Part shown: positions 1 to 64,000 of the stretch, in pieces
Numbering within the stretch: the stretch's first letter is position 1
How the letters are laid out: every line of letters starts with the position of its first letter
Source: Escherichia coli
Lineage (GTDB): Bacteria > Pseudomonadota > Gammaproteobacteria > Enterobacterales > Enterobacteriaceae
DNA: 64,000 nt
Assembly: GCF_013315695.1 (NCBI RefSeq)
Contig: NZ_CP054353.1
Reading direction: 5' to 3' (one strand)
Translations under genes and position numbers: made by a program
Notes under the pieces: model-generated
What the model was told of the DNA's origin: nothing
Databases searched by the model: none
The model's input: the letters and a program-made list of their open reading frames with translations, nothing else

Positions 1-947
<947 letters not shown>

Positions 948-1276
948 TACTTACCCGCAGAAATCATTCTGCGGGTATTAAGTTACTTTCTTATAAATTA
1001 ATACAGATTAATCCTGGTTATTTGCTTTATTTATCACCAGTCATCCGGTATAGTTCTTCATAATCTCTTCAAAATCATCGTGTTGTAATATTCTCTCATT
1101 ACTCTCCATCAAATTTTCTTTTTTTCTCCATAATTGGCGAAAAAGTGTTTTTTACACTTTCATTGTTTTACCGTTGCTCTGATTAATTGACGCTAAAGTC
1201 AGTAAAGTTAATCTCGTCAACACGGCACGCTACTTAAGAAAGCCGTAATAAATAACTGAAAGGAAGGATATAGAAT

Positions 1277-1762
1277 ATGCGTAAATTAACTGCACTGTTT
1301 GTTGCCTCTACCCTGGCTCTTGGCGCGGCTAACCTGGCCCATGCCGCAGACACCACTACCTCAGCACCGGCTGACGCGAAGCCGATGATGCACCACAAAG
1401 GCAAGTTCGGTCCGCATCAGGACATGATGTTCAAAGACCTGAACCTGACCGACGCGCAGAAACAGCAGATCCGCGAAATCATGAAAGGCCAGCGTGACCA
1501 GATGAAACGTCCGCCGCTGGAAGAACGCCGCGCAATGCATGACATCATTGCCAGCGATACCTTCGATAAAGCAAAAGCTGAAGCGCAGATCGCAAAAATG
1601 GAAGAACAGCGCAAAGCTAACATGCTGGCGCACATGGAAACCCAGAACAAGATTTACAACATCCTGACGCCGGAACAGAAAAAGCAATTTAATGCTAATT
1701 TTGAGAAGCGTCTGACAGAACGTCCAGCGGCAAAAGGTAAAATGCCTGCAACTGCTGAATAA
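1277..1762 (+). CDS. spy: periplasmic ATP-independent chaperone Spy
   Basis: 161 aa with a signal peptide (MRKLTALFVASTLALGAANLAHA) and an LTDAQKQQIREIM motif typical of the Spy/CpxP family. K-12 synteny. Confidence 0.95.
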   Translation: MRKLTALFVASTLALGAANLAHAADTTTSAPADAKPMMHHKGKFGPHQDMMFKDLNLTDAQKQQIREIMKGQRDQMKRPPLEERRAMHDIIASDTFDKAKAEAQIAKMEEQRKANMLAHMETQNKIYNILTPEQKKQFNANFEKRLTERPAAKGKMPATAE

Positions 1763-1783
1763 TCTTTCAGCCAAAAAACGTAA

Positions 1784-1848
1784 GACCGCCGGTCTTGTCC
1801 ACTACCTTGCAGTAATGCGGTGGACAGGATCGGCGGTTTTCTTTTCTC
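1784..1848 (+). terminator. long hairpin plus T-run after spy
   Basis: gaccgccggtcttgtccac ... gtggacaggatcggcggt followed by ttttcttttc. Confidence 0.6.
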
Positions 1849-1886
1849 TTCTCAAACAGATGCAAAAAAAGCCTGATCGCCACTAA

Positions 1887-3387
<1,501 letters not shown>

Positions 3388-3479
3388 TGTTGACTCCGAG
3401 TGCTGGTTATCTATCCAGTGTAACAGGCGGGGAGCGATTAAAAAAGAGGCGGGTTGATGACAAAGGTTACACCGTCAGA

Positions 3480-3582
3480 CGTGCTACGCCTGTCAGGCCT
3501 ATTCGACTCATGCAATATATTGAATTTGCATAGTTTTGTGGGGCGAATAAGGCGTTCACGCCGCATCCGGCGTGAACAAAGT
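3480..3582. repeat. REP/BIME-type extragenic palindromes
   Basis: aggcgttcacgccgcatccggcgtgaac is the classic REP consensus core. A second imperfect palindrome, gcctgtcaggcct, lies upstream. Confidence 0.6.
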
Positions 3583-3616
3583 ACTCTTTTTCGCACAAAC
3601 CAATATGTGCAAATTA

Positions 3617-4444
3617 TTACTTCTTCCAGAAATCATCGAAAACGGTAATTGGCGGACGGCGTTTATGTTCAGTTTTCAGATACCAGTTCTCTATTGTTCT
3701 GGCGACCTGTTCAGGTACGTTTTTCCCTTCCAGATAGTCGTCGATATTGTCATAGGTCACGCCGAGTGCCACTTCATCTGGTAGAGAAGGGCGATCATCT
3801 TCCAGATCGGCCGTTGGCGCTTTCTTATAAAGGTGTTCCGGGCAACCTAATGCCGCCAGTAACTGTTTACCCTGACGTTTGTTAAGACGATACAGTGGAT
3901 TAATGTCCGTACCGCCGTCACCATATTTAGTGAAGAATCCGGTAATGGCTTCTGCTGCATGATCGGTGCCCACCACGACACCGCTGGTCATACCCGCAAT
4001 GCTATATTGTGCTTTCATCCGCTCACGCGCTTTTTCATTGCCACGGACAAAATCGCTCAGTTCAATGCCTGCTTCCCGCAATGCCTGCTCGCTGGCCAAT
4101 ACCGCGCCCTTGATATTAACGGTTAATACGCGATCCGGTTGAATAAAGGCAATGGCATCCTGGCAATCTTGTTCGTCAGCCTGAACACCATAGGGCAGGC
4201 GTACGGCAATAAATTGCAGTGATTCGTTGCCAGTTTCCTGGCGCAGCTCATTAATCGCCATCTGGCACAGCTTTCCGGCAAGCGTGGAGTCCTGACCGCC
4301 GCTGATCCCGAGCACCAGTGATTTAATGAACGGATAAGTTTGCAGGTAGCTTTTCAGAAAATCGACACTACGACGAATTTCCTCTTCAGCATTAATCTGC
4401 GGTTTTGCGCCCAGCGCCTTTATTATTTGTTGTTGCAATGTCAT
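3617..4444 (-). CDS. nadE: NH3-dependent NAD+ synthetase
   Basis: 275 aa. SGGQDS PP-loop motif ([13 protein letters not shown]). K-12 length and position. Confidence 0.95.
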
Positions 4445-4645
4445 TGAACCCCTCCAGACAGAAAAGACAAAACTTCCTTAAAGCTAACCCGTTGCTACTG
4501 AAACGACAAGCGACAGCGGGCTGAATGGTGGTTAAAACGTCATACAGGAATCCTCTGAAAGCGGAGCCGTTTCGTTCACGGGCTTGAAAAAGCGCCCAAT
4601 GTATTCCAGGCTTATCTAACACGCTGATAAACAAGAGGACGGAAT

Positions 4646-4984
4646 ATGAACAAGAATATGGCAGGAATTCTGAGTGCAGCGGCGGTATTAACCATGCTGG
4701 CGGGTTGTACGGCTTATGATCGTACCAAAGACCAGTTTGTACAGCCTGTGGTGAAAGACGTCAAAAAAGGCATGAGCCGGGCGCAGGTTGCACAAATTGC
4801 GGGTAAACCTTCGTCTGAAGTGAGCATGATTCATGCTCGTGGTACTTGCCAGACCTACATCCTGGGTCAACGTGATGGTAAAGCAGAAACCTACTTTGTC
4901 GCGTTAGATGATACCGGACATGTCATCAACTCCGGTTATCAGACCTGTGCTGAATACGACACTGATCCACAGGCTGCGAAGTAA
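4646..4984 (+). CDS. osmE: osmotically inducible lipoprotein OsmE
   Basis: 112 aa. Lipobox LAGC. K-12 synteny. Confidence 0.95.
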
Positions 4985-5015
4985 TCACTTCGCCTGAAAG
5001 CTTGAGTTACAACGG

Positions 5016-5043
5016 AAACCGGCCATTGCGCCGGTTTTTTTTG
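5016..5043 (+). terminator. intrinsic terminator after osmE
   Basis: accggccattgcgccggt hairpin followed by T8. Confidence 0.8.
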
Positions 5044-5282
5044 GCCTGAGTTCTTAATTATCTTCGCGAATTATTTGCCCGAAATGTGAAGAGGGTCATA
5101 ACCGCAGGTCAAGGAGAGACAATTTATAAGGTCAAAGAAATACTATTGCTCAGGTCTATACCGTATACTCCTTTCAGCCACAAAAAAAGTCATGTTGGTT
5201 TCGCAAGTTACCCAGAGCATGGAAGCAGGTTAAGGCTTGCGGAGTGTCTGGCTTACAGATAATCGTCGATGAGGGCAGTTTT

Positions 5283-5603
5283 ATGGAAAAGAAACACATT
5301 TATCTGTTTTGTTCTGCGGGCATGTCTACCTCTTTACTGGTATCAAAAATGCGCGCACAGGCAGAAAAATATGAAGTTCCGGTCATTATTGAAGCATTTC
5401 CGGAAACACTGGCTGGTGAAAAAGGTCAGAATGCCGATGTCGTGTTATTAGGGCCGCAGATTGCTTATATGTTGCCCGAAATCCAGCGTTTGTTACCCAA
5501 CAAACCGGTCGAAGTAATTGACTCGCTGCTTTATGGCAAAGTCGATGGTTTAGGCGTGCTTAAGGCTGCGGTTGCAGCGATTAAAAAAGCCGCAGCAAAT
5601 TAA
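5283..5603 (+). CDS. chbB: PTS chitobiose-specific EIIB
   Basis: Internal start [17 protein letters not shown] gives 106 aa. The active-site Cys motif is [10 protein letters not shown]. Confidence 0.9.
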
Positions 5604-5687
5604 TTTATTTTAAATTTTCCCGTCAAAGAGTTATTTCATAAATCAATACCGCAATATTTAAATTGCGGTTTTTAAGGGTATTTTTCT

Positions 5688-7046
5688 ATGAGTAATGTTA
5701 TTGCATCGCTTGAAAAGGTACTCCTCCCTTTTGCAGTTAAAATAGGAAAGCAGCCACACGTTAATGCAATCAAAAATGGCTTTATTCGCTTAATGCCGTT
5801 AACCCTTGCGGGGGCCATGTTTGTATTAATTAACAACGTTTTTCTAAGCTTTGGGGAGGGGTCGTTTTTTTATTCCTTAGGTATTCGCCTGGATGCCTCA
5901 ACCATTGAAACACTTAATGGTCTGAAAGGTATTGGCGGTAACGTATATAACGGAACATTAGGGATAATGTCTTTAATGGCACCGTTCTTTATTGGCATGG
6001 CGCTGGCAGAAGAGCGTAAAGTCGATGCGCTGGCGGCCGGGTTGTTATCCGTTGCAGCATTTATGACCGTCACCCCATATAGTGTCGGTGAGGCCTATGC
6101 GGTTGGCGCAAACTGGTTAGGTGGGGCGAATATCATCTCCGGGATTATTATTGGCCTGGTGGTGGCAGAAATGTTTACCTTTATTGTCCGCCGCAATTGG
6201 GTCATTAAATTGCCCGATAGCGTACCTGCTTCAGTATCGCGTTCCTTCTCGGCTTTAATTCCCGGCTTTATTATTCTTTCCGTGATGGGGATTATTGCCT
6301 GGGCGTTGAATACCTGGGGCACCAACTTCCATCAGATCATCATGGATACCATCTCAACCCCACTGGCATCGTTGGGTAGCGTGGTGGGCTGGGCCTATGT
6401 GATCTTTGTTCCACTGCTCTGGTTCTTCGGTATTCATGGCGCGCTGGCGCTGACCGCACTGGACAACGGCATTATGACGCCGTGGGCGCTGGAAAATATC
6501 GCGACCTATCAGCAATATGGTTCCGTCGAAGCGGCGCTGGCAGCCGGTAAGACCTTCCATATCTGGGCCAAGCCGATGCTGGACTCCTTTATTTTCCTCG
6601 GTGGCAGTGGTGCGACTTTGGGTCTGATCCTGGCTATCTTTATCGCCTCTCGCCGTGCTGATTATCGTCAGGTGGCAAAACTGGCGCTGCCGTCCGGCAT
6701 CTTCCAGATTAACGAACCGATTCTGTTTGGTCTGCCAATTATCATGAACCCGGTGATGTTTATCCCGTTTGTACTGGTACAACCGATTCTGGCGGCAATC
6801 ACCCTGGCAGCGTACTACATGGGCATTATTCCTCCGGTGACCAATATTGCACCGTGGACCATGCCAACCGGTCTGGGAGCCTTCTTTAACACCAACGGTA
6901 GCGTCGCCGCATTGCTGGTCGCACTCTTCAACCTTGGTATCGCAACGTTAATTTATCTGCCCTTTGTTGTGGTCGCTAACAAAGCACAAAACGCGATTGA
7001 TAAAGAAGAGAGCGAAGAAGATATCGCTAACGCCCTGAAATTTTAA
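5688..7046 (+). CDS. chbC: PTS chitobiose-specific EIIC permease
   Basis: 452-aa polytopic membrane protein in the chb operon order. Confidence 0.95.
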
Positions 7047-7096
7047 TCGATGCCGGTACGGGTAATCGTGCCGGTAAGAAAAGAGAGGAACGATGT

Positions 7097-7447
7097 ATGA
7101 TGGATCTCGATAACATTCCCGATACGCAAACAGAAGCTGAAGAGCTGGAAGAAGTGGTGATGGGGCTTATCATCAACTCCGGGCAAGCGCGCAGCCTGGC
7201 GTATGCGGCACTGAAACAGGCGAAGCAGGGCGATTTTGCCGCAGCAAAAGCCATGATGGATCAGTCACGGATGGCATTGAATGAAGCGCATCTGGTACAG
7301 ACGAAACTGATTGAAGGCGATGCGGGCGAAGGTAAGATGAAAGTGAGTCTGGTGCTGGTCCACGCTCAGGATCATTTAATGACGTCCATGCTTGCGCGTG
7401 AACTGATTACTGAATTAATTGAGCTTCATGAAAAACTGAAGGCATAA
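7097..7447 (+). CDS. chbA: PTS chitobiose-specific EIIA
   Basis: 116 aa, with the lactose/cellobiose-family EIIA helical signature. Operon context. Confidence 0.95.
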
Positions 7448-7454
7448 GGAGTCG

Positions 7455-8297
7455 ATGATGCAGCCAGTGATTAACGCGCCGGAAATTGCCACTGCCCGAG
7501 AACAGCAGTTGTTTAATGGCAAAAACTTCCATGTGTTTATCTACAACAAAACTGAGAGTATCAGCGGACTGCATCAGCACGACTATTATGAATTTACTCT
7601 GGTATTGACCGGGCGTTATTTCCAGGAGATTAACGGTAAGCGCGTGTTACTGGAACGGGGCGATTTTGTTTTTATTCCGTTAGGTTCGCACCATCAAAGT
7701 TTTTATGAGTTTGGTGCCACGCGCATATTGAACGTTGGGATCAGTAAACGCTTTTTTGAGCAGCATTACCTGCCGTTGTTGCCTTATTGCTTTGTAGCTT
7801 CGCAGGTATACCGGACCAATAACGCTTTTCTCACCTATGTGGAAACAGTGATTTCTTCATTGAATTTCCGCGAAACAGGGCTGGAAGAGTTTGTTGAGAT
7901 GGTTACTTTTTATGTCATTAACCGTTTACGTCATTACCGCGAAGAACAGGTGATTGATGATGTACCGCAGTGGCTGAAAAGTACGGTAGAAAAGATGCAT
8001 GATAAAGAGCAGTTTAGTGAATCGGCACTGGAGAATATGGTGACGTTGTCAGCCAAATCACAGGAATATTTGACGCGAGCGACTCAACGATATTATGGCA
8101 AAACGCCAATGCAGATTATTAATGAAATCCGTATTAATTTTGCCAAAAAACAACTGGAAATGACCAACTATTCAGTGACGGATATTGCGTTTGAGGCCGG
8201 TTATAGTAGCCCGAGTTTGTTTATTAAAACGTTTAAGAAATTAACGTCCTTTACGCCTAAGAGCTATCGTAAGAAATTGACTGAATTTAATCAGTAA
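7455..8297 (+). CDS. chbR: AraC-family dual regulator of the chb operon
   Basis: 280 aa. C-terminal AraC HTH ([22 protein letters not shown]). Confidence 0.9.
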
Positions 8298-8401
8298 GTC
8301 GTTATACCTGACAATTCACATATCTGTCCTGTTGCTGGATTATTTATGTCCGGGGGGGCAGATATGCCAGATATCAGTATTCTGTACTGAAGGGAGAAAT
8401 T

Positions 8402-9754
8402 ATGAGCCAGAAATTAAAAGTCGTCACTATTGGTGGCGGGAGCAGCTATACCCCGGAGTTACTGGAAGGATTTATTAAGCGTTATCACGAATTGCCGGTC
8501 AGCGAATTATGGCTGGTGGATGTCGAAGATGGTAAAGAGAAACTGGATATTATTTTTGATCTCTGCCAACGGATGATTGATAACGCTGGCGTCCCGATGA
8601 AGCTTTATAAAACGCTGGATCGCCGCGAAGCATTGAAAGATGCTGATTTCGTTACTACCCAACTGCGCGTAGGCCAATTACCGGCGCGCGAACTGGATGA
8701 ACGTATTCCATTAAGTCATGGTTATCTTGGTCAGGAAACTAACGGCGCGGGCGGTCTGTTTAAAGGTCTGCGTACCATTCCGGTGATTTTTGACATCGTA
8801 AAAGATGTCGAAGAACTTTGTCCGAATGCATGGGTGATTAACTTCACTAACCCGGCGGGAATGGTCACTGAAGCCGTTTATCGTCATACCGGATTTAAAC
8901 GCTTTATCGGCGTGTGTAATATTCCGATCGGCATGAAGATGTTTATTCGCGATGTTCTGATGCTGAAAGACAGCGATGATTTATCTATCGATCTGTTCGG
9001 CCTCAACCATATGGTGTTCATTAAAGATGTGCTGGTAAATGGCAAATCACGCTTTGCCGAATTGCTTGATGGTGTGGCATCCGGGCAGTTAAAAGCATCT
9101 GGCGTTAAAAATATTTTCGATCTGCCATTTAGCGAAGGCTTAATTCGTTCTCTGAATCTGTTGCCGTGTTCTTATTTGCTTTATTACTTCAAGCAAAAAG
9201 AGATGCTGGCTATTGAAATGGGCGAATACTACAAAGGCGGCGCACGAGCGCAGGTAGTACAGAAAGTCGAGAAACAACTTTTTGAGCTGTATAAAAACCC
9301 GGAGTTGAAAGTTAAGCCGAAAGAACTGGAACAGCGCGGTGGGGCTTATTACTCTGATGCTGCGTGCGAAGTGATCAACGCTATCTACAACGACAAGCAA
9401 GCTGAACATTACGTTAATATCCCGCATCATGGGCATATTGATAATATTCCGGCAGACTGGGCGGTAGAAATGACCTGTACGCTGGGGCGCGATGGCGCGA
9501 CGCCACATCCGCGCATTACGCATTTCGATGATAAAGTGATGGGGCTGATTCACACCATTAAAGGCTTCGAGATTGCTGCCAGCAACGCCGCACTTAGCGG
9601 AGAGTTTAACGATGTGTTACTGGCCCTAAACCTTAGTCCGTTGGTGCATTCCGATCGCGATGCTGAGCTGCTGGCACGCGAGATGATTCTGGCGCACGAG
9701 AAATGGTTGCCAAATTTTGCCGACTGCATCGCAGAGCTTAAAAAAGCACATTAA
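8402..9754 (+). CDS. chbF: GH4 6-phospho-beta-glucosidase
   Basis: 450 aa. N-terminal Rossmann motif KVVTIGGGSSYTPE typical of GH4. Confidence 0.95.
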   Translation: MSQKLKVVTIGGGSSYTPELLEGFIKRYHELPVSELWLVDVEDGKEKLDIIFDLCQRMIDNAGVPMKLYKTLDRREALKDADFVTTQLRVGQLPARELDERIPLSHGYLGQETNGAGGLFKGLRTIPVIFDIVKDVEELCPNAWVINFTNPAGMVTEAVYRHTGFKRFIGVCNIPIGMKMFIRDVLMLKDSDDLSIDLFGLNHMVFIKDVLVNGKSRFAELLDGVASGQLKASGVKNIFDLPFSEGLIRSLNLLPCSYLLYYFKQKEMLAIEMGEYYKGGARAQVVQKVEKQLFELYKNPELKVKPKELEQRGGAYYSDAACEVINAIYNDKQAEHYVNIPHHGHIDNIPADWAVEMTCTLGRDGATPHPRITHFDDKVMGLIHTIKGFEIAASNAALSGEFNDVLLALNLSPLVHSDRDAELLAREMILAHEKWLPNFADCIAELKKAH

Positions 9755-10516
<762 letters not shown>

Positions 10517-10562
10517 GTAAGGTGGTAAGGTCACTCCCCAGGGGGCGTGACCTTATCCATAT

Positions 10563-12824
10563 TTACGCCGGAATTTTGTCAATCTTAGGAATGCGTGACC
10601 ACACGCGGTGTGCTGCCATCAGCGTTAACAGTTCATCCATAAAACTACCATCGGCGCTGTCAGCTTCCACAATCCCTTCTTCACCCTGATCAGCGACCTT
10701 GATTCTTACTTTAAACTTGCGCGCGTCTCCTGCCAGCGCAATCGGTTTAAGGTGTTTGTAGGCTTCCATCAGGTAGTAGTTGGCATCGCCGTTGTCAGCG
10801 ATATCCGCGATATTGCCGCAAGGGACAATAACCGCATCGACCGTCAGCGAAGGCGCTCCGGCAAATGTAGCGGCTATAGGCAGCACCGTACCGTCATCCG
10901 CAGTCACTTCACCCATTCGGGAGTAGAGCAGTTTGGCATGAACGCCTTTGGCCTTCAGCGCCTTGAGAATGGCCAGAAGGTCTGCCGATCTCACTTCATC
11001 ATTAAGTAAAATCGCTACCACGCGACCTTTCACATCACCGTCAGGAATGGCGTACAAACTTAAGGATGGATCCTTTTTCAGACCGTTGACGTCCGGAGGC
11101 GGGGTGATATTCAGCTGGTCGTCCGTCAGCTCGATACCGAGATTTTTCGCCACCGCCTGGGCCAGAGTGAGATCAATATGTGCCAGCTGGTCAACAACGC
11201 GCTCACGAATATACGGACGAACTACTTTGCTTAACTCAAAACTGAAACCATCGACAATATGGCGCTGCTCGAATGGCGTCTGACTTAGCCAGAACAGACG
11301 CGGATGGGAATAATATTCGCCAAACGATGGGCTGCGCTCGCGAACTTTATTGCCTTCCACGCGCTCCTGGTATGATTCAAAACCGCCGCGTTTCGGCCCC
11401 GGCGGTGTTTCGCGCGGCCAGTTATCGTTGATCGAGTTCGGTTCATAATTCGCCGGGTTAGTGTCGATCCCCATACGATGCATGCCGTCACGCTGGAAAT
11501 TATGGTAAGGGCAGGTCGGGCGGTTAATCGGAATCTCATGGAAATTTGGTCCGCCAAGACGACTGATTTGTGTATCGGTATAAGAGAACAAACGCCCCTG
11601 CAACAGCGGATCGTTGGTGAAGTCCAGACCAGGAACAATATGACCTGGATGGAATGCTGCTTGTTCGTTTTCGGCAAAGAAGTTATCCGGATTGCGATTG
11701 AGCACCATTTTGCCGACACGCTGAACGGGCACCAGTTCTTCCGGGATAAGTTTAGTTGGATCAAGAAGGTCGAAGTCGAACTTAAATTCATCTTCCTCAG
11801 GAATCAACTGGAAGCCCAGTTCGTATTCCGGAAAATCGCCGGCTTCAATCGCTTCCCACAACTCGCGGCGGTGGAAGTCCGGGTCACGTCCGGTTAGTTT
11901 TTGTGCTTCATCCCAAACGAGTGAGGCTTTACCTGCCAGTGGTTTCCAGTGGAAACGTACGAACGTTGCCTTCCCTTCGGCATTAATCAGGCGGAAGGTG
12001 TGAATACCGAAGCCTTCCATGGTGCGGTAACTGCGCGGGATACCGCGATCCGACATCGCCCACATCACGTTGTGCAGAGTTTCAGGTTGCAGAGAAACAT
12101 AATCCCAGAAAGTATCGTGGGCGCTTTGCCCTTGTGGAATTGCCCAGTGTGGTTCTGGTTTTACCGCATGCACAAAATCAGGGAATTTATGCGCATCCTG
12201 GATAAAGAAGATTGGCGTGTTATTGCCAACAAGGTCAAAAATACCCTCTTCGGTATAGAACTTGGTGGCAAAGCCACGGATATCACGCACGGTATCGGCA
12301 GAGCCAGCACCACCCTGAACGGTAGAGAAACGTACAAATACTGGGGTGATTTTGTTCGGATCTGAGAGGAAATCCGCTTTGGTAATATCGCTTAAGCTTT
12401 TATATGGCTGGAAATAACCGTGAGCGGCTGATCCGCGTGCATGAACAATACGTTCCGGGATGCGCTCATGGTCAAAGTGGGTGATTTTCTCGCGCAGAAT
12501 AAAATCTTCCAGCAGCGTTGGACCACGGTTACCGGCACGCAGTGAGTTTTGATCGTCGGCGATGCGCACGCCCTGATTAGTGGTCAGCGCATAATTTTCA
12601 CTGCCTTTGCGTACGTCTTCCAGAGAATTAAGTTTTTCGTTACGCGTATCAGGGGCTTTCAGGCTCCCAGGGGCGGTAGGTTGTGCACCTGGCGGTGTTG
12701 GTTCAGCCGCTGGACGATGAGATCCGTCTTCAGGTGCCAGTGAGTCCATCCCCGGTTTCGCTTCGCTGGAATCGTGTAGTGGTGACTGGTGCTGATGTGG
12801 GTTCTTTTCGTTATGTTGCGACAT
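10563..12824 (-). CDS. katE: catalase HPII
   Basis: 753-aa large-subunit catalase (..[22 protein letters not shown]..). Confidence 0.97.
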
Positions 12825-13027
12825 TGAACTCGTCTCCTTAAATTATTACTGAAAGGGCCGCTGTTTTGGTCAAAAAACCCTCTAACTATAGACCACCAGT
12901 CAGATCCCGCTTCGGAGACTATTCTGGAAACGGTGTTATGAAATACACGCAAAGCAGGACGTACAGGGGCTAAATCGGCTAAACTACAGTTTTTCTGATT
13001 TTTAATATGCGTTTAGTGAAGCCAGTA

Positions 13028-13270
13028 ATGAAGAAACCGCTCCGTCAGCAAAACCGCCAGATTATTAGCTATGTCCCACGCACGGAACCCGCGCCGCCAG
13101 AACATGCGATAAAGATGGATTCGTTTCGTGATGTCTGGATGCTGCGTGGCAAATATGTTGCGTTTGTACTGATGGGGGAGTCATTTATGCGCTCACCGGC
13201 GTTTACTGTGCCTGAATCCGCCCAGCGTTGGGCAAATCAGATCCGCCAGGAAGGGGAAGTGACTGAGTAA
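13028..13270 (+). CDS. cedA: cell division modulator CedA
   Basis: Track ORF 13007..13270. The internal start MKKPLRQQNRQ gives the 80 aa I recall for K-12 CedA. The upstream ATG at 13007 is not excluded. Confidence 0.8.
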   Translation: MKKPLRQQNRQIISYVPRTEPAPPEHAIKMDSFRDVWMLRGKYVAFVLMGESFMRSPAFTVPESAQRWANQIRQEGEVTE

Positions 13271-13558
13271 AGATTACGTACCTCCCGGTTTTGCCGGGAG
13301 TTACATGGCCTGAAATTTTGTATTTCATTGCTACATTCATTCAAACCACCTGTAACAAAAAGCTGCCTTTGACGATCTATTGCTATAAATAAGTGAACTT
13401 TTTTCTTTAATTGTTTATTTATTTTAAAATGGTTAAGTTTTGCTAATCATGATGAGCTATTTTTGATAGTTCATCCTGTGGCGTCGCTCTTAAACTTATA
13501 TTGTAAATGACTTAGATTTAAATGAGATAATAATTTTGTTAACAATATGAGGCGGGAG

Positions 13559-14362
13559 ATGCTTTCTACAAACTTAATACAGAGTAATTATGGTGATTTA
13601 AATATTAAAAGCCTGGCTTTCGACTCTTTTAAAGAAAGGCTGCAGTCTACTATGACAGCACTCACTTTCTTTATATCAACGGGTCAATGTGACTGCGATG
13701 AAATAGCAGAATCAAACTTTAATTATATGATTGCCTATATGTCTAACATTAACTATGATGCCTCAAAGCCAGGAGCGCCAGCACTTAGTTTTGATACATA
13801 TCTGCAGGACAATGTTAAATATAGAGTAATAATTAATAATCTTTATGGTAGTGAAATTCGGATAAGGGGTATAAATAAGGATTTTATTGGAATGGATGTC
13901 ACTTCTGTATTTCGCCCAGAAAAAATGACCAATTTGATCAATATAAAAAACAGGTTGGTTATTCACTATTTAAGGACTATATACTATGAACAAAATTATA
14001 TACATCCTGTCGGGAGCATTTTTGCTGCGATTCAAAAAAATGAGAGTCTCCTAAAGTTTCCTTCGATAATATCAATGCTTAATATCAGTCTTCTTTTTAA
14101 TCCACTAAATCTTCCGCGAATGGGAAATGGTGTGCTTGAAGATATTATGAGTATTCCAGATAGTTCACTTAGAAAACGTCTCGGGTATGAGGTTTTAAGC
14201 TTCTCGCTACAGGCACATTCATTGAGCCAGGAATGTATTGATAAGTTGGCCATTTTTTTCGCTGACGATCTGTTTCAATATGAGTCAGTATGCATCGCCG
14301 CGATGGAACATTTAAAAAGTAAGGCAACGGCTCCTATACAAAACGGACCGTTGCCAGCATAA
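13559..14362 (+). CDS. ydjO: uncharacterised protein YdjO
   Basis: AT-rich ORF at the K-12 ydjO position. Starting at MLSTNLIQ gives 267 aa. Confidence 0.7.
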   Translation: MLSTNLIQSNYGDLNIKSLAFDSFKERLQSTMTALTFFISTGQCDCDEIAESNFNYMIAYMSNINYDASKPGAPALSFDTYLQDNVKYRVIINNLYGSEIRIRGINKDFIGMDVTSVFRPEKMTNLINIKNRLVIHYLRTIYYEQNYIHPVGSIFAAIQKNESLLKFPSIISMLNISLLFNPLNLPRMGNGVLEDIMSIPDSSLRKRLGYEVLSFSLQAHSLSQECIDKLAIFFADDLFQYESVCIAAMEHLKSKATAPIQNGPLPA

Positions 14363-14365
14363 GAA

Positions 14366-15757
14366 TTAACGGTGTGCCAGTTCGGCGTCGTCTTCGCTAT
14401 CCAGAATGGCTTTATCGGTTTGCTTCAGCCACTGGCTGGTCAGCGTGCCAGCGGTCATCGAGCCACTAACGTTTAGCGCCGTACGCCCCATGTCGATAAG
14501 CGGTTCAACGGAGATTAACAATGCCACCAGCGTTACAGGCAGGCCCATCGCAGGCAGCACAATCAGTGCGGCGAAAGTTGCACCACCACCGACACCGGCA
14601 ACGCCTGCGGAACTAACGGTAACAATACCGACCAGCGTCGCAATCCACATCGGGTCCATCGGGTTAATGCCAACCGTAGGCGCAACCATCACCGCCAGCA
14701 TCGCCGGATACAAACCGGCACAGCCGTTCTGACCAATGGTTGCACCGAAAGAGGCGGCGAAACTGGCGATGGATTCAGGAACGCCCAGACGACGCGTTTG
14801 TGCTTCCACATTCAGTGGGATAGACGCAGCACTGGAACGGCTGGTAAAAGCAAACGTCAGAACTGGCCATACCTTACGGAAGTATTTCAGCGGGCTCACG
14901 CCATTAATGCCCAGCAGAAGGCCATGCACTGCAAACATAATCAGCAGACCGAGGTAGGACGCGACAACGAAACTTCCCAGTTTGATGATGTCTTGCAGGT
15001 TAGAACCTGCAACCACTTTGGTCATCAGCGCCAGAACGCCGTAAGGGGTCAGCTGCATGACCAGGCGAACCAGTTTCATCACCCAGCTTTGCAGGGTATC
15101 GATAGCGGTTAAGACGCGTTCACCTTTCGGCGCATCATCCTTCAGCAGCTTGAGCGCAGCTACGCCGAGGAATGCGGCAAAAATTACCACGCTGATAATT
15201 GACGTCGGATTGGCTCCGGTCAAATCGGCAAACGGGTTTTTCGGGATAAAGGACAAGACCAGCTGCGGAACGCTCAGGTCAGAGACTTTACCAACATAGT
15301 TACTTTCAATGGCGTTCAGACGTGCAGTTTCTGCACCACCCTGAACCAGACCTTCAGCCGTCAAACCAAACAGGTTGGTGACCAGCACACCGACCAGCGC
15401 CGCAATCAGCGTGGTAAACAAAAGCGTACCGATGGTCAGAAAACTAATTTTGCCTAACTGAGATGCGTTATGCAGACGGGCAACCGCGCTCAGAATAGAG
15501 GCGAAGACTAACGGCATAACGATCATTTGCAGCAGTTGAACATAGCCGTTACCAACAATGTTAAACCACTGTACAGAATCTTTAAGTACCTGGCTGTCAG
15601 AACCATAAATGGTATGCAGGGCGAGGCCAAAAACCACACCCATCACCAGACCCACCAGCACTTTTTTCGCCAGACTCCACTGTTTATGGCGGGTCTGAGC
15701 CAGCGCAAACAGCAGTACAACGAACACCACGATGTTCGCAATTAATGGAAAGTTCAT
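14366..15757 (-). CDS. tcyP: L-cystine/sodium:dicarboxylate-family transporter
   Basis: 463-aa polytopic DAACS-family protein at the K-12 ydjN position. Confidence 0.9.
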
Positions 15758-15889
15758 CCCCGTTCTCCTGATCTTATTATTTCTATCACTGCGTAGCAGT
15801 CATAGTGTTGGCGCAAGATTAACAGAACTGTGAGCTGGCTCTTATATTCAAATGGAATTGCTTATTCCAGAAAGGTGATTTTTGCCTTT

Positions 15890-16480
15890 TTAGTATTCAA
15901 CCTGATGCTTAATAAGCCGATGAAACTGGATCTGCAAAGTATTGATCATTTGCGATGACCAACGAACAGCGCTGTTTTCGGGTAATGAATGAGGCATCCA
16001 TACCGACCAGACAAATAATGCCATGCAGATAAAACGTTCCAGTTGGTTGCCCTTTTGGGGAACCAGGATAGGCAAGCGGAAACGCCAGCGGCATGGCCAG
16101 AGCAGGGGAACACCGGCGGGTGTCAGCATATCGGCAAGTATGTGGCTCAAATAACCCAGCACCATGCCCTGCAATGCATCAGCCGGAATGAACCAGCTTT
16201 CAGGAATCTTAAGGTAAAAGGTTGCCAGCAGCGCAAATACCGCCAGCAGACTGTGGGTAAAACCACGATGCCCAAAAGCGCGGGCGATCGGTTTTGATAT
16301 CCACTTTAATCGCTGCCCAAGAAACGACTTTGGGTGATCGATGTCCGGTAACAAACACGTCAGGATTGCGGAAGGGACAATATGCCACCAGTCACCCTGT
16401 GCCAGCACGGGCGTCAGCTCGGCATTTTTGGCAAATACCGCACAAGCAATAGAAAAGAGAAGGTGACCTTCCGCCGTCAT
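15890..16480 (-). CDS. ydjM: LexA-regulated inner membrane protein YdjM
   Basis: Track ORF 15890..16492. The MTAEGHLLF start gives 196 aa. LexA boxes lie immediately upstream. Confidence 0.85.
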   Translation of the reverse strand: MTAEGHLLFSIACAVFAKNAELTPVLAQGDWWHIVPSAILTCLLPDIDHPKSFLGQRLKWISKPIARAFGHRGFTHSLLAVFALLATFYLKIPESWFIPADALQGMVLGYLSHILADMLTPAGVPLLWPCRWRFRLPILVPQKGNQLERFICMALFVWSVWMPHSLPENSAVRWSSQMINTLQIQFHRLIKHQVEY

Positions 16481-16494
16481 GATAAAACTCACTA

Positions 16495-16532
16495 AACTGT
16501 CGATACGTACAGTATAGGATTTTTATACAGTG
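16495..16532 (-). promoter_or_regulatory. tandem LexA (SOS) boxes of ydjM
   Basis: aaCTGtcgatacgtaCAGta (16495-16514) is a full CTG-N10-CAG box. The adjacent tataggatttttataCAGtg is a half-conserved second box, as I recall for ydjM. Confidence 0.7.
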
Positions 16533-16642
16533 CGCGGAAGTGGTGACGGTGTAACTCTTTCTCTTAAATTGACGATTAATCCGTCAGTTGAATGCAAATT
16601 CAGATAAAGAACCAGGAGCAGTGTGATCACTGCCCCTGGTCA

Positions 16643-17311
16643 TTAACCGAGAAGGTCTTTTGCGGTGAGTTCTGTCAGCGATGAGAGTTTGACGTTTGCT
16701 AATACAAAACGTGGATCATTTTGCGCTTCTGGCGCAGGAACGACGATGGAACGCATGCGGGCTGCTTTAGAAGCGATCATGCCATTTACCGAGTCTTCCA
16801 GCGCCACGCAGGTCAGTGGGTCAACGCCCAGTTTTGCTGCACAGTCGAGATATACTTGCGGATGCGGCTTGCTGTAAGGCAATTTTTCAGCCGAGGCGAG
16901 GGCATCGAAACTGTCGCGTAAGTCAAACATGGTCAACACTTTTTCCAGCATATGTAGTGGTGACGCGGAGGCCAGTCCCACCAATAAACCTTGTTCTTTG
17001 CATAACGCAACGGCTTCACGCACGCCTGGCAATAATGGGCGTGTCTCTTCAACCAGTGAAATGGCACGAGCAATAACCCGTTCTACTACTTCCTGACGGC
17101 TTGGCCCATTCCAGGGTTGCCGGGCGTACCAAAGATCGACCACCATATCGATGCGTAAACCTAAAGTGTCCGGCAGCTCGTTACGACGGGAGATATCCAC
17201 CCCCAGGCTTGCCATCACATCCAGTTCAGCTCGATCCCATAAAGGTTCTGAGTCGATAAGTAATCCATCCATATCAAAAATTGCAGCAAGAATCTGACGC
17301 GGGGTTGACAT
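16643..17311 (-). CDS. hxpB: HAD-family hexitol/sugar phosphatase
   Basis: 222 aa. HAD motif I is FDMDGLLIDSEP. K-12 yniC position. Confidence 0.9.
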   Translation of the reverse strand: MSTPRQILAAIFDMDGLLIDSEPLWDRAELDVMASLGVDISRRNELPDTLGLRIDMVVDLWYARQPWNGPSRQEVVERVIARAISLVEETRPLLPGVREAVALCKEQGLLVGLASASPLHMLEKVLTMFDLRDSFDALASAEKLPYSKPHPQVYLDCAAKLGVDPLTCVALEDSVNGMIASKAARMRSIVVPAPEAQNDPRFVLANVKLSSLTELTAKDLLG

Positions 17312-17457
17312 TACAACCTCTCCTTTAGAGCATTATGTGTAAGGTATTAAGCCGTGCTTATGATTAAGCGCCTATCATATCGCCTTTAAAGAATGGGCGA
17401 AAACAGATATCTACAGGTAAACTAAGTGAAACGACGCGTCTTAATCAAGGAGAACTC

Positions 17458-17994
17458 ATGACGTATCAACAAGCTGGACGCATTGCTGTTTTGAAAAGGA
17501 TTTTGGGTTGGGTGATTTTTATACCTGCATTGATCTCTACATTGATTTCTTTGCTTAAATTTATGAATACCCGGCAGGAAAACCAGGAAGGCATTAATGC
17601 GGTCATGCTCGATTTTACTCATGTCATGATCGATATGATGCAGGCGAATACGCCTTTTTTGAATCTGTTCTGGTATAACTCCCCGACGCCCAATTTTAAT
17701 GGTGGCGTGAACGTTATGTTCTGGGTGATTTTCATCCTGATTTTTGTCGGACTGGCGTTGCAGGATTCCGGTGCCCGGATGAGTCGCCAGGCGCGCTTCT
17801 TGCGGGAAGGTGTTGAAGATCAACTCATTCTGGAAAAAGCCAAAGGGGAAGAGGGGCTAACGCGTGAACAAATTGAGTCACGTATTGTTGTGCCGCACCA
17901 TACTATTTTCCTGCAGTTTTTCTCGCTGTATATCCTGCCGGTTATTTGTATTGCTGCAGGTTATGTGTTCTTTTCTCTGCTGGGGTTTATTTAA
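17458..17994 (+). CDS. yniB: inner membrane protein YniB
   Basis: 178-aa membrane ORF. K-12 synteny. Confidence 0.85.
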   Translation: MTYQQAGRIAVLKRILGWVIFIPALISTLISLLKFMNTRQENQEGINAVMLDFTHVMIDMMQANTPFLNLFWYNSPTPNFNGGVNVMFWVIFILIFVGLALQDSGARMSRQARFLREGVEDQLILEKAKGEEGLTREQIESRIVVPHHTIFLQFFSLYILPVICIAAGYVFFSLLGFI

Positions 17995-18034
17995 TCAAAA
18001 GGCCGCACGGAGCGGCCATTATCCTCACCCCATA

Positions 18035-18895
18035 TTATGCTGCTAATAATCTATCCAGTGACTGCTGAGCAATAACCAAATGCTGACCGCCAAATAACCT
18101 TGCACGATTTAACAGCGTGTAGAGTTGGTAAACCGGTTGACGTTCAAGGAAATCGGCAGGTAGCGGGGATACTGACTGATAGCCGTCATAGATTTGTGGC
18201 GGCTGTTCAGTATGCAGCGGTAACATCGCCAGGTCGCACTCTCGGTCACCCCAGTAGCAGGCCGGGTCGAAAATGTACGGGCCATCCGGACCCAGCGCAC
18301 AGTTGCCGGACCATAAATCGCCGTGCAACAGAGAAGGCTGCGGTTGATGCGAGGCCAGACGCTGCTGAATATGCTCGACGATGGCATCGATATTGCCGAA
18401 AGCGATCCCTTTTTCTGCCGCCAGTTCCAGCTGCCAGCCAATCCGTTGTTCAGCAAAAAAAGTTGACCAGCGACGTTGCCAGGTGTTGGGCTGGGGAGTT
18501 GTGGAGAGCGCATTATCGAAATCGAGGCCAAATTGCGGTTGGTCGCTCCATTGATGTAAACGCGCAATTTGCTGACCAAGAATAAATGCGCTATGCGCAT
18601 CCAGCGGGCGAGGTGGGAGATAGTCCATCACCAGAAAACTGTAGTCACGGTCAGCGCCAACTGCCCAAACCTTAGGCACGGTGACGGTTTTACTACGCGA
18701 CAGTAACTCCAGTTGGTCGGCTTCGGCGGTAAAACCGGGAAGCAGTTCCCTTTCATCACATTTGACGAAAAAGTCACGTCCTGCATAGCGCAAATGCCAT
18801 GCGGCATGGACTTCTCCGCCAGGCAGTTCATTACGCAGTTCGATTTCGCCTTCACCTAACTGCTCGCTCAAAAGACGACTGATTGCCTGCCACAT
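18035..18895 (-). CDS. yniA: fructosamine/ketosamine kinase-family protein YniA
   Basis: 286 aa. Kinase-like motif LLHGDLWSGN. Confidence 0.85.
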   Translation of the reverse strand: MWQAISRLLSEQLGEGEIELRNELPGGEVHAAWHLRYAGRDFFVKCDERELLPGFTAEADQLELLSRSKTVTVPKVWAVGADRDYSFLVMDYLPPRPLDAHSAFILGQQIARLHQWSDQPQFGLDFDNALSTTPQPNTWQRRWSTFFAEQRIGWQLELAAEKGIAFGNIDAIVEHIQQRLASHQPQPSLLHGDLWSGNCALGPDGPYIFDPACYWGDRECDLAMLPLHTEQPPQIYDGYQSVSPLPADFLERQPVYQLYTLLNRARLFGGQHLVIAQQSLDRLLAA

Positions 18896-19000
18896 GATGT
18901 CTCTCCCATGTTGTCTGCCAGATCATAAGGTTAGCGCAAGAATGCGGTGTAAAAACACGAGCTAACGCACACCACAGACTGATTATTGCCCAAAAACCAT

Positions 19001-19291
19001 TTATTTTCTGTTGCTATTCCATTCCTCCCAGGTCGTGATGGTGATTTCAGGATCTTTGCCGGTTGCACTTTGGGTAAGCCCCGAAACCAGTACTCTAATT
19101 TCTTCTTCACTTTGGGTACTGATAAGTCCAAAAGTGTTAGTCCCCAGCTCATGGATATTTCCATCATCATCCGTCATGGTGAGCAAAAAACCGTCGCGTG
19201 TCAGGTAATTATTCAACTCATTAATTTCAGTCAATGTATCCTCATGCAACATGACGGTTATGACATAACGGACAAGATCGCCACTGGCCAT
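19001..19291 (-). CDS. ydiZ: uncharacterised protein YdiZ
   Basis: 96-aa ORF between yniA and pfkB, as in K-12. Confidence 0.8.
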   Translation of the reverse strand: MASGDLVRYVITVMLHEDTLTEINELNNYLTRDGFLLTMTDDDGNIHELGTNTFGLISTQSEEEIRVLVSGLTQSATGKDPEITITTWEEWNSNRK

Positions 19292-19391
19292 AGTTCACCC
19301 CTTTGTTATCACATGACTTTTGAGCATAGTCGGAGAAACGCGTTGCCGACAGGTTGGTGGTGATTCCCCCAATGCAGGGGGAATGTTTCAG

Positions 19392-20321
19392 TTAGCGGGA
19401 AAGGTAAGCGTAAATTTTTTTTGTATCGTCATGGGAGCACAGGCGTGTTCCCTGATTGAGTGTGGCTGCACTCCCCGCAGCTACGCCAAAACGAACCATC
19501 TCTTCAAGAGAGGCATTTTCTGCCAGTTTCAGTGTCATCGCGCCGACCATGCTGTCACCAGCGCCAACGGTGCTCTGGCTTTTCACCGGTGGTGGCACAA
19601 CCTGAATGCAGTTTTCACTATCAACGCCCAGCGCCCCTTGTGGACCCAGGGAAACGACAACTCGTTTGGCCTTGCCGCTATTAACGATTTCCTGCGCGGC
19701 TTTGCGGACATCGTCTGGCTGGGTGAGTTCGCGATTCACTAGCGCACTGAGTTCTTTTTGGTTAGGCTTAACCAACTCGATATTACCAATCGCCAGTGCT
19801 GCACTTAACGCTTCGCCAGAACTGTCGACGATGCAGCGAATCCCTTGGTTTTGCGCAGCGGAAATCAGTTGGGTTAATTTTTCTAGCTTCACACCTGGCG
19901 GCAGGCTTCCGCTTATGACCAGGATAGCACCGGATTCAATTTCCAGAACTTGCTCTTCAAGCTGGCGAAACTCATCTTCACTTAATGCCGCGCCTGGCAT
20001 GACAAAACGATACTGCTCACCGCTTGCTTCCACATGTACGTGTAAATTCTGCCGGGTCCAGTCTTTGGCTTCTACAGTAGCGACGGGGACATTTTCATCC
20101 GCCAACAGTGAAACCAGATGTTCGCCGGTCGCACCACCCGCCGGGAAGATCGCTGTGGCACTGCCTCCAAGATGGGCAATGGCGCGGGCGACGTTGATAC
20201 CGCCGCCTCCGGGTTCGAATACCGGTGCGGTACAGCGCAGCTTTCCTTCGGGATAAATTTGCGGGGTAATTGTTGCGCTATCGAGTGAGGGCGCAAGTGT
20301 CAACGTATAGATACGTACCAT
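19392..20321 (-). CDS. pfkB: 6-phosphofructokinase II
   Basis: Second Met (MVRIYTLTLAPSLD) gives 309 aa. Ribokinase-family motifs GGGINVA and GAGDSMVGA. Confidence 0.95.
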   Translation of the reverse strand: MVRIYTLTLAPSLDSATITPQIYPEGKLRCTAPVFEPGGGGINVARAIAHLGGSATAIFPAGGATGEHLVSLLADENVPVATVEAKDWTRQNLHVHVEASGEQYRFVMPGAALSEDEFRQLEEQVLEIESGAILVISGSLPPGVKLEKLTQLISAAQNQGIRCIVDSSGEALSAALAIGNIELVKPNQKELSALVNRELTQPDDVRKAAQEIVNSGKAKRVVVSLGPQGALGVDSENCIQVVPPPVKSQSTVGAGDSMVGAMTLKLAENASLEEMVRFGVAAGSAATLNQGTRLCSHDDTKKIYAYLSR

Positions 20322-20607
20322 CATTTCCTCCTATAGGCTGATTTCAGTCTGGCACCGAATCAGCGGAAAGTGAAGAAATTAACAACATGATTTATTAGAT
20401 CTTTATTTAAAATTTTGCAGATAAATATATATAAATAAAAATCTGTTTTCGCCACATGCTTATTCAAAAAATGAAATAAGAATACATTGCTAAGTTATTC
20501 GCGCCTTTTTATAATTCGTTACCTTTCCAGGGACGCTAATCTTTGATCCTTAAGAAAGTTTCCGGGACCGCGATGGTCTCTTTTTTTGTTGTACGGACTC
20601 TTGATAA

Positions 20608-21366
20608 ATGAAGCTTTTGAAGACAGTTCCTGCCATCGTTATGTTGGCGGGGGGCATGTTTGCGTCACTGAATGCAGCTGCCGATGATTCCGTTTTTACT
20701 GTCATGGACGATCCTGCCAGCGCTAAAAAACCTTTCGAAGGTAATCTGAACGCAGGATATCTTGCACAATCAGGCAATACGAAAAGCTCCTCACTTACGG
20801 CTGACACCACCATGACCTGGTATGGACAAACCACTGCCTGGTCGCTGTGGGGGAACGCCAGTAATACTTCTTCTAATGATGAGCGTTCTTCAGAAAAATA
20901 TGCGGCGGGCGGGCGTAGCCGTTTTAATTTAACTGATTATGACTATTTATTTGGTCAGGCAAGCTGGCTGACAGACCGTTATAACGGCTATCGAGAGCGC
21001 GATGTGTTGACCGCGGGTTATGGTCGCCAGTTTTTGAATGGCCCGGTACACAGTTTCCGCTTTGAATTCGGTCCAGGTGTGCGTTACGACAAATATACCG
21101 ACAATGCCAGTGAAACCCAGCCGCTGGGTTATGCCTCCGGGGCTTATGCATGGCAGTTGACTGACAACGCTAAATTTACGCAGGGTGTTTCCGTCTTTGG
21201 CGCGGAAGACACAACGCTGAACTCTGAAAGCGCATTAAATGTTGCTATTAATGAACATTTTGGACTGAAGGTGGCTTACAACGTCACATGGAACTCTGAA
21301 CCTCCAGAGTCTGCACCGGAACATACCGATCGTCGGACAACCTTATCGCTGGGCTACAGCATGTAA
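20608..21366 (+). CDS. ydiY: acid-inducible putative outer membrane protein YdiY
   Basis: 252 aa. Signal peptide and a beta-barrel-like alternating pattern ending ..LSLGYSM. Confidence 0.85.
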   Translation: MKLLKTVPAIVMLAGGMFASLNAAADDSVFTVMDDPASAKKPFEGNLNAGYLAQSGNTKSSSLTADTTMTWYGQTTAWSLWGNASNTSSNDERSSEKYAAGGRSRFNLTDYDYLFGQASWLTDRYNGYRERDVLTAGYGRQFLNGPVHSFRFEFGPGVRYDKYTDNASETQPLGYASGAYAWQLTDNAKFTQGVSVFGAEDTTLNSESALNVAINEHFGLKVAYNVTWNSEPPESAPEHTDRRTTLSLGYSM

Positions 21367-21418
21367 CATTATCTGCCGGACCGTAGTATGCGGTCTGGCT
21401 GTTTTCGTTTGTCACTGC

Positions 21419-21526
21419 TCAGCCCCAAATCATTGCTGCCCAACGTAGCAACAACATAGCGCCACAGATTGCCAGTAGCACCACCACCATCTTCCAGTGT
21501 TTTTTATCAAAGCGTTTAGTCGGCAT
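21419..21526 (-). CDS. yniD: small membrane protein YniD (35 aa)
   Basis: The C-terminal 35 codons of track ORF 21419..21637 read MPTKRFDKKHWKMVVVLLAICGAMLLLRWAAMIWG. This is the K-12 YniD sequence as I recall it. Confidence 0.7.
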   Translation of the reverse strand: MPTKRFDKKHWKMVVVLLAICGAMLLLRWAAMIWG

Positions 21527-21692
21527 ACCAGTGTCCTGCATATCTCTTGTGCGTGATAACGGAGTGTAACAAAAGGGACAGGCATCAAGGGATTTTTTGT
21601 TATTACAGCCGTTGGGTGGCGTTGTACACCTGATCACTGTTTTTGCGGTTTATGGAAAAAATAAAATTATGTATCGATATATAAATATCTGG

Positions 21693-23591
21693 TTATAAAT
21701 ACGTCTTTAGTTCATCAGCACTAAAACTCAGGCTTTGGCTGATTACGTTTATAGCAGCATAATATGTTTCTACAGTTTTATAATGATTATGATGAATGGC
21801 TATATGAACAGCTGACATGTTGTCATGATTTTTAGCGGCCAACAATGTGAATAACTGACATTGACTAAAAGAATATTTTTTTGCAAAAGTACCCAGCGTT
21901 GATATATAAGATAACACGACGTCTTTATTACCCTTACTCATGGCGATGTATAAAGCAGGGGTTCCATGTGCTGTTGCGCCTTTTAATAAATCCATGATGT
22001 TAATTTTGCTGAGGTTATATTTAACAGCGATTCCATAAACTTTAGAGAGGAACCGTGTGACACACAAAGGGTGATTATTTTCCATTGCGGCATATAATCC
22101 TGGCTCACCATCACGTGTTTTCATTGCTAAAATATCCATCACCATTTTTTTGCTTAAAAGCTCTTGTGTTATTGGAGTGGTTAATGCATTCAGAAAGATA
22201 TCGATTATTTCATCGAATCCATACAACATGGAGATATAGAGTCCAGGTGTTTCGTTAGCACTTTTAGTTTGCAGTAATTTAACCAGATTATCTTCATGAA
22301 TGATATGATTATCTACCAGTGACTGAACTTCTTGCATAAATATTTTCACGTTGTCAGTATGTCCGTTCATCATAGCCAAAAATAATGTAGGTGTACCAAC
22401 GCTATTCTGCGCAGTTATTATTTCAATGATTTCTTTTTCAGGGAGTATGGGTAACTGTTTGAATAATGTAATAAGCTGTTGAGTCTGGCCTGTGGCCATT
22501 ATTAACAACATTGCCGATGGATGTATAGGGGCAAATGGCATTCGTGATGCAATACCCGCGAAAATAGCCCCTGGAACTCCCTCAGGTAATAGGGGCAGAA
22601 AAGCAATTGCACAGTTGCGAACATACATATCAGCCCAGGTCTGAGCATCGGGACCTGAACTGATGAATTTATCGAGCGAGAGAAAGCCCCGTGCTGTCCT
22701 GTGGGTGCCTCTGACGGCAACGTTGGTATCGTTCGGGTCGTAAACGGACACAACATAATTTAATTGCCCATACGCCGACTGCTTTATTCGTAGCCTTACT
22801 GACAAAGTATGATTGTCTATATATAAAATCGCGGACATATGACTGACATTGTTTGCCATCATTCGACAGAAGAAAATATCTAAAGCGAAGCCAAAATCTT
22901 TACTCGCGATAACGCGACTCCCTGCAGGAGGATGGCGAAGTAATGATCTGAACTCTGCGTCCCGGACTAAGGGAACATGCTGCTGTATGGATTCAACGGA
23001 GGAGTAATGTTTAATCAGATTGACTTTGCCTTTTCCATTTCTCAGTGAATCAAGTGCGTATTGCAATGACAGATGGCGACAAAAAATAGCGTCAGAAGGA
23101 GATTGCGAAAAAAATGCACTACCATTGAGATTTACTGTTGGTTGTATAGTTTTTTCTCTATGGATTTTTTTAGACAGTTTCATACAATGGTTACGATTTT
23201 CGGCAGTTAACTGTTCCTGTTCAATATAATCCAGTATGCTTCGCAAATGGTTAGCTTTAATGGGCGTGGTTTCCAGAAGTAAGGAAATGATTTCTTTTTT
23301 ATAGTGTAATGTAATGAGTATATTTTCTGCATGGATGGGTGAAGTGGCAAAGTTAATGGTAAAAAGGGCAGTGGAATAACAATTTTGTGATATTTTTCGA
23401 CAGTTTGCGGTAAATTCCTGAGTAACACAGTATGACAGCATCGAACTTAAGTCAGAGGTATCAAGTAGGGTGATGAGTTGGCGCGCAAATTGATTAATAG
23501 GCTCTGATGAAGGCGTTGGTATGTCGCTATCGATGTGCATTCTATGAGGAGACTTATAATGAGTTCTGATAATAATGTCGTTTTGACTCAT
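21693..23591 (-). CDS. arpB: ankyrin-repeat protein ArpB, uninterrupted 632-aa reading frame
   Basis: K-12 arpB position (between yniD and thrS). The C-terminal half carries repeated ..TPLYIAM..G..D.V..F.. ankyrin-like units. AT-rich. Confidence 0.75.
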
Positions 23592-23995
23592 AATCTTTTC
23601 GCCTTATATATGTCTGGAGGTTTTGAGGATGATGATTAATTATTATCGCCAGAACGAAATGTGCACGAAAAATTGCTATAAGAATTGTGTCACTTTTATC
23701 ATTGTGATATGACCACTTCGTCATTAATCTTATGATCGTTTAAATAGTACCGCCAAATCACGCAACGAACTTTGCTGGATTCAGTTTATGCTGCTGCAAA
23801 TCCGCTCGCAGTAAACTTTTCAGACGCTCCGTGATGTTATCAGTGGTTCTTTAAGCGTTTTGCTGGTGTACTCACTACAAACGAATTGCGAATCGAATCA
23901 ATGTGAAACGGAAAGGTACAATCTCCCTTTTTTTAGTGTTAACATCGTTCAACCGGGTGGAAGGTGAGAGGTTAATGTCTTTCATTTGTGTACCT

Positions 23996-24113
23996 GATTG
24001 CGAACCAATTTAGCATTTGTTGGCTAGATGGTTTCGCAATGAACTGTTAATAAACAAATTTTTCTTTGTATGTGATCTTTCGTGTGGGTCACCACTGCAA
24101 ATAAGGATATAAA
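23996..24113 (+). promoter_or_regulatory. thrS translational operator (tRNA-Thr anticodon-arm mimics)
   Basis: Hairpin gtgatc-tttCGTgtg-ggtcac (24072-24092) with a CGU-containing loop lies just 5' of the SD/ATG. An upstream long stem pairs attgcgaacca with tggtttcgcaat. This matches the remembered ThrRS autoregulation site. Confidence 0.6.
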
Positions 24114-26042
24114 ATGCCTGTTATAACTCTTCCTGATGGCAGCCAACGCCATTACGACCACGCTGTAAGCCCCATGGATGTTGCGCTGGACATTGGTCCA
24201 GGTCTGGCGAAAGCCTGTATCGCAGGGCGCGTTAATGGCGAACTGGTTGATGCTTGCGATCTGATTGAAAACGACGCACAACTGTCGATCATTACCGCCA
24301 AAGACGAAGAAGGTCTGGAGATCATTCGTCACTCCTGTGCGCACCTGTTAGGGCACGCGATTAAACAACTTTGGCCGCATACCAAAATGGCAATCGGCCC
24401 GGTTATTGACAACGGTTTTTATTACGACGTTGATCTTGACCGCACGTTAACCCAGGAAGATGTCGAAGCACTCGAGAAGCGGATGCATGAGCTTGCTGAG
24501 AAAAACTACGACGTCATTAAGAAGAAAGTCAGCTGGCACGAAGCGCGTGAAACTTTCGCCAACCGTGGGGAGAGCTACAAAGTCTCCATTCTTGACGAAA
24601 ACATCGCCCATGATGACAAGCCAGGTCTATACTTCCATGAAGAATATGTCGATATGTGCCGCGGTCCGCACGTACCGAACATGCGTTTCTGCCATCATTT
24701 CAAACTAATGAAAACGGCAGGGGCTTACTGGCGTGGCGACAGCAACAACAAAATGTTGCAACGTATTTACGGTACGGCGTGGGCAGACAAAAAAGCGCTT
24801 AACGCTTACCTGCAGCGCCTGGAAGAAGCCGCGAAACGCGACCACCGTAAAATCGGTAAACAGCTCGACCTGTACCATATGCAGGAAGAAGCACCGGGTA
24901 TGGTATTCTGGCACAACGATGGCTGGACCATCTTCCGTGAACTGGAAGTGTTTGTTCGTTCTAAACTGAAAGAGTACCAGTATCAGGAAGTTAAAGGTCC
25001 GTTCATGATGGACCGTGTCCTGTGGGAAAAAACCGGTCACTGGGACAACTACAAAGATGCAATGTTCACCACGTCTTCTGAGAACCGTGAATACTGCATT
25101 AAGCCGATGAACTGCCCGGGTCACGTACAAATTTTCAACCAGGGGCTGAAGTCGTATCGCGATCTGCCGCTGCGTATGGCCGAGTTTGGTAGCTGCCACC
25201 GTAATGAGCCGTCAGGTTCGCTGCATGGCCTGATGCGCGTGCGTGGATTTACCCAGGATGACGCGCATATCTTCTGTACTGAAGAACAAATTCGCGATGA
25301 AGTTAACGGATGTATCCGTTTAGTCTATGATATGTACAGCACTTTTGGCTTCGAGAAGATCGTCGTCAAACTCTCCACTCGTCCTGAAAAACGTATTGGC
25401 AGCGACGAAATGTGGGATCGTGCTGAGGCGGACCTGGCGGTTGCGCTGGAAGAAAACAACATCCCGTTTGAATATCAACTGGGTGAAGGCGCTTTCTACG
25501 GTCCGAAAATTGAATTTACCCTGTATGACTGCCTCGATCGTGCATGGCAGTGCGGTACAGTACAGCTGGACTTCTCCTTGCCGTCTCGTCTGAGCGCCTC
25601 CTATGTGGGCGAAGACAACGAGCGTAAGGTACCGGTAATGATTCACCGCGCAATTCTGGGGTCGATGGAACGTTTCATCGGTATCCTGACCGAAGAATTC
25701 GCTGGTTTCTTCCCGACCTGGCTTGCGCCGGTTCAGGTTGTTATCATGAATATTACCGATTCACAGTCTGAATACGTTAACGAATTGACGCAAAAACTAT
25801 CAAATGCGGGCATTCGTGTTAAAGCAGACTTGAGAAATGAGAAGATTGGCTTTAAAATCCGCGAGCACACTTTGCGTCGCGTCCCGTATATGCTGGTCTG
25901 TGGTGATAAAGAGGTGGAATCAGGCAAAGTTGCCGTTCGCACCCGCCGTGGTAAAGACCTGGGAAGCATGGACGTAAATGAAGTGATCGAGAAGCTGCAA
26001 CAAGAGATTCGCAGCCGCAGTCTTAAACAATTGGAGGAATAA
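24114..26042 (+). CDS. thrS: threonyl-tRNA synthetase
   Basis: 642 aa, full-length class II aaRS with the TGS domain start [12 protein letters not shown]. Confidence 0.98.
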
Positions 26043-26588
<546 letters not shown>

Positions 26589-26660
26589 GGCCTTCAAGTA
26601 GCACTGTCTGTGGAGCCTTCGGGCTTCACAGGCTTTGTTCGCCTTTGTTTCGTTTATTAA

Positions 26661-26882
<222 letters not shown>

Positions 26883-26908
26883 GCCGTTAACGTTTTTTAA
26901 CTTTTTAA

Positions 26909-27292
<384 letters not shown>

Positions 27293-27300
27293 GCCAGTTG

Positions 27301-27330
27301 AAAGAGGGAGCTAGTCTCCCTCTTTTCGTT
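27301..27330 (+). terminator. intrinsic terminator after rplT
   Basis: agagggagctagtctccctct hairpin followed by a T-run. Confidence 0.75.
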
Positions 27331-27414
27331 TCAACGCCATCAAAACATTGACTTTTATCGCCGTAGCCTTTTCAATAAAGGTCTTTTGAAAAGTACCAAA
27401 AGGTAACGCAAGCA

Positions 27415-27459
27415 ATGAATGCTGCTATTTTCCGCTTCTTTTTTTACTTTAGCACCTGA
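27415..27459 (+). CDS. pheM: pheST leader peptide (14 aa, Phe-rich)
   Basis: atg aat gct gct att ttc cgc ttc ttt ttt tac ttt agc acc tga translates to [14 protein letters not shown]. Below the track cutoff. Confidence 0.85.
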
Positions 27460-27505
27460 CTCCAGGAGGCTAGCGCGTGAGAAGAGAAACGGAAAACAGC
27501 GCCTG

Positions 27506-27531
27506 AAAGCCTCCCAGTGGAGGCTTTTTTT
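27506..27531 (+). terminator. pheST attenuator terminator
   Basis: aaagcctcccagtggaggcttt hairpin plus T-run, between pheM and pheS. Confidence 0.75.
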
Positions 27532-27555
27532 GTATGCGCGTTTTGAAAAAATTAA

Positions 27556-28581
<1,026 letters not shown>

Positions 28582-28592
28582 GGCAGGAATAG

Positions 28593-30983
<2,391 letters not shown>

Positions 30984-30987
30984 ACCT

Positions 30988-31287
30988 ATGGCGCTTACAA
31001 AAGCTGAAATGTCAGAATATCTGTTTGATAAGCTTGGGCTTAGCAAGCGGGATGCCAAAGAACTGGTTGAACTGTTTTTCGAAGAGATCCGTCGCGCTCT
31101 GGAAAACGGCGAACAGGTGAAACTCTCTGGTTTTGGTAACTTCGATCTGCGTGATAAGAATCAACGCCCGGGACGTAACCCGAAAACGGGCGAGGATATT
31201 CCCATTACAGCACGGCGCGTGGTGACCTTCAGACCCGGGCAGAAGTTAAAAAGCCGGGTCGAAAACGCTTCGCCCAAAGACGAGTAA
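30988..31287 (+). CDS. ihfA: integration host factor alpha
   Basis: 99 aa, [35 protein letters not shown]. Confidence 0.97.
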
Positions 31288-31300
31288 TCTGATCTAACTA

Positions 31301-31327
31301 AAAAGGCCGCTCTGCGGCCTTTTTTCT
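31301..31327 (+). terminator. intrinsic terminator after ihfA
   Basis: aggccgctctgcggcct hairpin plus T6. Confidence 0.8.
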
Positions 31328-31556
31328 TTCAATAACCAATTGATTTATAATGTTTTATATCTCTTCGTTCCACGATGTGTCCACATTTAGTGGGGGGAGG
31401 GGAGTAAGCCCGCTACATTGTGGGCTTTGTCTTATAGTCTGATCACTGCTTCAAGTCGGTGAGGACACCAAAAAGAAAACCCGTAGTTTTTATGCTGCGG
31501 GTTTGTTTCATGTCTGTGAGATAGGGTGCCTTATCGACCTTACCCTGGCAACCGAT

Positions 31557-31583
31557 TGACGGGGGATTGCTCCCCCGTCGCGG
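31557..31583 (-). terminator. GC hairpin 3' of the hok-like ORF (candidate mRNA terminal stem-loop)
   Basis: gacggggg-attgct-cccccgtc, an 8-bp perfect stem that begins 6 nt after the hok-like stop. Confidence 0.5.
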
Positions 31584-31588
31584 TTTCC

Positions 31589-31729
31589 TTACTGCTTACA
31601 CTGTAAGAACGCCGCAAACTCCGCTCCCCAGAAGCTCATCCGTATTTCGCACAGTGAACCGTGCAGCATCCAGATGATGAGGATTGCCGTCACGCAGAAC
31701 GTGATGGCCGTAAGCGATTTTTGCGACAT
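31589..31729 (-). CDS. hok: Hok/Gef-family type I toxin (46 aa)
   Basis: An ATG at 31729 with AAGGAG 8 nt upstream opens MSQKSLTAITFCVTAILIIWMLHGSLCEIRMSFWGAEFAAFLQCKQ. One TM helix plus the SLCEIR...AAFL.CK signature of Hok proteins. Not in the track (<60 aa). Confidence 0.75.
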   Translation of the reverse strand: MSQKSLTAITFCVTAILIIWMLHGSLCEIRMSFWGAEFAAFLQCKQ

Positions 31730-31859
31730 AGCACTTGCTCCTTTTCCGGAGAGGCGCTAACCTTTCACTTGTCAAGGTAATGCGGTTAGGGCCTCGGTTA
31801 AACAGAGATGTTTTCCGGGGCCTTTCCACATCTGGCCTTCGGGTATTCCCTCCGACCAT
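31596..31859 (-). CDS. mok-like overlapping reading frame (translational coupler of hok); start uncertain
   Basis: The track's 87-aa ORF overlaps the whole hok-like ORF in another frame, as mok does in R1 hok/sok. No independent protein similarity recognised. Confidence 0.4.
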   Translation of the reverse strand: MVGGNTRRPDVERPRKTSLFNRGPNRITLTSERLAPLRKRSKCYVAKIAYGHHVLRDGNPHHLDAARFTVRNTDELLGSGVCGVLTV

Positions 31860-31957
31860 CAGCCGAAAGGCACCCGCGCGTAATTTACCGTTTCCTGAGT
31901 AAATTCTCCAAATAAAATTCCACAGTCAAAAGTACAGAAACAAAAACAGGTATGTGA

Positions 31958-32215
31958 TCACATCGCCGGAAGTGGCAGCGACATCTGCGCATCACCACGG
32001 TGTGACGCTGGCAGGCTCTGCCACGGAATATCCGGTGAAGTACCACCGCTGCGCTTTACGGTGAGTTTTTCGAAGCTCTCCAGCGTCGAGAAGGAGAGAC
32101 TGCATTCGGGATTGTTGCACTGGTAGAGCTTCTGCCGGACAGTGCGTGAGTCGTTCGCGGCGCGGCTTGTGCGGGTGCGCGTGCTCGCACCACAAAAAGG
32201 ACACGGAAAAGACAT
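31958..32215 (-). CDS. ogr: Ogr/Delta-family zinc-finger late transcription activator
   Basis: MSFPCPFCGASTRTRTSR...YQCNNPECSLSFSTLESF carries the CxxC-N22-CxxxxC pattern of P2 Ogr. Lies downstream of D as in P2. Confidence 0.85.
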   Translation of the reverse strand: MSFPCPFCGASTRTRTSRAANDSRTVRQKLYQCNNPECSLSFSTLESFEKLTVKRSGGTSPDIPWQSLPASHRGDAQMSLPLPAM

Positions 32216-32267
32216 GACGGAGACCTCCTTTTTTTCATGAAGGTGAATCTCCGTGATTTTATTCCTG

Positions 32268-33383
32268 TTATTCCTGTTGCGCTATCCATTCAGGAATTTT
32301 TAATTCCAGCTCAAGCCGCGTGGTGAAGCCGCTGTCGTCGATGTTGTGCTCCACCTTCGCCAGTACCCAGTCCTCCGCGTCGATGTCACTCTTGAAACCG
32401 GATACCGTGCCGCGCATTTCGGGGTACAGGTCGGGGCGACCGCGTGCCAGCGTGATGGAGAACTCAGCCGCGCCGCGCTGTAGCTGCTGCCATTTTGCCG
32501 CCGCTGCACGGCGTGCGGCCTCCTCGTTTTTGAAGGTTTTACGCATGACGTACACATTGCCGTCTGCGCCCTCCATGTAATCCCCCTCGCGGCTGCTGCT
32601 TTTCTCCTTTTTTGTTTTTTGGGCAGAACCACGTTTTGTCACGCTGACTTTTTTCTTTTTGCCAAAGTCCAGATCCAGCCAGTAAGCGCGCACCCCCGTG
32701 TACGCCTGCCGGTCTGCAATGCGGAAGTGATGGCTGTCACCGCTGCTGCGGGTGATGGCGAATGAGGGCAGCGGCTTTCCGCTGGCGCTCACCCCCTGTC
32801 CGGGCACGATGAAAAGCAGGGCACCGTTTTTGACGGTGGCGATGGCGCCCAGCATGTCCGCCATGCGCGTGAGAAACGAGATGTCACTTTCCTCCGTCTG
32901 GTCGGCGTGGTCGATTTCCACCTCTGCCAGCGAGGCGCTGATTTGTGCCTTCAGTCCGTAGCGGTACGCGATGGCAGAAACAACCTGTCCCACCGTCACG
33001 TCATGCCAGGACACTTCACGCTTCACGTTGAACTCCTGCCGGAAGTCTGCGCTGCTGGCCGTGATGGTGAGCCTATCCGGTGGTCCCTCATGTGTCACCT
33101 CGTCAACGATGAAGGTTCCCTTGTCTGTCAGCGCCTCACCTTTCCAGCCCAGCGCCAGACCCAGCGTCTGTCCGCGCTTCGGGAGTTGCACTCCGCCGTC
33201 GCAGTCGTCAATCGTGAGGGTTAACTGGTCCGCCTCAAATCCCCGGTTGTCGGTCATCGCCAGCGAGATGACCCGTCGGGTCAGCGCCGCGTTTTCCGTG
33301 CCCTTAACCGTGATGGAAAAATCAGGGATCTTCACGCACTCTGACAGACCGTTCAGGTATCCGCTTACGTCCGCAGGGTTCAT
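32268..33383 (-). CDS. P2 gpD-like tail/late control protein
   Basis: Track ORF 32268..33566. The internal start MNPADVSGYLNG gives 371 aa. Similarity to the gpD family is judged by eye. Confidence 0.85.
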   Translation of the reverse strand: MNPADVSGYLNGLSECVKIPDFSITVKGTENAALTRRVISLAMTDNRGFEADQLTLTIDDCDGGVQLPKRGQTLGLALGWKGEALTDKGTFIVDEVTHEGPPDRLTITASSADFRQEFNVKREVSWHDVTVGQVVSAIAYRYGLKAQISASLAEVEIDHADQTEESDISFLTRMADMLGAIATVKNGALLFIVPGQGVSASGKPLPSFAITRSSGDSHHFRIADRQAYTGVRAYWLDLDFGKKKKVSVTKRGSAQKTKKEKSSSREGDYMEGADGNVYVMRKTFKNEEAARRAAAAKWQQLQRGAAEFSITLARGRPDLYPEMRGTVSGFKSDIDAEDWVLAKVEHNIDDSGFTTRLELELKIPEWIAQQE

Positions 33384-33455
33384 CGCAATTTCTCCGTCTG
33401 TGTCTTCGTCCGGCGAAATACTCCCACGCGCACGGAGGCGCTGTAATCCTGCGTA

Positions 33456-33481
33456 TGTTGTCGGAGAACGGTGAGAACAGG
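33456..33481 (+). promoter_or_regulatory. candidate Ogr-dependent late promoter element (copy 1)
   Basis: tgttgtcggagaacggtgagaacagg, 23/26 identical to 52014-52039. Centred in the D/FI divergent spacer. Confidence 0.35.
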
Positions 33482-33545
33482 CAGCGCGTGAATGCGGGGC
33501 TGTTTTTCGGGAGGATGTCGCCACACAAAACACCAGGAGGTGCTC

Positions 33546-34727
33546 ATGAGTGAAACACGCTTTCACGGTGCACGCGTCAAAGAAAACACCGACCTTGTGA
33601 CCGCGATTAATGACATTGATTCCAGTGTCATCGGTATCGTGGCCACGGCGGACGATGCAGACAGCGACGCGTTCCCGTTAAACAAACCCGTATTGATCAC
33701 CCGCGTGGCGAATGTGCTGGGTAAGGCAGGCACAACAGGCACGCTGTACAAAACGCTCAAGGCGATTTCCGACCAGACCAGCCCGAAGGTTATCGTGGTG
33801 CGTGTGGCTGAAGCCGGAGAGGAAGGTGAGACACAGGATCAGCTTGTCATCGGTGGCTCGCAGGCTGACGGCAGCTACACGGGCATGTATGCCCTGCTGG
33901 TTGCTGAACAGGACGAGAGCATTGGTTACCGCCCGCGCATTCTGGCGGCTCCCGGCCTGGATACCGAAGCAGTCACATCCGCCCTGTGCGTCATTGCGGA
34001 CAAGCTCCGCGCCTTTGTGTACGCCGGATGTAACGGGTGCGACACGATGGCGGAGGCAATCACTTACCGTGCGAAGTTCTCCGCGCGTGAGCTGATGCTG
34101 CTGTGGCCTGACTTCATTGCCTACAACCCGGTGAGCGGAAATAACGAAACATTTCCGGCAGCGGCGTATGCGTGCGGGTTGCGTGCGCGGATTGACAGTG
34201 AACAGGGCTGGCACAAGTCACTGTCCAACGTGGCGCTGAAAAATGTTCTCGGTATGTCGCAGCAGGTGTTCTGGTCGTTGCAGGCCGAAGACAGTGATGC
34301 GAACAACCTGAACAACAAGGAAATCACCACGATTATTCGCCGTAACGGCTTCCGCTTCTGGGGGAACCGTACTGCCGAAACCAGCGACTACATCTTTGAG
34401 GTGTACACGCGCACAGCGCAGATTCTGGCAGATACCATCGCTGAGGCGCAGTTCGAAACCATTGACGAACCGCTGACCCCGGCGAACGTGAAGGACGTGA
34501 TTAGCGCCATCCGCGCAAAACTCAACGCCCTGGTCACCGCCGGGAAACTCATCGGTGCGGAGTGCTGGTATGACGTGCTGGACAACGGCACGACGGATTT
34601 GCGTCAGGGGCGCGTGCGCATCCGCTACAAGTACACGCCAGTGCCGCCGATGGAAGATCTGACGCTGTATCAGACCTTCACGGATGAGTATTTCGACTCC
34701 GCTTTTGCAACGCTGGGAGGTGCGTAA
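33546..34727 (+). CDS. contractile tail sheath protein (gpFI-like)
   Basis: Internal start MSETRFHGARVKE preceded by caggagg. FPLNKPVLITRV and the overall match to P2 FI. 393 aa. Confidence 0.9.
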   Translation: MSETRFHGARVKENTDLVTAINDIDSSVIGIVATADDADSDAFPLNKPVLITRVANVLGKAGTTGTLYKTLKAISDQTSPKVIVVRVAEAGEEGETQDQLVIGGSQADGSYTGMYALLVAEQDESIGYRPRILAAPGLDTEAVTSALCVIADKLRAFVYAGCNGCDTMAEAITYRAKFSARELMLLWPDFIAYNPVSGNNETFPAAAYACGLRARIDSEQGWHKSLSNVALKNVLGMSQQVFWSLQAEDSDANNLNNKEITTIIRRNGFRFWGNRTAETSDYIFEVYTRTAQILADTIAEAQFETIDEPLTPANVKDVISAIRAKLNALVTAGKLIGAECWYDVLDNGTTDLRQGRVRIRYKYTPVPPMEDLTLYQTFTDEYFDSAFATLGGA

Positions 34728-35243
34728 ATGGCTGTACCACGTTACGTTCGCCAGTTCACGCTGTTTGTGAACGGCAAAAACAAAATCGGCACGGTGACAG
34801 GCGTCACTCTGCCCAAGCTGACCCGAAAAACCGAAGCCTATCGCGGTGGCGGGATGCTGGGTGCGGTGCATATTGACCTCGGACTGGATGACGGCGCACT
34901 GGATGCCTCGTTCACCACCGGTGGGGTTGAAAAAGAGCTGCTCCAGGAATACGCCACTGACATTAACGAAGTGGCGCTGCGCTTTGTGGGTGAGCTGTTC
35001 ACCGATGGTGAGGAAAGTCAGCTCCTTGAGGTGGAGATGCGCGGACGCATCACGGAAATCGACCGTGGCGAAACCAAACAGGGCGACACCACACAGTACA
35101 CCTTCGCCGTCAAAAACACCTACTACAAGGAGTCGGTGGATGACAGTGATGTGACAGAAATCGACCTGCTGAACTTCATCTACAAAAAAGACGGCCAGAA
35201 CGTCTTTGGTGACCGCGTGAGTTCGGCGCTCGGTCTGAACTGA
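34728..35243 (+). CDS. tail tube protein (gpFII-like)
   Basis: 171 aa, immediately after the sheath gene. P2 FII size and position. Confidence 0.9.
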   Translation: MAVPRYVRQFTLFVNGKNKIGTVTGVTLPKLTRKTEAYRGGGMLGAVHIDLGLDDGALDASFTTGGVEKELLQEYATDINEVALRFVGELFTDGEESQLLEVEMRGRITEIDRGETKQGDTTQYTFAVKNTYYKESVDDSDVTEIDLLNFIYKKDGQNVFGDRVSSALGLN

Positions 35244-35289
35244 CAGCATTAACAGGGCGGCACATTGTGCCGCCACAGGAGAAAGAAAA

Positions 35290-35673
35290 ATGGCAGCAAA
35301 GAAAGATGACATCATGAACAGCGAAATCGTCGCAGGTGACACCACCACTGAAAACATCGATGTGGCAGAGGAAAAAACGGGGGTGAAGTTATCCTGCCCG
35401 GTGGTGCGTGGCGAACGCGTTATTGACTACGTGGAGATTGGCGAGGAAATCCGTCAGGCAGGCTCGTTGCGCGGGCTGTCTCTGATTGAGGTGCTGAACC
35501 TCAAAACGGACCCGATGATGACGCTGCTTTCGCGCGTGACCGCACCACGCCTGAAGCTGGCAGAAATCCAGACACTGGACACCGGTGATTTCGTGGCGCT
35601 GGCGACTATGGCTGCGAATTTTTTTGCTCCCACGGAGTCTGCGAAACCGTCCGTGGCGGTGATGGAAGCGTAA
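35290..35673 (+). CDS. tail assembly chaperone gpE-like (zero-frame product)
   Basis: 127 aa, between tube and tape measure. Contains the slippery run near its 3' end. Confidence 0.8.
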   Translation: MAAKKDDIMNSEIVAGDTTTENIDVAEEKTGVKLSCPVVRGERVIDYVEIGEEIRQAGSLRGLSLIEVLNLKTDPMMTLLSRVTAPRLKLAEIQTLDTGDFVALATMAANFFAPTESAKPSVAVMEA

Positions 35674-35837
35674 TCACGCTGGCGAAGTTCGACAACGTTG
35701 AAGAACTGGTCGCTGATATAGCAGTCGTGTTTAACTGGTCGCCCGGCGAGATATTCTCAATGCCTCTCGTCGAGGTGATGAGCTGGCGTGAGCGGGCGGC
35801 GCAACGTAGCGGAGTCCGCAACAGTGAAATCCCTTGA
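35290..35837 (+). CDS. gpE+E'-like fusion made by programmed -1 frameshift at T7G (about 35619-35626)
   Basis: After a -1 slip the frame stays open for 70 codons (..ITLAKFDNVEELVADIAVVFNWSPGEIFSMPLVEVMSWRERAAQRSG..) to the tga at 35835. This is the P2 E/E' and lambda G/GT paradigm. Confidence 0.65.
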
Positions 35838-38800
35838 TATTCGTGTCAGCTTTGGCGCAATTGACCGGCTGACATGCCCGACCGAAAACGCCCGCCGTCA
35901 GGTGGGCGCTCTCACTGAATCCCTTCAGAAGACGCAGAACAACATACAGGCGCTCGACAGACAGTCGAAGGTGTTCGATCGTGCCGCCGGAAATCTCAGT
36001 AAATACCGCGAACAGATTGCCCGCGCGGAGCAGAGGCTCGCCGGGCTGCGAAAGGCAGAGCAGAACGGTAACATCCTCTCCGAAAAGCAGCGCGAAACGC
36101 TGGCGGCACTCTCCGCGCGGCTTGAGCGCCTGAACGAGCTGCGCACGCGCGAGCGCGAAAAACTCCAGGCGGCGGCTGGCGAAATGCGTAAACATGGCAT
36201 TCTGCTTTCCGGCAGCAGCCGCACCATCGAAAGTGCCGTTCGTCGCACGCAGCAGTACAACGAGCAGCTCGAGCGTGAACGGCAGGCTCTGGCTCGCGTG
36301 ACGCAGGCACAGAGCCGCTATGAGGCCGCGAAGGCACAGGCGGAAAAACTGCGCAACACAGGGGCTGTGGCGATGGCGGCGGGTACAGGCGGCCTGTATG
36401 CGGCGCAGCGCATGATGGCTCCGGCGATGGAGTCCGAACAGCACGGTGCGGTCATCGCAGCCGGTTCGGGGGAAGGCGCACAGGATGGCGCACGTTACAC
36501 CCACATCATCCGTAACATACAGGCTGACGGTCTCGCTGATTTTGCCGGTGCTGCGGAGGCCGTGAGTGCGGTACGCAGCACGCTCGGCGCACTGGGCGAC
36601 ACCGGTGACAGGGAGCTTGAGCGCATCAGCCGTCGTGCGCTGGATATGCGGACCGTCTTTGGTGTTGATGTGCCGCAGAGCATTCAGGCCGCTGCCATCA
36701 TGATGAAGAACGGGCTGGCCGCCAGCAGTGACGAGGCTACTAACCTGATGACGGCAGGGATGCAGCGCATGTCCGCTGAAATGCGCGATGAACTGCCGGA
36801 AATTCTGCATGAGTATTCCACCCACTTCCGCAACATGGGCTTCACCGGCAGCGAGACAATGAGTCTGCTGGTTGAGATGGCAAAGCAGGGCAAGTTTGCG
36901 CTGGACAAAACCGGCGATGCCGTGAAGGAGTTCAGTATCCGTGGTTCGGATATGTCGAAATCCAGTGTTTCAGCGTATGAGACACTTGGCCTGAATGCCG
37001 AACGGGTGTCTGCTGCCATTGCTCAGGGGGGCAGTACCGCACGCCAGGCGATGCAGGTGACCGCCCGTGCACTGCTGGCCATCCGTGACCCGGCAGAGCG
37101 GGCGAACACGGCCATTGCGTTATTCGGCACCCCCGTTGAAGACCTTTCCGTTGACCAGATCCCGCAGTTCCTGAGGGCGCTGGCTGATGTTCGTGACAAT
37201 CTGGGCGATGTCACCGGTGTGGCAGACCGCATGGGGCAGACGCTGCGCGGTAATCTCTCCGGCGATATTCAGGCGCTGAGTGGTGCGTTCTCAGGGCTAC
37301 GCACGGACATCTTCGGTACTGTGACCGAGGATTTGCGCGGGCTGGTTCAGACGGTGAGCGCGTGGGTGACCCGGATGCGCGAATGGGTCGGAGAGCATCA
37401 GGCGCTGGTCAGGGTGCTGGTACTGGCGGGCGGGAGTGTTCTGGCGCTGTCTTCTACGTTCGGTGCGCTGTCACTGACGCTCGGGCTGATTGCGGGGCCG
37501 CTGGCAAAACTGCAACTGGGACTGGGGCTGCTGACGGGGGGCGGCGGCATTGGTGGTGCTGTCCGGCTTGTGTCTGCGATGGCGCTGCGCCTGACGGGGC
37601 TGCCTGCGCTGTGGGGGCTGGTCACGGGGGCGGTGTCGGTACTGGGTGGTGCAGTGGGGGCGCTGTTCAGCCCGGTCGGGCTGATTGTTGCCGCCCTGGT
37701 GGGCGGCGCGGTTCTGGTGTGGAAATACTGGGATCAGATCAGTGCGTTTTTTTCCGGCTTTTTTGCCGGAGTGTGGGAGGCGCTGCAACCGCTGCGGGAA
37801 GCCTTTGCGTCGCTGGCTCCGGTGTTCGGGCTGATTGGCGATGGCATCAAAGCCGTGTGGGAATGGTTCACCCGCCTGCTTGAACCTGCAAACGCCTCAA
37901 AAGAGACACTCGACAAATGCACCAGCGCCGGGGAGTCGTTCGGGAAAACGCTGGGGTGGGTCATTCAGAACATTGTGCTGGGGCCGCTGACACTGCTTCT
38001 TGATGGCCTCGGCACAGTGCTGAAGTGGCTGGGTGTTATCCCGGATGGCATCAGGGAAGCGCAGAAGGAGACGCAAAAACTCCAGGAGAGCGCCGCAAAA
38101 CAGGCCACACAAAAAGCGCCGGTTGCGTGGGAGTGGGATCCTGCACAGAAAAAAATGGTGCAGAAAACATGGTCGTGGTCATCAGATGCAGCGGAAAACA
38201 ACGGTGACAATAAACCCGCAATACCTGCCCCTGCGGTTCCCGGAGAGGTGAAGGGAACGTCAGACAATCCGGTCGGCAAACCCGGTAGTAAATCCCCGCT
38301 GGATGAGGCATGGTTCCGGCAGGGGATACAGAAAACCGCCAGCAACACCGGCGGGCTGCTTGAGGAAACCAAAAAACGTACTGGTCCCGGCGATATTGTT
38401 TTCAAAAACCTGCCCGGACCCGAAATCATTCACGGCGAGTGGAAAGCACCGCAGGTTATCCGGACAGTGCAGGCGGTATCGGCGGGCGGAGGACTGGCGG
38501 ATGCGCTGACAACGCTCTGGCAGAAACTCACCGGAAGACAGACTGCTTCACCCGTTCCGGTCGTGAATATTCCTGCGCCAGTGGAGAGAGTGGCACGTCA
38601 GGTATCCACGCTGCCACAGCCGCAGCACAACGAGGCAAATACAGAACTGGTTGCCGGTATTCAGCGCGTGCATGAGGCTGTGAACAGTCCGGGGGGAGAG
38701 ACGGTATCGCCTCCACCTGTGGTGAACGTTCTGATGCCAGCAGTGAATGTTCCTGCGCCAGTGGTGAGTGTGGCGCGTCAGGTATCCACGCTGCCGCAGC

Positions 38801-39288
38801 ACAACGAGGCAAATACAGAACTGGTTGCCGGTATTCAGCGTGTGCATGAGGCGGTGAACAGTCCGGGTGGAGAGACGGTATCGCCTCCACCTGTGGTGAA
38901 CGTTCTGATGCCAGCAGTGAATGTTCCTGCGCCAGTGGTGAGCGTGGCCCGTCAGGTATCCACGCTGCCGCAGCACAACGAGGCAAATACAGAGCTGGCT
39001 GCCGGTATTCAGCGCGTGCGTGAGGCTGTGAACAGTCCGGGTGGAGATGTGGCTTTATCTGTTCCTGTTGCGGAGGTTATCCGTCCACCGCTGCGACCGG
39101 AGTCCGTCAAAAAAGAAACCGCGCCACAAACGCAGGCTGCGGTATTTTCCGGTGAGATACACGTGCATCTGCACAACGTCAACACGCAGAATCCGCGTGA
39201 ACTGGCAAAACTGGTTGGCGAGGCTGTCCGCGAAGAGATGCGCAGACAGGTGCGTACAGGCATGAACAGCTTCCGTGACAGGGACTAA
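35788..39288 (+). CDS. tail tape measure protein (gpT-like), 1166 aa; start may be GTG 35824
   Basis: Long Ala/Gly/Leu-rich ORF with a central hydrophobic glycine-zipper region (..GLLTGGGGIGGAV..). Position between E/E' and U. Confidence 0.85.
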   Translation: MSGRRNVAESATVKSLDIRVSFGAIDRLTCPTENARRQVGALTESLQKTQNNIQALDRQSKVFDRAAGNLSKYREQIARAEQRLAGLRKAEQNGNILSEKQRETLAALSARLERLNELRTREREKLQAAAGEMRKHGILLSGSSRTIESAVRRTQQYNEQLERERQALARVTQAQSRYEAAKAQAEKLRNTGAVAMAAGTGGLYAAQRMMAPAMESEQHGAVIAAGSGEGAQDGARYTHIIRNIQADGLADFAGAAEAVSAVRSTLGALGDTGDRELERISRRALDMRTVFGVDVPQSIQAAAIMMKNGLAASSDEATNLMTAGMQRMSAEMRDELPEILHEYSTHFRNMGFTGSETMSLLVEMAKQGKFALDKTGDAVKEFSIRGSDMSKSSVSAYETLGLNAERVSAAIAQGGSTARQAMQVTARALLAIRDPAERANTAIALFGTPVEDLSVDQIPQFLRALADVRDNLGDVTGVADRMGQTLRGNLSGDIQALSGAFSGLRTDIFGTVTEDLRGLVQTVSAWVTRMREWVGEHQALVRVLVLAGGSVLALSSTFGALSLTLGLIAGPLAKLQLGLGLLTGGGGIGGAVRLVSAMALRLTGLPALWGLVTGAVSVLGGAVGALFSPVGLIVAALVGGAVLVWKYWDQISAFFSGFFAGVWEALQPLREAFASLAPVFGLIGDGIKAVWEWFTRLLEPANASKETLDKCTSAGESFGKTLGWVIQNIVLGPLTLLLDGLGTVLKWLGVIPDGIREAQKETQKLQESAAKQATQKAPVAWEWDPAQKKMVQKTWSWSSDAAENNGDNKPAIPAPAVPGEVKGTSDNPVGKPGSKSPLDEAWFRQGIQKTASNTGGLLEETKKRTGPGDIVFKNLPGPEIIHGEWKAPQVIRTVQAVSAGGGLADALTTLWQKLTGRQTASPVPVVNIPAPVERVARQVSTLPQPQHNEANTELVAGIQRVHEAVNSPGGETVSPPPVVNVLMPAVNVPAPVVSVARQVSTLPQHNEANTELVAGIQRVHEAVNSPGGETVSPPPVVNVLMPAVNVPAPVVSVARQVSTLPQHNEANTELAAGIQRVREAVNSPGGDVALSVPVAEVIRPPLRPESVKKETAPQTQAAVFSGEIHVHLHNVNTQNPRELAKLVGEAVREEMRRQVRTGMNSFRDRD
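38563..39050 (+). repeat. about 2.7 tandem copies of a 174-180 bp coding repeat within the tape measure gene
   Basis: Units start at 38563, 38743 and 38917 (gtgaat(a/g)ttcctgcgccagtgg..). Protein repeat: PAVNVPAPVVSVARQVSTLPQHNEANTELVAGIQRVHEAVNSPGGETVSPPPVVNVLM. Confidence 0.85.
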
Positions 39289-39301
39289 AGGAGACGCAAT
39301 T

Positions 39302-39760
39302 ATGATGATGATTTTTGGCATGTTTGTGTTTGAACTGAAAACGCTGCCGCATCAACAGATTCAACAAAACAAAACGTGGCGGCATGTGAAAAATGAGCGA
39401 ATCAACCGTTCTGCGGCCTGGCAGTATATTGGCGCAGGTGACGACCAGATCACGCTGTCCGGTCTGCTGTACCCGGAAATTACCGGCGGTGAGGTGTCGC
39501 TGACACTGCTGAACACCCAGGCCTACACCGGATGTCCCTGGCCGCTGATTGATGGTACGGGGCAGATTTACGGAATGTACGTGATTACGGGATTACAGAC
39601 CACCCGCTCCGAACTGGATCGCTACGGGAAGGCAAAAAAGATTGAGTTCTCCATCAGCTTTCAGCGGTGTGATGAGGATATGCGGGAGAGGCTTCAGTCT
39701 GCTTCTGCAGGTGATTTACTGAACACGCTTAAAGACAAAATGGCGATAGCGGCATTCTGA
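39302..39760 (+). CDS. tail protein gpU-like
   Basis: Internal start MMMIFGMFVFELKTLPHQQ after taaaggag. Resembles P2 U (MMVLGLFVF..TLPYQ..). 152 aa. Confidence 0.85.
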   Translation: MMMIFGMFVFELKTLPHQQIQQNKTWRHVKNERINRSAAWQYIGAGDDQITLSGLLYPEITGGEVSLTLLNTQAYTGCPWPLIDGTGQIYGMYVITGLQTTRSELDRYGKAKKIEFSISFQRCDEDMRERLQSASAGDLLNTLKDKMAIAAF

Positions 39761-39761
39761 A

Positions 39762-39793
39762 TAAAAAAAGAGGGAGTGTAAAAAGCACTCCCT
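39762..39793 (-). terminator. intrinsic terminator T1 (minus-strand polarity)
   Basis: The minus strand reads agggagtg-cttttta-cactccct followed by cttttttt. Confidence 0.65.
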
Positions 39794-39880
39794 TATTGCC
39801 TTCATGGAAAAGAAGCAAATGTTGTCAATACATTCTGACTATATATAAATCGCCCGATGAAGGCAATGGTGATGTTCGGG

Positions 39881-39907
39881 AAATAAAAAAGCCCTCACAA
39901 AGAGGGC
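39881..39907 (-). terminator. intrinsic terminator T2 (minus-strand polarity)
   Basis: The minus strand reads gccctc-tttgt-gagggc followed by ttttttattt. Confidence 0.7.
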
Positions 39908-40070
39908 GGCATGCATTGTGTGAAGATTTAATTTTTCTGCTTGCAGGGGGATTATATTGAACGGTATTCATTCAATGCAATATTTTTAATTGTCATTATC
40001 ATTAATGAAAATGTTTCTTGTGTTTTTGTTGCTCTGATTACAATCCCGTTTATTACTGTGTCTTTGCGGC

Positions 40071-40096
40071 AAAAAAAAAGCCCGCACGGGGCGGGC
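40071..40096 (-). terminator. intrinsic terminator T3 (minus-strand polarity), downstream of the tfa pseudogene
   Basis: The minus strand reads gcccgc-cccgt-gcgggc followed by T9. Confidence 0.75.
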
Positions 40097-40140
40097 AAAG
40101 AATGTTTGCATGTGTAGAACAGTGCGGGATTATAAATATA

Positions 40141-40710
40141 TTATGCGTTCTGAAAAGTCCCCTTTGATGGAGATTCAGGCCATACCAGCGCATTATAACA
40201 ATCTTTATTCATCACGGAAGTGAACGTCAACTGCTGAAGTTCCCTAATATATTCAATCCACGTAGCCAACCTTCCCTTGTCTGCATTGCTGATGGTGCCG
40301 GGCAATAACTCAGATTGCCAGATTCTGATCCTCTCTTTTGCCTCCGGCAGCAGGGGATTTCGTTGTCATTCTGCTTTAGCCTGCCACTTTTCAGGTGGCA
40401 GCACATGACGAACAATATTTTCATCATCAAATATCCAGTTACCTGAGTCATCAGCACGTTGGTTAGCGTTAATATCAGAAGTATTAACAACACTAAAACC
40501 GACATGATTAAGTGTTGATGCCTCTCTGGTAATGGTGACAATAATATTATTTCGTTGTAAATCATTTTGATTTTATCTGGTCGAAAGGTCCCTGCTTCGT
40601 TATGTCAGTTTTATCGCCTTCAGAGGAAACCAGATTACTTTGTGCTTCTTTTTCTAACACATACAGTCCCGGAGTTAATATTGCCTGTTTTATGTTCTTG
40701 AGTGCATCAT
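40141..40710 (-). pseudogene. P2 gpG-like tail fibre assembly (Tfa) gene, disrupted
   Basis: Pieces in shifted frames: (MM)..LKNIKQ.. ; ..NNIIVTITREASTLNHVGFSVVNTSDINANQRADDSGNWIFDD.. ; an in-frame TGA at 40366-40368 ; ..RLATWIEYIRELQQLTFTSV..ALVWPESP. Compare P2 G [44 protein letters not shown]..VD...PEWP (from memory). Confidence 0.7.
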
Positions 40711-40765
40711 ATTAATCTCTTACATATTGTATCTGGTGAAATTTATAATTTTCTGAAGCTGCCTG

Positions 40766-40905
40766 AAAGAATTGAGTTTCCTGCAGGCTTTCAATGGTGT
40801 GATGAGGATATGTGGGAGAAACTCCAGTCTGCTCCTGCAGGGGGGGCTTACTGAACACTATCAAAGACAAATCTTCGTCGTTGATCGCATTCCCTTAACC
40901 TGACG
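40766..40905 (+). pseudogene. duplicated, frameshifted 3' fragment of a second gpU allele (U')
   Basis: About 80% nt identity by eye to 39636-39760 (..attgagtt..ctttca..ggtgtgatgaggatatg.gggaga..ct.cagtctgct.ctgcagg..ttactgaacac...aaagacaaa). No 5' part, and a G-run frameshift. Confidence 0.7.
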
Positions 40906-40938
40906 CCACCACCCCACACAGATGACGGGGTGGTGGCG
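40904..40938. other. 12-bp perfect GC-rich hairpin between U' and the convergent tail-fibre-side genes
   Basis: cgccaccacccc-acacagatgac-ggggtggtggcg. No T-run on either side. Confidence 0.6.
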
Positions 40939-40943
40939 TGATT

Positions 40944-41240
40944 TCACCAGTAACTAACCAGCAGCCAGAACAACAGGCATATTGCCACTGGTGCAGCAAA
41001 ATCCATCAGGCTTCCGGCATCCCACACGCGCGGATCAAAACCACCCCACCAGGGCATGTTAATTCGTTTCCCTTTCCCGAATTTTTCAATCCAGCGATAT
41101 TCTGCCTGGGTGTGTTCACGCGCAATGAAGAACGAGCAACCGGCTATCGCTCCGTAAACCCAGTTTCCCGTAAGAATGCCAGCCAGTACCTGCGCAGCCA
41201 CGGCACAAAGTGCATGAAGGACAGGCGTTATATCCATCAC
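40944..41240 (-). CDS. small hydrophobic (2-3 TM) protein of unknown function
   Basis: 98-aa ORF, last gene of the tail-fibre transcription unit. Hydrophobic N- and C-termini (..VLHALCAVAAQVLAGIL.. / ..FAAPVAICLLFWLLVSYW). Confidence 0.6.
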   Translation of the reverse strand: MMDITPVLHALCAVAAQVLAGILTGNWVYGAIAGCSFFIAREHTQAEYRWIEKFGKGKRINMPWWGGFDPRVWDAGSLMDFAAPVAICLLFWLLVSYW

Positions 41241-41249
41241 TCCCTCCCT

Positions 41250-41528
41250 TCAGCTCCATTCCCGAAGCGGTGCTTCCAGCTCCACCACATAATCAGAGAA
41301 CACAGAAACATCAAACGTATCATCAAGAATACGAATGTTGACAAAATAACCGTCATTCCGGATACAGACAGGTTCTCCCTCTTCATTTTCCCCTGTTTCT
41401 GTATAGGTGAAACCAATTTCATCGACTAACAGTTTGTTCTGGAGGTCTTCATTTTCCTCCCAGCCAAGAGATGACAGGAGGGCTTTAAACTGCTGTTTGT
41501 CATGAAACTTCAAAGTCAAATCTTTCAT
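41250..41528 (-). CDS. 92-aa acidic protein, occupies the position of the tail fibre assembly gene but is not Tfa-like
   Basis: ORF overlaps the H stop by 4 nt (coupled). No gpG motifs. Confidence 0.6.
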   Translation of the reverse strand: MKDLTLKFHDKQQFKALLSSLGWEENEDLQNKLLVDEIGFTYTETGENEEGEPVCIRNDGYFVNIRILDDTFDVSVFSDYVVELEAPLREWS

Positions 41529-43306
41529 ATTGCCTCTCTTAATTGCCTGTCATTTAATTCTTTATGCCATATGCGGAAATTACGAATGTGACCAAACAGA
41601 TGTCGTTCTCCAGTACTCGTTCGCCCTCCAATACGGATAATTGCGGAGTTCTGAATATATGACCATGTGGTTTTTGTTTCGCCGGATAACCGTCCGTTAC
41701 TGACTGAGCATGTAGACTGATCTGACTTTACTCGCATCCCTATAACCATTTTTTCAAGTGATGCGTTTTCGTTTACCCGCATGTTAGCCCCGCCTATATC
41801 GCAATAAGGAAATCCGTCGTAATCCGTCGAACGACCGAATCCAAGAATAATTTCCTCTCCAGTTTGATGACCACTGGTATTAAGAACACGCGGTGCTGCA
41901 TTTGGCGTTTTATACCAGTTCTTATGTACCTCACAAAGAACAGTAAAAGGAGGATTATAAAGATTATTCTTAACCGGAACTGTCACAATATCACTTGCAC
42001 GTGTTGCTGGTGTTGCACCCGATATAATAAATGATGATGCGCAGGGGCCATTTTCAACCTGAGGGGTGGACAGGAAAACATAATCTCCTGATTCAACGAC
42101 ACCACCTTCTTTCGGAGTGTATTGTATTGCCGATGTTATGTAGGACTCATCAATTGCCTGAATCGTTGCCTCTGCAAAAATCCAGCCGGTAACCTCATCT
42201 TTGTTAACTCGGGCAGTGATCCTGTCGGCAGCTCCTCCTGTGATTTTAACTGATAAAGATCGCGTATTAACAATGGCATATCCAAGGTTAGATGATGTGT
42301 TGCCATCGTAAGATTCAAACCTGATCCTTAACATGAGTTCCAGATCAGTTTTAAATCTGCACGATGTCGTCACGCACTTATTATCGCCTGAAACATCGAC
42401 GGCTCCGGTTACTGCAACTGATGCCATGTTAACAGGCAGGGACTGCCCAATCAGAGAATCGTTACAGACGAACTTTCCATAGGTAAAACCAGAACTGTCC
42501 GTCCCGGTTTCGGGAACATCCATATTTACCGACTTGCCCCAGTTGACCGGGGTTTCCGAATTGAGCATGTAGTTTGTTCTTTGCCCTTCAATAAGCAGTC
42601 CATCGCGTTCAAATCGCGGCTCATTAATTTCAGCTATTTTCAGTTCACCGGATTTATTGATATAGGTTGCCGTTGATGCGCGACTGAAACTAACCTGTTT
42701 ATCACTGGCAACCTGAACCACATCGTCACCAATGGTGATTTTTTTATAGCCCGGTGCGAACCCCGTAAGCATATCCAGTGAATCGTTAAACGGTATCCAC
42801 ACATCAGGCAGCGGCGGTACAGACTCCTTTTCCTGCGCAACATATTCTTCAACATAGGCGCGGGTGGCGAGCACGACAGAGGGATCAACTTTCAGTTCGA
42901 CAGACGAAGCACTGGAAACCACAACAATCATGCGAATCGTCTGCGTGCGCCCGCTTCCCTCGGTGAGTACAGGCTTGTAGGTTTCGGGGCAGTTCGCCAC
43001 GGCAATCATCACGCCGTCGCTGTCAAAAAGCCCAATCTCGCGGATCCAGAACCCCCCTTTATCTTCCGGGATAATCATCTCGGCGATAAGCTGGCTGGCA
43101 TCAGACGCGCTGATGCTCAGTTGATTCAATGGGGCGCTGTATACCGTGTTCACCAGATTTTCCATGGAAGCCTCCGGTTCCGGCAGGCTGCCGCCGCCAT
43201 CCCCCAGTTTCATGGTGGTGATGGATATTTTCGAGCCGCTGGCCACCGCCTTTGCCAGACGGGCGGCACCCTTGTCAGTCAGAACAGAAAAATATTTTAC
43301 AGTCAT
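41525..43306 (-). CDS. tail fibre protein, gpH-like N-terminus with divergent C-terminal receptor-binding part
   Basis: N-terminal 150 aa align by eye with P2 H (..ITTMKLGDGGG.LP.P....L...V.......IAE..IP...GGFW.RE.GL.D..G..IAVAN..E.YKP...EGSGR.Q..R..). The C-terminus ends ..LFGHIRNFRIWHKELNDRQLREAI, which is LamG/ConA-like. Confidence 0.85.
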   Translation of the reverse strand: MTVKYFSVLTDKGAARLAKAVASGSKISITTMKLGDGGGSLPEPEASMENLVNTVYSAPLNQLSISASDASQLIAEMIIPEDKGGFWIREIGLFDSDGVMIAVANCPETYKPVLTEGSGRTQTIRMIVVVSSASSVELKVDPSVVLATRAYVEEYVAQEKESVPPLPDVWIPFNDSLDMLTGFAPGYKKITIGDDVVQVASDKQVSFSRASTATYINKSGELKIAEINEPRFERDGLLIEGQRTNYMLNSETPVNWGKSVNMDVPETGTDSSGFTYGKFVCNDSLIGQSLPVNMASVAVTGAVDVSGDNKCVTTSCRFKTDLELMLRIRFESYDGNTSSNLGYAIVNTRSLSVKITGGAADRITARVNKDEVTGWIFAEATIQAIDESYITSAIQYTPKEGGVVESGDYVFLSTPQVENGPCASSFIISGATPATRASDIVTVPVKNNLYNPPFTVLCEVHKNWYKTPNAAPRVLNTSGHQTGEEIILGFGRSTDYDGFPYCDIGGANMRVNENASLEKMVIGMRVKSDQSTCSVSNGRLSGETKTTWSYIQNSAIIRIGGRTSTGERHLFGHIRNFRIWHKELNDRQLREAI

Positions 43307-44079
43307 GAAAAAATCCTCAAAGAATCCTCCAGAAATACCACTGATGCTGTCAGGGTTCCGGTTGTGGCGGTCAGTTGCATCACCGCCTGTGGCTCCACGG
43401 TCACCGCATCATCGCCCGTAACCTGTAATCCCATGACAATCCCCGCATCGACAGATACCGACGGTGTCGGCGGGTAAATGGTGAGCATGTCGCCGTCAAA
43501 GAAAGCCGGAGATGCCCGGAACACCGAAACAGTCTCAACACCGGCAGAAGCGGCTGGCCAGATTGTTGTTTCACTGCCGTCGTGCATGCCGGAAAACACA
43601 CGTGCGACTCCCTGCGTATCCAGCATAATGTTCAGCGAGGCAAGGTGGCGGCTGACCGGACGGGCATCGTCGATCAGTCGTGTCAGCTCGGAGTACGTTT
43701 CCTCTGTGATACCCGCGTCCTGCACGCCAATATCAATGCGGAACGTGCCGCGCGGGTCGCCGTTCTGCCACCACTCCGTCACGTTAATGACATAGCCAAA
43801 GGGTTCAACCACACGCCTGATGGCGCTGATGGTTCCCTTATGGCGGTGGATTGCCCAGGCATCACGGATCACCTGGCGCTTTGTTTCTTCCGTCCAGTCA
43901 CGATCCCACCTGTCCACGGACAGCGCCCACGCCAGATAAGGCAGCAGGGCTGCCGGGCAGGTGTCAGGATCCCAGAGCTGGTTAAGGCTGACAGGTAATG
44001 CTGACAACCGGGCGGTTCCCCGCTCCACGCAGCGCATGAAATCGCTGGCTGAAGGGGGGAGAAGTGACGGTTCACTCAT
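43303..44079 (-). CDS. baseplate/tail fibre attachment protein gpI-like
   Basis: Internal start MSEPSLLPPSAS overlaps the J stop. The motif LLPYLAWALSVD.W is typical of the gpI family. Confidence 0.8.
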   Translation of the reverse strand: MSEPSLLPPSASDFMRCVERGTARLSALPVSLNQLWDPDTCPAALLPYLAWALSVDRWDRDWTEETKRQVIRDAWAIHRHKGTISAIRRVVEPFGYVINVTEWWQNGDPRGTFRIDIGVQDAGITEETYSELTRLIDDARPVSRHLASLNIMLDTQGVARVFSGMHDGSETTIWPAASAGVETVSVFRASPAFFDGDMLTIYPPTPSVSVDAGIVMGLQVTGDDAVTVEPQAVMQLTATTGTLTASVVFLEDSLRIFS

Positions 44080-44968
44080 TGGTTCCCCCTGTGCTGACCG
44101 TGAACGATGTGCAGTACGCTGACTGCACATCACTGATAACAATATTCTGTGCGGGGCTGGTCAGTTCCACGCGCTGAACGCCCTGAACATGCAGTGCGGC
44201 CATGATGGCGGAGAGCGCGACATCGCGACCGATTTTGCCCTGTTCGGCAAGCCAGGTTTCCAGATTGTTTCTGGCGGCATTCAGGATGGGTTCCGACTCC
44301 GGCCCCGGATAAAAGTAAAGCCGGGCATCAATCTGATACCGTATGATTTCTGCGCTCTGCACCGTCAGACGGTCACCGACCGGGCGAACGTCTTCGGCAT
44401 TCAGCGCATTTCTGACCGTTGTCAGGAGTTCTTCGGTCGCCGTGCCGTCGCCTTCTGTGGACAACACTGTCACCACCACTTCCGCCGGTGCGGGGCTGGT
44501 TGCGCGCGCGTCCGCCACCTGACCGCTGGCACTGCGGGCAAAATATTCATACGCCCCGGTGGGACCGGCCACGCTGAGGCCATCAAATGCAGACTGCGCA
44601 CGCAGCCGCAGGGCGGAGTCGCTTTCCATGACGGCCTCCGTGGTGTCCATGGCCGGTGTGATGACCAGCCGCGCGGTGTTCATGTTGGCAGCGAGGTTGT
44701 CCAGGTCATCACCTGTGGAATGGCTCAGCATACAGGCCGCTGCGCCCTCATTAATGCGCTGGCGAAGCAGCAGTTCACGCAGCGCGAAAGCCTGGGCAAT
44801 GACCGTGAGCGGTTCGGACTCCAACGCCATGGCTGACCGGATGGCAGCCTGCTGTGTCTGTGGAAATGACGTAATGATGTCTTCTTTCACTTCCGCTAGG
44901 ATGACTTCAAAATCCGGCGTTTCAATAATCTGTGGTGTCGGCAGTTCCGACAGGTCAACGGCTGGCAT
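44072..44968 (-). CDS. baseplate assembly protein gpJ-like
   Basis: 298 aa. Order W-J-I as in P2. Confidence 0.9.
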   Translation of the reverse strand: MPAVDLSELPTPQIIETPDFEVILAEVKEDIITSFPQTQQAAIRSAMALESEPLTVIAQAFALRELLLRQRINEGAAACMLSHSTGDDLDNLAANMNTARLVITPAMDTTEAVMESDSALRLRAQSAFDGLSVAGPTGAYEYFARSASGQVADARATSPAPAEVVVTVLSTEGDGTATEELLTTVRNALNAEDVRPVGDRLTVQSAEIIRYQIDARLYFYPGPESEPILNAARNNLETWLAEQGKIGRDVALSAIMAALHVQGVQRVELTSPAQNIVISDVQSAYCTSFTVSTGGTNE

Positions 44969-45320
44969 TGTCGCTCCTGAGTGTCAGTGTGTTCTGTACG
45001 GTTTCCAGGCTTTCTGTCAGTGTGCCGGTGAGGGTGATAACGGCTTTTCCGCCCGCCTCCCACTGAATGTCAACGGCATTCAGGGCGATGCGTGGCTCCC
45101 ACTGTGTCAGGGCAATCACCACGGCGCTCATGCACTGAAGGCGCGTGGTGGCATTCATCGGTGCATCCAGCAAATCCGGCAGCAGGCTGCCGTATTCCCG
45201 GCGCATCACCCGGCTGGCGAGCGGTGTTAACAGAATATCCCTCACGCTGTTCCACAGATGGTCCGTGTCGCTGAGCGTGCCGGTGGCCTCGGGGTTCATC
45301 CCCAGAAAACGGGCACTCAC
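44955..45320 (-). CDS. baseplate wedge protein gpW-like (GPW/gp25 family)
   Basis: 121 aa. ..SVRDILLTPLASRVMRREYGSLL.DLLD.P motif. Confidence 0.85.
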   Translation of the reverse strand: MSARFLGMNPEATGTLSDTDHLWNSVRDILLTPLASRVMRREYGSLLPDLLDAPMNATTRLQCMSAVVIALTQWEPRIALNAVDIQWEAGGKAVITLTGTLTESLETVQNTLTLRSDNASR

Positions 45321-45898
45321 TGCGGGCCTCCTGTGCTGTCACCGCCGCTCTTCACGCCACTGTGTTTGTGCGTGTGCAGCGTCACACCGTTTGAGGTGAA
45401 ATCACCGCCGCTGTGCGAGATACTGCCACTCATGGTTCCGCCTTCTGTCACCTCAATCGTTGTCGTCTTCAGATGGTTTGTGCAGGTGACGGTGGGGGTA
45501 TCCAGCGTCACGCCTGTTCCGGCCTGAATGGTGGCAGTTTTGATTCCGCTGGCGCTCAGTGCGCCAGCGTCCGCATCGTAGCGGAACACCGCGCCGTCAG
45601 GCGCTGTAACCACGATTTCCGTCAGGCTGCTGCCGGGCGCCGGATGTTCGCTGCTCCAGAGACTGCCGATGACGGACGCGGTCGCGGGGTCGCCACCGAT
45701 GCAGGCAATCATGACCTGTTCGCCCACGGCAGGCGGCAGCCAGACGCTGAACGCGCCCGCGCGTGGTGTGTTCCAGCGCAGCCAGTCGGTTTCCAGCTCT
45801 CCGCTGCGCACGCGAACGCGCCACGTTGTTTCGTCCACGGCAAAAATCACGCCCGTGCGGATGATATTTGCAAGCAGTCGCATGATTTCCGCTGTCAT
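45317..45898 (-). CDS. baseplate spike/assembly protein gpV-like
   Basis: 193 aa. ..VRVRSGELETDWLRW.. motif and position before W. Confidence 0.85.
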   Translation of the reverse strand: MTAEIMRLLANIIRTGVIFAVDETTWRVRVRSGELETDWLRWNTPRAGAFSVWLPPAVGEQVMIACIGGDPATASVIGSLWSSEHPAPGSSLTEIVVTAPDGAVFRYDADAGALSASGIKTATIQAGTGVTLDTPTVTCTNHLKTTTIEVTEGGTMSGSISHSGGDFTSNGVTLHTHKHSGVKSGGDSTGGPQ

Positions 45899-46533
45899 CG
45901 TGCTGCACTCCCCAGGGAACGGATAATCGCGTCACGCATCCGGCGTTCGTCGGCTGCGGTCACACCCAGCAGTTCACGCACCGGGTAGGTGGTCATCACG
46001 CCCGGTGTCACCTCGTCGCGTAACCCCGCCTGATGCACGCGGGCAATCCGCGCAGCCAGGCCATCAAAGCCCACCACAGCGCCTTCCGCATCTGAGCGCA
46101 TTTTTAACCAGCGATATGTGCGAAGACGCGCGAACATCGGCGTGCTTTTCTTGCTGGTCTGGCGGGCAGACATGGACGATACAGCGAGGTATCGTTCAAT
46201 ATCATCGCGGTAAAACGTCCTCAGTGCGCCGCCACGGTCAGGGTCGCGCCCGATGATGGCGCGGCCTTTCCGGTAACGTTTGTGCCCCCACTGGCGCAGC
46301 GTGCGGACCTCGCCGTTCCAGACAAACTTCACCTCCCGGCGGGTGTGCATTACCTGCTGTTTTCGCGCCGGATACGGCGAACCGTCTGCGTTCTTCTGCG
46401 TACGGATACGCGCCTGCTGGCTCTGGCGCAGCGCCTGCCCGACAGCCCTCGCCGTGCGTGCACGTCCGGCGGTGGAAAGTCCGTTCAGGATGTCGCGGAA
46501 AACCGCGTCCGGGTCATGCGTCGTCGTGTTCAT
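45895..46533 (-). CDS. tail completion / virion morphogenesis protein gpS-like
   Basis: 212 aa, between R and V. Start uncertain. Confidence 0.75.
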   Translation of the reverse strand: MNTTTHDPDAVFRDILNGLSTAGRARTARAVGQALRQSQQARIRTQKNADGSPYPARKQQVMHTRREVKFVWNGEVRTLRQWGHKRYRKGRAIIGRDPDRGGALRTFYRDDIERYLAVSSMSARQTSKKSTPMFARLRTYRWLKMRSDAEGAVVGFDGLAARIARVHQAGLRDEVTPGVMTTYPVRELLGVTAADERRMRDAIIRSLGSAAR

Positions 46534-46996
46534 CCGTCAAATCCTTAAAGGTCACATCCTCAACAATCAGCTCTCCCCAGGCTCCTGTCAGTGCGGCAGG
46601 CGGGCGGGGTTCCGGCAGGTGCACCGGATACAGTTCCCCCTGTTCATTGCGACAGACTTTCACGCGCTCGCGCACGGGAATTTCCAGTAACAGGTCGGTG
46701 CTGTCGTCGTCATTGACGGCAACGGAAAACTTAACGTCCTTGTTTTTCTCCGGGTTGAGCAGCAAATCCGGCTGGTTGTGCATGAGCCAGACAATCAGCG
46801 GCAGCATCAGCTCGTCGATGTGTCCCGGAAAATCCATGACGAAGGCCACGAGCGTGTAACGGTAGACAAACGTCGGGGTTTCACCCGTGGTCTCAATACT
46901 TCCGCTTTCTGCAAACACGGTGAGTTTTTCCGGATTCGCGCGACACCACCGGGATGAGGCGGTGAGGGCTTCGCGCAGACGGTTCATTTTCAGCAT
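46514..46996 (-). CDS. tail completion protein gpR-like
   Basis: 160 aa. ..LR.AL......NP..L..F...GSI.. and ..W...NQPD.. as in P2 R. Confidence 0.8.
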   Translation of the reverse strand: MLKMNRLREALTASSRWCRANPEKLTVFAESGSIETTGETPTFVYRYTLVAFVMDFPGHIDELMLPLIVWLMHNQPDLLLNPEKNKDVKFSVAVNDDDSTDLLLEIPVRERVKVCRNEQGELYPVHLPEPRPPAALTGAWGELIVEDVTFKDLTDEHDDA

Positions 46997-47005
46997 GACT
47001 TCTCC

Positions 47006-47299
47006 TTACGGTCGCATCCGGCGTTGTTGTTCGGTTGCTTTAATGGCTGCCTTGTCAGCGTTGCAGCTCTCCAGTGCGTCCAGCAGCCGGTCACTCCAGA
47101 CGGCCAGTCCGCCCCACGTCAGCGGACGGGGCAGGGACGGCACCGGCGTTGGCTGTGTCAGACTTTCCGGCAGCGGTGCGTGCTGCGTCTGAGTGACCAC
47201 GACGGGGCGCGGCGCGCTGTTGCAGGCGGTCAGCAACAGCGGCAGGCACAGCAGCAGCCGCGCACGGATTTTCCCGGAGTGTGTTGCGTATCTCTTCAC
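47006..47299 (-). CDS. o-spanin (LysC/Rz1-like lipoprotein), embedded out of frame in the i-spanin gene; start uncertain (GTG assumed)
   Basis: Signal plus lipobox ..RARLLLCLPLLLTAC followed by a Pro-rich mature part. Overlaps 47091..47537 in another frame. Confidence 0.6.
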   Translation of the reverse strand: MKRYATHSGKIRARLLLCLPLLLTACNSAPRPVVVTQTQHAPLPESLTQPTPVPSLPRPLTWGGLAVWSDRLLDALESCNADKAAIKATEQQRRMRP

Positions 47300-47537
47300 G
47301 GCGTTTTTCTCCCTCCTGATTCCGGTGCTGCTCTGCGGCGCGGACCTGCGCCAGCAGGTCGCTGATGCCCCGGAGTTCCGCATGAAGTGCATCCACGGCG
47401 GCATTTGTTCCCGCCAGCGCCTGTTCGTGATATTCCCGGCGCGCCCGTTCATGCCCTGCCTGCCAGGCCAGACGCAGTGACACCAGATACAGCGCCCCCG
47501 AAAACAGGGCGACGACGGCGGCGGTGGTCAGCCTCAT
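47091..47537 (-). CDS. i-spanin (LysB/Rz-like)
   Basis: Internal start MRLTTAAVVALFSGALYLVSL (N-terminal TM) then a coiled, charged region. ATGA overlap with the endolysin stop. Confidence 0.65.
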   Translation of the reverse strand: MRLTTAAVVALFSGALYLVSLRLAWQAGHERARREYHEQALAGTNAAVDALHAELRGISDLLAQVRAAEQHRNQEGEKRREEIRNTLRENPCAAAAVPAAVADRLQQRAAPRRGHSDAARTAAGKSDTANAGAVPAPSADVGRTGRLE

Positions 47538-48076
47538 TTCTGTTTCTCCACATCCCGCAGACACCAGGCGCGAAAATCGCTGCGGCGGTTAACCAGTCCC
47601 TGACTGCGCTTCCCGCCTGCATTCACAAAATCAGTGAGGCGGGCACACATCCGCGCCCAGTTATGCGCCTGTGCCTGTTTCCAGATGGTGGTGCGCTGGC
47701 GCTTACCGTTGCGGTCCCTGAACCACATCAGACCGGAGCACCCCAGATTGAAGGCTGCATCCGTCATCGCCTCGAAGGCCGACTGCGGCATGGCTGCCCC
47801 CTGAAAATTCTGGTTAATACAGCTCTCCGCCCGCTGCATGTCATTCACCCAGCGACGGGCCACCTCCTGCTCGCTGTACAGGTGTTTCTGTACGTTCCCC
47901 GTGGAGCCGCAGCCCACGGTGGCAACACCCGCGATGTCCGTGTAGGGTGTGGCGCGGCAGTCTTCCCACGTGGCAATTTTTATCTGTGCCTCCTGTGAGG
48001 TGCGCAGTGCTTCAGGAGCCAGCGAGACACCCAGCGCCACAATCACGGCGGCGGCATATCGCTTAATGTTTTTCAT
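47534..48076 (-). CDS. GH24 lysozyme with N-terminal signal-anchor-release (SAR)-like segment
   Basis: Start MKNIKRYAAAVIVALGVSLAP (weakly hydrophobic, Gly/Ala-rich). E-x8-D-x5-T catalytic motif in WEDCRATPYTDIAGVATVG. Confidence 0.85.
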   Translation of the reverse strand: MKNIKRYAAAVIVALGVSLAPEALRTSQEAQIKIATWEDCRATPYTDIAGVATVGCGSTGNVQKHLYSEQEVARRWVNDMQRAESCINQNFQGAAMPQSAFEAMTDAAFNLGCSGLMWFRDRNGKRQRTTIWKQAQAHNWARMCARLTDFVNAGGKRSQGLVNRRSDFRAWCLRDVEKQK

Positions 48077-48356
48077 CGTTATCCCGTTGCAGTGCGGCAA
48101 GCGCCCGTTGTTCACTTTCATGAAGCCCGCGCGTTCCGGCCTGTGCCAGAATCTGTGCAATCAGCGCATTGCGGCGGACCTGCGCACGCTCCATGCGGCG
48201 ACGGTGAAGCCAGCCCTGAAAGAGTGAAAGCGCACCCAGCAGCAGCCCGGCCAGCGCGATTTTTTCGCTGATGGTCATCGCGCCAATCGTGACCGCAGAG
48301 ACGGAGGCGGCGAAGGCGATGTGGTCGTAAATACTGCGAAAAAAACCTAATCCCAT
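48063..48356 (-). CDS. putative holin
   Basis: Internal start MGLGFFRSIYDHIAFAASVSAVTIGAMTISEKIALAGLLLGALSLF gives two TM segments and a charged C-terminus, 97 aa. Position between X and the endolysin. Confidence 0.6.
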   Translation of the reverse strand: MGLGFFRSIYDHIAFAASVSAVTIGAMTISEKIALAGLLLGALSLFQGWLHRRRMERAQVRRNALIAQILAQAGTRGLHESEQRALAALQRDNDEKH

Positions 48357-48553
48357 AACTGCACCGTCTCCCGTGTTTTTTTCTCTTCCTGCTCCGGTAA
48401 TTCCACTTCCTGTCCGGCCTCCAGAAAAATCTGTCCGCACAGCCCCGGATTGGCGGCCAGCACCTTTTCGGTCACGCCCTGCGTTGTGCCGTAGTGCCGG
48501 AAGCACAGCAGGTCAACGGTGTCGTCCTGTAATGCCTTCACCTTCATCAGCAC
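48347..48553 (-). CDS. tail protein gpX-like (LysM-like)
   Basis: ..ALQDDTVDLLCFRHYG.T.GV.E.VLAANPGL.. matches the remembered P2 X. Confidence 0.8.
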   Translation of the reverse strand: MLMKVKALQDDTVDLLCFRHYGTTQGVTEKVLAANPGLCGQIFLEAGQEVELPEQEEKKTRETVQLWD

Positions 48554-49041
48554 AGCCTCGCAAAGATGCGCGGTGCGCCCTGAATATCGGCAATGGCCCA
48601 GCGCACGTCGCGCCAGAGGTCACCGGTCTGGGCTTCCAGTGCGTCCGCTTTCCGGTCGCCCTGTTCGGTGGTGTCCACATCGCGCACGCGCTCCAGTATC
48701 AGGGCGCGGGTGGCGGCATACACCGCAAGACGGAAGCGGTGCACGTTGACGCTTTCGCCGTTCACGCGGGAAGCCGGAACGTCCGCCAGCGTGCGGTATC
48801 CGTCATTCATCTGCTGCGTCTGCCAGTTGCGCAGCTCACCGGTGACGTGTGCCACGGCTTCGGTTGCCGCGTGCATCAGGCGCGACGTGGTGGTGCGACC
48901 GGGCAGGCGCACGGCAAGACGCAGCGCGCGCAGTTCTGTCTCCGGCCAGAAGTCGTCCGTGGTGATGCGTGCATCACCGTCGTCCGTGTCCGCGACATCC
49001 TCCGTCGCGGCAGTGATACCGGGTTTTGCAATCATGCTCAT
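48547..49041 (-). CDS. head completion/stabilisation protein gpL-like
   Basis: 164 aa, between M and X. Confidence 0.8.
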   Translation of the reverse strand: MSMIAKPGITAATEDVADTDDGDARITTDDFWPETELRALRLAVRLPGRTTTSRLMHAATEAVAHVTGELRNWQTQQMNDGYRTLADVPASRVNGESVNVHRFRLAVYAATRALILERVRDVDTTEQGDRKADALEAQTGDLWRDVRWAIADIQGAPRIFARLC

Positions 49042-49160
49042 GACGAGCCTCCGTTAAAAAGTCAGGCGGTGGGCGAACGGTCAGAAGGTCGCGGAGTTAA
49101 AAAACCAGGTGACCGTTCGCGCCGCCTGTCGCCGGGGCGAAGTCGGTATGCGTGAGAGTC

Positions 49161-49958
49161 TCACGCGGATTTTTTGCTTTTCCGTGTGGCAGTGGCTTTT
49201 GTGGCGCTCTTTTTGCCTGCCTTTTTCGTCACGGTTTTCGCGGTACTTTTGCCTTCCGCGTTGTTCTCCGCACCGTCGGTACTGGTCAGCTTTTTCACTG
49301 CACGGGACAGCGTGGCAATCTCGCGCTTCACGCCCGCGTTCGGGTTCAGGTGCATCGCTTCGCGCAGCAGTTTCAATGATGAAGCCATACTGTCCGCATC
49401 GGTCAGACCACGGCGGGAAAAGGCGCACGCCTTGCAGAGTTTGGCGCGGACCTCGTCCGGCATGTCCCGACCGGCGATAATTTCCTGTAGCGTGTCCAGC
49501 GGGGCGATGTATCCGGACAAATCCGCGTCCTGGTCAGTGCCTGCCAGCGTCAGCACCGGGTTACAGATTTCCTCTGTCAGCAGCGTGGCGGCATCGCGCC
49601 CGAAGCTGTCCGGTGTGCTGAGGTTATGGCGTACCACGTACTCACCGATGCGCAGCGCCAGCGGCAAATCACCGCAGTCAACGGCCCAGACCATGAGGGT
49701 GACTATCACCTCATCCTGGCGTCCGCTGTCGCTCTCGAGCGTGCCGTCAATCCAGCCGGAAAAATCCGGCAGCAGCGTCTTTTTCAGTTCCGCTTTCGCT
49801 GCCTTTGACTGAATGCCTTTCAGTCGTGCCTGTGCCAGTCGCAGGCGATGCAGGATTTGTTCGTGAGCCGTGCGCACCGTCTGTGACTGACTGTCATCGG
49901 TCAGTCCGGCGCGTTGTGCCATCGTGCGCTGAAAATGCGCCTGTGCCGGTGTCAGCAT
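49161..49958 (-). CDS. terminase small/endonuclease subunit gpM-like
   Basis: ..DMPDEVRAKL.K...F.. and a basic Lys-rich C-terminus as in P2 M. 265 aa. Confidence 0.85.
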   Translation of the reverse strand: MLTPAQAHFQRTMAQRAGLTDDSQSQTVRTAHEQILHRLRLAQARLKGIQSKAAKAELKKTLLPDFSGWIDGTLESDSGRQDEVIVTLMVWAVDCGDLPLALRIGEYVVRHNLSTPDSFGRDAATLLTEEICNPVLTLAGTDQDADLSGYIAPLDTLQEIIAGRDMPDEVRAKLCKACAFSRRGLTDADSMASSLKLLREAMHLNPNAGVKREIATLSRAVKKLTSTDGAENNAEGKSTAKTVTKKAGKKSATKATATRKSKKSA

Positions 49959-50007
49959 TGTTCTCTCCTCTTACGGGCGGTCAGCGCCCGCCCGTGGTTC
50001 AGGTAAA

Positions 50008-51069
50008 TCAGTCTTCGTGATGGCTTTCATCAGCCAGTTTCAGCCCCGTGATAAGGGCGCACTTGCCGAAGTCTTCCACCACCCACGCATCGTTGGAGGA
50101 CTGATAGGTTGCGATGCGGTTGTAGTCCGGCTCTTCACGCATCAGACGACGTAATGCTCCCACCTGGTAGTAGATGGACAGGTTGTCGAACGAGGTGATG
50201 AGCAGCGCGTCTTTCGGGAAGAACGGCGCGAGATATACCGGCAGACCACCAATCAGGCGTGAGGAGGTAATCAACTGACCGGCCATCAGTTCCGTGTTCG
50301 GCGCGGCGGCACTCATGGCGTTAATGAGTGGCAGGCGCAGCGTGTTGAACAGGTCGCGTCCCATCATCACCACAAGGTCGGATGAATCCTTGTACCACTC
50401 ATCCAGCAGTGATGAGCGCGCATCCTGTACCAGCGCGTCCGGGTTGTTGTACTTGCCTTTGTAGGTGACGGCGTTGTCCATATCGCGTGCCGTAATGGTG
50501 ACATCAGACATCACGCGCTGGGCTGCATTCTGGCGGATGCTTTCCAGCCAGCCCACGCCACAGTCCTGCAACAGCGGGTTACTGCTGCGGTCGGACTTCA
50601 CGGCGCGGGACGTGCCGTTGAAACCAATCATGATGCGATCAAGGGCGATACGGCGGGCAATCTGCGCGCTGACCCGAGCCTGAAAATCCGGGTGTGCGGA
50701 CCACGCGTCCAGTTGTGCGTAGCTGATAAATGTGTCGTAGTTGACCTGCTCGCAGGCGTACTGGCGTGCCGCCAGCTCGTGGAGTGATGCCGGTTCGCGG
50801 CGCTCACTTGTACTGGTGTTCACACTGGCAGACGGACCGTTGATGCCGATCAGGACTTTTTCGCCTTTCTGGTCGGTCACACCGATGACGTTGATTCTTT
50901 GCAGCAGCTCGTCGCTCTGCTGAATGGCGTTTTCCATGCGCTGCTGCACGGCGGGCTGAACGTTAAAACGCTGAGCAAGCGCTGCGGGAGAAACATTGTT
51001 CATGCCCGCCTGCTGCTGCATATACATCGCCAGAGCGCCACGGGTGGTGGATGAAAGAGTCAGGTTCAT
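50008..51069 (-). CDS. major capsid protein gpN-like
   Basis: 353 aa. Order O-N-M. Confidence 0.9.
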   Translation of the reverse strand: MNLTLSSTTRGALAMYMQQQAGMNNVSPAALAQRFNVQPAVQQRMENAIQQSDELLQRINVIGVTDQKGEKVLIGINGPSASVNTSTSERREPASLHELAARQYACEQVNYDTFISYAQLDAWSAHPDFQARVSAQIARRIALDRIMIGFNGTSRAVKSDRSSNPLLQDCGVGWLESIRQNAAQRVMSDVTITARDMDNAVTYKGKYNNPDALVQDARSSLLDEWYKDSSDLVVMMGRDLFNTLRLPLINAMSAAAPNTELMAGQLITSSRLIGGLPVYLAPFFPKDALLITSFDNLSIYYQVGALRRLMREEPDYNRIATYQSSNDAWVVEDFGKCALITGLKLADESHHED

Positions 51070-51078
51070 GGTTAATCC

Positions 51079-51948
51079 TCAGAAATCACAGGCGGTGTAA
51101 GCAATGCCGCCGCCGGTTACGCCAGTGTGAGCAGGTGCGTCAGCGCCCGTTGCGGAGAAGCGCTGATGCGTGTCGCTGTCCTGTGCCTGTAGCTGCGTAC
51201 GTAGCGTGGTCAGTTCGCGGGTCAGACGGGTGATTTGTGCGCGGTCTTCGTCGCGCTGGCGTTCCTGTGCGTTGAAACGGTCAAGCAGGTCAGCGTGCGC
51301 AGAGGCCACGCGCTCCACAACGTCACGCATCTGCGCAAACTGTTCGCCGTCCGTTTTACGGCTGCCGCTGATGAGGTTCATGACACGCGCGAACCACTGA
51401 ACGCCTTCGTCGTTCTGGCGCTGGTTCAGGGCAATGACGCCAGCCTCAATGGCATCGGTGAAAAACGGCGGCTCACACTGCTGATTGTTAAACGCCATCG
51501 CCTGCGCACGCTGCTGTGCGGCAAACTGCAGACGCTCAGTGCCAAGACTTGCCGGGCTGTCGGTCATCGCCAGTCCCTGAACATACGGTCCGCCCGTGAT
51601 GAATGACTGCGGGTAAAGCTCGATGCTGGCATAAATCTTTTTGCCGTCATCCAGCAGTTTCTTCATGCGTCCGGTGGGTTCAATTTCGGCATACAGCGCC
51701 GTGCGTCCCGCCAGCGGCCCGTCAGTGATGTCTTCTGCGCTCAGTGCCACCACATCCCCCATCGCCGCGAAGGCGCTGTCCGGGTGCGGTGAAAGGATGT
51801 GCTCAACGTTCACACGTGCGCCGTAGACGGACGGGTCATAACTGGCGGCGGCAGCTTTCAGCATGTCGCCACAGATTTCGCGCCCGTCTGAGGTCGTACC
51901 GGAAACGGCCACGCGGAATTTTTTTCGTTCAGGTTTCTTGTCTGCCAT
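51079..51948 (-). CDS. capsid scaffold/protease gpO-like
   Basis: Internal start MADKKPERKKFRVAVSGTTSDGR gives 289 aa. Confidence 0.85.
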   Translation of the reverse strand: MADKKPERKKFRVAVSGTTSDGREICGDMLKAAAASYDPSVYGARVNVEHILSPHPDSAFAAMGDVVALSAEDITDGPLAGRTALYAEIEPTGRMKKLLDDGKKIYASIELYPQSFITGGPYVQGLAMTDSPASLGTERLQFAAQQRAQAMAFNNQQCEPPFFTDAIEAGVIALNQRQNDEGVQWFARVMNLISGSRKTDGEQFAQMRDVVERVASAHADLLDRFNAQERQRDEDRAQITRLTRELTTLRTQLQAQDSDTHQRFSATGADAPAHTGVTGGGIAYTACDF

Positions 51949-52013
51949 ACGGCCTCCTCGAATATCGTTGTGCTCATGATGACGCGCCCTGCGGCCCGCG
52001 CTCAACGCGGCGT

Positions 52014-52039
52014 TGTTGTCGGAGAACCGCCAGAACAGG
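52014..52039 (+). promoter_or_regulatory. candidate Ogr-dependent late promoter element (copy 2)
   Basis: tgttgtcggagaaccgccagaacagg in the O/P divergent spacer. See copy 1. Confidence 0.35.
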
Positions 52040-52087
52040 AACAGGAAGCGCAGACGGGACGCGCGCGGGTAGCCTGTATGACAGGAG

Positions 52088-53842
52088 GTGACAGACGGCA
52101 TGATTCAGGACGCATTCATCAGGCTGCGGGCAAAACAGCTTTACTGGCAGGGTTACCCGCCCGCTGAAATATCGCGGCTGATGGGTATCAGTCAGAACAC
52201 GATTTATTCGTGGAAAAAGCGCGACGGATGGGATGAAACGCCGCCCGTGGAGCGGGTCACGCAGTCGATTGATGCGCGACTGGTTCAGCTGACCTCAAAA
52301 GCTGAAAAGAGCGGCGGTGATTTTAAGGAAATCGACCTGCTGACACGCCAGCTCGCAAAACTGAATGACAACAGGGGTGGAGCGGAAAAAAGCCCGCGAA
52401 AACGAAAGCTGAAAAACCATTTTTCCGAATCGCAGGTTGCCGCACTGCGCGAACACATCACCGGTCAACTGGCAGAGCATCAGCGACGCTGGTATGAGGC
52501 GCTGGAAGTCTGCCGTCGTGCCGGTGTTGATATTCGCATCATTGTGAAATCCCGACAGATAGGCGCGACCTGGTATTTTGCGCAGGAGGCACTGCTGCGT
52601 GCGCTGGATGAGAGCGTGAAATATCCGTACCAGCGAAACCAGATTTTTTTGTCAGCCTCGCGCCGTCAGGCTTTTCAGTTTAAAGGCGTGATTCAGAAGG
52701 CGGCACAGGCTGTGGATGTCGAGCTGAAAGGCGGTGACAAAATTGTGCTTTCCAACGGCGCGGAACTGCATTTTCTGGGGACATCCGCCGCGAGTGCACA
52801 GTCATACACGGGCAATCTGTATTTTGACGAATTTTTCTGGGTGTCGAACTTCATCACGCTGCGCAAGGTGGCAGGTGCGATGGCCACGCTGAATGGCCTG
52901 ACGCAGACCTACTTTTCCACGCCGTCATCGGAGATGCACGAGGCGTTTCAGTTCTGGAACGGCGCGCGGTGGAATGCCGGGCGACCACGCAGTGAGCGCA
53001 GGGAGATTGATGTGTCCCACCGCGCCCTGAAGAGTGGAGTGCTGTGCCCCGACAGTGCGTGGCGGCAAATCGTGACGATTCAGGATGCAGTGGACCTGGG
53101 CTGGACGCTCACCAGTATCGACAAAATCCGCAACATGAACTCGCCGGATGAGTTCCGCAATCTCTACATGTGCGAGTTTGTCAGCGACGGCGAATCCGCC
53201 TTCGACCTTAATGCCCTGCTGGGCTGTGGCGTGGATGGCTATGACGAGTGGAATGACTGGAAACCGTTCGCAGCACGTCCGGTGGGTAATCGTCCGGTGT
53301 GGATTGGCTACGACGCTAACGGCAGCAGCGGTAACGGCGACAGCGGGGCGCTGTCTGTTGTTGTACCGCCTGCTGTCAGGGGCGGCAAATTCCGCACGGT
53401 GGAGACGTTGCAGGTGCAGGGGCTGGAATTTGAAGAGCAGGCCCGTGTGATTGAACAGTTCACGCACAAATACAACGTCCAGCATATTGGTATCGACGTG
53501 ACCGGCGGTAACGGCGAGGCGGTGTACCAGATAGTGCGGCGGTTCTGGCCTGCCGCCGTACCGTACACGTTCACGCTGGCATCCAAACGCGCGCTTGTGC
53601 TGAAGATGTTGCAGATTATTCGTGCGGGGCGCTGGGAGTATGACCGGGGCGAACGTGAGCTGGTCAGGGCATTCAACGCCGTGCGCAAGGCAAAAACGGC
53701 GGGCGGCGCAATAACGTATGAAACAGACCGCACGCGCGGCGTAAACCACGGCGACCTCGCGTGGGCAACCATGCTTGCCGTCATTAACGAGCCGCTGGGC
53801 GATGAGGACGGTGCAACAGGAATGCGGGTGATTGAGTTCTGA
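52088..53842 (+). CDS. terminase large (ATPase) subunit gpP-like
   Basis: 584 aa, divergent from O and followed by the portal gene, as in P2. Confidence 0.9.
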   Translation: MTDGMIQDAFIRLRAKQLYWQGYPPAEISRLMGISQNTIYSWKKRDGWDETPPVERVTQSIDARLVQLTSKAEKSGGDFKEIDLLTRQLAKLNDNRGGAEKSPRKRKLKNHFSESQVAALREHITGQLAEHQRRWYEALEVCRRAGVDIRIIVKSRQIGATWYFAQEALLRALDESVKYPYQRNQIFLSASRRQAFQFKGVIQKAAQAVDVELKGGDKIVLSNGAELHFLGTSAASAQSYTGNLYFDEFFWVSNFITLRKVAGAMATLNGLTQTYFSTPSSEMHEAFQFWNGARWNAGRPRSERREIDVSHRALKSGVLCPDSAWRQIVTIQDAVDLGWTLTSIDKIRNMNSPDEFRNLYMCEFVSDGESAFDLNALLGCGVDGYDEWNDWKPFAARPVGNRPVWIGYDANGSSGNGDSGALSVVVPPAVRGGKFRTVETLQVQGLEFEEQARVIEQFTHKYNVQHIGIDVTGGNGEAVYQIVRRFWPAAVPYTFTLASKRALVLKMLQIIRAGRWEYDRGERELVRAFNAVRKAKTAGGAITYETDRTRGVNHGDLAWATMLAVINEPLGDEDGATGMRVIEF

Positions 53843-54891
53843 TGAAAAAACAAAAACGAAAATATACCCGCCGCGATGACGGCGTGGAGCTGGCAGAGGC
53901 ACTGCGCCGCCAGCCGTCGTTAAGCGCCTTCTCGTTCGATGGCCCTTACGATGCGCACGCGCTCGACCTGCTGGATAACGCATACTGCCTGAGTAACGGC
54001 AGATACTATGAAACGCCCGTTGACTGGTACGGGCTGGCGCGGGCATCCCGGCAGACCTCGTGGCATCAGTCGGCGCTGTACTTCAAACGAAATGCCATTC
54101 TGGGCTGCTTCATTCCGCACCGGCTGTTGTCCCGGCAGGCGTTCTCCGCCTTTGCGCTGGACTGGTTTGTCTTCGGGAATGCGTTTCTTGAACTGCGTAC
54201 CAACAGGCTGGGCGGAAAACTGGAACTGCGCCATGCCCTGGCAAAATACGTCCGTCGTGGTGTTGAGCCGGATGTGTACTGGTTTGTGCAGACGGGCGAG
54301 CAGGAGCACGAGTTCCGTCAGGGGCGCGTCTGTCATGTGCTGAACCCTGACATCAACCAGGAGATGTACGGAATGCCGGAATATCTCGGCGGCCTGTTGT
54401 CTGCCAGTCTGTCGCATTCGGCAGATCGTTTTCGCAAACTCTACTATGACAACGGTTCACACGCAGGCTGCATTATTTACGTGGGAGCAGCACAGGTTGA
54501 CCGCGAAAGCATGCAGGCGCTCGAAAGAGCGTTGCAGGGCGCAAGAGGCGGTGGGGCATTCAAAAACCTGCTGCTCCAGGCACCGAACGGCGGGAAGGAC
54601 GGTGTGCAAATCCTGCCGTTCCAGCAGATCACCGCCCGGGATGAGTTTATGAACGTCAAGGCTGCCTCCCGCGATGATGTGCTGGCTGCTCACCGCGTAC
54701 CACCACAACTGATGGGCGCAATGCCCAGCGGACAGGGGTCATTTGGTGATGTGGAGAAGGCGGCAAGAGTGTTTGCGATCAACGAACTGATGCCGGTGAT
54801 GGAGGCGATGAAGCACGTTAATGACTGGCTGGGCGAGGAGGTGATCCGCTTTAACCCTTACGCACTGCTGGATACCCCGCCCACATCCTGA
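53842..54891 (+). CDS. portal protein gpQ-like
   Basis: 349 aa. ATGA-coupled to P. Confidence 0.9.
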   Translation: MKKQKRKYTRRDDGVELAEALRRQPSLSAFSFDGPYDAHALDLLDNAYCLSNGRYYETPVDWYGLARASRQTSWHQSALYFKRNAILGCFIPHRLLSRQAFSAFALDWFVFGNAFLELRTNRLGGKLELRHALAKYVRRGVEPDVYWFVQTGEQEHEFRQGRVCHVLNPDINQEMYGMPEYLGGLLSASLSHSADRFRKLYYDNGSHAGCIIYVGAAQVDRESMQALERALQGARGGGAFKNLLLQAPNGGKDGVQILPFQQITARDEFMNVKAASRDDVLAAHRVPPQLMGAMPSGQGSFGDVEKAARVFAINELMPVMEAMKHVNDWLGEEVIRFNPYALLDTPPTS

Positions 54892-54918
54892 CGCGCTCCG
54901 CTTGTCTGCTGCTTCGCC

Positions 54919-54941
54919 GGGGCATAAAAAATTTATGCCCC
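54919..54941 (+). other. 10-bp hairpin after the portal gene
   Basis: ggggcataaa-aaa-tttatgcccc. Confidence 0.6.
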
Positions 54942-55169
54942 GACTCACCAGCTCCGGTGTGTCACGCACCAGGCATCTCAGGGATCTACCAGGTTGAATA
55001 ACCTGTCAGCACACGCCGCACCAAAGCGCATCACAGGGCGTGTGATGCATCAGCCCATACTTCACACACAACCAATAAAACATCGCGTCAGGGGCGCAAT
55101 CAGCCGCATTTCTGGCGATTTCTGAGGGTGCTTTCAGACCCCAAATTGCGGGCTGTTCCCCGGCACCTG

Positions 55170-55300
55170 CGCGCAGAAAAAACGCGTTTTTTTGTGCACG
55201 CACGGATCCTTGACGGATCCAGCCGCCACGGGGGCCGGAAGGGCAAAAAGTCGTTCAAAAAAATTGTGCAAATTTGTGCACTATTGTGCAGTAGAGCGAT
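55170..55300. other. presumed cos / packaging-site region with repeats
   Basis: Position after Q as in P2. agCCGCCACGggggccggaagggc loosely resembles the complement of the remembered 186/P2 cohesive ends. Palindrome a6cgcgt7. acggatcc x2. TTGTGCA x4. Confidence 0.3.
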
Positions 55301-55449
55301 ACATGATTTTCGCCTTTATTTCAGTGTGTTCAGGTGGTCATTCTCAATACCCATTTGGTGAGAGACAGGAATAAAAATGATCTTTATCAGTAGGTTATGT
55401 GTGTGATTAAATTAGATGCAGCACGTTTAGTCCCCAGAACCCAAGACCA

Positions 55450-56256
55450 ATGAAAGATAACAATCAGAAAAAAATGATATGGCATGTTGCCTGTGATGAA
55501 TCTGGCGTTGATGGGCAGCCATTCTACGGGTTTGGGAGTCTCTGGATGAGCTATCAGAGGCGCGCTGAACTCACTCGCATGGTACAGGATTTGAGAAAAA
55601 AGCATGGATGCAGTGATGAGCTCAAATGGCAGAAAGCACATTCAAAGCGTAATGCAGCTTTTTATAGCGACGTCATTGATGTGTTTTTTAGGCACAACTG
55701 GATGGCTTTTCACTGTATTATTGTTGAGAAGTCTAAAGTAGAAAAATCATATCATGGTGGGGATTATGATCTTGCAATGCGTAAGCATTTTTGCAAGCTT
55801 ATTGAAACAAAAATAGGTAACGTGATCCAAAGGTGGCCTCATGCGGAATGTGAGTTCCTTATAGAAGTTGATCCCCTGCCATCTCGTTACAAAAAAGCCG
55901 ATGAAGAGTTTCACATAATTGCCAACCATTCTCTGGCCCGAAAGTATGGGCGCAAGGACATAATTAAACTAGTTGAAACAAAAGACTCAAAAACATCGGA
56001 ACATATTCAGCTTGTCGATTTTTTATTAGGGGCTGTAATGTGTGCATATCAAAGGAAAGCCACTTCTCCAGCGAAACTGGCTATGGCAGAGAAAATCGCT
56101 TCTTATCTTGGGTGGGAATCATTACGGCACGATACCTGGCCGACAGAGCGAAAATTCAATATCTGGTTGTTTTTTGATAAAAAGAAGGGGCCAAGAGATA
56201 TTGAAACGAAAGAGGTTAATTTGCGATATAAATTACCCCCTTTGCGTAAAAAATAG
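55450..56256 (+). CDS. DUF3800-like protein (268 aa), function unknown
   Basis: N-terminal MIWHVACDESGVDG and C-terminal IQLVDFLLGAVMCAY resemble the two hallmark motifs I recall for DUF3800. Visibly AT-rich compared with flanking phage genes. Opposite strand to the early operon. Confidence 0.7.
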   Translation: MKDNNQKKMIWHVACDESGVDGQPFYGFGSLWMSYQRRAELTRMVQDLRKKHGCSDELKWQKAHSKRNAAFYSDVIDVFFRHNWMAFHCIIVEKSKVEKSYHGGDYDLAMRKHFCKLIETKIGNVIQRWPHAECEFLIEVDPLPSRYKKADEEFHIIANHSLARKYGRKDIIKLVETKDSKTSEHIQLVDFLLGAVMCAYQRKATSPAKLAMAEKIASYLGWESLRHDTWPTERKFNIWLFFDKKKGPRDIETKEVNLRYKLPPLRKK

Positions 56257-56487
56257 CGCCAACCTCTCAGCTGGCGTGGTTGGAGTCCCAGTCTGACGAC
56301 GAAGTTACCAACTAGGCGGTATCAACTTTTGGGGGGCCGCCTCTAAATCCCCAAAACCTTGAAATCTGCGTAAAACATAACGTTGAAAACGTTTAAATTC
56401 AATAAATTTTTCTGTGAATCGGGGCGTCTATATCCGCCCCTCTTAAGTTTAGCTTCACTTCCCCTGGGGATGCTTCACCGTATTGCC

Positions 56488-56799
56488 TTATTCGGGGAAT
56501 AACGCCCTGATATTTCCGGCCATCTGATTGGTTATCTGTGCGGTTGGTACTGGCTGTGACACGGGGCGTTCTGTCCTGGTTTGTGTCACGGATAACGCCT
56601 CATCGTCAGCCCATGCAGCCAGTCGGTGAGCCTCTGCTGGATTCATTTTCAGAAGTGCCAGCCCGGCCAGAAAAGCCACGCGTTGGCCGCTTTTGCGGGC
56701 TTCTGGTGTAAGGCTGTCCAGCCAGGCGCATGCTTCGCTTTCGTTCTTGACGGCCGCAGGCTTCAGATAGAAACTTATCCGTCTGGTTGGTGTCGTCAT
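56488..56799 (-). CDS. parR: ParR-like centromere-binding protein (103 aa)
   Basis: The internal start MTTPTRRISFYLKPAAVKNESEACAWLDSLTPEARKSGQRVAFLAGLALLKMNP lies 4 nt after the parM stop. Compare R1 ParR ..RRTIAFKLNPDV...LDSIPQGERS..AALTAGLALYRQNP (from memory). Confidence 0.75.
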   Translation of the reverse strand: MTTPTRRISFYLKPAAVKNESEACAWLDSLTPEARKSGQRVAFLAGLALLKMNPAEAHRLAAWADDEALSVTQTRTERPVSQPVPTAQITNQMAGNIRALFPE

Positions 56800-56803
56800 T
56801 GGT

Positions 56804-57763
56804 TTACTCCTTGTCCATTGCGTACAGCCCATTAACCAGAGCAAACTGTGGCACCCCGTCCGCGATGAAAGTCGCATTAACTCCGCAGGCTTCGCGGATA
56901 GCGGGTGCCACAATCTCCGCCCCTCCACCGACAACCATCACCCGCCCATAACCCGAAAAACCCGCCAGCGCGCGGATCACGCGTTGTTTCAGTGTTTCTT
57001 CCTTTTCACGAATAACCGCCATCAGGCTGTCGTAATGCGCGTCATTGTGGATGTGCTGGCGCAGCCAGGCTTCATCATGGCGATGTTCGATAATGGTATT
57101 GGCGATATGGTGGCTGGTACGCATACCGTTAGTGGCCATCACCGACAGTACGGCATCGGCCATCAGAGAAACGCCTACGTGTGGATCGCAAAACACCTGG
57201 CTGATACCTGCCAGTTGTCCCTGAACCTTTGCCACATCCAGCGTGGTTCCGCCCAAATCCACAATCAGCAGTGATTCAAACGGACTCATGTCAGCCAGTG
57301 CCTTAAAGCCAGCCGGAATGGATTCAGGCATAACCCGTACGTTACGGATAGTGAATGCTTCGCCGTTCTGGTACTCCACCGGGCGCATAACGTTCGCTTT
57401 TTTGCGGTTGATGTTGGCCATGTCCGGCTGTGCGTTTGTGTCGAAATACTCGCTCAGTGGCAGGGTGACAACCACATCCACCTCCTGTGGCGTGATGCCT
57501 GATTTGACCAGCGCGTGATGAATGGCAATGACATTCACATCGCTGTACTGGTATTGCGTGTCGGTCGTCTGGACAAAGCGATCGCTGACCGGATCAAAAC
57601 CATAGCGCACGCCATCAAGCATGTAGTTCGCGGGCTGCGTGCCACCGAACGGCGCAGACCATTCCGACTTGAAGCTGTTCGGGCTGATGGCGTTGCGGCG
57701 TTCGCCGTTCTCAGTCCATGCCAGCTTGATGTTGGTGGAGCCGTCGTCGATACAAATTTTCAT
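56804..57763 (-). CDS. parM: ParM-like actin-family segregation ATPase (319 aa)
   Basis: MKICIDDGSTNIKLAW.., LIVDLGGTTLDV, VMVVGGGAEIV (phosphate-1, phosphate-2 and adenosine motifs). Collinear by eye with plasmid R1 ParM over the whole length. Confidence 0.9.
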   Translation of the reverse strand: MKICIDDGSTNIKLAWTENGERRNAISPNSFKSEWSAPFGGTQPANYMLDGVRYGFDPVSDRFVQTTDTQYQYSDVNVIAIHHALVKSGITPQEVDVVVTLPLSEYFDTNAQPDMANINRKKANVMRPVEYQNGEAFTIRNVRVMPESIPAGFKALADMSPFESLLIVDLGGTTLDVAKVQGQLAGISQVFCDPHVGVSLMADAVLSVMATNGMRTSHHIANTIIEHRHDEAWLRQHIHNDAHYDSLMAVIREKEETLKQRVIRALAGFSGYGRVMVVGGGAEIVAPAIREACGVNATFIADGVPQFALVNGLYAMDKE

Positions 57764-57794
57764 GTCGCTTTTCCTTATGTTGATTAATTAATCG

Positions 57795-57908
57795 TTTACA
57801 GGATTTTTAAATCCCGTTTTTGCCTGTTTTGTGCGCACTTCATATATCGCGGCACGTTTTTTGCTCATTTACGGGATTTGTGAATCCCGTTTCTGTCTGT
57901 TTTTTGTT
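57795..57908 (-). repeat. two 39-bp direct repeats, each with an internal palindrome, upstream of parM (parC-like candidate)
   Basis: tttacaGGATTTttAAATCCcgtttttgcctgttttgtg (57795-57833) and tttacGGGATTtgtgAATCCCgtttctgtctgttttttg (57868-57906). 33/39 identical, 73-bp spacing. Confidence 0.5.
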
Positions 57909-60686
57909 TCCACTGGTCAGGCTACCCCGCAGCAGGTCTGCTTTGCGGCGGGCGCGTTCAGTGGTTTCACTGATTCTCTGTGCGTGCTCTGCGTCACGGA
58001 TGGCGTGCAGCATGTCAGAAAGCACGGTAACAGGGGTTTTCATGGTGTTCTGGTCCTGCTGAAGTGTGGATGCCAGGCGTGCGGCGGCTTCGGGGTCTGA
58101 TGCCCCCAGCTGTTCCAGATAGCTGGCGACCGGGTTATGGCGGATCTCCGTGCTGCTTACGCCGTGATTACGGCTCAGGCGCTGCCAGAGCTGCGTGATT
58201 CGGCTGTCCGGGCGGGTATCCGGTTTGCGTACAATTTCAAATCCCTGCGGTGCAATGATGCTGCCGTCAACGTACAGACTGCCGCCCCGTAACAGGTGCT
58301 GCATCTGCTGTTCACCAATATGCAGGCCGAGAGATTCAGCAGACTCCCGCCATTCTTTTGCGAGTAACTCGTGGTTATCAGGCAAAGGCTGTGGCTGTTT
58401 GCGGCTCTGTGTCCAGCTCTGCATTTCATAACTGCTGTTTTTGGCCTGTTTGTCACGCAGCGAACGCATCAGCGCCCGGCGTTCGTGCCGTTTCAGTGAG
58501 CGCATCCATTCATTCACTTCAATTTCAATGCCGTCAGGAAGCTGCGGCCACTGTGCTGGCCGTTCTTCCGGCTGTTCTGTCCCGTTGTTGTCCGTTTCCT
58601 GTACACGGGGACAGTTATTGCCACGAGTCCAAGGGGCGGCAGGGCCGCCCTGAAGGTCAAAACCATTTTCGCGGGCGCTGTCTTCCGCTTCCGGTTTGCG
58701 TCTTACCAGCTTCCAGTTATCCGGATGCGTGCATACGCGGGAAGACTCCCCAATGAGCGGCGACCAGATCCCGTAAATCTGTACGCTCTGTTCACCGTAA
58801 TCGTTCAGCTCATCTGCGAGGTCGTAGGCGGTGCGAATCAGGTAGTCTTTGCGTGGAACAAGTACGCCACCCTGTTTCTCAATGTAGGTGGCAAAACATC
58901 CGGCATCAGCGGCAGCGAGTACCGCGTCCATTGCGTCATCCTTCAGCCGTTGCGGGCCTTCCGGGTTGCGTGCCATCTGGCTGGCAAGGCGGCGCAGTTC
59001 ACGCCACACCTGACGGGAGGGGATACCAAAGAACTGGAACTGGCGGACCCGGTGAAGGCGCGCCCAGCCGATGGCGCGTTCCACGCTCTCGGCCATTGAT
59101 TTTCCGGTTTCGTGGTCAACGCGTGGCTTGCCCGTTTTCGGGTCGATGCCATCCACGGCGCGGCTGTCCAGGTTCTTTCCGATGTAGGTGGCGATGTAGC
59201 TGGTTGGTGTGCCTTTTGAGCCGTCTACGTACTCCGCCTTAAAACGCGGAGTTATGTCATCGCCCAGCTCGTGGCGGTCTTCCTGAATGGCAATATCGCA
59301 GACGTGGGACACGATGGTTTCAATCTCGTCCTGATGTGCAAAGACCATCATATGCCAGTGCACAGTGCCGTCATGGTGAGGCTCCACCGTGCGGATGCCA
59401 TACCAGCGCAGACCGTCGCGGTTCAGTTTTTTGCGGACCGCCGCAAAAAACGTGTTAACCAGGTAATCGCTGGAGTCGCGCATGGTGGCCCCGTTCCATT
59501 TGGGATTCGGATGACCGTTCTCCGTTGTTGCGTGGTATTTTGACGGGCAGGTGACAGTCAGAAACACCGCTCTGTCGCCACGGGCTTCGGCCAGAAGTTC
59601 CAGTCCCTTCATGGTGGCCATCATTTCTGCCTTACGGTGAACCGGGTTACTTACTCCCGCGTAATACACTGTCTCGAGATCAATCGTGAACCCGTCTTCG
59701 TTTTCCAGCATGAAACTTTTCAGGAAATCGCGTGTTTTCTCGCGCTGTGCGCGAAACTCGCTTAACGCGTCCTGGCTCAGATAGGGTGATGTTTTTCTGG
59801 AAACCAGACAGGCGGCGCGGAGTTGTTCTTCTCTCCACTCGCAACGTAACAGCCACAGTTTGCGTTTCCACCATTCCGCACAGGTCAGGCGAAGGATTGC
59901 GCCCGGCAGCAGCTCCGTGTCCGGTTCGTTCCTCCGGTCTTTGTCTGTTGTCAGTGCGTCATAATGTGGAGGCATGGCGTGCAGGTGTAACGCCATGCGG
60001 GCCAGCATCTGATACGCCTTCAGCGTTACATCCATGGTCAGTTCGCCATCAGTCGCACCAAAGCCATCGCAGAGTTTTTCGAAGGTGCTGCTGAACATCG
60101 CCGCCGTCATGGTGGCCAGCGTCTGTATCTGGTGTTTGTTGAGCTGCGGCAGGTAAAGCAAATCGTCCAGGCGTTCGCGTCCGGCAAGGGAGCGATAACC
60201 CGGTGTCAGCCAGCGGTGATCGGTGCGGTCCAGGCGTTCGAATATTTTGCGCAGGGTTCCGCGCGCGTAGCGTTCAGCCTGCCAGCTCTTTTTGCCTTTC
60301 TGGCGATCGGCTTCCTGTTTTTTGCGCAGGAAAGAGAGGTGGCGGCTCAGAGGTTCACGCAGATAAACGGGAAGCACCTTCAGTGTGGCAAAAGCACGGG
60401 CCACCGGGTCTTGTTCTGTTGCCTGACGCTTGCTGATGATGCTTTGTGCCAGCTTTTCACGCTGTCCGGCTTCCTCAAGGGATGCCATGAGTTTTTTACC
60501 CACGGTGGATTGTGCGAAAAAGGCTTCCTCCTTCGCTTCCTGTTCTTCCAGAGCCTTTTTGTCTGCCTCAAGGTAGTAACGGATGGCGCGTTGTAGGTCG
60601 GTTTCAGTTTCCTGCCTGTGCTCCGTAAATCTGGCCGGATCAATGGCTGGCCGTGGTTCATTCCAGCTCCATGCAAACTCACTCAT
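57840..60686 (-). CDS. gpA-like HUH rolling-circle replication initiator endonuclease (about 948 aa)
   Basis: HUH motif TVHWHMMVF and paired tyrosines TSYIATYIGKN as in P2 A. The start at MSEFAWSW gives an ATGA overlap with the upstream ORF stop. The track's upstream ATG at 60713 is not excluded. Confidence 0.85.
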   Translation of the reverse strand: MSEFAWSWNEPRPAIDPARFTEHRQETETDLQRAIRYYLEADKKALEEQEAKEEAFFAQSTVGKKLMASLEEAGQREKLAQSIISKRQATEQDPVARAFATLKVLPVYLREPLSRHLSFLRKKQEADRQKGKKSWQAERYARGTLRKIFERLDRTDHRWLTPGYRSLAGRERLDDLLYLPQLNKHQIQTLATMTAAMFSSTFEKLCDGFGATDGELTMDVTLKAYQMLARMALHLHAMPPHYDALTTDKDRRNEPDTELLPGAILRLTCAEWWKRKLWLLRCEWREEQLRAACLVSRKTSPYLSQDALSEFRAQREKTRDFLKSFMLENEDGFTIDLETVYYAGVSNPVHRKAEMMATMKGLELLAEARGDRAVFLTVTCPSKYHATTENGHPNPKWNGATMRDSSDYLVNTFFAAVRKKLNRDGLRWYGIRTVEPHHDGTVHWHMMVFAHQDEIETIVSHVCDIAIQEDRHELGDDITPRFKAEYVDGSKGTPTSYIATYIGKNLDSRAVDGIDPKTGKPRVDHETGKSMAESVERAIGWARLHRVRQFQFFGIPSRQVWRELRRLASQMARNPEGPQRLKDDAMDAVLAAADAGCFATYIEKQGGVLVPRKDYLIRTAYDLADELNDYGEQSVQIYGIWSPLIGESSRVCTHPDNWKLVRRKPEAEDSARENGFDLQGGPAAPWTRGNNCPRVQETDNNGTEQPEERPAQWPQLPDGIEIEVNEWMRSLKRHERRALMRSLRDKQAKNSSYEMQSWTQSRKQPQPLPDNHELLAKEWRESAESLGLHIGEQQMQHLLRGGSLYVDGSIIAPQGFEIVRKPDTRPDSRITQLWQRLSRNHGVSSTEIRHNPVASYLEQLGASDPEAAARLASTLQQDQNTMKTPVTVLSDMLHAIRDAEHAQRISETTERARRKADLLRGSLTSGNKKQTETGFTNPVNEQKTCRDI

Positions 60687-61072
60687 GGCTGGTATCCCGT
60701 CACGCGCTGCCACTCCTGCGAGAAGAGGGCAGAAAGGCGGTTAAATTCAGCGGTGTATTCACTCAGCGAGGCACACCCGCCAGCAGTGCGATGCGCCAGC
60801 ATTGCCGCAAATACGGAGGCCGGGGAGTCGTAATACGCCAGCAGTGATTCTCCGTGTGGTGTCAGGCAATGCAACGCCAGCCCGTGTGGTGTGAAGTCCA
60901 CGCGGTAGCAGTCGTCTACTGTGAAATAAAGGGTGTCTGCATTTTCCGGTTTTGTGGTGCGTGCTCTGTTGTCACGACCACGGATGTAGAGATCAAATAA
61001 TCCCTGAAGAACGGGAGCCAGACGGGTGTCCTGTGTGCGCACCCATCTTGTGAAGTCATGAGCGTCAATCAT
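60683..61072 (-). CDS. hypothetical early protein (129 aa)
   Basis: ORF translationally coupled to A. No family recognised. Confidence 0.6.
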   Translation of the reverse strand: MIDAHDFTRWVRTQDTRLAPVLQGLFDLYIRGRDNRARTTKPENADTLYFTVDDCYRVDFTPHGLALHCLTPHGESLLAYYDSPASVFAAMLAHRTAGGCASLSEYTAEFNRLSALFSQEWQRVTGYQP

Positions 61073-61144
61073 GCTGCAATTCTCTTTACTACAGATGTGC
61101 GAAGGCCTCCCGCCGCAAGGTGCAGGAAAGGCCCGGAACAGGAA

Positions 61145-61375
61145 TTAATGGAGTTTGTTTTGCTGCTGGAAGAGTTGTTGCAGCTCGCGCAGATCATCCG
61201 CCAGATAGCTGAAAACAGAGGCGGAATAGATGTTCGATAGCGCGTGGCTGCGCTCATGCAGCATATTGATGTGCATGATTTGCGCGACGCGTGATGCGCG
61301 GAAAAGTCTACGGTTGATTTCAGTCTGGATGTGACGACGCGCAGCGTATGCGCGCTGTTGTTTGCGGTTTGCCAT
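61145..61375 (-). CDS. hypothetical early protein (76 aa, basic N-terminus)
   Basis: ORF in the early-operon orientation. No family recognised. Confidence 0.55.
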   Translation of the reverse strand: MANRKQQRAYAARRHIQTEINRRLFRASRVAQIMHINMLHERSHALSNIYSASVFSYLADDLRELQQLFQQQNKLH

Positions 61376-61552
61376 GGTGTGGCCTCTTTGCTCGGTGATA
61401 GAAATAGCTCACCATCCAGAGTTGAGAATCTCGGGGTGGCGAGACGTACAGGGTTCTCAACACCGGAGAGCAAAGAATCCGGCCCGACCGAAGTCGGCCC
61501 CGTACGTCCCGCCATAATTCTGACGCGAAAAAGACGTGGCAATACAGTACGC

Positions 61553-61575
61553 ACAAAAAAACCGCTGGCGCGGTT
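61553..61575 (-). terminator. intrinsic terminator within the early operon (minus polarity)
   Basis: The minus strand reads aaccgc-gcca-gcggtt followed by T7-8. Confidence 0.6.
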
Positions 61576-61647
61576 ATGCGCTTTGCTCTGTATCGGGTTG
61601 AGAATCCCGGCACCCGTTTTATGAGGTGCAGCGGAAATGTAACCTGA

Positions 61648-61676
61648 CCGATTGCGGCATGGCAAGCGGTTTTTTT
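61648..61676 (+). terminator. intrinsic terminator of plus polarity (antisense to the early operon)
   Basis: ccgattgc-ggcatg-gcaagcgg (one mismatch) followed by T7. Confidence 0.55.
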
Positions 61677-61697
61677 GTGTGTGCATGTTCTGGTTTC

Positions 61698-61997
61698 TTA
61701 CTGGTTCAGAAAAAAATCAAAAACCTTGTCAATGCGTTGCAGCAGCTCTTGCTGTATTGCTTCCGGCGTTTCCGGTTCGCCGGGTGCCTCCAACGTCGCG
61801 CAGAAATCAGCGATTTCATGATGGAGTGTCAGGCGAATGGCAGGAGCCGTGGTTCTGGCGTGCTCCAGCTGATCCAGCAGTGCCAGCACAGCAGACGGCG
61901 AGAGCATTGCGCGAAATGCCAGTAATTTTTGAGGCGTTGCCATTCGTTGCAGGGCAAATGCCAGTTCGCGTAGCTTCTGGTGGTTGATGGTGCTCAT
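61698..61997 (-). CDS. hypothetical early protein (99 aa), faint Ead/Ea22-like resemblance
   Basis: ..LRELA....ATP...LA......VLALLDQLE.. pattern. Low confidence in the family. Confidence 0.6.
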   Translation of the reverse strand: MSTINHQKLRELAFALQRMATPQKLLAFRAMLSPSAVLALLDQLEHARTTAPAIRLTLHHEIADFCATLEAPGEPETPEAIQQELLQRIDKVFDFFLNQ

Positions 61998-62260
61998 GTT
62001 CTGGCTTCCTTCAGTAGCTGGTTAAACATGTGAGTAAGTGGATTGCTACACCCGAACGGCATCGGGTTTACGTGGTAAGAAGCCTGGCCTCCAGTTTTGC
62101 GAGCGCGACCACCTGTGCTGCGGTTTGTTCTGATGACTAAGCCGCCGCGCCAAAGTTGGCGTAACTCAGCATTAATGGCTGTGGTTGGAGTATTCAGTGC
62201 TGCGGCGATCTCTCCGCCGCTACAACCCGGATGAGTAGCGATGTAGTCCAGAATGGTCAT
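61994..62260 (-). CDS. small winged-helix DNA-binding protein (88 aa)
   Basis: MTILDYIATHPGCSGGEIAAALNTPTTAINAELRQLWRGGLVIR is a wHTH-like layout. Coupled overlaps with both neighbours. Confidence 0.6.
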   Translation of the reverse strand: MTILDYIATHPGCSGGEIAAALNTPTTAINAELRQLWRGGLVIRTNRSTGGRARKTGGQASYHVNPMPFGCSNPLTHMFNQLLKEART

Positions 62261-62460
62261 CTGCGTGGCTCCTGTACCTGTCGGATAAGATTCACCCGCG
62301 CCACGTTGGTGGCGCAGAAGTAAGTGCCGTCAGTGAGGTAGATGTGGTGTGCATCCTTTTCCGAACGATGTTTGTCGATAGTGGTAATCAGGCGTTCGTC
62401 GACCTCGTATTCGCGCCCTCTGGAGGTAAAGCGAACGACGGGAAAATGCTTAATTGCCAT
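62257..62460 (-). CDS. hypothetical early protein (67 aa)
   Basis: ORF with a 4-nt overlap to the downstream gene. Confidence 0.55.
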   Translation of the reverse strand: MAIKHFPVVRFTSRGREYEVDERLITTIDKHRSEKDAHHIYLTDGTYFCATNVARVNLIRQVQEPRR

Positions 62461-62483
62461 TGCACCCCCTTTGTCCAGTAACC

Positions 62484-62894
62484 CTATGCGTTAAATACGG
62501 TGTGTCGGGCGTCATCAATGAATGCAACTTGAGAGCGCTCTATCAGGCGGAGATTTGTCAGAAGCGCTGATTCCCTTATGGGGTGAGGAGTGATCAGGTA
62601 TTTGTTCTGTAATCCGGCGATAATGGTGTATCGCTGTGGCTCCGAGCCAATAGTGTAAATAAGGCGTCCGGTGTCAGATAAATCCAGTCCGGTGACTGGT
62701 TTAGTTTTGAGAAGCGCAAGTTCCACACCCTGTTCTTCGATGATTTTGGCAGCTTCTGCCGTGACTTTTGCGACTATCATTGTGTGGGTTGCGACGTCCA
62801 TGTGAGCATTGGCCACGGCTTTTTTCGCTACTTCGCTTTCCATCTTTGAAATTTCTTTCAGTGCTCTGATGATACCTTCTTCTTTTGCGTGCAT
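62484..62894 (-). CDS. hypothetical early protein (136 aa)
   Basis: ORF with acggagatacaaaaATG as RBS. Confidence 0.6.
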   Translation of the reverse strand: MHAKEEGIIRALKEISKMESEVAKKAVANAHMDVATHTMIVAKVTAEAAKIIEEQGVELALLKTKPVTGLDLSDTGRLIYTIGSEPQRYTIIAGLQNKYLITPHPIRESALLTNLRLIERSQVAFIDDARHTVFNA

Positions 62895-62987
62895 TTTTGT
62901 ATCTCCGTTATTTGCGTGTGCGAATACCTCCGTTAATACGGATGGTTTTCACGTTTTCTTATTTAATTTGATGTTTTATTTGTATCG

Positions 62988-63101
62988 TTATTCATCAGAG
63001 AAAAAACGCTCGATCTTTTTCACTGAATTAATAATTCGCATAATCCCAATGGCGCAGGCCACCGAAATAATCAGAACAAGCCATGAGATAAATATACTCA
63101 T
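62988..63101 (-). CDS. 37-aa single-TM peptide
   Basis: MSIFISWLVLIISVACAIGIMRIINSVKKIERFFSDE. The ATG overlaps the TGA of the upstream 80-aa ORF (ATGA). Below the track cutoff. Confidence 0.4.
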   Translation of the reverse strand: MSIFISWLVLIISVACAIGIMRIINSVKKIERFFSDE

Positions 63102-63340
63102 GCGATATTCCCCAGCTTATACGGTTCAATATGTTCTCCGCATTCTGCGGCACAGATCAGCTCGGAAAGTTCGTTAAGTGCATCCAGATCATCAGCGTAA
63201 AAAGCCACGTCATACAGACTCCGGATTGCCCTGGTCAATGAGTCACGGGCTGCACGTTCAGCATGAACGCCTGATGCACTTAAGCGAAAATAAAAACGCT
63301 CAAGTGCTTTGTTGATGAGTGTTTTATATTCTTTGTCCAT
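63098..63340 (-). CDS. hypothetical early protein (80 aa)
   Basis: ORF in the operon orientation. Confidence 0.55.
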   Translation of the reverse strand: MDKEYKTLINKALERFYFRLSASGVHAERAARDSLTRAIRSLYDVAFYADDLDALNELSELICAAECGEHIEPYKLGNIA

Positions 63341-63351
63341 TGCAACACCCT

Positions 63352-63639
63352 TTAATCTGCTTTCTGTATTTCAGCTTCTGAATCCATACAAATAATTTCG
63401 ATATAGGGTTCATCGCCATTAACTTGGCGTGCCTTTTCAGCTTCGCTAATGATTTCTCGTACGGTCTGGTACGGAAGTTCCACAAGCAGTCGCGTGCCGT
63501 TCAGATAGACGTAAGTGGCTTCGTCGGCTCCGTTTTTACCCGCCGGAGTCACTCCGTCAATAGCGGATGCACGTAATAACAGTTCACCGCGAAAATCAAT
63601 AAAACGGATAAATACACCTTGTGCATGGTCTTTGGTCAT
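63352..63639 (-). CDS. hypothetical early protein (95 aa from internal Met MTKDHAQG)
   Basis: Track ORF 63352..63753. The upstream part overlaps the preceding ORF, so the internal start is preferred. Confidence 0.5.
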   Translation of the reverse strand: MTKDHAQGVFIRFIDFRGELLLRASAIDGVTPAGKNGADEATYVYLNGTRLLVELPYQTVREIISEAEKARQVNGDEPYIEIICMDSEAEIQKAD

Positions 63640-63649
63640 AAAGCACCCG

Positions 63650-63988
63650 TTATAAATCAGCCTGTTTAATAAAACTTTGCCCGCGAAGCAGACGATCAAC
63701 CGTGCGAAGTGCTTCGTATAATGTGAAATCCTGCCCGAACTGATTGTCGCCACAGCTCAATGCAAAAATGCGGTTTCCGGTAAACGGATTGCGTGGGCAT
63801 TTGTGGATCACGATTCCAGCTTTCTCAATCAGCCAGGCGTGCTCGCCGATTTGTTTTACTGGGTAGCCATCCGGCGTTGCGTGTGTATCACTCAGGCTGT
63901 AGCGGATGTTGCTGCGTGATGCACTGGTAGTGAAACGGTTAGCGTGGCGTTCTGTTCCGGTACGAAAATTACGGCGTTGCTTCAGCAT
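63650..63988 (-). CDS. hypothetical early protein (112 aa)
   Basis: ORF in the operon orientation, near the window edge. Confidence 0.5.
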   Translation of the reverse strand: MLKQRRNFRTGTERHANRFTTSASRSNIRYSLSDTHATPDGYPVKQIGEHAWLIEKAGIVIHKCPRNPFTGNRIFALSCGDNQFGQDFTLYEALRTVDRLLRGQSFIKQADL

Positions 63989-64000
63989 AAAATGACACCT

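Follow-up and report, generated by a model that had tools for sequence, protein, structure and literature searches.

The best understood DNA segregation machine of bacteria is the type II, or ParMRC, partition system, typified by parMRC (stbAB) of plasmids R1 and R100. Here the genes follow the order parC-parM-parR, with the repeats of parC lying 5′ of parM; in R1, parC comprises ten 11-bp A/C-rich direct iterons that flank the promoter. Related functions are encoded by phages. The AlpC/AlpA/alpS system of the integrated prophage CGP3 in Corynebacterium glutamicum consists of an early-induced actin-like filament and a DNA-binding adaptor, AlpA, which binds repeats upstream of its own operon, and without it the excised circle does not replicate efficiently (PMC4446434). 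The P1-like phage-plasmid D6, which is maintained as a plasmid, encodes StbA and StbB downstream of 16-nt direct repeats, and its annotators had noted a likeness to 'phage P88 StbA'.

Among P2-like phages, about a quarter have a putative plasmid partitioning system, perhaps enabling their persistence as plasmids, as stated in one sentence by Rousset et al. (2022, PMC9122126). The same authors defined the gpA-gpQ locus as a defence hotspot. Phage P88 has been induced from a chromosomal prophage bounded by attL and attR (PMC5285337). Whole-word searches of the literature found no functional study of, or experiment on, the cassette in any P2-like phage. Here, we discuss one such cassette, located in a 64-kb stretch of Escherichia coli DNA that was analysed as a whole and is referred to as the window.

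The locus and its components

The cassette is carried by a P2-like prophage of P88 type. In E. coli A24, whose record is 100% identical to the window copy, this prophage has inserted between btuC and ihfA, with its integrase and both chromosomal junctions present. Its gene order is that of the P88 record NC_026014, and 97.5% nucleotide identity to P88 over the gpA 3′ end, parM and parR places it in Xuanwuvirus (P88-like Peduoviridae). Phage Chuche is 98.3% identical to the window across 2.6 kb, including a DUF3800 cargo gene. Gene A, encoding a 948-amino-acid product according to PGAP in the identical A24 record, lies directly upstream of parM on the same strand, as the preliminary description had reported, and the cassette occupies the gpA-to-gpQ slot of a P2-like prophage; portal and terminase genes are found past a short cargo region (Table 1).

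Table 1. Positions of the cassette components and neighbouring features in the window.
Feature	Position	Strand	Evidence
Gene A, rolling-circle replication endonuclease	57840..60713	-	Pfam Phage_GPA, 4.6e-129
Distal parC-like repeat, 42 nt (candidate)	57865..57906	-	Repeat search; perfect palindrome at 57871-57890
Proximal parC-like repeat, 42 nt (candidate)	57792..57833	-	Repeat search; palindrome at 57798-57817
parM, actin-fold ATPase, 319 aa	57763..56804	-	Pfam StbA_N, 1.8e-82; ParM C-terminal domain, 1e-68
parR, centromere-binding adaptor (predicted), 103 aa	56799..56488	-	Pfam Plasmid_stab_B (PF10784), 1e-23
GC-rich hairpin	56421..56440	.	Terminator-like scan

The gene A stop (57840) and the parM ATG (57763) are separated by 76 nt, and in 65 of 78 related loci the distance between the end of the gpA tblastn alignment and the parM start is 79 nt. 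A terminator scan found no terminator-like site on the cassette strand of this interval. Since the cassette directly follows gene A with no intervening terminator, co-transcription with the early operon is expected. No consensus sigma-70 promoter reached the scan threshold between 56200 and 58100; our own reading of the sequence picks out a weak promoter candidate, TTAAAA-16-ATTAAT, overlapping the proximal palindrome. At the other end, the hairpin lies 48 nt beyond the parR stop, where the operon ends and the variable cargo begins; the scan scored it as a terminator solely on the + strand. Alignments of close phage relatives end at about the parR stop, and the cargo that follows ranges from 992 to 4173 bp, while the spacing between gpA and parM stays constant.

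The parM product begins MKICIDDGSTNIKLAW and contains IVDLGGTTLD and VVGGGAEIV. It is 47% identical to ParM of plasmid R1 over its full length (318 amino acids) and matches the R1 ParM structures 1mwk and 4a62 (E 1e-92, residues 2-316). The segments DDGST, MPESIPAG, DLGGTT and GGGAE all align with R1 ParM, and the phosphate-binding and adenosine motifs are intact, as befits the actin-fold ATPase of a type II system. The protein belongs to PHROG 691, 'partition protein', and NCBIfam returned sub-threshold matches only (PRTRC_D, 22.7 bits against a cutoff of 214.8; PRK13917, 19.8 against 417). The preliminary description had picked out this open reading frame by its DLGGTT and GGGA motifs and its collinearity with R1 ParM, all of which were reproduced, and the family and structure search that it proposed matched both Pfam StbA_N and the R1 structures.

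The parM stop codon (TAA, 56806-56804) is followed by a 4-nt gap and the parR ATG at 56799, with GGAG 7 nt 5′ of this ATG, within the final parM codons. Because the parR start is so close to the parM stop, translational coupling is likely. PGAP calls the same 103-amino-acid ParR in the identical A24 record; a longer version of the frame (148 amino acids, TTG start) shares sequence with parM and is probably not used. ParR, assigned to PHROG 2515, shares 37% identity with R1 ParR over the N-terminal 49 amino acids (BLASTP 3e-08), and together with the Pfam assignment this upholds the resemblance reported earlier and places a StbB/ParR-family adaptor directly after parM, as in type II systems. 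ParR has no match at all in NCBIfam, and a single-sequence phmmer search against the PDB returned none, whereas a profile of ParR homologues matches the pB171 ParR/StbB structure 2JD3 (E 0.0031). It is this sequence link to a ribbon-helix-helix structure that suggests the same fold for ParR. The AlphaFold2 monomer model is poor (mean pLDDT 54.8); its helices at 20-29 and 32-52 fit the helix-helix part, the N-terminal strand is absent, and a further helix is predicted at 86-100. Both ends of ParR are conserved, as PTRRISFYLKP at the N-terminus and as the tail NI(R/Q)xxFP at the C-terminus; the linker between them is hypervariable, to the point of being unalignable between alleles, and at least three allelic types of ParR occur. 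N96, I97, F101 and P102 are invariant across 18 ParR homologues with differing linkers, and the tail GNIRALFPE aligns with KKNAMKLIN of R1 and NNIKNLFPDDE of IncI.

Upstream of parM are two repeats that are 83% identical over 42 nt, with a start-to-start spacing of 73 bp, or about 7 helical turns. Each contains one 20-bp palindrome: the distal one, ACGGGATT-CACA-AATCCCGT, has perfect 8-bp arms, and the proximal one, ACGGGATTT-AA-AAATCCTGT, has 9-bp arms with one mismatch. The preliminary description had given these repeats, 73 bp apart and palindrome-bearing, as 39-nt units with 33/39 identical positions upstream of parM. The proximal repeat is 29-70 nt 5′ of the parM ATG; the distal one, as a correction, is within the last ~22 codons of gene A and is not intergenic. 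At no more than one mismatch, the palindrome motif occurs at only these two sites in the window, and 0 times in 100 shuffles. In 57 distinct relatives the palindrome arms are conserved and the 4-nt centre is variable. A relative from Plesiomonas, with a ParM 63% identical, has the same two-site layout, 72 bp apart and with the distal site again inside the gpA 3′ end; repeats upstream of parM were not detected in a Hafnia relative. The two palindromic repeats are candidates for parC, and would be the sites bound by ParR. The 42-nt units contain A/C-rich tracts with no periodic motif by eye, and an R1-like 11-bp iteron substructure is not claimed.

The identification of an R1-type parM-parR pair with candidate parC repeats in a P2-like prophage is therefore right, as judged by Pfam, the R1 structures and the repeat search. 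The window copy is a member of the P88/Xuanwuvirus set and shows no material difference from it. With R1/R100 parMRC it shares the order parC-parM-parR (parC being a candidate here), repeats 5′ of parM, a ParM with all nucleotide-binding motifs, a ParR of the same Pfam family that is similar in its N-terminal region, and a short conserved ParR tail that aligns with the R1 tail. In contrast to R1, the carrier is an integrating tailed phage and not a plasmid, the iterons flanking a promoter are replaced by two 20-bp palindromes, one of them within the upstream gene, no consensus promoter is recognisable, and ParR lacks a middle segment (103 amino acids, compared with 116 in the R1-type plasmid copy examined). 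The layout can also be likened to that of CGP3, where an integrated prophage again encodes an actin-like ATPase and a DNA-binding adaptor. However, the gene order is reversed in CGP3, with the adaptor gene first, and AlpC is a distant member of the actin-like proteins and lacks dynamic instability; the phage ParM, by contrast, is a close relative of R1 ParM. The role of the Alp system was shown by experiment, and that of the P88-like cassette is one we infer, in part by analogy. The D6 ParM is 48% identical and is likewise followed by a StbB-type ParR, but it groups among plasmid ParMs in the tree, outside the P2-like clade.

Distribution, conservation and phylogeny

At 95-99% nucleotide identity, the cassette is found in P88 and other Xuanwuvirus records, at the same position after the replication endonuclease. 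Besides P88, 13 other phage records have it, and so do 24% of complete E. coli genomes (1306 of 5426), among them some labelled O157:H7 and ST131. E. coli and RefSeq records name the products by standard PGAP terms, ParM and partitioning protein, beside the replication endonuclease. The preliminary description had regarded such a cassette as unusual in P2-like phages and had proposed a survey of peduovirus genomes for parMR next to gpA. This survey reveals a widespread arrangement, and the claim to novelty fails because parMR beside gpA is both common and already described (PMC9122126). As a genome-scan finding, the cassette is an ordinary feature that is already known and is routinely and correctly annotated.

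What is new concerns its breadth and history. The order gpA-parM-parR is found in prophages of Escherichia, Salmonella, Citrobacter, Plesiomonas, Hafnia, Serratia and Enterobacter, and this synteny thus extends beyond Escherichia to P2-like prophages of the last four genera, in which ParM is 54-63% identical. This breadth comes from a protein search with context look-ups; a contig scan with a single ParM query returned only three near-identical loci. One of these three is labelled Vagococcus, probably through contamination. In a phylogenetic tree, the ParMs of P2-like phages form one clade separate from the IncF, IncI and D6 ParMs, which points to long vertical retention. The separate clade is a new observation, as are the start of the cargo only after parR and the strong purifying selection under which parM evolves, with a dN/dS of 0.055 (69 alleles) and 84 of 85 copies at full length; the best 80 copies in an IMG/VR scan, all 99-100% identical, were used for the selection analysis. 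Truncated or frameshifted copies exist, for instance in phage 503458, as do several large clusters of short ParM proteins. The location of the E. coli copies, also newly observed, is almost exclusively chromosomal (1452 of 1454 in complete genomes).

Possible roles of the cassette

P2 replication gives monomeric circles, which serve packaging. The explanation we favour, and to which as a whole we assign about an even chance, is that a complete, functional-looking R1-type type II (ParMRC) module acts on circular phage genomes that are not integrated, positioning or segregating them as they replicate or become established, in the manner of AlpAC of prophage CGP3, and that it is a long-standing core part of one P2-like lineage (Xuanwuvirus/P88-like phages and their relatives), neither a recent plasmid pick-up nor hotspot cargo. 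ParR dimers would bind the two phased palindromes 5′ of parM via the N-terminal ribbon-helix-helix, and the conserved C-terminal tail would capture the ends of ParM-ATP filaments, so that filament elongation between two ParR-parC complexes could drive two circular phage genomes apart. Transcription of parMR would occur with the early operon upon infection or induction, and any internal promoter would be repressed by ParR. The substrate would be the non-integrated phage circle, be it the monomeric products of gpA rolling-circle replication or the circle before integration or after excision. The benefit may be efficient replication or packaging, together with a copy for both daughter cells before integration or lysis. 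Any such benefit is not essential to P2-type phages, since P2 and 186 do well without a system of this kind, and a candidate centromere of two palindromic sites, compared with the ten iterons of R1, is a point against this explanation, as are the lack of a consensus promoter in the scan, the Hafnia relative in which no repeats were detected, and the truncated or frameshifted copies. In its favour are the identity of ParM and ParR, the conserved ParR tail, the phased palindromes and their recurrence in Plesiomonas, the constant place beside gpA across genera, the single ParM clade, the purifying selection on parM and the CGP3 precedent.

The plasmid state put forward by Rousset et al. (2022, PMC9122126), and considered in the preliminary description, would make the cassette a maintenance device of facultative phage-plasmids that persist extrachromosomally as an alternative to integration. 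One PLSDB entry, the circular 'plasmid' pZ1323PEC0009-2 of 34,461 bp, comprises an entire P88-like genome whose ends meet precisely at attP; a sister strain has this phage integrated at pdxB. The Plesiomonas relative (assembly GCA_009183595.1) resides on a contig of phage size (32,167 bp) that has the integrase at its end, and D6, which alone among the other phages of the collection has a related ParM, is a true plasmid prophage. However, pZ1323PEC0009-2 is not proof of an episome: the record is the attL-to-attR segment closed at attP, which fits induction or carriage, and spontaneous induction also yields a circular attP record in a long-read assembly. The remaining six of the seven PLSDB matches are not complete phage-sized circular replicons, five being replicons between 228 kb and 1.4 Mb in size that presumably contain an integrated copy, and the sixth, a linear Shigella record of 26.8 kb, covering only 65% of the cassette. 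The near-exclusive chromosomal location in E. coli argues against a stable plasmid prophage, as does the induction of P88 from a chromosomal prophage, and the integrase, repressor and Cox gene are intact. The gpA rolling-circle initiator of the early operon is the only replication function in evidence, and the annotated records show no plasmid-type replicon. A phage-plasmid would be extrachromosomal and have a plasmid replicon, whereas the window copy is integrated and has an integrase, and one ambiguous circular attP record stands on the other side; we therefore consider a plasmid state unlikely.

Less probable still is a benefit to the lysogen. Expressed from the prophage, the cassette would then shut out incoming plasmids or related phages, or make them unstable, by means of partition incompatibility or interfering filaments, or it would act as one of the gpA-gpQ hotspot defences. 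The cassette does lie within this hotspot, the adjacent DUF3800 gene (55450-56256) matches the PADLOC candidate PDC-M04A (2.6e-35), ParR varies in allelic type and linker, and the phiSM paper counts it among 'fitness' factors. But ParM and ParR match no PADLOC model, and the cassette is constant beside gpA across genera while the cargo varies, on which grounds defence was rejected as the main explanation. There is neither a terminator nor a recognisable promoter of its own to set the cassette apart from the early operon, and hardly any variation is seen in the palindrome arms or in the ParR N-terminus presumed to contact DNA, contrary to what diversifying incompatibility predicts. A selfish or inert passenger, derived from a plasmid and without a role for phage or host, would account for the frameshifted or truncated copies and for the lack of the cassette in P2 and 186. 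It is highly improbable given the low dN/dS and the intact state of nearly all parM copies, synteny kept down to 54-63% protein identity in five or more genera, and the single ParM clade with the long vertical retention that it implies.

Positioning of the viral genome thus remains our preferred reading, and its wider form is offered more tentatively, at somewhat under even odds: the R1-type spindle of P88-like phages would be an ancient viral genome-positioning machine and not a plasmid-maintenance device, acting on gpA-made monomeric circles and on the pre-integration circle and raising burst size or lysogenisation frequency, with a facultative plasmid state as a minority variant.

Roughly one in four complete E. 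coli genomes carries a plasmid-type partition cassette in a chromosomal prophage. Because ParMRC is so well understood, and P88 can be induced and lends itself to genetics, the role of the cassette in the phage is directly answerable. Should the facultative plasmid state prove true, these phages would form a new P2-like group of phage-plasmids. If genome positioning is the true role, this would be the first bona fide ParMRC system so used in a tailed phage of Gram-negative bacteria; it would carry the AlpAC precedent over to phages of enterobacteria and reveal what sets the fate of non-integrated phage circles.

ParM, ParR and their prophage setting

The preliminary description had proposed an R1-type parM-parR pair directly after the replication gene A of a P2-like prophage, and both open reading frames, their family identities and their position on the gene A strand were reproduced. 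ParM matches the Pfam families StbA_N (1.8e-82) and ParM C-terminal domain (1e-68), aligns end to end with the R1 ParM crystal structures 1mwk and 4a62 (E about 1e-92), and is 47% identical to R1 ParM. The parM stop codon is TAA (56806-56804), and translational coupling with parR is likely, since a GGAG within the final parM codons precedes the parR ATG. ParR matches Plasmid_stab_B (1e-23), with 37% identity to R1 ParR over its N-terminal 49 residues; the best PDB match of a profile of 18 homologues was a solved ParR, that of pB171 (StbB; 2JD3, E 0.003). The same two products are annotated by PGAP in the identical A24 record.

Features of the cassette and its neighbours
Feature	Position	Strand	Remarks
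parM	57763..56804	-	319-aa ORF; N-terminus MKICIDDGSTNIKLAW; motifs DLGGTT and GGGAE
parR	56799..56488	-	103-aa ORF; ATG start at 56799, 4 nt past the parM stop
parC-like direct repeat, proximal	57792-57833	-	42 nt, upstream of parM
parC-like direct repeat, distal	57865-57906	-	42 nt, upstream of parM
gene A	57840-60713	-	product about 950 aa
DUF3800 cargo gene	55450-56256	+	268 aa; Pfam 3.5e-10; between parR and the cos/portal region

When aligned with the ParRs of R1, IncI and D6, the tail GNIRALFPE lies opposite the R1 C-terminal KKNAMKLIN, the ParM-binding peptide as seen in the 4A62 complex. Across relatives, the N-terminus PTRRISFYLKP and tail residues N96, I97, F101 and P102 are invariant and the linker is hypervariable, a domain logic that would be expected of a working ParR. 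The AlphaFold2 monomer (pLDDT 54.8) is too poor a model for judging a ribbon-helix-helix fold. At least three allelic types of ParR (one of 103 aa and two 104-aa forms) occur in the window (56488-56799) and the related loci L019-L098; they have the N-terminal 16 residues and a C-terminal NI(R/Q)xxFP tail in common, but their linkers cannot be aligned. In many E. coli genomes the megablast match stops within parR, at position 1166 or 1257 of the query, which suggests that recombination breakpoints of the hotspot fall inside this gene.

Gene A (Pfam Phage_GPA, 4.6e-129) lies immediately upstream of parM, and a terminator scan found no terminator-like site between the two genes on their strand. 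On the 3′ side of parR follow, in order, a GC-rich hairpin, the divergent DUF3800 gene, the cos region, and the portal and terminase genes. The E. coli A24 chromosome is 100% identical to the window; its prophage lies between btuC and ihfA, with integrase and repressor at the far end. The P2 gene A product has ~761 aa. Because the Plesiomonas gpA (55% identity over the aligned stretch) covers only residues 10-711 of the window protein, the C-terminal ~200 aa of the latter form a lineage-specific extension, with the distal parC-like site in its last codons.

The candidate parC

Two palindrome-bearing repeats upstream of parM had also been described, and they are indeed present, 73 bp apart from start to start (about seven helical turns) and 83% identical; the distal one, however, falls within gene A (stop at 57840), in its final ~22 codons. 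Each carries one 20-bp palindrome, ACGGGATT-CACA-AATCCCGT and ACGGGATTT-AA-AAATCCTGT. With at most one mismatch allowed, the motif occurs in the 64-kb window at these two places only, and 100 shuffles did not yield it once. Comparison of 57 distinct close relatives shows variable middle four bases between palindrome arms that are mostly fixed. In the Plesiomonas relative, too, two repeats lie 72 bp from each other and show a symmetric CGGG...CCCG element; the distal copy again falls within the gpA 3′ end. A sigma-70 scan of 56200-58100 found no consensus promoter.

The R1 parC, in contrast, consists of ten 11-bp A/C-rich iterons flanking a promoter, and R1 ParR has a middle segment that the window ParR lacks. 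These differences would represent a distinct centromere design within the ParMRC family, and are no argument against membership of it.

Distribution and the gpA-gpQ hotspot

The cassette had been considered unusual for P2-like phages, a view contradicted by its occurrence and by existing annotation. Fourteen phage records contain it at 95-99% nucleotide identity, among them P88, P884B11, 520873, 503458, Chuche, phiSM, PhiR44_2, 569R5 and 705R2; P88 and P884B11, the records whose taxonomy or organism name was shown, belong to the genus Xuanwuvirus. It is also present in 1306 of 5426 complete E. coli genomes, and a 'replication endonuclease' adjoins it in all examples among the matches listed. 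In RefSeq the genes go by 'plasmid segregation protein ParM' and 'partition protein', PHROGs holds families for both, and the D6 annotators recorded similarity to 'phage P88 StbA'. An analysis of the gpA-gpQ locus (Rousset et al., 2022, PMC9122126) reports a putative plasmid partitioning system in about one in four P2-like phages and suggests that it may allow them to persist as plasmids; in the phiSM paper the gene is counted among fitness cargo (PMC6456863). No functional study of the cassette was found in the literature. Since it is common, annotated and described in peduoviruses, the cassette is already known, and the claim of novelty is unsupported.

In phage 503458 (CP025874.1 / NC_049341.1) parM is broken and aligns as four pieces. 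Two clusters of ParM fragments, P0010 and P0017 (188 and 229 aa; 555 and 649 members), lie on long contigs, which indicates lineages with decayed parM. A 226-kb contig labelled as the Firmicute 'Vagococcus sp. WN89Y' (NZ_JBQPOM010000071.1) encodes a ParM 98% identical to that of the E. coli prophage; this assembly is most likely contaminated or mislabelled.

P2-like prophages of Plesiomonas, Hafnia, Serratia and Enterobacter encode ParMs 54-63% identical to the window ParM, in the same order as in the window (gpA, 0 to 2 genes, parM, parR, cargo, portal). The ParMs of Dickeya and Mangrovibacter, at about 50% identity, are encoded by elements of other kinds, an ICE and an integrated plasmid. 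In a neighbour-joining tree without bootstrap, all context-verified P2-like ParMs form one clade, apart from those of IncF, IncI and D6. Of 78 related loci, 65 have the parM start 79 nt past the point where the gpA tblastn alignment ends, whereas the distance from parR stop to portal stop ranges from 992 to 4173 bp and the cargo differs by lineage (DUF3800/PDC-M04A in the window, a KAP NTPase in Enterobacter, HicAB in Serratia). Because spacing is constant on one side and cargo varies on the other, the cassette is a fixed flank of the hotspot, outside its variable cargo. The selection data agree with this reading: parM has a dN/dS of 0.055 (69 alleles) and is full length in 84 of 85 copies, and for parR as a whole the value is 0.24, with 0.14 in codons 1-64 and 0.49 in the linker. 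The DUF3800 protein matches the PADLOC defence candidate PDC-M04A (2.6e-35) and PHROG 3732; Chuche is the only other carrier among the phage records.

Plasmid prophage or excised circle

A partition cassette could maintain the prophage as a stable plasmid. One circular 'plasmid' of 34,461 bp in PLSDB (NZ_CP148288.1, E. coli Z1323PEC0009) is a complete P88-like genome closed at attP. It equals exactly the attL-to-attR segment of an identical prophage at the start of pdxB in the sister strain Z1323HEC0067 (NZ_CP148378.1, 2646500-2687000), where the core AAAATCCTTGTTGATGAAA is duplicated at both ends; the circle is closed at this core. Such a molecule is the expected product of Int-mediated excision, and fits spontaneous induction and carriage alike. 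Stable plasmid maintenance is disfavoured, as 1452 of 1454 E. coli cassette places are chromosomal, the integration and immunity genes are intact, the annotated records contain no plasmid replicon, and the prophage from which P88 was induced had attL and attR (PMC5285337).

A P2-like element with parMR in Plesiomonas shigelloides lies on a phage-sized 32,167-bp contig with integrase at the contig end (WEKF01000002.1), which could be an extrachromosomal or a separately assembled phage genome. Near ogr and att, the Z1323PEC0009 circle (L002, 1291-1431) and the Z1323HEC0067 prophage (L099, 4175-4315) carry a Hok/Gef family toxin gene and a Com/methyltransferase pair, more cargo of plasmid-like or post-segregational-killing type at the opposite genome end.

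Judged by its parts and by how well these are conserved, the cassette looks like a working ParMRC machine, in which ParR would bind the phased palindromes, its tail would capture the ends of ParM filaments, and insertional filament growth would separate two parC-bearing DNA molecules. P2-type replication yields monomeric double-stranded circles. Because of this, and because the cassette ends the early replication operon, the favoured substrate would be non-integrated phage circles after infection or excision, a proposal to which we give an even chance. AlpAC/alpS, from the integrated prophage CGP3, is the analogue that has been studied by experiment: it is induced early, is needed for efficient replication, and tethers circular phage DNA to actin-like filaments (PMC4446434). 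The biological role of the cassette should be readily testable.

Follow-up and report, generated by a model that had tools for sequence, protein, structure and literature searches.

The question that this locus raises is what the 322-bp island at positions 61376-61697 of the window (the whole 64,000-nucleotide stretch of Escherichia coli DNA that was analysed) encodes, and what it may do to the genes that follow it. A sequence-only reading had described the island as a structured regulatory RNA locus ahead of the 76-aa, 129-aa and A genes, and the Rfam scan that it had called for, which we have run, bears this description out: the isrK and C4 models are both matched at full length, in tandem, on the minus strand and well above their gathering scores, and the two matches account for the island. 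Judged by its sequence, the island is a known tandem pair of phage regulatory RNAs, an IsrK/c4-a1b1 RNA followed by a c4 antisense RNA; our main reading, to which we assign a probability of about 85%, is that it is a minus-strand transcribed RNA cassette of the P1-immI / P4-immunity type, with the regulatory mechanism proposed below. This is an already known kind of element, and no new mechanism is added; what is modestly new is the context, namely a P4-type RNA immunity and epsilon module within a P2-like phage. The order on the minus strand is isrK, C4, the 76-aa epsilon homolog, the 129-aa gene and gpA, and the layout of the cassette is colinear with P1 immI and with the CI/seqA/seqC region of P4 (Table 1).

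Table 1. Coordinates of the RNA cassette, its specificity boxes and the genes that follow it.
Feature	Position	Strand	Basis or remark
Predicted cassette promoter (PisrK)	61636..61676	-	promoter scan
IsrK-like / c4-a1b1 RNA	61555..61629	-	Rfam RF01394
a1 box, RNA GAUUCUCAAC, loop of IsrK hairpin 2	61597..61606	-	complementary to c4 a'
b1 box, RNA AGAGCAAAG, IsrK linker	61581..61589	-	9 bp with c4 b'
IsrK intrinsic terminator, AACCGC-GCCA-GCGGUU, then U7	61553..61575	-	terminator scan; terminal hairpin of the isrK model
Spacer, 35 nt, IsrK terminator to c4	61520..61554	-	within the precursor that read-through would give
c4-type antisense RNA, counterpart of P1/P7 c4 and P4 CI RNA	61432..61519	-	Rfam RF01695
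b' specificity loop, RNA AUUCUUUGCUCU, 12-nt loop of c4 hairpin 2	61467..61478	-	structure
a' specificity box, RNA GUUGAGAACC, single-stranded junction 3' of c4 hairpin 2	61452..61461	-	
a2 target box, RNA GAUUCUCAAC, starts 2 nt after c4	61421..61430	-	covaries with a'
b2 target box, RNA GAGCAAAGA (61393-61385)	61383..61393	-	overlaps Shine-Dalgarno
76-aa gene, P4 epsilon homolog, first gene under the proposed control of the cassette	61145..61375	-	Pfam, BLASTP
Downstream genes of the cassette's transcription unit	57840..61072	-	order as in P88 and Shae_phiSM
129-aa gene, no assigned function	61072..60683	-	
Replication endonuclease gpA	60713..57840 (as the ORF list gives)	-	PF05840 Phage_GPA, 430 bits

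The C4 match reaches 79.1 bits, the gathering score being 45 (E 4.8e-15), and covers model positions 1-87 of 87. The structure is a 17-bp closing stem (61437-61453 paired with 61498-61514) around a UUCG hairpin and a second hairpin, and it is reproduced by the MFE fold (-48.2 kcal/mol, z = -4.97); the same structure is returned by RNAalifold for 21 diverse homologs, including those of P1, P4 and N15, with compensatory changes at 15 of the 27 pairs. Two pairings noticed earlier from the letters find their place here: the GC hairpin with a cgaa loop is located at 61484-61497 and is hairpin 1 of c4, with a UUCG tetraloop on the RNA strand, while the 7-bp pairing of gacgtac with gtacgtc is part of the closing stem. 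In P1, P7 and P4 the c4 element is excised from a precursor as a stable small RNA; the enzyme that releases P1/P7 c4 and P4 CI from the longer precursor is RNase P.

The isrK match (62.8 bits, gathering score 50, E 2.9e-12) covers model positions 1-77 of 77, and the c4-a1b1 model (RF03163) has no separate match in the window. The RNA has the IsrK architecture, i.e. two hairpins at its 5' end, then a single-stranded linker and last an intrinsic terminator, with a fold of -30.4 kcal/mol (z = -2.84). Its terminator, which had been pointed out as a minus-polarity terminator, is recovered by the terminator scan, is the terminator of the Rfam model, and is invariant in relatives; a CRISPR-DR33 match that falls on it (21.7 bits against 39, E 0.28) is attributed to chance. 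The spacer that leads to c4 is nearly invariant among Xuanwuvirus-type relatives; with 35 nt it is longer than its counterparts in lambdoids, N15 and P1 (24-25 nt) and much shorter than that of P4 (107 nt).

Ahead of IsrK, the promoter scan predicts PisrK, with the -35 hexamer TTGCCA at 61665-61660, an 18-nt spacer and the -10 hexamer TACATT at 61641-61636; the predicted +1 coincides with the 5' end of the Rfam isrK match, 61629, and an A7 tract (61676-61670) lies at about -46 to -40, the position of a proximal UP subsite. In 21 relatives the hexamers show little or no change, the spacer being variable in sequence and constant in length, and the P1 record has annotated promoters at the equivalent place. 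A second promoter-like site (TTGCCA-17-AATTAT, 61542..61514) has been treated as chance; what serves as its -10 is the conserved leader at the 5' end of c4 (AAUUAUGG), a start from it would fall inside the c4 stem, and its -35 is absent from the lambdoid, P1 and N15 homologs.

The same area had also been read on the opposite strand, as a plus-polarity terminator (61648-61676) that would end a plus-strand cis-antisense RNA running across IsrK. A hairpin followed by T7 can be drawn there, at 61646-61676, but a functional element is not supported: the fold (-11.4 kcal/mol, z = +0.07) is no better than that of shuffled sequences, 103 of 200 being as good, and the outer stem is not kept in relatives, since it is lost in two of them (L003 and L004) and is replaced by a different weak hairpin in the L024-type spacers. 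Moreover, no plus-strand promoter is found by the promoter scan within 60600-62600, and the hairpin overlaps the -35 hexamer and the upstream A-tract of PisrK (its stem includes the hexamer, and its T-run is the complement of the A-tract at -46 to -40). The G-U pairs that occur in relatives are pairs in the minus-strand RNA only, and thus also point to that strand. Both RNAs lie on the operon's own (minus) strand and would act via short complementary boxes, which leaves a cis-antisense RNA highly improbable; of the eight features listed in the sequence-only reading, the plus-strand terminator is the one that is not confirmed as a functional element, the other seven being present and meaningful.

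The predicted pairing of c4 with IsrK and with the targets downstream is centred on six short boxes. The motif CTTTGCTC corresponds to the c4 specificity box b' and GTTGAGAA to a', and the complements of a' and b' recur both upstream, in IsrK (a1 and b1), and downstream (a2 and b2), the perfect downstream complements being of 8 bp for a' and of 9 bp for b'. The repeats reported earlier are all in place: GTTGAGAATC occurs at 61421 and 61597, with an inverted copy at 61452-61461 that carries one mismatch (ttctcaac is exact at 61454), and CTTTGCTC has two copies, at 61386 and 61581, its complement being found at 61468; for each motif, these three are the only matches in the 64-kb window. The window-wide count of each motif is not above chance (three or more copies occur in 77/100 and 54/100 shuffles); what stands out is the clustering of the six copies in 221 bp, together with their co-variation in relatives. 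The position of a2 is the same as that of the annotated a2 site of P1, b1 is only 5 nt upstream of the IsrK terminator stem, and b2 overlaps the Shine-Dalgarno AAGAGG (61388-61383) of the 76-aa gene, with its 8-nt core CUUUGCUC (61393-61386) ending 10 nt ahead of the ATG. The b' loop is hypervariable between phages and is always matched by b1 and b2.

The covariation in relatives, which the sequence-only reading had singled out for analysis, has been followed in a set obtained by a DNA-pattern scan of viral contigs, a protein scan of genome contigs with the 76-aa query having returned only 3 close relatives, too narrow a set. The 121 modules reduce to 28 loop combinations, and their contiguous complementarity to their own targets is 8.4/9.0/7.2/7.25 nt, against about 4.6-5.0 nt for targets other than their own. 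The scaffold of the 21 specificity types is 89% identical, and the types vary only in the six boxes, where motifs and pairings change in step. For c4 with a2/b2, 95.5% of the cells are paired, compared with 67.7% after shuffling, and 89 cells carry double changes where 26.7 are expected; for c4 with a1/b1, the values are 96.1% and 91 double-change cells; neither result is reached by any of 500 shuffles, and slid controls are 26-54% paired. The b1-b' helix is 100% paired in the 21 types, with changes on both sides at 7 of 9 pairs, the b2-b' helix is 98.9% paired, with such changes at 6/9 pairs, and a1 covaries with a' across the same types. All one-sided changes in the boxes are of the G-U type. 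The mean duplex energy is -24.6 kcal/mol for cognate and -12.4 kcal/mol for non-cognate combinations, and the own target is the best in 19 of the 21 types; the loop alleles are highly diverse and orthogonal in silico. The five pairs of prophages that share a genome all differ in specificity, a comparison without power, since identity is expected only 8% of the time.

The same data bear on the proposal that the repeated motifs are DNA operators, i.e. a binding array for the adjacent 88-aa wHTH (MarR-like) protein, which drew on the presence of direct and inverted motif copies near the wHTH gene. This proposal is refuted: a single, identical wHTH sequence accompanies 7 different motif specificities, and a second one accompanies 6, whereas the motifs co-vary with the c4 loops. 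The inverted copies fall exactly in the loop and the junction of an RNA whose structure is supported by covariation, the one-sided G-U changes fit RNA pairing but not repeat identity, and the same boxes are present in lambdoid phages, P1, P4 and N15, which are without this wHTH gene; the probability that we leave to operators is close to nil.

The absence of a credible open reading frame from the island, as had been stated earlier, is also upheld, although a protein-coding alternative has points in its favour: the interval could encode an 'Ash family' protein, i.e. the 205-aa ORF at 61686..61069, or a shorter product from the AUG of c4. This island-spanning conceptual ORF has a weak Phage_ASH match (PF10554, 19.3 bits, E 0.0016), and PGAP places a 'similar to ash family protein' at the same position in a P88-like record, but the score is under the 26-bit cut-off and the match is coextensive with the isrK-c4-a2b2 stretch, so it looks like translated conserved RNA genes; a search of Pfam and NCBIfam with this ORF and with the two 97-aa shadow ORFs gave no hit other than this sub-threshold one. 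The frame from the conserved c4 AUG is open in 20/21 types and is largely spared by stops in the variable boxes (2 alleles, compared with 23 and 8 in the other frames); we have rejected frame openness as evidence of coding, since these stops can be traced to a handful of shared features, and composition-matched simulations give a fully open frame in 12.9% of cases. Furthermore, indels shift the frame in several relatives (L005, L020 and L059), stops occur in L050, neither ATG is preceded by a Shine-Dalgarno, and the variation consists of paired compensatory changes in the six boxes and not of third-codon changes. We regard a protein-coding interval as very unlikely; the open c4-AUG frame, together with the report that the homologous 'orf45' of Gifsy-1 is translated (PMC4825925), keeps some room for a translated leader.

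With regard to the genes that follow the cassette, the 76-aa protein matches the Pfam family PF25738 Derepression (31.5 bits, cut-off 27) and shares 33% identity over 51 aa with P4 epsilon (BLASTP, E 4e-9), and its gene is labelled 'derepression protein' in P88. A structured gap of 72 nt separates it from the 129-aa gene. The homology with P4 ends at epsilon, because the 129-aa protein has no similarity to P4 ORF151. The match to P88-like phages of the genus Xuanwuvirus (Peduoviridae) extends over the whole region, and the replication gene is that of gpA and not of alpha. A P4-like satellite would be marked by an alpha primase, by sid/delta/psu and by the absence of structural genes; this element is a P2-like phage that carries a P4-like module.

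In a comparison with other phages, the two models detect isrK followed by C4 in P88, P4, N15, ST64B and Stx phages, while P2 and 186 are without both RNAs. The immI region of P1/P7, where c4 with a1/b1 and a2/b2 controls icd-ant, belongs to the same Rfam c4 family (68.8 bits in P1, against the score of the window given above) and has the same order of promoter, a1, b1, c4, a2, b2 and ATG with near-identical spacing; in P1 as in the window, b2 ends 10 nt before the start codon (P1 b2 453-460, icd ATG 471). In P1, and by prediction in the window, the loops set the specificity and the operon under control codes for a protein that counteracts the prophage repressor. The two differ in that the first gene of P1 is icd, followed by ant1/2, and that of the window encodes the P4-epsilon-like protein; in that the upstream a1/b1 element of the window has the terminator-bearing IsrK form, whereas that of P1 is sub-threshold for isrK (35.1 bits) and matches c4-a1b1 (51 against 46.7 bits); and in that the window cassette lies inside the early operon of a P2-like phage, ahead of replication gene A.

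In P4, the leader and the CI RNA match isrK (60.8 bits) and C4 (74.9 bits) in the same order, the c4-a1b1 score being just below threshold (44.1 bits), and epsilon and then a replication gene follow on the same strand. The full P4 order is isrK-like, C4, Icd-like ORF, epsilon, ORF151, ORF106 and alpha: seqC is followed at once by the Icd-like ORF, and the start of epsilon is some 245 nt from CI, whereas in the window the ribosome-binding site (RBS) of epsilon itself would be the target. The replication protein is also different, alpha of P4 being a primase-helicase and gpA of the window a rolling-circle endonuclease, and the host element of the window is a full P2-like phage, whose P88 counterpart carries the C and Cox regulators. 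In N15, immA, a small processed CA RNA that controls icd-antA-antB, has the tandem of isrK (62.4 bits) and C4 (78.8 bits) with matching a/b boxes; its a' allele GUUGAGAA is common to the window, while its b' allele differs, as do its linear plasmid prophage, its Icd-like first gene and its b2-RBS spacing. Lastly, the IsrK - orf45 (STnc1160) - anrP locus of Gifsy-1, in Salmonella, likewise has an IsrK-family RNA, which is transcribed from a promoter of its own and ends at a leaky terminator; next come a processed RNA that resembles c4 and, downstream, an antirepressor-type gene; Gifsy-1 differs from the window as a lambdoid phage with a large AnrP antirepressor coupled to 'orf45' and with the AntQ antiterminator as its output.

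Two mechanisms are known in this RNA family, namely occlusion of the RBS with polarity in P1, and premature termination induced by the RNA in P4 and N15; 'attenuator or antitermination target', as the sequence-only reading put it, is only loosely right. Following the known biology of the family, on which the processing of c4, the translational block, the polarity on A and the role of IsrK are modelled, we propose that transcription would start at about 61629 from the predicted promoter (61665-61636), and that most transcripts would stop at the IsrK terminator (61575-61553), giving an IsrK-like RNA of ~75 nt that displays a1 and b1. The c4 RNA (61519-61432) would be carried by read-through transcripts and by those from the upstream early promoter, and its specificity would reside in its two exposed boxes, b' (CUUUGCUCU) and a' (GUUGAGAA), which would pair with b2 and a2 just downstream. 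Since the paired region would include some of the Shine-Dalgarno ahead of the 76-aa gene, translation of the epsilon-like antirepressor would be blocked, and polarity or premature termination would hold down the 129-aa gene and replication gene A, which we infer to be under c4 control as well. In the systems studied so far the first gene is of the icd/kil or the Ant/Rha type, which that of the window is not, so the effects further downstream could be different here. The a1/b1 boxes of IsrK may serve either as a second c4 contact that favours termination, as in P4 seqA, or as a decoy, titrating c4 and thereby turning on the operon, as in Gifsy-1 IsrK. Precedent for the mechanism is found in the notes of the P1 record, in the account of P4 and the Gifsy-1 IsrK experiments of PMC4825925, in a review of c4 RNAs (PMC12197685) and in the description of the c4 and c4-a1b1 motifs (PMC2864571).

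If the P4 manner prevailed, the pairing of c4 with nascent a1/b1 and a2/b2 would mainly cause premature transcription termination, at the IsrK terminator or at Rho-dependent sites within the 76-aa gene, and translational repression would not be primary. The P4 CI RNA acts in this way by pairing with seqA and seqC (PMC4825925), the P4 leader and CI RNA are matched by the same two models with epsilon downstream, and the closeness of b1 to the IsrK terminator stem is consistent with it; on the other hand, b2 overlaps the Shine-Dalgarno with the 10-nt geometry of P1, whose record describes translation repression, and the terminator scan finds no intrinsic terminator after a2/b2. We consider this variant somewhat unlikely, and the two mechanisms are not exclusive, since a translation block can itself cause Rho-dependent termination.

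An inducer switch of the Gifsy-1 type is a possibility to which we give slightly more weight, still short of even odds: c4 would pair in cis with the RBS region, keeping the read-through mRNA silent, until the a1/b1 boxes of the short IsrK open it in trans, turning on the antirepressor and leading to prophage induction. In Gifsy-1, the short IsrK acts in trans on the read-through transcript and raises translation of the downstream antirepressor >100-fold, and deletion of PisrK abolishes spontaneous induction (PMC4825925); the window IsrK passes the same Rfam model, and when the complete 281-nt transcript is folded, the c4 boxes form cis pairs with a2/b2 in the MFE structure. Mutational mapping in Gifsy-1, however, gave pairing partners that differ in detail from the a/b boxes, and such a switch is compatible with, not opposed to, the c4 control that we propose.

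For annotation, the finding means that two curated RNA models fully explain a conserved but unannotated stretch of 322 bp: the island is present, in 1355 copies altogether, in 1174 of 5426 complete E. coli genomes, without a RefSeq feature there, and phage records label it 'hypothetical proteins' or 'ash family protein'; the papers on P88 and phiSM (PMC5285337, PMC6456863) mention neither an antisense RNA nor epsilon or derepression. The occurrence of a P4-type RNA element with epsilon in a P2-like phage bears on the exchange of regulatory parts between helpers and satellites, and the cassette bears on the possible control of the inducibility of P88-like prophages. On a wider scale, Xuanwuvirus prophages, in about a fifth of complete E. 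coli genomes, might have a further level of immunity, coded by RNA and either taken over from P4-like satellites or common to them and the phages, in which c4/CI gates an epsilon-like antirepressor and a replication gene; this we put forward as speculation that is rather unlikely to hold. If true, the boxes would form a combinatorial 'barcode' deciding which co-resident or incoming helpers and satellites derepress one another, with IsrK as the cognate decoy that releases the c4 block. The box alleles themselves, at least 21 for b' and at least 11 for a', reassort freely and co-vary, which makes them a clean natural example of orthogonal RNA-RNA recognition, and some of them are common to P2-like phages, P4-like satellites, lambdoid phages and N15.

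The 322-bp island at 61376-61697, which lies in the minus-strand early operon between the genes of a 99-aa and a 76-aa protein, is explained as an RNA immunity cassette of the textbook c4/IsrK type, met here in a new host context. An Rfam scan of positions 60000-64000, as called for in the sequence-only reading, has returned two strong, full-length matches on the minus strand, to the isrK and C4 families, neither of which has a further copy within the window. Features that had been described without a family name belong to these RNAs: c4 supplies both the GC hairpin with a cgaa loop (its UUCG hairpin) and the 7-bp pairing (a portion of its closing stem), and the minus-polarity terminator is that of IsrK. 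By itself, c4 folds at -48.2 kcal/mol (z = -4.97; equalled by 0 of 200 shuffles) and IsrK at -30.4 kcal/mol (z = -2.84), and the c4 fold has been independently recovered with RNAalifold from a diverse set of 21 homologs, in which 15 of the 27 pairs show compensatory changes. A 17-bp inverted repeat detected by the repeat finder pairs 61437-61453 with 61498-61514, and a sigma-70-like site (TTGCCA-18-TACATT, 61665..61636) has a predicted start that coincides with the isrK 5' end.

Curated models recognise the element, and its kind is already known: related systems have been described, and one GenBank record of a Stx phage annotates both RNAs side by side. The described systems are the c4 antisense RNA of P1/P7 with its upstream c4-a1b1 motif, CI/seqA/seqC of P4, the processed RNA of N15 and IsrK of Gifsy-1 (PMC2864571, PMC12197685, PMC4825925, PMC4488713). 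In the searchable literature, we have found no mention of the cassette in P88-like phages, nor of its direct coupling to a homolog of epsilon; the remaining interest lies in the sharing of the module between P2-like and P4-like elements and in its large, reassorting repertoire of alleles.

Each repeated motif is present where it had been reported, and together they constitute the c4 specificity boxes. Direct copies of GTTGAGAATC are found at 61421 and 61597 and an inverted one at 61452-61461; CTTTGCTC lies at 61386 and 61581 and its complement at 61468, these being the sole three matches of each in the 64-kb window; three matches per 64 kb is the level given by shuffles for either motif alone, and the non-chance part is the presence of six copies inside 221 bp. 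Short box-to-box complementarities have also been picked up by the repeat finder, and b2 overlaps the ribosome-binding site of the 76-aa gene. The same series is annotated in the GenBank record of P1 immI (P1c4/P2c4 promoters, a1, b1, c4, a2, b2, icd), which notes "repression of icd ant translation"; in both P1 and the window, the 8-nt b2 core stops 10 nt ahead of the start codon.

Features of the island and its surroundings, with the elements of the cassette numbered in RNA-strand order
Feature	Position	Strand	Details
99-aa gene	61997..61698	-	one flank of 61376-61697
isrK Hfq-binding RNA (RF01394)	61629..61555	-	62.8 bits, gathering 50, E 2.9e-12, full length
C4 antisense RNA (RF01695)	61519..61432	-	79.1 bits, gathering 45, E 4.8e-15, full length
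76-aa gene	61375..61145	-	other flank of 61376-61697
1 promoter-like site		-	
2 IsrK		-	a1 GAUUCUCAAC in hairpin loop, b1 AGAGCAAAG in linker
3 terminator		-	
4 spacer		-	35 nt
5 c4		-	b' CUUUGCUCU in 12-nt loop, a' GUUGAGAA in 3' junction
6 a2		-	GAUUCUCAAC
7 small hairpin		-	between a2 and b2
8 b2		-	GAGCAAAGA, joined to Shine-Dalgarno AAGAGG
9 ATG of 76-aa gene		-	
Phe leader	27409-27533	+	74.4 bits, over Rfam gathering score
STnc540	31229-31373	+	41.1 bits, over Rfam gathering score
ES036/CssrF	3495-3537	-	38.9 bits, over Rfam gathering score

A 21-nt inverted repeat, 90% complementary (61549-61569 / 61662-61682, ACGCACAAAAAAACCGCTGGC / GCAAGCGGTTTTTTTGTGTGT), brackets the promoter-IsrK-terminator unit; its copy upstream of the -35 element mirrors the 3' half and T-run of the IsrK terminator. 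This repeat could be a relic of the acquisition of the unit.

When segments are set side by side, the c4 loops vary from phage to phage and a1/b1 and a2/b2 always vary with them. Scanning IMG/VR with the c4 hairpin-1 sequence has added 120 loci; 28 loop combinations occur in 121 parsed modules, and 114 IMG/VR modules carry 21 b' and 11 a' alleles, which reassort. The contiguous match of c4 to its own four targets is 8.4, 9.0, 7.2 and 7.25 nt, against ~4.6-5.0 nt for non-cognate ones. One representative was aligned for each of 21 specificities found ahead of an epsilon-like gene: the scaffold hardly varies, its identity averaging 89%, and differences are limited to the six boxes, which change together. 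In this alignment, c4 pairs with a2/b2 in 95.5% of cells (67.7% when shuffled), with 89 double-change cells where 26.7 are expected, and with a1/b1 in 96.1% (67.5% when shuffled), with 91 where 26.4 are expected, values reached by 0 of 500 shuffles in either case, while slid controls are 26-54% paired. Every one-sided change is of the G-U type, which fits pairing of minus-strand RNA and not identity of DNA repeats. The mean duplex energy is -24.6 kcal/mol for cognate and -12.4 kcal/mol for non-cognate pairs, and 19 types have their own target as the best among the 21.

By analogy with the related systems, transcripts begun at ~61629 would mostly stop at the IsrK terminator, while read-through, together with transcription from the upstream early promoter, would give c4, presumably processed out of a precursor as in P1/P7 and P4. 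The b' and a' boxes of c4 would then bind b2 and a2 and block the access of ribosomes to the epsilon-like gene, and either the untranslated mRNA or RNA-induced termination, the latter described in P4 (PMC4825925), may lower the expression of the downstream genes, A included. The a1/b1 boxes of IsrK might serve as a termination helper, like seqA of P4, or as a decoy of c4; in Gifsy-1, short IsrK in trans lifts translation of the downstream antirepressor >100-fold, and deletion of PisrK abolishes spontaneous induction (PMC4825925). In the minimum-free-energy fold of the 281-nt precursor, the c4 boxes are paired in cis with a2/b2. The 5' stem strand of c4 has an invariant, UUAUGGUGGG-like copy between a2 and b2, at 61408-61417 (minus strand, RNA GGAUGGUGAG). 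Before processing of the transcript, this copy might pair with the 3' strand of c4, CUCGCCACC, giving an alternative structure that resembles the A/B conformers known from Gifsy-1.

The 76-aa protein matches the Pfam "Derepression protein family" (PF25738, 31.5 bits, cut-off 27) and is 33% identical to P4 epsilon over 51 residues (E 4e-9); its counterpart in P88 is annotated as "derepression protein". The next gene encodes a 129-aa protein with no function assigned, which a direct comparison has found unrelated to P4 ORF151, and is followed by that of the replication endonuclease gpA (PF05840, 430 bits). Across the 121 modules of the IMG/VR set, the first ORF past b2 is epsilon-like in ~85, Rha/Ant-like in 22 and Icd-like in P4-like modules. 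P4 itself has an Icd-like ORF after seqC, with epsilon lying ~245 nt past CI. Between the 76-aa and 129-aa genes, a gap of 72 nt (61073-61144, minus strand) folds into a hairpin rich in GC, GGGCCUUUCCUGCA...GCGGGAGGCC, which lacks a U-run; the 85-nt segment folds at -28 kcal/mol (z = -2.25).

The island as first described is real, except for its plus-polarity terminator, and the interpretation in the sequence-only reading was partly right in spirit and wrong in its specific alternatives. The hairpin with a T7 run at 61646-61676, from which a plus-strand terminator and a cis-antisense RNA had been proposed, is no more stable than its shuffles (z = +0.07), relatives do not keep its outer stem, and the promoter scan predicts no plus-strand promoter between 60600 and 62600; its T-run is the opposite strand of an A7 tract in the IsrK promoter (-46..-40), where a proximal UP subsite sits. 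A binding array for the neighbouring 88-aa wHTH protein is refuted by the occurrence of one identical protein sequence with 7 different specificities. As for coding, the Phage_ASH match of a 205-aa frame is sub-threshold and coincides with the RNA genes; a fully open frame arises in 12.9% of simulations, and indels disrupt the frame in some relatives. The frame that starts at a conserved AUG in c4 (AAUUAUGG, 61515 onward, minus strand) could conceivably give a translated leader, since 20 of the 21 specificity types keep it open despite the variable boxes and its Gifsy-1 homolog, "orf45", is reported as translated (PMC4825925); the stop triplets of the boxes sit in the other two frames (2 alleles against 23 and 8, cases that are not statistically independent).

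The surrounding region is part of a prophage of the P88-like type (Peduoviridae, Xuanwuvirus; 87-93% identity across 1.3 kb). The isrK-then-C4 tandem is detected by Rfam in P88, another P88-like phage and Citrobacter phage Shae_phiSM, in Salmonella and E. albertii prophages, and in N15, ST64B and several Stx/lambdoid phages; it is also present in the satellite P4, where the C4 match is the CI RNA and the isrK match is the seqA leader, while in P1 it is c4-a1b1 that precedes C4, with a sub-threshold isrK score of 35.1 bits. In the early regions of P2 and 186, neither C4 nor isrK is matched even at E <= 1, so the cassette is a feature of the P88 group and not of P2-like phages generally. Of 5426 complete E. 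coli genomes, 1174 contain the island, with 1355 copies in all and at most 4 per genome, and RefSeq has zero annotated features under it in the ten best matches listed.

The a' allele UUUCCAC is common to lambdoid WGPS2 and ST64B (L010, L012) and to P4-like satellites (L028, L128), and a' GUUGAGAA is common to N15 and this prophage, the b' partner being different each time across these unrelated element types; partial cross-talk between elements that share box alleles is conceivable. A contig labelled Vagococcus sp. WN89Y, a Firmicute (NZ_JBQPOM010000071.1), carries an Escherichia-type P88-like prophage segment with the same isrK/C4 cassette, the a' allele of the window and a 93% identical epsilon-like protein, and is likely to be a contamination or a mislabelled assembly.

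Several annotations lie over the RNA genes. PF10554 Phage_ASH and the PGAP label "similar to ash family protein" fall exactly on isrK-c4-a2b2 (61354-61641, minus strand, in the window; 4374-4634 in a comparison locus that carries the label; 8168-8584 in P4), with 19.3 bits in the window and 59.7 bits for the old P4 "cI" ORF, and this protein family seems to result from conserved RNA genes having been translated conceptually. The "antirepressor" CDS annotated in lambdoid WGPS2 and ST64B reaches upstream through both RNAs, and in the P88 RefSeq locus the "hypothetical protein" SF19_gp13 (4384-4572, plus in that locus) covers the opposite strand of c4 and IsrK and is probably a spurious gene call. 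Elsewhere in the window, the matches to the Phe leader, STnc540 and ES036/CssrF indicate that its left part is enterobacterial chromosome.
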